A DNA stretch of 32,000 nucleotides from Trichodesmium erythraeum IMS101 (lineage in GTDB: Bacteria; Cyanobacteriota; Cyanobacteriia; Cyanobacteriales; Microcoleaceae), in assembly GCF_000014265.1 (NCBI RefSeq), contig NC_008312.1:3090001-3122000 (forward strand), written 5' to 3'. The position numbers and the translations under genes were made by a program. Each line of letters starts with the position of its first letter. Position 1 is the first letter of the stretch. Below the pieces are notes generated by a model. It worked only from the letters and a program-made list of their open reading frames with translations. It made no database searches and was not told the DNA's origin. Shown here one piece after another: positions 1 to 32,000 of the stretch.

Positions 1-757
1 AGGGTCGCCACTGATGCGGCGATCGTAAAACAGAACGCAGACTCCCCTCCTCATCAGCACGATTCGGACGAGGATTGTTCCTTTCCAGAACCCCAAAAGT
101 AGATATGGCATAAAATTGTAAATTATTCTTAGGAATCCTCTGGCGCAAAATTTTTCTAGTGCGGGGCAAATGTACTTCAAATAAGTCCAATTCCGGGTCC
201 AGACGACCAGGCCAAATTTCTCCCCTTTCGCATTTACTCATTGCCACTGCCAGTCGCAAATTTTTTAGGCGATCGCGCCTGTCCATTAAATCCATAAATC
301 TCCCTATCATCCTCCTGTAAAATTGGTCGTTGCCCAACTCCCATTTATGGAGGAGCAATAAACAGCCAACAATATCTGGAATTAAACATTCATTGAGAAA
401 TTCTTGATGTATTTCATTAGAAATTCCCGAGGCCAAATCGTCAAAAATTTCCCCTGGATAATCTCGAACCACTAAATTGATTTCCTCTGGTTTGCGCCAC
501 CTCCTCTTTTTTTCTATTTGAAAAGAATACAACGGTAAATCGTAAACAGTTTTAATTTTGAACCCATCTATCTCTGTCCTCCTTAAAGAATCTCCACTAA
601 GAATAATATCTTCAGCTTGATTTACTAAATTTTGTGCCTCTTTTGTGATAGGAGTAACTTCAAAATTTTGGTTATGAGTATCCGGCCAATATGCCAGTCC
701 TGCCAGATAAGTTGTTTTGCCAGAACTCCTCGGTCCGATAATACAAATATTTCCCAT
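1..757 (-). CDS. P-loop GTPase-like protein, first 252 codons; the ORF continues past the left window edge (second gene of a GTPase pair)
   Basis: Absent from the ORF track because no stop lies in the window. My minus-strand translation from ATG 755-757 reads MGNICIIGPRSSGKTTYLAGLAYWPDTHNQNFEVTPITKEAQ...LVVRDYPGEIFDD...LAVAMSKCERGE... Motifs: G1/Walker A GPRSSGKT, G3 DYPGE (DxxG), and SKCE where NKxD is expected. GGAGGAGG Shine-Dalgarno at 762-769. The ATG lies 14 nt after the stop of the upstream ORF. Confidence 0.6.
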   Translation of the reverse strand, partial: MGNICIIGPRSSGKTTYLAGLAYWPDTHNQNFEVTPITKEAQNLVNQAEDIILSGDSLRRTEIDGFKIKTVYDLPLYSFQIEKKRRWRKPEEINLVVRDYPGEIFDDLASGISNEIHQEFLNECLIPDIVGCLLLLHKWELGNDQFYRRMIGRFMDLMDRRDRLKNLRLAVAMSKCERGEIWPGRLDPELDLFEVHLPRTRKILRQRIPKNNLQFYAISTFGVLERNNPRPNRADEEGSLRSVLRSPHQWRP

Positions 758-770
758 ATTTCCTCCTCCA

Positions 771-1517
771 TTAATTAGCTAAATAACTAGCTAAATAGAT
801 CCAGGGCAACTCCAGCAAACTACGATCATAGATACTGGTAATAAAACAGCGAACTGATAACCCAGGCCGACTCCTATTTATTTGTGCTATTTGGGATTTT
901 ACCAATCGAAAATAACTATTAACTACATAATTATGACGCTGAAGCCAATTCATCGAAGAACCATCTGGTCGATAAGCCAACCTTTCCGACTCCTCAGAGA
1001 GATTGCAATTTATTAGATCCGCCTTGTTCAGACAAATAACAATATGCTTGGCCTTAGGACAATCATCACAAAAAAATCTAGCCCAACTCTCAAAGCCATT
1101 ACACCACTGCTTTTGAGTCACAAAATTTGTCACCTCCAGATTAGGCAACAATATTTCCCGATAAGGTGGCAAAATCAGCAAAACCCCCTCGCTTTGCCGG
1201 ACAATTTCTTGAAAAGATTCCCATTCCTGGGGGTGTTCCCACTGCCAAGACCTACGAAAGATTTCCCCTGGAGAGTCGATCCAATCTACGGGAACTTCGT
1301 TTAAACCACTAGGCAACCGTACTTGGAGGTTTAGGGGACGATATTGGATGTTTTGAGTTTGTTTGGCCGTTCCATCGCTATTCAGGAGATTGGCCTTAAG
1401 GTTTTGATAAGTTTGGCCCACCATAGAAACCTGGACGTATTGCCCCTGGGGATTAACTAATTCTAGGGCTAAATGAGTTTTGCCTACCGCGCGATCGCCT
1501 ATATAGACGACTCCCAC
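771..1517 (-). CDS. TRAFAC-type GTPase-like protein (first gene of a GTPase pair)
   Basis: 248-aa ORF. Motifs: G1 GDRAVGKT, G3 DSPGE (DxxG), canonical G4 NKAD. I see no resemblance to Era, Der, Obg or translation factor signatures. Confidence 0.7.
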   Translation of the reverse strand: MGVVYIGDRAVGKTHLALELVNPQGQYVQVSMVGQTYQNLKANLLNSDGTAKQTQNIQYRPLNLQVRLPSGLNEVPVDWIDSPGEIFRRSWQWEHPQEWESFQEIVRQSEGVLLILPPYREILLPNLEVTNFVTQKQWCNGFESWARFFCDDCPKAKHIVICLNKADLINCNLSEESERLAYRPDGSSMNWLQRHNYVVNSYFRLVKSQIAQINRSRPGLSVRCFITSIYDRSLLELPWIYLASYLAN

Positions 1518-2205
1518 CTTGATCCTCCCTGCTTTTAATTTAAAATTTTCATATTATATCAAATTGAACAAAGAAGCGAGGGGGCTCTCAACAGGAGTTA
1601 GGAGGCACGAAGAGTTCATTTCTACATTGAACATTTACCCAAGTACGTTCGTGATGCCTTCCATCTCAATGGAAAGGAACTCCATGAGGATGTCAAAAAG
1701 CATATTCAAGAATCTTCAGAAAAACGCAACTACGATCGCCAGGCAAAAATTGCAGCATCTCATCATTCCCCAGAATACTAAGCTTTTAGAGTTCATAAGA
1801 TTTCCAAAACTCAAAACTTTAACGCGCTCAGTAATTTGAGGAATTTATTTAACATTTGCTGTTAATAGTCATTAGTGTTACCTAAGTTGATAAAGTTGAT
1901 ATCAGCCTATATTAGTAATAATAGGTTTCCATATCTGCCTTTAAAAAAAAATCTTAATAATCAGAAAATTTTAGAGTAATATTGTTAATTAATTAAGCAT
2001 TTAACCTACTTAATTAACCGCTAATTTATCTCACAGTAAATCACAAATTATGGTGTTAGATAAAATTTGCTTAATTTCATAAAAAAAAATTCTCTTCAGC
2101 AAAGGCTGCAAATATTCCTGAATACTCTTTCCTCCTAACTCCCAATTAACCATCTAATTATACAAATTATGCCAGATTGAACATCAGGCAAAATAGTGAC
2201 TTCAG

Positions 2206-2802
2206 CTAACTAACTAAACTAATTAAAATGCCGAAAATTTTTGATAAATTATTGAGAGAATATTCTTCTAAGTCTACAATTATAGTTTCAGACTCTAGCT
2301 CTAAAAATTGCCAAACCGTTCCTGTGGTGACAACACCATAAACTTTATTAATATTGTTGCCTTTTCTTTTATTAAAAAGTTGAGCTGCTAGCATTTCTGC
2401 AATGCATTGGGAAAATCCAGACTTAAGATTATCGTTTTTTGCTTCTACTAAAGTAATAACTGGTGCTTCAATAATAAGTTGTCTAGTAGAACGGCTAATA
2501 ATAAAATCACAAAAACCGTTTAAACCTTGGTCAGGATTAACATTAAATTCTATTCCTGAAAAAATGCTAATTTGATTATTTAGCTGTTTCTTTATATCCA
2601 CTAAAATGGGCGCTAAAATTAATTCTGAACGAGCTTTTTCTGAACCGATAGCAACTGCTAAAGGTATATATTCTTTCAAAAGTTCTTGTATTATTTTACT
2701 GGGAAAAATTTCAGGATAGTTGTTAAATTTTCCCTGAAATTCGACTAAATTTAGATTAAAGTTTGTTAGTAATTGCTCTAAGCTGAATTTACTATAAGAC
2801 AT
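2206..2802 (-). CDS. Standalone PD-(D/E)xK nuclease-fold protein, HsdR N-terminal-like domain
   Basis: 198-aa ORF with the ordered motifs SEKARSELILAPIL ... GFCDFIIS ... ITLVEAKNDN ... FSQCIAEM ... GVVTTGTVWQF. This is the D...(E)xK core plus the trailing Q and TxG-W-F typical of type I restriction R-subunit N-terminal domains. Confidence 0.6.
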   Translation of the reverse strand: MSYSKFSLEQLLTNFNLNLVEFQGKFNNYPEIFPSKIIQELLKEYIPLAVAIGSEKARSELILAPILVDIKKQLNNQISIFSGIEFNVNPDQGLNGFCDFIISRSTRQLIIEAPVITLVEAKNDNLKSGFSQCIAEMLAAQLFNKRKGNNINKVYGVVTTGTVWQFLELESETIIVDLEEYSLNNLSKIFGILISLVS

Positions 2803-2808
2803 TTGTTT

Positions 2809-3244
2809 ATTTCAGGTTTCAGGTTTCAGGTGTTAGGTTTTAGGTTTCAGCTTTTAGGTTTCAGGTCTAAAAATTAATAAATTGATAACATCTTACTACC
2901 AAATTTATTAGTTTTAGCCACACCGTTAAATCTTCATAACTTTTTACTTCAATTATTTCTTAGGCGTTAGGTATTAGGTATTAGGTTTTAGGTTTCAGGT
3001 CTAAAAATTAATAAATTGATAACATCTTACTACCAAATTCATTAGTTTTAGCCACACCTTTAAATCTTCATAACTTTTTACCTCAATTATTTCTTAGGTG
3101 TTAGGTATTAGGTGTTATCTTTTAGGTTTCAGCTTTTATATTTCAGGTCTAAAAATTAATAAATTGATAACACCTTACTACCAAATTAATTAGTTTTAGC
3201 CAAACCGTTACATCTTCATAACTTTTTACTTCAATCATTTTCTA
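2809..3244. repeat. Composite tandem repeat: three 99-bp core units (2864-2962, 2998-3096, 3146-3244), each preceded by a heptamer array (TTTCAGG/TTTTAGG/GTATTAG variants)
   Basis: Direct reading. The core GGTCTAAAAATTAATAAATTGATAACATCTTACTACCAAATT.ATTAGTTTTAGCCACACC.TTAAATCTTCATAACTTTTTAC.TCAAT.ATTT recurs three times with few mismatches. Unit periods are 134 and 148 bp because the heptamer arrays differ in length. Confidence 0.9.
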
Positions 3245-3310
3245 TCTTTGCTCTTAAAACCTAAAACCACCAAGCCTACTAAAACTTAAAATATTTGTGA
3301 GTGCTAATAG

Positions 3311-5065
3311 TCAGTTAATAACTAATTTTTTAGCAATAGGCATCCGCCAACCTGTGCCAAAAGCGCGAGTACTAATTTTCAAACCTGGGGGTGCTTGTCT
3401 ACGTTTAAATTCTGCCCTCATGACTAATTTTACTACCTTATTTACCACCTCTAAATCATGTCCTGCAGCAATAATTTTGTCTAAAGATTCGCACTTTTCT
3501 ACTAACCTAAATAAAATATCATCTAAGACTTCATAAGCAGGTAAAGAATCCTCATCCTTTTGACCTTCTTTTAACTCAGCACTGGGAGCTTTTGTCAGTA
3601 TATTTTTGGGAATAATATTTTGCTTTTCAGTCATTAGTAAGTTTTGGGATCCAGAGAATTTTTTATTGTTATTAACTGTCTGTTCATTCAACCACTGACA
3701 TAAAGAATAAACCCGAGTTTTCGGCACATCTGAAATTACTGCTAATCCACCATTCATATCACCATAAAGAGTACAATAACCAACAGCCATTTCTGACTTA
3801 TTGCCTGTAGATAAAAGTAAATAACCAAACTTATTAGAAATAGCCATTAATAAATTTCCACGAATCCGAGATTGAATATTCTCTTCAGCAATACCAAAAT
3901 TTGTACCTGTAAATAAACTTGACAGACTATTATCATAATCCTTCATTAAATTCTCAATAGATATAATTTGTTTAGCAATACCCAAATTTTCTGCTAATTC
4001 TAAAGCATCTTTTACCGAATGCTCAGAACTGTAGGGAGAAGGCATCAAAATAGCAAAGACATTTTCTTTTCCTAATGCAGCAGTAGCGATCGCTGCAACT
4101 AAAGCTGAGTCTATTCCTCCACTTAAACCCAGAACAACTTTAGAAAAACCACACTTTTGTACATAATCTCTTAGGCCTAAAACCAAAGCAGACCAAATTT
4201 CTTCATCCTCACTTTCTGGCAAATTTATACTTTTAAAATCTACTGAAATGAAATCTTTTTTTGCTGAATTAAATTCTACAACTGCCAAACTTGTCTCAAA
4301 AGCTTGAGCACGATAAACCACATTTCCAGCACCATTAAAAACTACACTACAACCATCAAAAATTAAATCATCATTACCACCCACTTGATTGACATAAATA
4401 ATTGGTATTTGATAACAATTTGTACTATGTTTTAACATTGCTTCTCGCAATTTTTGTTTTCCAGTTTGATAGGGAGAAGCTGACATATTAATCACAAAAT
4501 CAACTTTTTGTGCTGCTAATTCTTTCATCGGGTCATAAGCATAATTTCGTTTTCCCCAAAAAGCCTCATCATTCCATAAGTCTTCGCAGATAGTTACACC
4601 TACTTTAGCTAAATTTTCTGAGCTGTTAGAATAATTTTCTAACGTGAAAAAATCCCTAGTTTTACCAGGTTCAAAATATCGGTCTTCATCAAATACATCA
4701 TAAGTAGGTAAAAGTTGTTTATGAAATACTTGTTTGATTTCGCCATTGGTTAATAAAACTGCACTATTAAATAGTGATTTTTCTCCTGTATTAGCGGCTT
4801 GATAATTAAAGGTTACAGTTCCTACTAAAACGGCTATTTCTGATGGTAAATATTTGGCTAAATTTTCTAATTCTAGAACTGCAGCTTCAATTAAACTAGG
4901 ATAAATTAATAAATCTCGTGGGGGATAACCTATTAATGATAATTCTGGAGTTATCATCAACTTAGCATCTAATTTTTTTGCTTTTTGTGCAGCATCCAAA
5001 ATTAATTTGGCATTGCCTGAAATATCACCAATCACAGGATTAAGTTGAGCAATTGCAATTTTCAT
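3311..5065 (-). CDS. nadE: Glutamine-dependent NAD(+) synthetase
   Basis: 584 aa. N-terminal CN-hydrolase (glutaminase) domain with VGVTICEDLWN. C-terminal NAD synthetase domain with PP-loop GLSGGIDSALVA. Length and architecture are typical of two-domain NadE. Confidence 0.95.
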   Translation of the reverse strand: MKIAIAQLNPVIGDISGNAKLILDAAQKAKKLDAKLMITPELSLIGYPPRDLLIYPSLIEAAVLELENLAKYLPSEIAVLVGTVTFNYQAANTGEKSLFNSAVLLTNGEIKQVFHKQLLPTYDVFDEDRYFEPGKTRDFFTLENYSNSSENLAKVGVTICEDLWNDEAFWGKRNYAYDPMKELAAQKVDFVINMSASPYQTGKQKLREAMLKHSTNCYQIPIIYVNQVGGNDDLIFDGCSVVFNGAGNVVYRAQAFETSLAVVEFNSAKKDFISVDFKSINLPESEDEEIWSALVLGLRDYVQKCGFSKVVLGLSGGIDSALVAAIATAALGKENVFAILMPSPYSSEHSVKDALELAENLGIAKQIISIENLMKDYDNSLSSLFTGTNFGIAEENIQSRIRGNLLMAISNKFGYLLLSTGNKSEMAVGYCTLYGDMNGGLAVISDVPKTRVYSLCQWLNEQTVNNNKKFSGSQNLLMTEKQNIIPKNILTKAPSAELKEGQKDEDSLPAYEVLDDILFRLVEKCESLDKIIAAGHDLEVVNKVVKLVMRAEFKRRQAPPGLKISTRAFGTGWRMPIAKKLVIN

Positions 5066-6370
5066 AATTTTTACTGAAAAGTTTGGTCTGAGCGATCGCT
5101 CTTCTAGGGCGACTTTGTAAATTCGTTTTTATTTTATTAATATGTTATCATATTATTAATTTATAAAACTATTAAAGGTACATTTAAGTACCGTATATAT
5201 CCCATACTCGGCAAAAAATAAGATTATTAAAGTTGTTTGCTTATATCTATTTTCTTTATAAGAATAGTCTAGGTTGGTGCTAATTAAAATACAAATTATT
5301 TTAGAATAAAAATAACTTATATGAGCCACAAAAAATATTTATTACCAAACCTAAAAAACTCGAAAAAAGCAATCTCAAAATGGGAAATAACTGTACCTTA
5401 AAGTCAGCTATCAGCTATCAACTAGAAAAAAAATTAGTCTCAAAAAAGAATTAAAAGTCTGACACCGAAAAGATGATCAGCTAAACTTCATCTTTTTGGG
5501 CAGCATGAGCTAGGAAAAGCGCTCAAGCTGACTTCTAAAGTGCTGAATGGTTACAAATAATTTTATAACTGATAACTGAATTGGAAGCTAACTATTAATA
5601 TTTGATTTGATATTTGATTGTGTAAAATACTATTCAGTGATGTTTTACGATCACAAATCTAATATAGCAATTAGTCATGGCTTGGCTTTAGTCAGAGAAT
5701 CTAACGAAATATCAAACGAAAGATAATTGGAATTTGCTCAAAAAGCAAAATCTACCGTGCTTGGTAAAGAACTACAAAAGCTTGTGCAGAAAGTAATACC
5801 CAATTTTCCCAAGTCAATTTCGGAAATTGTTGCCTCAATAATATTAGGTGACATTACCTTCGTTGAATTAAGAAAATGGAAATCTCTTTACTAAATAAGA
5901 CTATGTAAAAAATTAAAGATAGATGTAGTGAGAAAAACTTGGAAAAGAGATTGACATCTATATCTTCCCTCCTATCAAGAAACACTTACAGACTGAGTCA
6001 ATGACATAATTGATGAAATTAACGAAAATTACTTCAATTATGTCAAACATACAAGCTAACAGATTTGACAATGAAAAACCTTGACATTAAGACAGTTCTG
6101 ATTGATCCTACAAATATTAGTCGTAACATTGATGTCAGACAAGGTTTTGGGGATGATGTATTCAGTTTGCTTGATGCTTTTATAGTTATAGTAACAGCAA
6201 TTTCATGGTATTCTAATGTATGTAGCACTTCCCAGTTTAATTGCAGGTATTGTGCACATGCTCGATGGGCTGTTTTAACTTTTTAGTTGCATTCAGTATT
6301 TTCACACTTATAGCGGTCGGCTTAGATATATGGCTTTCAAAAAATACTAGAATTTCAGTTGCCTAAGCTC

Positions 6371-6530
6371 ATGCATAGATCAGATGAGTGTGCTCCGTGC
6401 CGAAAGCCGAAAAACCAGAAGACAATTCTTACTACACCGGAGCTGGTGACCAAACCATTTATCTGTGACGATCTGCTGACCTGCAACAACCCTCACCCCA
6501 TTAAACCATAAATGTGCTAACCCTAATTAA
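6371..6530 (+). repeat. GC-rich dispersed element, copy A; contains a 46-codon ORF (6371-6511, MHRSDECAPCRKPKNQKTILTTPELVTKPFICDDLLTCNNPHPIKP)
   Basis: An island of roughly 50% GC in about 30% GC DNA. Segment 6437-6530 aligns in reverse complement to 11373-11466 at about 80% identity, including an exact 22-mer (6473-6494 = rc of 11407-11428). The reading frame and TAA stop are shared by both copies. Confidence 0.6.
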
Positions 6531-7022
6531 TAGTCAAGTTGTAATTGACTTGTTGGATAAATTTCGTCAATATTTATCCATACCTAATCAGATGGAAAAA
6601 TATACACATTATCATAGGTTAAATAGCGATCGCCTAATCAAATACATTAGACAATTAGCCTTTTGGATTTTTTGCTTTTAGCAAATATTGAATTATCGAT
6701 CATCCTACTCTCAAAGATGTTAATTTATAGCAGTCGCTATTACTATTAGAACATTCTCACGGTTTTCAAATTTAGTTACAAAAAAAATTTAATCTCGCAT
6801 CTTGTGACTTCTGAGCTCAGCTATAAATATCTATTTCTGTGCTATAGTTACTTTAATGGCTGTGGCAACTTTACTTATACCTAATGAATTGAGCCATTTT
6901 TTTCATTCTGAGTTAAAATTTTTATCGTTGGAATTAGAATGAATTTGTTCTACTACGCTTACCAATGTTTCGTGCTTTATTCCTGCTTCTGAATAAATTA
7001 ACCAGCGATCACTATATGGAGT

Positions 7023-7568
7023 TTACTGTAATTTTTTTGTCAAATATTTACTGGGATTAACCCTTGGAATTGAGCCTTCCATCCTAGATCTACGACTAGG
7101 AGTTTCACAAATTAACCTTAATTTCCAGTTATAAGTTGTACCTACTTTTAGTTCTGGTTGTTCCCTAGGAATTTTAATATTTATAATTCCCTGACTCTCA
7201 GGTAATAATGCTTTATTTTGATATACCTTTTTTTGACTAGAATCTTTTAGGATAAACTCTCCAACGATAGCTTTATTTTCTGGCACATAAATAAACATTT
7301 TTGGATGTGATACTAGGGTTACTTTTAATTCTGGTTTTTTGTTTTTTTTCGGAACTAGAGGAGTTATGGTTTTTTTCTTACCACTAAAGCATGGCGTTCC
7401 TCGTGTTCCTCCAGGGATACTATTTTCTGTACCTTCATCAGTCTTTGGAGTCACGTTTGCAAACGCACCTCTTGACAAAAAAACAGTAGATAATCCCAGA
7501 AATAATAATGTCAGAATAAAAGTTTTGGGTTTGAGGAAAGATAGTAATTTGATGTGATGAATACTCAT
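7023..7568 (-). CDS. Secreted DUF928-like protein, apparently truncated by an in-frame TAA
   Basis: Signal peptide (LTLLFLGLSTVFLSRGAFA). Then PGGTRG, ITPLVP, PKMFIYVP, GEFILKD and the Y-W-x-L-x-L-x-C pattern as I recall for DUF928. The same frame stays open for 39 more codons after the stop (6903-7022). Confidence 0.65.
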   Translation of the reverse strand: MSIHHIKLLSFLKPKTFILTLLFLGLSTVFLSRGAFANVTPKTDEGTENSIPGGTRGTPCFSGKKKTITPLVPKKNKKPELKVTLVSHPKMFIYVPENKAIVGEFILKDSSQKKVYQNKALLPESQGIINIKIPREQPELKVGTTYNWKLRLICETPSRRSRMEGSIPRVNPSKYLTKKLQ

Positions 7569-7623
7569 AGTTAGATAAGGTTTGTATTTTTTCTACTTAA
7601 GACTTGCCAAAATAATCTTTTGG

Positions 7624-7665
7624 TAAGAGTAGGAGTCATAAGTCAGGAACCAGGAGTCAGGATAA
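7624..7665. repeat. Heptamer tandem micro-repeat (about six units, consensus AGGAGTC)
   Basis: Direct reading: TAAGAGT AGGAGTC ATAAGTC AGGAACC AGGAGTC AGGATAA, in the spacer upstream of the DUF928-like gene. Confidence 0.75.
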
Positions 7666-7986
7666 ATAGAAATTCTAGAGGAGCTGATAGGATACATTTG
7701 TCCCTTAATTTTCCTGCCATAGTTAACTTAAGATGCTAACTTTTTGGCTCCTCAGACTCCAAAAGCTATACTTTATTTCTCTCCAAAAAAAGTACCTACC
7801 TTTATCTTTCAAGACTTTTAGATTCAATCAGCACATTTCGATCAATTCAATCAGCAAATTAATAATTATGGTTTGCTTGGACAGTATTTTCCCTAAACAC
7901 TTAAAACTTTTTATTTAATTTTTAGCTTATTAATATCAGTTTGTTACTCAACAGACAATTTAAGAAGAAATTATCAAATTTAAAAA

Positions 7987-9918
7987 TTATTTTTTACCAC
8001 TAACCAAATATATACTAATCGGTTTTGTCTTCCCTTTCAGACAAAAATTACCCCAAAATTCTACTTTAAATTTTCCATCTAGATATTTGAAAGTTTCCTC
8101 AGCAATCAAAACTCGACAAATTCTTCGATGATATTCCTTCTCAAAACTTTCTAACCGGGAAGCAATATTAACACTATCACCAATTACTCCATACTCTAAG
8201 CGATTTTTTCCTCCTAAACTACCAACTATTATGCTTCCTGTATAAATTCCTACCCGCATTTTTATTTCTGGATCACCCTGTTTTTGCCACTGACAATTAA
8301 ACTTCAACAAATATTCTTCCATTTCTAAAGCACAGTTAACTGCATTTTGAGCATCCATAGCAATCTCTTCAACAGTATTACTAGGTACTGGTATACCAAA
8401 TACTGCCATTATTCCATCTCCAGTAAATTTATTGACTATTCCATTATGATTAATCACAATATCTGTCATAGCACTCAGATATTGATTTAACCAGATCATT
8501 AAAACTTCCGATGTTTTTTTTTCTGAGATAGTGCTAAAATTTTTTAAGTCAGTAAATAAGATAGTTGCTGTAACTGTTTTTGCCGGTAAAATTCCAGAAT
8601 TAATCAACTCTGAACGTTGTTGCCAAAGAGCATTAGCAATCTCTGGAGAAGTTTGCTGACCTAATAATTTCATCACCAGATTTTTCTGTTGCCATGATTC
8701 ATGCATGTTATAAACTATAACTATCCCACCTGTAATAACCATTCCTGCTAATGGTGCTACCACAGGAATCCACTGCATATTTATAAAAATACCATAACTA
8801 ATACCACCTAAAATACTAAAACTCAGAAAATTTATTAACATCCAAATCATAGGTTTCCTGATATACCTAGTCAGACTAGCACCAACAATTGACCAAGCTA
8901 TAATCCATAGTATTTCTATTGATTCATTCCAGTATGAAAATAGCTTTCTATCATCAAGAACTGCACTAATAATTTGACTTGTAATATGTGCATAAAGCTC
9001 GACTCCTGCCATTCTTAAAAACTTTGAATTACCAAAACTATAAGGAGTCCAAAATAAGTCATTGCTACTAGGAGCTGTAGTCCCAATCAAAACAATTTTA
9101 TTTTTGACTAATTTAGGGTCAAAATTATTATTTAAAACATTAGTTATGCTAACTTTGGGAGCAACAGATTTAGAATTACGATAATTTATTAAAATTTTAT
9201 ATCCTGTATCATCAATTCTTTGGTATCCCCCTGAATTTGATTTTAATTCTTTAAATAATACATCACCTAATTTATATTCATTATTTTTAGTGACAACCGG
9301 CAATATTCCATAATCTTTCAGGTAAGTAATAGCTAATTTTAAAGAAAAAGCTGTGAATGTTTTATTTTTATGAGAAGTAAATAATAAATAACGACGAATT
9401 ACACCATTCGGATCAAGATTAATATTATTAAACCCAATTCTTTCTTCTGGTATTGTGGGAGGTGGCAATACTGTTTTATCAAGATCTCTGTGAAGATAAG
9501 TAATAGCAAAAATATTCGGTTTTTTCAATTGTTCCAATAATTCTGACTCACCAGGCGGATAAGGAATATCTCGATAAATATCTAGACCTATTACTTTAGG
9601 TTGATGCTTTTGTAGAGATACTAAAATTTTGGCCAAAGTTTTATCGGAGATTGGCCACTGCTGTAAAGACTGAATATCCTCTTCAGTTATCTCTACTATT
9701 AGAAGCCGAGGATCTGGCTCTTCCATTGACCGCAAACGCATCATCAAATCAAATACTGCTAGTTCTAGTGGTTGGAATACTCCTAAGTATCTGAAAAATA
9801 GTAAACCGAGGATAGTAAAGCTAGAAAGGGTAATTACTGGTATTGGTATCCTTAGAGAGTTAATTTTTTTATTGATGCATTGCCAAAAATGTATAAGTCC
9901 CATAATTTTAATAGCCAT
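7987..9918 (-). CDS. CHASE2 sensor-domain class III adenylate/guanylate cyclase
   Basis: 643 aa. N-terminal TM helix, long extracytoplasmic region, three TM helices (about residues 340-400), then a cyclase catalytic domain with ATILFTDLKNFSTISE, KFTGDGIMAVFG and GVIGDSVNIASRLES. Confidence 0.9.
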   Translation of the reverse strand: MAIKIMGLIHFWQCINKKINSLRIPIPVITLSSFTILGLLFFRYLGVFQPLELAVFDLMMRLRSMEEPDPRLLIVEITEEDIQSLQQWPISDKTLAKILVSLQKHQPKVIGLDIYRDIPYPPGESELLEQLKKPNIFAITYLHRDLDKTVLPPPTIPEERIGFNNINLDPNGVIRRYLLFTSHKNKTFTAFSLKLAITYLKDYGILPVVTKNNEYKLGDVLFKELKSNSGGYQRIDDTGYKILINYRNSKSVAPKVSITNVLNNNFDPKLVKNKIVLIGTTAPSSNDLFWTPYSFGNSKFLRMAGVELYAHITSQIISAVLDDRKLFSYWNESIEILWIIAWSIVGASLTRYIRKPMIWMLINFLSFSILGGISYGIFINMQWIPVVAPLAGMVITGGIVIVYNMHESWQQKNLVMKLLGQQTSPEIANALWQQRSELINSGILPAKTVTATILFTDLKNFSTISEKKTSEVLMIWLNQYLSAMTDIVINHNGIVNKFTGDGIMAVFGIPVPSNTVEEIAMDAQNAVNCALEMEEYLLKFNCQWQKQGDPEIKMRVGIYTGSIIVGSLGGKNRLEYGVIGDSVNIASRLESFEKEYHRRICRVLIAEETFKYLDGKFKVEFWGNFCLKGKTKPISIYLVSGKK

Positions 9919-10324
9919 TAACCCTCTTGGAATCAGTTTTAAATAGTTGTTCTCGACACTTACAGCAGATTTTAAGATAGCTATGAACTACAAACATTAA
10001 ACAAGAGCTCCCCGGTTCAGGGGACATTTTTTAATCAAATCTTTGTAGCGCGCACATTTTTCCCCCCATATTTGTACCCCACTCTTCATAAAATTTGCTG
10101 TACATACTAGTTCATATACATATAAATTAATGTTGAGAACAAAAGCATTAAGATTATTGAATTTCATCTCAGTTTACGGAACAACACACTTCAAAGCTTT
10201 TCCCAACTATCAGGCGAATTTTTACTTGTGTTTTTTTTAACACATATGTTAATGTTTTACTCATTAATTAGTCTAAAGCGGAAAGTCCGAGGTAAAAAAC
10301 GAATGCACCAGATAAAAAGTTTAA

Positions 10325-10471
10325 CTAGGATTAAAGTTTCGCACTCGCGACTTAAATTGCATTAAGCCTGTGGAGCGCGTAGCGTATGCTAAGTGCAAAA
10401 CGTCAACCCGCCCTTGAGAGCAAACCTAACAGTGAATCCCCCTTGCACCTGACAGTCAGGAAGGATGTCAA
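10325..10471 (+). mobile_element. Possible relic of an IS200/IS605-type tnpB 3' end plus guide-RNA scaffold and right end
   Basis: An island of roughly 50% GC. Frame remnant KFRTRDLNCIK resembles the RuvC-III motif of the intact TnpB in this window (KFSCDRDLNTALN). About 100 nt of GC-rich sequence follows, with a GTGCAA...TTGCAC closing stem. Next is a 13-bp palindrome CCTGACAGTCAGG (10448-10460), and the segment ends in TCAA at 10468-10471. No intact ORF. Confidence 0.3.
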
Positions 10472-10912
10472 TTAGTCATGCCTAACACCATCTGGCATTA
10501 TTGTGCCAGTGAGAATTGCTCCTTCTAAACTAGCTCCTTCCAGATTTGCTCCCCCCAGATTTGCTCCTTCTAAGTTTGCTCCTGATAAATTTGCTCCGAC
10601 CAAATAGGTACCTCCAAGGTTTGCTCCAGCTAAATAAGCTCCTTCTAAATTAGCACCCTCCATATAAGCTCCTCCAAGATTTGCCCCTCCTAAGTAAGCT
10701 CCTCCCAAGTAAGCTCCTCCAAGGTTTGCTCCTCCAAGATTTGCTCCTCCTAACTTAGCTCCTGCAAGGTTTGCTATTTGTAGTTTTGCTTCCCCAAGAT
10801 TGCCTCCTCCTAAATTGACCCCTCCTAGTCTAGCTCCTTCTAGATAGCAGTTTGGACACTCACGAGTTTCTAGCAAAAGTCTAATGTTTCGTTCTACTTG
10901 TTGGTTAATCAT
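10472..10912 (-). CDS. Pentapeptide-repeat protein
   Basis: 146 aa dominated by about 25 consecutive A(N/Y)L(G/E)G(A/G) pentapeptides. Confidence 0.9.
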   Translation of the reverse strand: MINQQVERNIRLLLETRECPNCYLEGARLGGVNLGGGNLGEAKLQIANLAGAKLGGANLGGANLGGAYLGGAYLGGANLGGAYMEGANLEGAYLAGANLGGTYLVGANLSGANLEGANLGGANLEGASLEGAILTGTIMPDGVRHD

Positions 10913-11372
10913 TATTTGGAATAATTAAAATTTAGGGTAACTATTTATAACTATAGTGAGTAATATCCTGAGACGGAAGTCAAAACTCAACATTCAACAG
11001 TATTAATTAGTAATAAGCAATTACCATAGATTAATACTATACTTGGGTGACACTTCAATTACGAAGAGTATTTAGGCGATCGCATATAGAAATCTACTGA
11101 ATGATAAGTAATATAATTCCGATCGCGTCTTAGGGACAAAACCCTGTTCAAAAGCTCAAACATCAACAAATTATTCGAATATACACTAATTTATCAATGC
11201 TACTAGATTTGATATCATAGACACATAACTCTTGTTATAGTTCTCACAGCAGTTTTAATATTTGTCTTCCTCAAAGATCAGAAAGTGCATCAAACTTTAC
11301 TGCTACAAAAGTAGCAGATAATTTTAGTGACGTTTGTGGCATAAATTTTTAGGATGACTCGCTTATTTAACT

Positions 11373-11466
11373 AGAGTTAGCACATCTATTTATTGTATAG
11401 TGGGTAGAGGGTTGTTGCAGGTCAGCAGGTCAACACCGATAAATCCCTTGGTCACCAGTTCCGCAG
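11373..11466 (-). repeat. GC-rich dispersed element, copy B (decayed, no start codon)
   Basis: Reverse complement aligns to 6437-6530. Equivalent frame gives ...KKKYLIPAELVTKGFIGVDLLTCNNPLPTIQ* with the stop at the same aligned codon as copy A. A TGA lies just upstream and there is no ATG. Confidence 0.55.
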
Positions 11467-11582
11467 GAATTAAATATTTCTTTTTTCAAATTCTTGATAA
11501 GAAGTTTCATGTAATTTTCTATATGATTTTTCGGACATTTCTATTACACATAAATAGTTTTTATCATATTACATTGTCTCAT

Positions 11583-12569
11583 TTATACTAGTGCTCCACC
11601 GCAGCTAGATCCACAACCTGCGGTACAACCGTAACAATAATTTGCTGTCTGTACTTGTTCAATTATGTCTAAACTATTACCTTCTAATAACTTAGCTACT
11701 GTAATTGTTTCACCTTTTGAAGTTTTAGCCGGAATATTTTCCATTTGATTAAAGTCACAGTCATAAACATTACCTAAATAATCAATTGATAACTCGTTCC
11801 GGCACATTAAATTTTCTATAGTTTCACCATTAAAATTTGCCTCTAAGAAGTCTAAATAAGGTTGATGTATCTTTAGGTTTTCTAGAAAAAGCCTAGTTCT
11901 ACCTATAGGTAAATTAGTAATTGTAAATAGTTGATTAAATTTGACGTTGAAATGTTCTTTTAAATAACTTTTATAGTCTTGTTCTAAATTTTTTTGATTG
12001 GCAGGAAGTGCAAACTTATAACTATTCGGGACTGGAGGATTATAAACTAAATCTAATATCATACTTTGATTTTGTCCGTATCCTAATCTATTCAACCATT
12101 GCAATGCCCTAATAGACTTTTGATAAACACCATTGCCACGCATTTTATCTACATTATCTTCTAAATAACAAGGTAACGATGCAATAATTCTGAGTTTATT
12201 TTCAGCACAATACTGTGGAATATCTTCAAACCCTGGCACAAAATAAATTGTCAAATTAGAACGAACAATTACTTCTTTATTATTTTTTATTGCAGCTTCA
12301 ACTAAGGGTTTAAAACCATAATTCATTTCTGGTGCGCCCCCGGTCAAATCAACTGTTTGAATTTGAGGAAATCTATTAATTAACTCAATTAATTGTTCAC
12401 AAATTTCTTTACTAAGTTCTTCTGTTCTTTTTGGACTAGCTTCCACATGACAATGAGTACAAGCAAGATTACAACGTCTACCAATATTAATCTGTAAAAC
12501 AGTAATTTTTTTCTTAGTTAAAGCCTTACCTAGTTTAGCTAAGAAAGGTATAAAAGCTGTTTTTCTCAT
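11583..12569 (-). CDS. arsS: Arsenosugar biosynthesis radical SAM protein
   Basis: 328 aa. Radical SAM cluster motif RRCNLACTHCHVEA (CxxxCxxC) near the N-terminus. Characteristic Cys-rich C-terminus CYGCTAGCGSSCGGAL. An arsM gene lies on the same strand nearby. Confidence 0.8.
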   Translation of the reverse strand: MRKTAFIPFLAKLGKALTKKKITVLQINIGRRCNLACTHCHVEASPKRTEELSKEICEQLIELINRFPQIQTVDLTGGAPEMNYGFKPLVEAAIKNNKEVIVRSNLTIYFVPGFEDIPQYCAENKLRIIASLPCYLEDNVDKMRGNGVYQKSIRALQWLNRLGYGQNQSMILDLVYNPPVPNSYKFALPANQKNLEQDYKSYLKEHFNVKFNQLFTITNLPIGRTRLFLENLKIHQPYLDFLEANFNGETIENLMCRNELSIDYLGNVYDCDFNQMENIPAKTSKGETITVAKLLEGNSLDIIEQVQTANYCYGCTAGCGSSCGGALV

Positions 12570-13110
12570 TGCAATAAATTTTAATAACTAATTGAAAAAA
12601 TAAAGAAGGGAATAAGTCATATGATCAATAAATATACAAATTTAACTCGAAATTCAACTTTATAAATTTGATTTATAATTTAAAGAGCCCTTCAACTCAT
12701 ACTATTTATAAAAACTTTTCAACCCATATCTTGAGTATGGGATGAGAGGTGGAAGAAGTCAAAAAAAGAAGAATTACTAATAATCATGAAAAAGGTTATA
12801 AGGTTATTCCGACTGTGCTAATTACTTAATAATTGAAGTAGAAACTAAATACAGCATTAATGGAAGGTAATTGGTATGAATCATCCGAAATATAGATAAA
12901 ATACTAATATTATAGACATAAACTTGATGAAGTATTACCTGAGCTTTTTCTTATGAGTTTTTAGAAAATAAGTATTATTTTTCAGCACTAGAAAATTACC
13001 ATTTTTCCTCTTTCAATTTATAATTTATATTGAATGCAAAAAATTCAATTTAAAGAGTAATCTTTCCCCACTGAATAGAATCAATAACACCTGAAAAAAA
13101 TATCAACTTT

Positions 13111-13572
13111 CTAAGCTTTGTTCCACATAATCTTAATTTCATCTGGCATAAACTTAGCTATTTCTTGAATTCTCTGAGTTGATAATTCTTCTTTAACAGC
13201 AGAAAAAACTGCTTTAATTACTGTTTCAGCTGCTATTCCTTTAGGAACTCCAGCTTCTTGGCTAACTCGGAAAATAAAAGTCTTACCATCAAATATAAGT
13301 GGACGACGAACTTTACTAAGAAAAGCAACAAGTGGGTTGTTATCTTTCCAAAGTTCTCCTATTTCATCTGGGTCTGGTTTTTCACTACTAGAAGCTAAGT
13401 CTGAGGCGATCTGATTAGATGCTTCTGTTGTCATCAAATCACGCATTGTCCGAAATATAATAATACTAATATCTCTAGCATCGTAAATATCCGGTAATCT
13501 TGCTTGAGTCTGAACTTTTTGGAGAAAAGGTACAAATTTTTCATCTACAGGAACTTTTTGAGAATCAGTCAT
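13111..13572 (-). CDS. Conserved hypothetical protein, DUF2267-like
   Basis: 153-aa ORF with good protein-like composition. N-terminal F-x-x-F-L-x-K-V ... D-x-x-D-A pattern as I recall for DUF2267. Family assignment is from memory only. Confidence 0.5.
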   Translation of the reverse strand: MTDSQKVPVDEKFVPFLQKVQTQARLPDIYDARDISIIIFRTMRDLMTTEASNQIASDLASSSEKPDPDEIGELWKDNNPLVAFLSKVRRPLIFDGKTFIFRVSQEAGVPKGIAAETVIKAVFSAVKEELSTQRIQEIAKFMPDEIKIMWNKA

Positions 13573-13856
13573 AATTATACCTTGAATTTTATTAGATTAT
13601 TAGATGATATCATAAGTTAATATCAAATATTAAAAGTCTTACTATAATTTTATTAAAAATAGGGATTAGAGAAATCAAATTAAGCATAATAAATATATAT
13701 TCTCTTAATGCCTATAATTATTAAAAAAATTTATATGAGGCACAAAAATTATGGTTTTAAGTAACAGGCAAAAGAGAATAAATATCCTTCTCATTAATAT
13801 CATAACTACTATAGCTGATAGCTAAATAGTTAAATATAATAATAACGGAATAAGTT

Positions 13857-14108
13857 TCATTGTCCTAAATCTATTTTCTGTTGATTAGGAGGAGTTGTAA
13901 ACCCAGTTTTATCAAGAATATAAACAACTCCAACGGATAAAATTGCCCCCACTATTAACCCAACTGCTATTAACATTAAAATAAATCTTTCTAGCATTAA
14001 CTTAGTTTCAGGGTTATAAGCTTCTATAATTTCCATTTGATCGTTTTCTTCTGAATCAACTAAATTCTGATCACGAGATTTATAATTGGAATTAGGAATT
14101 CTATTCAT
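13857..14108 (-). CDS. Small single-pass membrane protein (hypothetical)
   Basis: 83 aa. Acidic N-terminus followed by one clear TM helix FILMLIAVGLIVGAILSVGVVYIL. No recognisable family. Confidence 0.4.
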   Translation of the reverse strand: MNRIPNSNYKSRDQNLVDSEENDQMEIIEAYNPETKLMLERFILMLIAVGLIVGAILSVGVVYILDKTGFTTPPNQQKIDLGQ

Positions 14109-14480
14109 TGGTACTTAGTTAAACTTTCAGTCAAAAAAAAGGAAGTAGGAAGTAGGAAAAATTATTGCTCCTTATTTAATTTTTCTGTATGGCAAAACCT
14201 TGCTTTTCCCTAACTATAAAAAAGTTAATTATGAATTCGCAATTCTTAGCCTATTTTTATCTACTTCTATAAATTATTATAGTAGGGGAACAAAATAACC
14301 CTACTATTCCCTTGAGCAAAATAATTACGATAGACTACTATCAAAATTAAGGTTAGGTTATAACTTTTTTATTCCCCAGGTCATGCTGTACAAATATAAG
14401 TAATAATTGTTTTTGGAGACTAATTTCTCTTCCAGCATGATAAGTAAGTTAGTAACTCATAGCGATAACTCAATAATTAC

Positions 14481-15716
14481 TCAACAACAATCAGAATCAG
14501 AAGGAGTACAACAATTACTATTATTATTAATGTTTGTTGTTTGATAATCTAAGCCTTTAGTTTCTCTAGGATGCCGAATTGTGCCATCTTTACAGTCAAA
14601 TATTTCTGCAACTTCTATGGGAATATTTGCATAAGGTTTAACAGGCAAAATATGGTGGTGGTAAGGACCATTTTTATCTGTATAAATCTGGAAAATTTTA
14701 TCACAAACAGCCATTCTTTTACCTCTATATAAAGTATGACTGTCATCATCAATTACCTGTTTCCATGGACCTTTATAAATCACAGCTTGATTGCGTTCTA
14801 AAGATTCTCCCTCTTTACCTTTAAAAGCACGAACTGTCAGAGAGCGAAACTCTATTCCATCAATTACTTGCCAGGCTTTTTCCTCACGTTTAATAATTTC
14901 AATTCCATAAAAACCAGCCTCTTCAAACATTTCTAGAAAAACATCTTCTCGAAATGCCCCTGCAATACAGCCACTCCATAATTCCGGGTTATTCATAATT
15001 TTTATAGTGGGGTCTTCATCACAGACAATATCAGAAATAACTGCTCGACCTCCTCGTTTTAATACTCTATGAATTTCGTGAAATAGTTTATATTTATCTT
15101 GGGGGCGGACTAAGTTCAAAACACAGTTAGAAATTACGACATCAACACTATTATCTGGAATCAAAGGTTGTTCTTTTCGGAGAGAATTACACTTATATTC
15201 AAAAGCAGCTAAAGCATCAAGAGATTTAATCGGATTAGCAGTTAGCCAGTTTTGAATTAAGTCTAAATCTAAAGCCAAATCTTGGATTTTTGCCTTGACA
15301 AACTTAGTATTTTTGTATCCAGTTTTTGCAGCTATTTGATCTTGATACTTGCGAGCTAATGCTAACATATCATCATTAAAATCTACCCCTATTACTTGCC
15401 CCTCTGCACCAACTTTTTGAGCAATAATATAGCAATTTTTTCCAGCACCTGAGCCTAAATCTACAACTGTTTCTCCAGAGGATATATAGCGGGTAGTATC
15501 TCCACAACCATAATCTTTTTCAATAATTTCTAGAGGTAAAATATCAATATAGTTTTCCTCATATTCAGTTGGGCAACACAGCGAACTTTGTACATTTTTA
15601 GCCCCTTCTTTATAACGCTCTAAAACGGCACTTTCAATATTATAATTATCAGTCAATTTTTCGTTTGTAGTTGTATTAGTTATGGATAAATTATCTTCAA
15701 AGTTTTCCAAGTTCAT
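14481..15716 (-). CDS. arsM: Arsenite S-adenosylmethionine methyltransferase
   Basis: SAM motif I VVDLGSGAGKNCY. Conserved ArsM cysteines in context: LCCPTEY, DYGCGD, ISNCVLNLV, WSGCIAGA. Cys-rich tail CCTPSDSDCC. I place the start at ATG 15714-15716 (MNLENFEDN...) rather than the TTG at 15749 used by the ORF track. Confidence 0.75.
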   Translation of the reverse strand: MNLENFEDNLSITNTTTNEKLTDNYNIESAVLERYKEGAKNVQSSLCCPTEYEENYIDILPLEIIEKDYGCGDTTRYISSGETVVDLGSGAGKNCYIIAQKVGAEGQVIGVDFNDDMLALARKYQDQIAAKTGYKNTKFVKAKIQDLALDLDLIQNWLTANPIKSLDALAAFEYKCNSLRKEQPLIPDNSVDVVISNCVLNLVRPQDKYKLFHEIHRVLKRGGRAVISDIVCDEDPTIKIMNNPELWSGCIAGAFREDVFLEMFEEAGFYGIEIIKREEKAWQVIDGIEFRSLTVRAFKGKEGESLERNQAVIYKGPWKQVIDDDSHTLYRGKRMAVCDKIFQIYTDKNGPYHHHILPVKPYANIPIEVAEIFDCKDGTIRHPRETKGLDYQTTNINNNSNCCTPSDSDCC

Positions 15717-15921
15717 AATATTTACTAAATAATTAAGCTGGAGAAGCAAACATTAAGCAAAAGTTGACAAATTCTAGTCTAAACCTTTTTTGTTATGCTT
15801 AAATTACATCAGTTTAAAAAAATACGCCTACATTAACTTTTTTCCTTTCCGTAAGGTTGGCATAGATAACAGGCAAGATAGAATGATATTTTAAGATTTA
15901 AAGAACAAAGGTAAATTTTTA

Positions 15922-16060
15922 CTATTGAATTAACAAAGGTAATTATATCACACTAGCCACTTTTCCATTCCAAGCACTATTAAAGGAAATTACTGGAGCG
16001 ATAGCTCACTCCAAATAATACCAAATCCAGTGATAGAAAGTAACTTTTTCACATTCCTCC
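15922..16060 (-). pseudogene. Decayed fragment of a paralog of the downstream DUF1838-like gene
   Basis: Segment 15925-16010 aligns at about 80% nucleotide identity to 16925-17010. Translation SAWNGKVASVI*LPLLIQ* matches SAWGGKVSSLTELPLLIQN of the intact gene but carries stops and a frameshift. Confidence 0.7.
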
Positions 16061-16780
16061 CTAACTTTTCTGCTTTCTGTCCCTTGCCTTCATTTTAGTT
16101 GCTGCTGAAAACTCACACTTAAACCTATTTTTAGTGTTGAGAGGAAAACAAATAGCATATAAATTACTTTCCTCAATATATTAAGTTTTTTTGTTTTACT
16201 TAATTACTAAAAGTGCAGGTATAATCATCTAATTTGTCTATGTGCTTACAATAATTTGTGACTAATACCTTGAATAGTTTCTGTTTGAGTTTTTATGTTA
16301 AATGAACCTGTTTTCCCCACAGCTATTCACAAAAATAATAATCTATGGCTAACTATACCATCCTATAATCACTAGAAATTAGCATATAAAGTAATTAAAT
16401 ATTTTAACGATGAGTAATAAGCAAGAAATTGCTAAAATTATTTCAATATTACTAATACCAATTTTATCAAAAATTACTACAGTGCTTTTCTCAAAAGTGA
16501 GACCTAATAAATTAATGCTTTAACGATTTTTTTTGAATTTGCCATAATTTAAAAGTAGTTAATTAAGATAAAATTATTCTTTTTTCTCTTGGGAATAGTA
16601 AGTATTAATTATATTTCAGCTCCGTTTATATGCTAGGCAAATTTTTAACATTAGTATTTATTGGTTGCTGACTACAATAAAAATAATAATATTCCACAAA
16701 TAATACTTAACTTTATGGCATCCATACTTTTTTTATATTCGAGGAAATTAAATATGCTTTATAATTTCTATTATTCAACT

Positions 16781-17587
16781 TTAACCGCGAAAAATTGGAA
16801 ATTTTTCACCTTTTAAATAAGCATCAAAATTTTGTTTAAAATAAATCCAAGAATTCATATTCTCCTGATCTAAAAGAGACTTAGCAGCATTTTTAAATAA
16901 AGGAACACGAGTATTAATTTCATTTTGAATTAATAAAGGTAATTCTGTCAGACTGGACACCTTCCCACCCCAAGCACTGTAAATTAGATGACCGAGGCGA
17001 TCGCCCATTTTCATCCACGGCAACCAAGGGCCAACTCTATCCCATGCCAACATCACCTTAGACACAGAAGTGGTCTCAGGATTTTGCAAATCTGCCGTAG
17101 GTACTGACAATTTAAATAGTTCGGTCGCTTGATAGAGAGGTTGAGGACTATATCTAGCAAACTTCGGGTCATCCGCGAGGGGGTTAGGATAGTTAGAAAA
17201 TAAGTCAAACTTATAAGTCGTTAACTCCTCATTAACTAATGCTGGCATTGGCCTTTTAAATAACCCTTGTACCGGATTATTTGCTACATGAACTACAGGC
17301 AAAATTTCATCAGTCCAAGGATTTTTCCAAGTATCCAACTTTTCTCCTCTTTCAGGGTCAAGATAAAATGTTAGTTCCCTAGAAGTAAAATCCCAACCTC
17401 CCTCAGATTTCGGAATACATCTGGCCACACTCATCCCTACTATTTCAAAAAGATGCTGTTTCAGTTCCCCTGGAATAAAGGCATAAATTGAACCATACCA
17501 AGTTAGAAAAGATTGTTGAGCATCGGTACTAGCACGGACTTTCACCCAGTCTTTTGCCTCAAGTAGTTTTTTTGTGAGATTGACCAT
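16781..17587 (-). CDS. Conserved hypothetical protein (possibly DUF1838 family)
   Basis: 268-aa ORF with protein-like composition and no TM segments. A degenerate paralog fragment lies next to it. The family name is a recollection, not verified. Confidence 0.6.
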   Translation of the reverse strand: MVNLTKKLLEAKDWVKVRASTDAQQSFLTWYGSIYAFIPGELKQHLFEIVGMSVARCIPKSEGGWDFTSRELTFYLDPERGEKLDTWKNPWTDEILPVVHVANNPVQGLFKRPMPALVNEELTTYKFDLFSNYPNPLADDPKFARYSPQPLYQATELFKLSVPTADLQNPETTSVSKVMLAWDRVGPWLPWMKMGDRLGHLIYSAWGGKVSSLTELPLLIQNEINTRVPLFKNAAKSLLDQENMNSWIYFKQNFDAYLKGEKFPIFRG

Positions 17588-18043
17588 TTTTTCGCTTTTA
17601 TAATTTTTTGTTTATAATAATACAGCAATTAAAATTAAGCTATTTAGCTATAAGCTTGATTTTTTTCCCTTTTATTGCCTGGTTTGATAATTAGTGACTC
17701 TAATTTATTAACTGAATAAATTGTATATATCTAGGACTTTCTAATTTAGTAAAGTTGTTGATAGACAAACTGAAAATTTATGAGGAAGCTCACGAGAAAA
17801 GTGATAAAATGAATATAAAAAGTATCTTTTTTTTAATAAATAATAATAAAAATAACATAAAAATATGATAAAGTAATACGTAATACTAAAAAATAATGCC
17901 TTTACCAATCGCAAATATAATTATCAGATAAGTTATCAAAGTAAATATTCAGCTATTATTTATTACCTTTCATCCTAAATTTTGACTTGTTTTTTTATGC
18001 TAAATACTTATTAATATAAAGATAAATTTTAAGTTTATATACT

Positions 18044-18772
18044 ATGAACGAAATACAAGAAACACCAAAAAAAAAGCTAACACTAAACAAGCTAATCAAA
18101 CCCCTCTTAATTATATTTGGAGTAGCTACTCTCTTAACTATTGCTCAGAAATTTTTTAATGCTCAACAACTATTGGAAAATGCCTTAAATTGGATTGATA
18201 CACTTAGCCCCTGGGGCCCGATAGCTTTTATTACTATCTATATTTTGGCCACAGTTTTATTTCTACCTGGCTCACTACTAACCCTTGGTGCAGGTTTCCT
18301 TTTCGGCCCTCTTTTTGGTTCTATTTACGTCTCTATCGGTTCAACTATAGGTGCAACTTTTGCTTTCTTAGTCGGTCGCTATCTAGCACGGGGTTGGGTT
18401 TACAAACAAATTGAAGGAAATGAAGAATTTAAGGCCATTGACAAAGCTGTAGCCGATGAGGGATGGAAAATTGTTGGCCTAACCCGTTTGTCTCCCATTT
18501 TTCCTTTTAACTTGCTTAATTATGCTTTTGGCCTAACTCAAGTTTCTCTACAACACTATTTTTTTGCATCTTGGATCGGAATGATGCCAGGAACAGTAAT
18601 GTATGTATATTTGGGATCCTTGGCTGGTAGTTTGGCAACTTTGGGTACAGAAGAGCGATCGCGCACCACCACAGAATGGGTTCTCTATGGAGTAGGTTTA
18701 ATAGCCACAGTTGCTGTAACTTTTTACGTTACCAAAATCGCTAAAAAAGCCTTACAAAAGAAAATATCCTAG
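18044..18772 (+). CDS. TVP38/TMEM64 (DedA/SNARE-associated) family membrane protein
   Basis: 242 aa, multi-pass. LPGSLLTLGAGFLFG and LTRLSPIFPFNLLNYAFGLTQVS are typical of the family. Confidence 0.85.
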   Translation: MNEIQETPKKKLTLNKLIKPLLIIFGVATLLTIAQKFFNAQQLLENALNWIDTLSPWGPIAFITIYILATVLFLPGSLLTLGAGFLFGPLFGSIYVSIGSTIGATFAFLVGRYLARGWVYKQIEGNEEFKAIDKAVADEGWKIVGLTRLSPIFPFNLLNYAFGLTQVSLQHYFFASWIGMMPGTVMYVYLGSLAGSLATLGTEERSRTTTEWVLYGVGLIATVAVTFYVTKIAKKALQKKIS

Positions 18773-19508
18773 TGTATGTGTTGTAAAAATTAGTAATATT
18801 ATTTTTTTGTTAAATTTTCTTGGCTTCAGGCTTTTTTTACAATATTTATAAGTATATTAATTTGTGTAATCAAATATTAAAGTATATTGCAGGATTCTTT
18901 TTGACTTTAGCACAGGTATCAAGAGTTATATTGCAGAAAATTTTTTGGGTTTTAAGAGTTAAAGGCCAAGTTATTATTCTTGATGGTAACCAAAAAAAAC
19001 TTGCGACAAACTGAGTGGTTGACAGAAATCTTTAAGAAACCTTACATTAAGTCTTATACTAGAGGTACAATTGAAGCTTAATGAGGAGCGGCAGGATTTG
19101 ATGCAGTTTTCACTCTCAATTGTCGCTATCTAGATATATCCTGGCTGTATCAGGTTAGTTGTGCCATTAAGCCACCTTTGGATATAGACCAAAATAGCAT
19201 GCCACAAGTAAACCATAAATGTACAAAATCCGGGTAATGGTAGTGGTTATTTTTATGCTCCTAATTATTATTACAATTGGCACCTATGATAAATATTTGC
19301 TATAATTAGAAACTACTTGGACTTTACCGCTAATTTTTTACAGGTAAGTTATTATGTAAGCTGAGGGACAAAATTTATAGTACTTTCCATTGCCTGTAAG
19401 GTACAGCAAGAATAATTAGGAAAGCAAGCCTATTTTTGAAATGTTGAAGACTCATTAACTTCAGTGTAACGCCTGATAATTCTACTTAACAAGATAAATT
19501 AACAATTT

Positions 19509-20204
19509 ATGACTCTTAAAGCTGTTTTGTTTGATTTTAATGGTGTAATTATTAATGATGATTTTCTGCACGAAAAATTAATAGCACAATTACTGCTTGA
19601 GGAAAATCTACTACTTAAAGCAGGAGAATATCAGAAGTTTTGTTTAGGAAGAAGCGATAAAGCTGGTTTGGAAGATCTATTGATTCATAGAGGTAGATAT
19701 GTTAAGCAAGAGTATTTGGAGCGATTAATCAAACGCAAAACTCTAAGTTATCAACAACAGTTAGAAAGTCTTGAAAAGTTACCAATTTATTCAGATACAA
19801 TAGATTTTATTTCTCAGCTTTCTCAGACTGATCTGAAAATCGCTTTGGTTACTGGTGCTGTCCGAGCGGATGTAGAATTAGTATTAAATAAAGCTAATTT
19901 AGTTGATTTTTTTAAAGTAACTATTACTGGAGATGATATCAAGGCAAGTAAACCAGAACCTGATTGTTACTTGTTAGCGGTAGATATTTTAAATCAACAA
20001 TATATAGATATTAATCTAAAACCTTCAGAATGTTTAGTAATTGAGAATACTTTTCCCGGAATTAAAGCAGCTAAATTAGCAGGAATGCCTGTAGTTGCTG
20101 TTGCTCATACTTATCCATTCCATATGCTCCAACGTTTAGCTAATTGGTGTGTCGATTATCTTTCTGATTTAGAATTGGATAGAATACAAAAAGTTTATCA
20201 ATAA
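19509..20204 (+). CDS. HAD-superfamily (beta-phosphoglucomutase-like subfamily IA) protein with atypical catalytic motifs
   Basis: Motif I LFDFNGV (DxN instead of DxD). Motif II ALVTGA. Motif III KASKPEPD. Motif IV IENTFPGIKAAKLAG (EN instead of ED). Confidence 0.8.
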   Translation: MTLKAVLFDFNGVIINDDFLHEKLIAQLLLEENLLLKAGEYQKFCLGRSDKAGLEDLLIHRGRYVKQEYLERLIKRKTLSYQQQLESLEKLPIYSDTIDFISQLSQTDLKIALVTGAVRADVELVLNKANLVDFFKVTITGDDIKASKPEPDCYLLAVDILNQQYIDINLKPSECLVIENTFPGIKAAKLAGMPVVAVAHTYPFHMLQRLANWCVDYLSDLELDRIQKVYQ

Positions 20205-20459
20205 GTTATACACAACAATACTATTGTCTCAAAAAAAACATACACATAGAATATATATATGTATACATGTAAGTAGGGCTTGCTGATTAATTCTCAAAGC
20301 ATTGACATAAATTCTGCTCATAGCTAAATTAAGAAGTTTCAAAAAGTACCAGAAGTTAGGCGTTGCTCATTAGTCATGATCTACCCTGATGTAGGAAGAG
20401 TATAAAACTTTAGATAGTACATTAGAAGACAAATAGAATATTTGAAAATCTCAAGTTAC

Positions 20460-21066
20460 TTAGACTAACAAAGGGTTTTGTATGGGATGGCAAGCCCAAT
20501 AATGTAGGAGTCGATTATTTTCCCGTTTCACCCTGGTCATATAAGTTTTATTGACTCAGTGATACTCTCAAGGAATAAAGCAGGGCTATACAGAATAACC
20601 ATCACTTACATACCAAAAGCTATGCTAATACCTAAATTATTAACCACAAATATTCAAAGGTTTTGCTGCTGTGTTTCGCGGAGCTACATGAAACGCGGTA
20701 GCGTTGCCTAAGCACATCGCCTAAAGTCCATAATAATATTCCTTGCCTAGCTTCTCATGATTGATTAGTTTCTAAATCCCAACTTTTTGTTTATTATGGC
20801 CTTAAAATATGTAACTCATAAATTTCAGTTATTTTAGGTGTCTCTTTCTCTTCGGGGGGATCTGGTAATTTTTACCTGCATCTTTTAATCCATTTGATCA
20901 TGGTTGTATGATGAACCTCTGTTACTCTTTGGAAAACTCGTCAACCCATACCATTGGGATACATCTCTAGACACAGTTCTTTTATCTTTGGTAAATAGGG
21001 TTGACTCTTAGGGGACTCAAGGAATTGACGACCACAGCATTTAAGATTGGAAAAACTGTTGGCCAT
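20460..21066 (-). pseudogene. Heavily decayed IS1-family transposase gene
   Basis: Collinear remnants on the minus strand: KCCGRQFLESPKSQPYLPKIKELCLEMYPNGMG*RVFQRVTEVHHTTMIKWIKR, LPDPPEEKETPKITEIYELHILRP**TKSW, GILLWTLGD...KTFEYLW, and IP*EYH*VNKTYMTRVKRENNRLLHY. There are multiple in-frame stops and frame changes, and the N-terminal zinc-finger part is missing. Confidence 0.6.
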
Positions 21067-21591
21067 GTATTAGGCTATTTTTCCTAGTTTGGGTGGAGTT
21101 TTATGATTCTGTCATGTCGTACTTGTTGTTATTCCAGGATTTCAATCAGATATTCCACCAGTTGTGCTACCTGATAACTTTTAGTTGTTACTGCCAAGGA
21201 AAATAAAATACTCAAAGTATTTTTTTTAATATGGGCTACATAATTAAGTCCCATTATAAATAAGTAAATAACTACATCATTTTGTAAAGATATCAGTAAT
21301 AACTATAACTTATTATTTAATACTATCTGTTCTGAGTACTATTCAGTTATTATTTAATAAATGTAAAATAATAGTTAAGGAAATACAGGATTTAAGGAAT
21401 ATATGTATAGAGAAACACTCTAATTATTAGTCTTGGCAAAAAAATAAGGCCTCAAGTTTCCTCTTTTAAGGGGATGAAAAAAAATATTCGCCATTATGTA
21501 TTCTATGCCTCAGGCTTCAGTAGTTGTTACTGATAACTAGAAATGCCAATCTCCTAAGCAAAAACGGGTATTAAATTTATATGGAGGTTAT

Positions 21592-21828
21592 ATGACTCCC
21601 ACAATGTTACGTCAGCTTTGGTCTATAATAGAAAACTCCCAAGCTACAATCTTAGTATCACTAGATGATGCTACCTTAGTTCAGTGGTTAATCAAACAGC
21701 TAAAAACAAGAACTGGCATAAACTGTAGAGATGCAGATTTAATGAATGAATATATTATCTCTCGATTATCCTTAATTCGGGATTTAGCTGAGGAACGTTT
21801 AGGAACTAAGACTTCACCATTATTATAA
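21592..21828 (+). CDS. Hypothetical small protein (78 aa)
   Basis: ATG preceded by GGAGG 5 nt upstream. Balanced, non-low-complexity composition. No recognisable motif. Confidence 0.5.
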   Translation: MTPTMLRQLWSIIENSQATILVSLDDATLVQWLIKQLKTRTGINCRDADLMNEYIISRLSLIRDLAEERLGTKTSPLL

Positions 21829-22153
21829 TATCTATGTTGAGGTTGAAAGTCAAACTATAATAGACGAGACCTTGAAGGTAATTATAATAAGTAAACCTAA
21901 TTAGCTATTTTTACTATGCTGAACTTTAAGTCAACAGCAAAAACTTAGAATAATAGTTGATTTAACTCACAGAAGCGATCGCCAAGTATGATAGCCCAAA
22001 TTATATAGAGGTATCAAAGGTGCATAACTACATTTATTTGAACCAGGAAATATGACTAGGCAATTTTAAGAGCTACATCAAGTTAATATATTTTCAGATT
22101 ATGGTAGCTTTAAGTAGGTTATTTTTCTCAAAACAAAAAAATCATAATTAACT

Positions 22154-23221
22154 ATGAAAAAATGGCAGTCTATAATAGCAGCTTTGTTGATGATAATACC
22201 AATTACAGCTTGTGAAGTTGAAGGTACATCAGACCAAAAAGAAGTTACTCAGGAAAATAAACAAGTCACTAGTCGTTTAGATATTGTCAAAAATCGTGGT
22301 AAACTGATCTGTGGTGTAGAAGGTGGTATTCCTGGATTCAGTTTTGTAGACAAGAATGGTAACTACTCAGGAATAGATGTAGATATCTGTAAGGCGGTAG
22401 CGGCGGCATTATTCAATGATCCAAATCTAGTAGAGTATCGTAACTTAGATTCAACGGAGCGTTTTACTGCTCTTAACGGTGGGGAAGTAGATATGCTTTC
22501 TCGCAACACAACATGGACTGTTAGTCGAGATACTACTGTTGGTCTTGAGTTTGCCCCTACTACATTTTATGATGGTCAAGGCATGATGGTTCGTGCTAAT
22601 AGTGGAGTTGAATCTTTAGAGGACTTGCAAGGCAAATCAATTTGTGTCGAAGCAGGGACAACTACAGAATTAAACTTAACAGATAATCTCCGCCAACGAA
22701 ATGTGACAGCTGAGACATTAACGTTTCAACAAGCAGACCCAGCTTATGCAGCTTATGCTGAAGGGCGTTGTGATGGGATGACTTCTGATAAGTCTCAATT
22801 ATTGAGTCGTCGTAGTACTCTACCAAGTCCAAATGATCATGTTATTCTACAGGTCACTATGTCCAAAGAGCCTTTAGGTCCAGTCACAAAAAATAATGAT
22901 TCTGCTTGGTTTGACGTGGTTAAATGGGTGACTTATGCTTTAATAGAAGCTGAAGAGTTAGGTATTACTCAAGAAAATGTAGATGACTTGAAGCAAAATT
23001 CTGATAACCCTACTATAAGGCGCTTTTTAGGAGTAGATGGAGACCTGGGTGAAGGTTTGGGTTTAAGCAATGATTTTGCTTATAGAGTAATTAAGAATGT
23101 TGGAAACTACGCTGAAGTCTATGATCGTAACTTAGGAGAAGAATCTCAGTTTAAGTTACCTCGGGGTATGAATAATTTATGGACGAAGGGTGGTTTGCTT
23201 TATTCTCCTCCATTCCGTTAG
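22154..23221 (+). CDS. aapJ: General L-amino-acid ABC transporter substrate-binding lipoprotein (AapJ / NatF type)
   Basis: 355 aa. Signal peptide with lipobox ITAC. Family 3 solute-binding-protein features (GIDVDICKAVA, DMLSRNTTWT). Followed by two permeases and an ATPase of the same system. Confidence 0.85.
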   Translation: MKKWQSIIAALLMIIPITACEVEGTSDQKEVTQENKQVTSRLDIVKNRGKLICGVEGGIPGFSFVDKNGNYSGIDVDICKAVAAALFNDPNLVEYRNLDSTERFTALNGGEVDMLSRNTTWTVSRDTTVGLEFAPTTFYDGQGMMVRANSGVESLEDLQGKSICVEAGTTTELNLTDNLRQRNVTAETLTFQQADPAYAAYAEGRCDGMTSDKSQLLSRRSTLPSPNDHVILQVTMSKEPLGPVTKNNDSAWFDVVKWVTYALIEAEELGITQENVDDLKQNSDNPTIRRFLGVDGDLGEGLGLSNDFAYRVIKNVGNYAEVYDRNLGEESQFKLPRGMNNLWTKGGLLYSPPFR

Positions 23222-23235
23222 ATATCAAAAAAAGT

Positions 23236-23277
23236 AAAGATTTGGGAGTTAACCTAAGCTCAATTTCCCAAATCTTT
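23236..23277 (+). terminator. Perfect 12-bp stem hairpin 15 nt downstream of the aapJ stop
   Basis: AAAGATTTGGGA (23236-23247) and TCCCAAATCTTT (23266-23277) are exact reverse complements with an 18-nt loop. No clear U-tract follows, so it may be a processing or stability hairpin rather than an intrinsic terminator. Confidence 0.4.
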
Positions 23278-24066
23278 AATAAGTTTAGCTGGTCTCTATA
23301 GATTTTGGATTAAGTTAGGAATTAATTAATGATCACTATGATAGATCATCTATTAATAAATTCAGGACTCAGAAGTTATTTTTGTCATAGCAATTTTGAA
23401 CAACCACCCTCCAAAAATATTTGATCAATAATCAAGCAAGGCGGTATTTTAGAGTATTGCTAAACCACGAGATGAATATAAGTGGCTACCTAAAAATATA
23501 AAGAATAGGCAAGATACCTAGGCTATAAAACTATTAATAATAAAGCTATTAATAATAGTATTAAATTATCTTACGTTTATACAAATCCAGTTTGATAATC
23601 AATTATTTTGATTAATGTAGATGAGAATAAAAATTTATTGGCAGGACATTGAATAGAAATTATTTGCAGAAGTGGATATATTTTCTCTTAAAAACTTTGC
23701 TATTTTCTTGACTTTTTTATACTTAGCACTACCTCCGCGTTCAATCAGAATGCTACTTTCATCTGGCTATTGGCTAGAATAAATATTGGCCCTAGGTTTG
23801 ATGGGTCTATTTTTTGTCTTGAACTACCGGACTGCTATTTATTAGTTTACTTATATTATAACATATAATTTAAAAAAAAACAACTAGAGATTCCCACGGT
23901 TATGGGCAATACTTTAAACTAAATTTTTCCCTAAAGCATTTGCTTTAACTTGATTCTAGTTGGTGACTCTTGACTTATAAAAAGAGTAATGCATAGCTTA
24001 GATATAATGAGAAATATTTACTATCTACACTACTTTTTGTTTAACTATTTATTATATCCCTAAAAG

Positions 24067-25233
24067 ATGATTGACGACAAAAATCAAAAAATTCCCCTAT
24101 GGCGAGATGATAGATTTTGGCGTGTTGCCTTGCAAGTTTTAGCTATCATAATTTTTGTTGTGGTTGTATTTATAATGATTAGTAACCTCAGCCGCAATTT
24201 AGCACAACAAGGCACAAGGTTTGGCTTCAGTTTTCTAGACAATGAAGCTGCATTTAGTATTAGTGAAAGTTTGATTCCTTACGAAGCAAGTGACCCCTAT
24301 ATTCAAGTATTATTAGCAGGTTTATTTAATTCTCTGCGAGTAATGATTTTAGGAATTTTCTTGACAACAATACTGGGAATAGTAGCAGGTATCGCTAGTT
24401 TTTCTGAGAATTGGTTACTCCGGAATTTGAATCGAGTTTATGTGGAAGTTGTTAGAAATACTCCCCTATTATTACAGTTATTTTTTTGGTATTTTGCCGT
24501 TTTTTTCAATCTACCATTACCTCAAGAAAAATTAGAATTACCAGGACCAATATTTATGAGTAAACGAGGAATAGCTATTCCTTGGCCGGAAAATACTGTT
24601 AATGTTTGGTTATGGTTAATAGTTTTATTTTTAGGAGCGATCGCTGCTATATTTATTTGGCAATGGCGGAATAAATTAATGACAGAAAAAGCAGCATCTG
24701 GTCAACCACAACTTATAGCTATAATTACCATAGGAATTATGGAGCTATTAATTATTATATTTGCTTTGGGTTGGCAAGCACCTATAGCAACAGAAACAGG
24801 AGGTACAAAAGGAGGATTAAATTTAACACTAGAAATCTCAGCTTTACTAGTAGGATTAGTATTTTATACGGGTGCTTTTATTGCTGAAATTGTTCGTTCT
24901 GGGATTCAAGCAGTGCCAAAAGGGCAATGGGAAGCAGCTAAATCTTTAGGATTAAAGCCTGGTTTAGTAATGAGGTTAGTTATTTTTCCTCAAGCATTAC
25001 GGGTTATGATTCCATCATTAAATAGTCAATATATGAATTTAGCTAAAAACTCTAGTTTAGCAATAGCTATTGGTTATCCAGATTTATATGCTGTAGCTAA
25101 TACTACTTATAATCAAACAGGTCGTCCTATAGAAGTATTTATTTTAATTATGGTGGTTTATCTTTCCATAAATTTGATAATTTCTCTATCTATGAATTTT
25201 TTGAATAAAAGTGTTCAATTAAAAGAAAGATAA
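24067..25233 (+). CDS. aapQ: Amino-acid ABC transporter permease (AapQ / NatG type)
   Basis: 388 aa, multi-pass. EAA-type loop GIQAVPKGQWEAAKSLGL. The long N-terminal extension is typical of AapQ. Confidence 0.85.
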   Translation: MIDDKNQKIPLWRDDRFWRVALQVLAIIIFVVVVFIMISNLSRNLAQQGTRFGFSFLDNEAAFSISESLIPYEASDPYIQVLLAGLFNSLRVMILGIFLTTILGIVAGIASFSENWLLRNLNRVYVEVVRNTPLLLQLFFWYFAVFFNLPLPQEKLELPGPIFMSKRGIAIPWPENTVNVWLWLIVLFLGAIAAIFIWQWRNKLMTEKAASGQPQLIAIITIGIMELLIIIFALGWQAPIATETGGTKGGLNLTLEISALLVGLVFYTGAFIAEIVRSGIQAVPKGQWEAAKSLGLKPGLVMRLVIFPQALRVMIPSLNSQYMNLAKNSSLAIAIGYPDLYAVANTTYNQTGRPIEVFILIMVVYLSINLIISLSMNFLNKSVQLKER

Positions 25234-26124
25234 TCAAATTAAAAAGTCAATTAATCTATAATCTTTCTAAGGGCTATCCATAATCAGGAATTCCTAAAAC
25301 TATTTTATGATAGGCAGATTGGTGGTGAGTATATAAGGTCTCTAAGACTTACAAAATAAGCATAATTAACATGATTTATAGAGCAAAAAGGTTATTCTAT
25401 TTGTATTAATTATTTAATAGAAGTCTAGCTCTATACAAGCTACATTATTTACCTTCCGGTGAGCTAAAATAATTAGAGTTAGCTGAGAAAAATAAAAGTA
25501 TTTACTTGAATATTACTAAGTGCTTTGTTTTGTGGGAAAAATGCACAATCTTTTGCCAATATTTTCCTCAAAAGCATCAATTTTGAAGAAGCTATTCAAG
25601 GCAGAAAAATTAAAAGAAAATACTTCCGAATATATTTTCTGTAGTTTCCATTTATCTGTGCTTTTATTTATTAATTCGATTCTGTTGACTTACCTCCTAA
25701 CTTTACCGATAAATTTATTCAACAAGTCCTAATTATAATAGGTAAATAATAATACTACAGCACTTAAGGTAACTTTTGATTAAGTAAATAGTATGAATTC
25801 ATAAAAATTGCTCTAATGAAATATATTTTATATCTCAAAATATCTATTAAATAGCAAATTCGTAAATCCTATATTTTATCAATTTATATGTTAATAAATA
25901 AGTTTATAAAGCATAGGTTGAGGGAGAAACTAAAAAGTAAAAGTTGAAGATTTTATAGGCTTAAAGCTTGGATGCTAATTTCAAAATATACTGCTACATT
26001 AACTTTTTTCTAGTTAGGAAATATGTAGATTTGGCAATACAGAAAAATTAAATAGAGAACAAGAGTTTTTCTTATTCCCTTTGATATAATGTTGATTTAA
26101 TAAATGTTTGTTACATTTTCTTGA

Positions 26125-26230
26125 GTAGGGAACTCAGCCCTAACTCCGACCGTGGAGACTAACTAACTCTGAATATCTCCCAGAAAGGGAAACCAGAAGA
26201 ATAGATAGGGATGTGGCATGTAATGTCCGT
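26125..26230 (+). other. GC-rich island in the aapQ-aapM spacer; possible tnpB C-terminal relic or structured RNA
   Basis: Composition stands out from the AT-rich flanks. One frame reads ...YLPERETRRIDRDVACNVRIKF..., loosely resembling the TnpB zinc-finger/RuvC-III region (C-P-x-C-G...D-R-D-x-N-A-A-x-N-I). No start codon and no long ORF. Confidence 0.2.
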
Positions 26231-26620
26231 ATAAAATTTATAAAATTAATACGCTTTTAGAGTGCTAATTATCAAAAAAGTTATTGGTAGAATGTTAATT
26301 ACTTAATAATTGAAGTTTTACTCAAGTTAGGTATTCTTTTTTCACTCTTGGTATAATAACCATTACTGAAAATCTTGGGTTTCGGTTGCTCAAACTAGCC
26401 TACGCAATAACCTACTTTTTCATAATTATTAGTACTTTGACATTTTTAAGAGCAGGAAAATGCTTATGACTAATATTTTGGGGTAAAGAAAGTTTGTAAT
26501 TATTACTTACTTGAAACCTAGATAGTTCAGGAAATAGCTTGATTAAATGTCAAACAATTATTATATAAAAGTTTGATAGTATTCAAATATAATTTTTTGC
26601 CAAAGTACCATTATGAATGT

Positions 26621-27832
26621 ATGAAAAAAATTAATACAAATGAATTCTATGCTCCACCATTTCCAGAAAATAATGCCATCAAATGGCTCAGAGAAAATTT
26701 TTTTAGTACCTGGTACAACACCCTACTAAGCTTAATATTATTCAGCCTAATTTTATGGGGTGTAATTAACTTTATTTCCTGGGCAAAAACAGAAGCAGAA
26801 TGGCAAGTTATAAAAGTTAACTTGCCATTATTAATGGTGGGTAGATATCCTAGAGACCAATATTGGCGCATCTGGGTAATAGTCGGAATAATTTCTAGTT
26901 TATTTGGTTTTTCTTGGGGAGTTATTGCTAGAAATTCAGCTCAACTATTTACGTTGCCAGTTTTAATTGGCATCGCTTTTTTACCTGTAATTATATTAAT
27001 TATCCCAGTAAATGTATTTTTTAAACTATTACTATTAGGGATGGTAATTTTAGTTGTTGCTACAGCCTGGAGTGGAAAAAAATTAAGCATAAAAAATAGC
27101 AAATTAGGGAAATATCTATCTTTTTATTGGTTGATTGCTTTTATCTTAATTGTCTGGTTAATTGGGGGCGGTTTGGGTCTAAAGTCTGTTTCTACAAATG
27201 ACTGGGGTGGTTTAATGCTAACTGTATTAATGGCTGTAGTTAGCATTTTTTTATCTTTTCCATTAGGGGTTTTATTAGCTTTGGGCAGACAAAGTACATT
27301 ACCAGTAATTAGAATTTTTTCTATTGGTTATATTGAAATTATTCGTGGATTACCTTTAATTTCAATTCTATTTATGGGGCAAATTCTGATTCCTCTATTT
27401 TTGCCAGATGGAATGCGACCTGATAGAATTTTTCGGGCAATTTTAGGATTGACTTTATTTAGTGCTGCTTATTTAGCAGAGAATGTTAGGGGTGGTTTAC
27501 AGTCGGTACTAAGAGGTCAAAGTGAAGCGGCAAAAGCATTAGGTTTAAATACTCCATTGAGTTTAGGATTAATTGTTTTACCTCAAGCTTTAAAAGTAGC
27601 TATTCCCTCTATTGTTGGTCAATTTATTAGTCTATTTCAGGATACTACTTTATTATCAATTGTGGGATTAGTAGAGTTGTTGGGTATTAGTCGCTCTATT
27701 TTAGCTCAACCTGAATTTTTAGGAGATTATGCTGAGGTTTATTTATTTGATGGTATCATTTTTTGGATTGTTTGTTATGCTATGTCAGTAGGTAGTCGGC
27801 AGTTGGAGAAAAAACTAAATACTACGAATTAA
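26621..27832 (+). CDS. aapM: Amino-acid ABC transporter permease (AapM / NatH type)
   Basis: EAA-type loop GLQSVLRGQSEAAKALGL; multi-pass. I prefer ATG 26621 (MKKINTNEFYAPPF...) to the TTG at 26573 used by the ORF track. Confidence 0.85.
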   Translation: MKKINTNEFYAPPFPENNAIKWLRENFFSTWYNTLLSLILFSLILWGVINFISWAKTEAEWQVIKVNLPLLMVGRYPRDQYWRIWVIVGIISSLFGFSWGVIARNSAQLFTLPVLIGIAFLPVIILIIPVNVFFKLLLLGMVILVVATAWSGKKLSIKNSKLGKYLSFYWLIAFILIVWLIGGGLGLKSVSTNDWGGLMLTVLMAVVSIFLSFPLGVLLALGRQSTLPVIRIFSIGYIEIIRGLPLISILFMGQILIPLFLPDGMRPDRIFRAILGLTLFSAAYLAENVRGGLQSVLRGQSEAAKALGLNTPLSLGLIVLPQALKVAIPSIVGQFISLFQDTTLLSIVGLVELLGISRSILAQPEFLGDYAEVYLFDGIIFWIVCYAMSVGSRQLEKKLNTTN

Positions 27833-28052
27833 TTATAGTTATTGGATATTAGTTGAAATCAAAACTATTACTTGTAAAAGATTTCAATTTTATTAATGTT
27901 TTTTCTTACTCGTTCTATTCTGGCTCTATTCTATTTTTCCTAACTATTCTGTACTCCCTACTTCCTAAAAATACTTTTTTGAATAAACCCTAAGCAGATA
28001 TGATTAAAGTTGGGCTTTTTTTCTAAATCTAATCTATAGCTAATAAGAGAAA

Positions 28053-28829
28053 ATGACACAAGCAGAAACACAAAAAACTGAAACACCAATGGATACTAAT
28101 ATAGGAATTATTGCTACAGATGTCCAGAAATGGTACAGCAATAATTTTCATGTTCTCCGTGGAGTAAGTCTCACGGTAAAACCTGGGGAAGTAGTAGTAA
28201 TTATGGGGCCGAGTGGTTCTGGTAAATCGACTTTTATCCGTACTTTTAATGCTTTAGAGGAATTTCAAAAGGGTAGTATTATTGTTGATGGTATTAATTT
28301 ATCCCACGATTTGAAAAATATTGAGGCTATTCGACGAGAAGTGGGGATGGTATTTCAGCAGTTTAATTTATTTCCTCACCTCACAGTTTTACAAAATGTT
28401 ACTTTAGCTCCTATCTGGGTCCGTCGATGGCCAAAGGTGAAGGCGGAAGAGGTGGCAATGCAACTTTTGGAAAGAGTTGATATTTTGGAACAGGCGAAAA
28501 AATTTCCTGGTCAACTTTCGGGAGGTCAGCAACAAAGGGTGGCGATCGCTCGTGCTTTAGCGATGCAACCCAAAATTATGTTATTTGATGAACCAACTTC
28601 AGCATTAGACCCGGAGATGGTACGGGAAGTTTTGGATGTTATGCGTAGTTTAGCAGACTCGGGAATGACTATGGTAGTGGTGACTCATGAGGTAGGGTTT
28701 GCTAGGGAGGTAGCAGATCGAATTGTTTTGATGGCGGATGGGTTATTGGTAGAGGAGGCGACTCCAGATGAGTTTTTCCAAAACCCTAAGGAGGAGCGTA
28801 CCCGCAAGTTTTTGTCACAGATATTGTAG
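28053..28829 (+). CDS. aapP: Amino-acid ABC transporter ATP-binding protein (AapP / BgtA type)
   Basis: Walker [10 protein letters not shown], signature [15 protein letters not shown], Walker [13 protein letters not shown]-loop VVVTHE. Confidence 0.9.
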
Positions 28830-28976
28830 GGAAGGTTGCTTAAGTTACTGAGGTACGGTTGTTTTTTTTGTTTTCTATTCGGTATTTCCGGAGTTACTAA
28901 TATGTACAAGGGTAAATAACAGCTTGAAAAAAATCTATGATTATCTTTTATAATCTATGATTGTCTTGTAAAACTT

Positions 28977-29627
28977 ATGATGATGACTAATAAATTCATT
29001 AAGATAGGTGCAGCAGCAGAACTATTAGGAGTGTCCATTGATACGCTCCGAAAATGGGAATTATCTGGAGAGCTGATACCAGACCGAAAAAGTCAAGCTG
29101 GAACTAGATTCTATGATTCCTCTAAACTTATCAATTTAGGAGATGGAGACAGTCCTACTATTTGTTATGCTAGAGTCAGTAGTCACGACCAAAAAGTAGA
29201 TTTAGAAAGGCAACAGGCAATGCTAGAAACTTATTGTGCTGCCAAAGGGTGGATCTTTGAGGTAATTAAAGACTTAGGCTCTGGCATGAACTATCGCAAA
29301 AAGGGATTGCAAAAACTATTAGAAAAAATCTTAAGAAAGCAAACTAAGGGATTAGTATTAACCCATAAAGATAAATTGTTAAGGTTTGGTGCTGAATTAG
29401 TCTTTTCTTTTTGCGAACTCTAGGGAATTGAGATAGTTATTATTAACAAAGGTGAACAACCAAGTTTTGAAGAAGAACTAGCTCAAGATGTACTAGAAAT
29501 AATCACAGTTTTTTCAGCTAGGCTTTATGGTTGTTGATCAAAAAAACATAAAAAACTATTACTGGGTTTACTTGAGGAAGTCGCTCAAGTTGTGGGAAAA
29601 ACTGATAATCATGCTACTAGGATTTAA
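28977..29627 (+). pseudogene. tnpA: IS607-type serine recombinase transposase, interrupted by two in-frame stop codons
   Basis: MerR-like HTH IGAAAELLGVSIDTLRKWE. Catalytic-serine motif YARVSSHDQKVDLERQ. The frame continues through TAG (29421-29423) as GIEIVIINKGEQPSFEEELAQDVLEIITVFSARLYGC, and through TGA (29535-29537) as SKKHKKLLLGLLEEV..., ending at 29627. Confidence 0.75.
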
Positions 29628-30756
29628 AACAGAACTCTACCCAAATAACTCACAAAAAACCTTACTAGCTAAACACGCTGGTGTCGCACGTCATGCTTGG
29701 AATTGGGGCTTATGGTTAACTAGAAATATCCTTACTCACAATTCCAATAATCCTGATAGTAAACTTAAATTTCCCACATCTATCGACCTGCATAAGCTTT
29801 TAGTAGCAATAGTTAAACCTAATAGCTATTGGTATTACGAAGTATCTAAAACAGCACCTCAATATGCTTTGAGGCATTTATCCAATGCTTGGAAACGTTG
29901 CTTAACTAAAGTGTCTGCTCAACCTAAATTCAAGAAAAAAGGTAGGGATGATAGTTTCACTTTGGATGGTTCAATTATAGTCGGTTTTAATCAGATTAAA
30001 TTACCTCGAATTGGATGGGTGAAAACCTTTGAAATTTTGCCAGATAATGTCACTCCCAAGTCTGTAACTATTAGCAAAAAAGCTGATAGATGGTTTGTCA
30101 GTTTCAAGATAGAAACAGCAACCATAGTCACTGAGAAATCAGTTGATGTAGTTGGTGTAGATTTGGGTATGAAATCACTAGCTACCCTATCAACTGGGGA
30201 GGTATTCCCTGGTGCAAAATCTTATAGAAATTTAGAAGTTAAACTTTCTAGGTTGCAATACTTGAACCGACATAAAGTGAAATTTTCGTCTAACTGGAAA
30301 AAAGCGCAACTCAAAATAGCCAAGTTACATAATAGAATAGCTAACATCAGGAAAGATACACTGCATAAACTAACTACTTATTTGGCTAAAAACCACAGTC
30401 AAATAGTAATAGAAGACCTAAATGTATCAGGAATGATGTCAAATTACAAGCTGGCTAAGGCTGTTGCCGATATGGGTTTTTACGAATTTCGCAGACAATT
30501 AAAGTACAAATGTCAACTGTATGGCTCTAAGTTAACCATTGTGGATAGATGGTTTCCTAGTTCTAAAACTTGCAGTAGGTGTGGAACTGTTAAAGAATCT
30601 CTGTTGTTATCAGAGCGCGTTTTCAATTGCGAACATTGCAAATTCAGTTGCGACCGAGACTTGAATACAGCGTTAAATTTAGCTATGGCGGTCAGTTCGA
30701 CCGTGACAGCTTGTGGACTGGATAACGCCGACGTTGCCAGAATGAAGCAGGAATAG
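29611..30756 (+). CDS. tnpB: TnpB (OrfB) RNA-guided nuclease family protein, apparently intact
   Basis: 381 aa from ATG 29611 (MLLGFKTELYPNNSQ...). RuvC-I VGVDLGMKSLATLS, RuvC-II IVIEDLNVSGM, zinc finger CSRCG...CEHC, RuvC-III CDRDLNTALNL. The 28 extra N-terminal codons in the ORF track overlap tnpA and are unlikely to be translated. Confidence 0.85.
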   Translation: MLLGFKTELYPNNSQKTLLAKHAGVARHAWNWGLWLTRNILTHNSNNPDSKLKFPTSIDLHKLLVAIVKPNSYWYYEVSKTAPQYALRHLSNAWKRCLTKVSAQPKFKKKGRDDSFTLDGSIIVGFNQIKLPRIGWVKTFEILPDNVTPKSVTISKKADRWFVSFKIETATIVTEKSVDVVGVDLGMKSLATLSTGEVFPGAKSYRNLEVKLSRLQYLNRHKVKFSSNWKKAQLKIAKLHNRIANIRKDTLHKLTTYLAKNHSQIVIEDLNVSGMMSNYKLAKAVADMGFYEFRRQLKYKCQLYGSKLTIVDRWFPSSKTCSRCGTVKESLLLSERVFNCEHCKFSCDRDLNTALNLAMAVSSTVTACGLDNADVARMKQE

Positions 30757-30845
30757 AACAGATAATCATAGATTCATATAGATTATCATAGGTTTTTAAT
30801 AACGGTTGTGTGCAATATTCCTACTGAAATAAAGGAATGCACATA
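30600..30845 (+). ncRNA. Putative TnpB guide RNA (omega/reRNA) scaffold region
   Basis: Placement by analogy only: in characterised TnpB elements the guide RNA overlaps the tnpB 3' end and the right end. A bulged 11-bp hairpin TGTGCA-ATA-TTCCT / AGGAA-TGCACA lies at 30809-30843. Exact ends cannot be determined from sequence alone. Confidence 0.25.
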
Positions 30846-31121
30846 CCTTAATGTTTATCGGAGTTTTTATAGTTAAGTAAAAGTTGGGAAATTTGAATAT
30901 TAAAAAAATTCTCTGGGGAAAGGCGATCGCTGTTTTGGATAATGAGGTAAAAGACGATAGTTTTGACTAAAATAGTGGGAATTTTATTGACAGTGAGGTA
31001 TCGCTATGGCGAGCAATATCTTCATACAACAAAGGTTTGATGATTAATATTTGTACAATAGAAAGTTAGAATTTACTGTATTTACCGACTGTCTCTATGA
31101 ATAATATTGGTAAGGTATTTA

Positions 31122-31727
31122 ATGGCAAACAATGAAGTTATAGAAAATACTTGGCTAGAACGCCCATCACCTGAAGTTGCTCCAGAATTAATAGGTTGTA
31201 CTTTGGTGCGACGAATATCGGAGGAAAAAATTATCCGTAGCACAATAGTAGAAACCGAAGCCTATGCCCCAGGAGACCCTGCTTGTCACGCTTATCGCAA
31301 ACGTACTCCACGAAATACGGTGATGTTTGGTCCTCCGGGAATAAGCTATGTTTTTCTCATTTATGGGATGTACCACTGCCTAAATGTTGTTACAGATATT
31401 GATGGGATACCTAGTGTTGTTTTAATTCGGGCTTTACAGTTAGAGTCTGTGCCAAATTGGTTATGGGAGCATATTCCAAAACAAAAATCAAAACCTAAAG
31501 TTTCTCGTTTGGCTGCGGGACCTGGTAAGCTTTGTCGTCTGCTTAATATAGACTTGAATTTAAATGGTTCTCGTTTGAGAGCAGGACAACCTATGTGGTT
31601 GGAACAGCGATCGCCTTCGTTTGAAAAAAATTTGCAAATAGTACAAACAACTCGTATTGGAATTACAAAAGGAACTAATTTACTTTGGCGGTGGTATTTG
31701 GCTAACTGTGATGCTGTGTCTAAATAG
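31122..31727 (+). CDS. mpg: DNA-3-methyladenine glycosylase (Mpg/AAG family)
   Basis: IVETEAYAPGDPACHAY and GISYVFLIYGMYHCLNVV are typical of the family. I prefer ATG 31122 (MANNEVIENTW...) to the TTG at 31107 in the ORF track. Confidence 0.9.
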   Translation: MANNEVIENTWLERPSPEVAPELIGCTLVRRISEEKIIRSTIVETEAYAPGDPACHAYRKRTPRNTVMFGPPGISYVFLIYGMYHCLNVVTDIDGIPSVVLIRALQLESVPNWLWEHIPKQKSKPKVSRLAAGPGKLCRLLNIDLNLNGSRLRAGQPMWLEQRSPSFEKNLQIVQTTRIGITKGTNLLWRWYLANCDAVSK

Positions 31728-32000
31728 GGTTTTTGAGTGAGATATGTTGAGCTAAAGACGCCATTAGGTAATATGGTTCAAGTCTCTGAAATGCTCGATA
31801 GTCATTAGGGATGATCACTTACTTCTGGTTATTAGGTTAATTTTTTCTCTTTTTGTTAGGGGGTGAGTTTAGGAAACTGCAAAAACTTTTATTGTAGAAA
31901 AAAAAGGGAAAGCTACAATAGCTGAAAACTAGAGAGGAAAATACTTTTTAATGTTTTCATCCTGGTGGCAGCAGGTGCTAACACTCCCTATCTTTTGCCA

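Follow-up and report, generated by a model that had tools for sequence, protein, structure and literature searches.

Three GTPases and three membrane proteins in a conserved cyanobacterial operon, apparently an undescribed distant cousin of the predicted double-GTPase conflict systems

The closest described relatives of the locus analysed here are the DO-GTPase (double-GTPase) systems, which were predicted computationally (Kaur, Burroughs, Iyer & Aravind, eLife 2020; PMC7159879). A DO-GTPase is defined as a TRAFAC GTPase with a conserved Walker B glutamate (DxxGE); N-terminal zinc ribbons or TM segments are frequent on these proteins, if not universal, and two paralogous DO-GTPase genes are adjacent in 38 % of the systems. 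GAP1 is situated downstream, with GASH (N1 type) or an FNIII-repeat protein (N2 type) nearby, and the GAP1-N2 systems show a kinase/PP2C/vWA theme. According to that paper, hardly any of the systems are found in cyanobacteria, and only actinobacteria have the kinase theme (PMC7159879). We found no experimental study of DO-GTPases in the searchable literature, as had been anticipated in an earlier, sequence-only reading of this DNA.

The window, that is, the whole stretch of 32,000 nt that was analysed, comes from Trichodesmium erythraeum IMS101 (contig NC_008312.1, positions 3,090,001 to 3,122,000), and its first 1,517 nt contain two genes on the minus strand. Gene A (771..1517, 248 aa), recognised from its ORF and sequence, has a GTG start, is the first gene of an operon and ends with a TAA codon at 773..771. 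After a spacer of 13 nt (758..770, minus strand; tggaggaggaaat), gene B (1..757) starts with an ATG at 757..755 and is cut by the window edge after 252 of its 272 codons. This arrangement, read directly, is exactly the one described in the sequence-only reading, including the second ORF running off the window. The spacer contains a Shine-Dalgarno-like sequence (GGAGGAGG, 769..762, minus strand) 4 nt 5′ of the ATG of B, and we infer from the spacing that A and B are translationally coupled. A second Shine-Dalgarno-like sequence (AGGGAGGA, 1530..1523, minus strand) lies 5 nt 5′ of the GTG of A and is kept as AGGAG in L007, an 85 %-related locus. Alignment of the upstream regions showed that the sole stretch conserved with L007 upstream of A contains a candidate −10 box, TATAAT (1553..1558, minus strand), ca. 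36 nt 5′ of the start of A, with a putative promoter function. A generic promoter scan upstream of A did not place the TATAAT region above chance, the sequence being AT-rich, and a generic terminator scan was likewise at chance level. The only Rfam hit in a search for regulatory RNAs upstream of A was SAM_alpha, sub-threshold and on the wrong strand.

The product of gene A, a cytoplasmic protein with no TM segment, contains G1 (GDRAVGKT), Walker B/G3 (DSPGE) and G4 (NKAD) motifs, and the part of B translated from the window contains GPRSSGKT, RDYPGE and SKCE. Intact GxxxxGKT and DxxGE motifs in both ORFs and a divergent G4 had all been noted before. There are 363 homologs of A, with identities of 50–97 %. 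The residues of G1, G3 and G4 show little or no variation among members of the A (77), B (70) and C (62) families, the last being encoded by the gene next to B, and the Walker B glutamate (D..GE) is invariant in the same sets of sequences. Given these homologs and the near-invariance of the motif residues in three families, A and B are genuine genes and not chance ORFs. A GTG start in A and the incompleteness of B within the window could be taken as signs of chance ORFs, or of pseudogenes decaying at a contig edge; this has a negligible probability and is ruled out by contig L001, 99.98 % identical to window positions 1–11517, where both genes are intact and B is seen complete with 272 aa, and by hundreds of homologs in which the catalytic motifs do not vary, and the structure models are confident.

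The window holds only the 5′ end of the operon, with the last 20 codons of B and everything beyond falling to its left. The operon had been suspected to be incomplete here, and extending it leftwards on L001 gave A-B-C-D-E-F-G, in which C is a gene of 298 aa situated past the window edge, next after B. The core consists of six genes, A-B-C-D-F-G, with D duplicated in this organism to give E. The order A-B-C-D(xN)-F-G was found in nearly every one of 80 cyanobacterial loci with enough flanking sequence, with B directly after A in 71 of 74 and C present in 57 of 62, so that the pairing and the gene order, whose conservation the sequence-only reading had made a point of checking, do extend across genomes. 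The short A-B spacer is conserved as well (median 16 nt across 79 loci), and the median gaps are −6 nt (an overlap) between B and C and 5 nt between C and D. The core proteins are 50–60 % identical across cyanobacterial orders, with identity roughly tracking taxonomy. A-G is a conserved, cyanobacteria-restricted operon with three GTPases and three membrane proteins in its core. Its closest relative, L092, is chromosomal and has the short six-gene form without a kinase tail, followed by HisS/HisG. No contig with an identical A protein reaches more than 0.8 kb past G, and a metagenome scan with G for sequence past this gene in Trichodesmium found none.

Beside A, the window also contains a PD-(D/E)xK gene (2206..2802; PADLOC PD_DExK, 1.5e-53) and a tandem repeat (2828–3240, three copies with a period of 134 nt), both as previously reported. 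The gene appears in only one of 80 related loci (L007) and the repeat is not conserved with the cassette; both were therefore excluded from the system.

B and C share 35 % identity (E = 1e-52), a G4 variant ([ST]KCE, where A has the canonical NKAD) and a common C-terminal tail (WxP[YF]G..P.YWL), which in B is a conserved W-x-P-Y-G...P-L-Y-W-L lying partly beyond the window edge. In all three GTPases the P-loop starts within the first 10–30 residues, and none has Cys clusters or TM segments. C scored 42.5 bits with DO-GTPase2 and 34.6 bits with DO-GTPase1 (Pfam PF19993 and PF19975, respectively; gathering cut-off 27 bits), and among the best 120 homologs listed for C, all of them cyanobacterial, nearly all carry a precomputed PF19993. 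The match of B to DO-GTPase1 is marginal (27.6–27.7 bits), and DO-GTPase1 was matched by all 33 B-family members scanned (E ≤ 0.01, best 2.2e-9). A reached only 15.3 bits with the same model, although a few of its homologs have precomputed PF19975 or PF19993. A was also below the Pfam cut-offs for Roc (21.6 bits, cut-off 27), Ras (15.8, cut-off 21.6) and Gtr1_RagA (13.6, cut-off 22). A profile search identified 101 representatives of the A family among 1.84 billion proteins and retrieved no B, C or other DO-GTPase. A had been considered unrelated to B, which holds at the level of BLASTP (E = 0.024) but not for profile-profile comparison with hhalign, where the probability was 96 % for A-B and 97.8 % for A-C (E = 8e-13, 194 columns). 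Models of housekeeping GTPases (Era, Der, Obg, YihA, HflX, FtsY/Ffh and others) gave no full-length equivalog match to either A or B; since the best NCBIfam scores, of 10–15 bits, are far below cut-offs of 42–640, the two proteins stay apart from the housekeeping GTPases, as first proposed. In the AlphaFold2 model of A (pLDDT 90.7) the 248 aa make up one G domain. Its closest structural matches by Foldseek were RagA chains (TM about 0.4–0.5), namely 6u62_B (4.5e-7), 6s6a_A and 7t3b_D, with further matches to Rab, Ras, Rho and Arf; the similarity is at the level of the fold only.

Sequence comparison thus identifies B and C, not A and B, as the paralogous pair, and A, from a small isolated family with a Ras/Rag-like predicted fold, is the third GTPase and the more divergent one. 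The idea of a double-GTPase module is kept in that B matches DO-GTPase1, and has to be moved by one gene, with A under threshold. It is improbable that A and B themselves make up a paralogous heterodimer at the core of a DO-GTPase conflict system, as their adjacency across a 13-nt spacer with a Shine-Dalgarno-like site, their near-constant succession, the GxxxxGKT and DxxGE motifs of both, and the DO-GTPase1 scores of B and, weakly, of A could suggest. Against this, the close paralog of B is C, the similarity of A to B by BLASTP is minor, the profile of A reaches no member of the other families, and three loci (L018, L024 and L026) contain a solo A gene without B or C.

The other core genes code for membrane proteins. 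D is bitopic: a cytoplasmic three-domain module of ~500 aa is joined by a single TM helix and a disordered linker to helical repeats in the periplasm. In its model (pLDDT 86.6), an N-terminal domain with the order beta-beta-alpha-beta-beta-beta-alpha is followed by an alpha/beta domain, a helical domain and the TM helix; by our reading of the DSSP string, the first domain would have the strand and helix order typical of longin domains. Foldseek searches with the whole protein against PDB and BFVD returned nothing at E ≤ 1e-3, the best leads being TagF (E 0.18–0.5) and the FLCN GAP complex (0.94), neither of them significant, and the D model had no significant longin, roadblock or DENN match. 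A longin/DENN-like nature of TagF found no confirmation in the literature checked and is not relied on. In some members the periplasmic repeats resemble domains that bind peptidoglycan, with weak PG_binding_1 matches in 5 of 30. D is present in one to five tandem copies, and its C-terminal half is divergent. F is predicted to be polytopic (about 5–6 TM helices) and ends in an FHA-like domain, whose match to FHA is weak (Ki-67 FHA, E = 0.04) and which in this family has Gly-Ser instead of the canonical Gly-Arg. G is predicted to be a secreted periplasmic vWA domain with a C-terminal TM anchor; the vWA fold is matched in PDB at 1.8e-7 and the MIDAS is complete, with an invariant DxSGSM...T...SDG. 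The periplasmic parts of these proteins vary far more than the cytoplasmic ones.

The cassette resembles the DO-GTPase systems in several respects. B and C are adjacent paralogous TRAFAC GTPases with the Walker B glutamate; directly downstream lies D, a large multi-domain protein with a C-terminal TM segment and wall-binding-like extracytoplasmic domains; the cassette is membrane-proximal, with TM components; extended clusters contain vWA proteins, PP2C and a (zinc-ribbon) Ser/Thr kinase; and a constant core is combined with variable or multiplied components (D, lipoproteins) and with plasmid mobility. It differs in having three GTPases rather than one or two, A being from an isolated family with NKAD, in the lack of an N-terminal zinc ribbon or TM segment on these GTPases, and in the constant presence of F and G in the core. 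Additionally, D occupies the place where GAP1 would be, with no similarity to GAP1-N/M/C by Pfam HMMs. The GAP1 models gave no match in D or E (E ≤ 1) or in D from Trichormus variabilis, and the GAP1-N1/N2/M/C models gave none in 30 D-family members (E ≤ 0.1). Neither GASH nor FNIII was found in D, E, F, G, the downstream lipoprotein and small-protein families or the full T. variabilis cluster. Since these partners were not detected, the cassette is not filed as a member of the DO-GTPase systems, and in this point the sequence-only reading did not hold. A search of PADLOC-DB v2, also recommended there, returned no match for A, D, E, F or G, and for B and C only noise at 10–12 bits. Literature searches with ortholog locus tags found nothing, and those by keyword only Kaur et al. 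and general kinase/FHA papers. The cassette is apparently an undescribed distant cousin of the predicted double-GTPase conflict systems.

In many genomes further genes are appended to the core, for lipoproteins and a serine hydrolase, for additional vWA proteins, and for FHA, PP2C and Ser/Thr kinase proteins. The lipobox proteins, of ~300 aa, occur in one to five tandem copies, and the larger clusters also include a class-A beta-lactamase/PBP-like serine hydrolase and an ARC6-like IMS-domain protein. Because the closest relative of the window locus lacks the kinase tail, we regard this as an add-on and not as part of the core. A and C are found together on the same eight plasmids, four of them mobilizable and two conjugative; a tblastn search of plasmids with C identified only these eight cyanobacterial ones. 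The vWA-FHA-PP2C tail is present on all four plasmids viewed whole, with a Ser/Thr kinase next on three; for the fourth, from Tolypothrix, the view ended at PP2C. On this plasmid the cluster adjoins MoxR, GUN4, caspase and SUMF1 genes and a HigB toxin. About half of plasmid B from Trichormus variabilis ATCC 29413 (35.7 kb) consists of the cluster, and one MAG contains four loci. A phage origin was discarded, A having no tblastn match in 50,697 phage records. The plasmids, the several loci in one MAG, the tail and the Tolypothrix neighbours point to a mobile or conflict-type element, as do the tandem copies of D and of the lipobox proteins, the variable periplasmic parts and the A-domain fusions described below.

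Eight loci have, immediately upstream and in the same orientation, a gene for a VirD4/TraG-like ATPase of 524 aa (T4SS-DNA_transf, 1.3e-15), a Gloeothece plasmid has nearby genes for an "ATP-binding protein" and for a protein with a T4SS DNA-binding domain, and two of the host plasmids are typed as MPF_T conjugative. The cassette might belong, as an accessory, to the machinery of conjugation or secretion, perhaps as a module that couples or regulates a type IV-like system. We consider this very unlikely, with the ATPase missing from most loci, including the window and its closest relative, with no other T4SS components within the conserved gene order, and with the cassette also present on a non-mobilizable plasmid of 35.7 kb.

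The extended clusters ending in vWA-FHA-PP2C-Ser/Thr kinase also resemble known phospho-signalling modules. The threonine-phosphorylation pathway of the T6SS consists of PpkA/PppA/Fha1/TagF, and Deinococcus DRA0331-0334 is an operon of the vWA - Ser/Thr kinase - FHA - PP2C type (bioRxiv 10.64898/2026.01.23.701218). As in such operons, the cassette pairs a periplasmic vWA with cytoplasmic phospho-signalling, and the weak top structural matches of D, which are not significant, are TagF proteins. However, the known modules have no GTPases, and in the cassette the kinase tail is outside the core.

The mycobacterial operon fhaA-fhaB-pstP-rodA-pbpA-pknA-pknB is an FHA-PP2C-PBP-kinase cluster, and by analogy the cassette could be an accessory module for cell-envelope signalling or morphogenesis, sensing or regulating peptidoglycan or outer layers, and not a conflict system. 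This alternative is possible, if doubtful. It would be consistent with the PG_binding_1-like periplasmic repeats of some D members, with extended clusters that combine the beta-lactamase/PBP-like hydrolase, the ARC6-like IMS protein and lipoproteins with FHA, PP2C and kinase, with a highly conserved core whose identity roughly follows taxonomy, with the chromosomal, housekeeping context of L092, and with the lack of a toxin-like effector and of a PADLOC match. Conversely, the eight plasmid records, several of them mobilizable or conjugative, the multiple copies in one MAG and the tandem amplification of D and the lipoproteins, with fast-diverging periplasmic parts, argue against it. So do the MoxR, caspase and SUMF1 neighbours on the Tolypothrix plasmid and the fusion of A domains, in some proteins, to NACHT/AAA_35 and CHAT; fusions to Ser/Thr kinase are also known.

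The best explanation of the cassette as a whole, which we hold with about even confidence, is that of a GTP-gated trans-envelope switch, with a conflict or defence role as the most likely one. B and C would form a heterodimer which, with A, would dock onto the cytoplasmic module of D, a protein that would take the place held by GAP1 in the DO-GTPase systems. The periplasmic vWA, the repeats of D and, in many genomes, the variable lipoproteins may sense an event in the envelope, and the binding and hydrolysis of GTP could act as a switch or timer rearranging the membrane complex. In the larger clusters, this switch would be wired to the vWA-FHA-PP2C-Ser/Thr-kinase module. The least secure step is the conflict or defence role, understood as in Kaur et al. 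(2020), which is plausible but unproven. In its favour, the kinase/PP2C/vWA tail parallels, by analogy, the GAP1-N2 theme (PMC7159879). Against it, the core shows more conservation than a typical arms-race locus, and L092 is chromosomal and has no kinase tail; no PADLOC match was obtained for A-G, no enzymatic effector or toxin domain is recognisable in the six-gene core, and GAP1, GASH and FNIII are absent from the search results.

There is also some likeness to Rag GTPase heterodimers on their longin-roadblock platforms (Ragulator/GATOR/FLCN) and to bacterial MglA-MglB. The model of A is nearest to RagA chains, several related GTPases are encoded alongside a membrane-tethered scaffold, and the first domain of D may show the longin-typical order of elements. 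A differs from Rag in having no C-terminal roadblock domain and in its sub-threshold scores with Gtr1_RagA, Ras and Roc. This resemblance, drawn from models, is a lead and not evidence of homology. Extending it, a Rag/Ras-like A and a DO-GTPase heterodimer regulated by a membrane-tethered, longin/DENN-like platform (the N-terminus of D) could be a new, self-contained small-GTPase machine of prokaryotes and constitute an unrecognised cyanobacterial immune system, a reading that we consider tentative and rather unlikely. Through this platform, sensors in the periplasm (vWA and peptidoglycan-binding) would be linked to a GTP switch in the cytoplasm, and the immunity would be of an abortive-infection or envelope-surveillance form.

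These results indicate that a cassette related to the DO-GTPase systems, whose set of partners is different and larger, is widespread in cyanobacteria, in contrast with the reported near-absence of DO-GTPase systems from this group. These partners are a third GTPase, a scaffold other than GAP1, a polytopic protein with an FHA-like domain, an anchored vWA and, often, a PP2C/kinase tail. The cassette occurs in filamentous and unicellular cyanobacteria, including the bloom-formers Trichodesmium, Microcystis, Nodularia and Dolichospermum, and plasmid B of T. variabilis ATCC 29413 offers a tractable entry point. If the platform reading were true, the logic of several GTPases on a platform, of the Rag-Ragulator kind, would exist in bacteria, and if the scaffold D were a longin-like GTPase platform, it would bear on the prokaryotic roots of GTPase-platform signalling. 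Should the cassette serve in defence or envelope surveillance, it would bear on the phage-host dynamics of ecologically important cyanobacteria.

ORF A (1517..771, minus strand) starts with GTG and encodes a protein of 248 aa with the N-terminus MGVVYIGDRAVGKT and the motifs DSPGE and NKAD; the motif AGGGAGGA can be read on the same strand 5 nt upstream of its start. A 13-nt spacer, tggaggaggaaat, separates its TAA stop (773..771) from the ATG of ORF B, at position 757, which is also on the minus strand and leaves the window after 252 codons (MGNICIIGPRSSGKT...RDYPGE...SKCE). A re-reading of the sequence confirmed the earlier description of two same-strand ORFs with a 13-nt gap and G1, G3 and G4 motifs. 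The 690-nt gap upstream of A contains an antisense ORF of 106 aa with a TTG start (1519–1839, plus strand), which was called on no contig, lies in a stretch not conserved in an 85 %-related locus, and is probably spurious.

Beyond this gap there is a gene for a standalone PD-(D/E)xK protein of 198 aa (2206–2802, minus strand), with a strong match to the PADLOC model “PD_DExK, cas-associated” (1.5e-53), no Pfam match and no cas genes seen nearby. Of the related loci, only that of the closest relative (L007/L092) also has this gene, in the opposite orientation relative to A. A tandem repeat (2828–3240) of three units of 134–148 nt, built from TTAGGTx-like heptamers, is situated between this gene and that for NAD synthetase (3311–5065), and its copy structure varies slightly between contigs that are otherwise 97–99 % identical. 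The genes for a DUF928 protein (7023–7568) and a CHASE2-guanylate/adenylate cyclase (7987–9918), also upstream, both on the minus strand and annotated from an identical contig, appear unrelated to the cassette. The window has a G+C content of 33 % and 13 HIP1 sites.

The exact A protein is present on 22 contigs, the longest of which, L001, is 99.98 % identical to positions 1–11517 of the window and is therefore a legitimate leftward extension of it. On L001, B is complete (272 aa) and is followed, on the same strand, by C (298 aa, with an 8-nt overlap with B), D (L001 12474–15104, 876 aa) and its paralog E (L001 15367–18039, 890 aa), both left of the window, and then F (362 aa) and G (about 481 aa). 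The three GTPase genes are intact and look co-transcribed. The first ca. 117 residues of D and E are identical and the remainder is about 58 % identical, with different periplasmic C-terminal halves; judging from these sequences, the tandem pair looks like a recent duplication or gene conversion. A protein 99 % identical to D is annotated in T. erythraeum IMS101.

When one genome was scanned for each GTDB species, 102 A loci were confirmed, and the 80 that were retrieved are all cyanobacterial, from Trichodesmium, Okeania, Hormoscilla, many Nostocales, Microcoleus, Spirulina, Arthrospira, Microcystis, Geminocystis, Prochloron, Pleurocapsales and Leptolyngbya-like forms. Using tblastn and ORF assignment, the order A-B-C-D(xN)-F-G was found in almost all loci with enough flank, with median spacings of 16 nt (A-B), −6 (B-C), 5 (C-D) and 42 (D-F), and with up to five copies of D in other genomes (loci L029 and L080). 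In 71 of 74 loci, B comes directly after A, so that homologs of the two genes are co-located and the refuting condition set for the proposed module does not hold; C was found in 57 of 62. In the other three loci, A (67–71 % identical) stands alone, with B, C, D, F and G all absent, and is situated amid housekeeping genes (MutS2, FtsW/RodA, DUF4335, DUF3038, permease) in Trichodesmium-related MAGs (loci L018, L024 and L026), indicating that A can exist outside the cassette. The closest relative, locus L092 (85 % identity in A), consists of A-B-C-D-F-G alone; unrelated genes come next, and after them HisS/HisG, so the Trichodesmium cassette is probably the short form. The module is real, with a core of six genes, three of them for GTPases: the sequence-only reading of a coupled double-GTPase-like pair was right in part, and the object is larger than could be seen at the window edge and differently organised.

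B and C are clearly paralogs by sequence comparison (35 % identity, E=1e-52), and have in common a conserved C-terminal tail, W-x-P-[YF]-G..P.YWL. C passes the Pfam thresholds for DO-GTPase2 (42.5 bits) and DO-GTPase1 (34.6 bits); B exceeds the DO-GTPase1 cut-off only marginally (27.6 versus 27 bits), the match being found in all 33 of 33 members of its family (best 2.2e-9). A is under every Pfam threshold (Roc 21.6, Ras 15.8, DO-GTPase1 15.3), and none of the curated housekeeping GTPase models matches A or B. By BLASTP, A and B are barely similar (E=0.024); comparison of family profiles related A to C over 194 columns with a probability of 97.8 % (E=8e-13), and A to B with one of 96 %. The motifs GxxxxGKT and D..GE are invariant in the three families, the Glu of the latter being the “Walker B glutamate” that is a hallmark of DO-GTPases (Kaur et al., eLife 2020, PMC7159879). 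NKAD is kept in 76–77 of 77 A sequences, and the aligned position in B and C is [ST]KCE. The AlphaFold2 model of A is a single G domain (pLDDT 90.7, pTM 0.89), to which RagA chains are the closest PDB structures (4.5e-7), with Rab, Ras, Rho, Arf and G-alpha ranking next. An exhaustive search of 1.84 billion proteins with the A profile identified only 101 representatives, with no B, C or other DO-GTPase among them. They include fusions (P0242, P0262, P0299, P0307, P0243, P0249 and P0278) in which the A domain is preceded by a Ser/Thr kinase or by AAA_35 and/or NACHT, or is N-terminal to a caspase-like CHAT domain.

D is a bitopic scaffold, with one half in the cytoplasm and the other in the periplasm. 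It had no Pfam, NCBIfam or PADLOC match, and all 340 homologs that were detected are “hypothetical proteins” of cyanobacteria. Its structure model (pLDDT 86.6) contains a beta-beta-alpha-beta-beta-beta-alpha domain (residues 1–126), an alpha/beta domain (144–235), a helical domain (247–486), a single TM helix (about 506–532), a disordered Ser/Pro-rich linker and helical repeats (610–870), with weak PG_binding_1 matches in these C-terminal repeats in 5 of 30 members. In our own reading of the model, rather than as the result of a tool, the element order of the first domain would be that of longin domains; Foldseek searches of PDB and BFVD returned nothing significant for D, the best being TagF (E=0.18–0.5) and an FLCN GAP complex (0.94). 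F is a polytopic partner, with about 5–6 predicted TM helices within its first 210 residues; no other protein of the six-gene core is a candidate membrane effector. The profile of its conserved C-terminal domain weakly matches the Ki-67 FHA domain (E=0.04), with Gly-Ser in place of the canonical Gly-Arg, so phosphothreonine binding cannot be assumed. G is a periplasmic vWA protein, with a predicted signal-like N-terminus and C-terminal TM anchor, an invariant MIDAS motif (DxSGSM...T...SDG) and a profile matching solved vWA domains (1.8e-7).

A and C occur together on the same eight cyanobacterial plasmids, four mobilizable and two conjugative. On the plasmids of T. variabilis ATCC 29413 (plasmid B, 35.7 kb), Gloeothece PCC 7822, Tolypothrix PCC 7712 and Nostoc linckia NIES-25, the operon runs on past G, although not all add-on genes are on every plasmid. 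These are one to four lipobox lipoproteins, among them one that has an ARC6-like IMS domain; a serine hydrolase resembling class-A beta-lactamases and one or two vWA proteins, neither apparent in the N. linckia annotation; a 127-aa protein and a further vWA protein; an FHA protein and a PP2C phosphatase; and a TPR Ser/Thr kinase whose N-terminus weakly matches a zinc ribbon, the Tolypothrix region being covered up to PP2C. A shorter version, A-B-C-D-F-G-127aa-vWA, is found on plasmid pNsp_h of Nostoc sp. ATCC 53789 (L089), where a divergent gene for a dynamin-family protein (L089 10298–12943) adjoins the cassette. In eight chromosomal loci (e.g., L059 8414–9988, L055, L063 and L053), a same-strand gene for a 524-aa VirD4/TraG-like ATPase (T4SS-DNA_transf, TrwB_AAD_bind and TraG-D_C domains) ends immediately before A; it is absent from the window. 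On the Tolypothrix sp. PCC 7712 plasmid (L090), MoxR, GUN4, caspase and SUMF1 genes and a HigB toxin adjoin the cluster; the set directly upstream (L090 1900–12400: MoxR ATPase, two GUN4-domain proteins, caspase-family, SUMF1/FGS and WD40) is similar to the VMAP/MoxR-vWA ternary conflict systems that Kaur et al. described.

According to Kaur, Burroughs, Iyer and Aravind (eLife 2020, PMC7159879), a DO-GTPase system is defined by a Walker-B-Glu GTPase or a paralogous pair of them, in many cases bearing zinc ribbons or TM segments at the N-terminus; by a GAP1 protein of three domains, of the N1 or N2 type, encoded downstream; by a GASH or FNIII-repeat protein; and by variable effectors. The same authors report such systems as nearly absent from cyanobacteria, and find the combination of kinase, PP2C and vWA in GAP1-N2 systems in actinobacteria only. 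The cassette has in common with them the GTPase family (B and C), the Walker-B Glu (A, B and C), a large, TM-anchored protein of three domains directly downstream, a membrane-proximal character and, in its long form, the kinase/PP2C/vWA theme. Unlike them, it has no detectable GAP1, GASH or FNIII, whereas a third family of GTPases and two membrane proteins are constant additions. Since, additionally, PADLOC did not recognise the cassette and we found no published description, we file it in neither described subsystem and regard it as a new variant of this type of system.

We are highly confident of this architecture. By their paralogy, and by analogy with DO-GTPases and Rag, B and C may form a heterodimer; gene order, co-conservation and the position of GAP1 suggest that the GTPases would dock on the cytoplasmic module of D. 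The variable periplasmic parts may sense the envelope, with GTP-dependent switching of the membrane complex and, optionally, its coupling to phospho-signalling. That the cassette is a GTP-gated trans-envelope switch with a role in conflict is an evenly balanced proposition: its presence on plasmids, its occurrence in several copies in one MAG, the fact that D and the lipoproteins are tandemly amplified and have diverged, the fusion of A to NACHT and CHAT, and the Tolypothrix plasmid neighbours argue for a conflict role, whereas the absence of a toxin domain, a strongly conserved core that roughly tracks taxonomy, and the wall-related accessory genes argue against it. The last of these fit a role in envelope homeostasis, a physiological alternative that we consider less likely. 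The cassette is an apparently undescribed variant of a predicted, experimentally unexplored class of systems.
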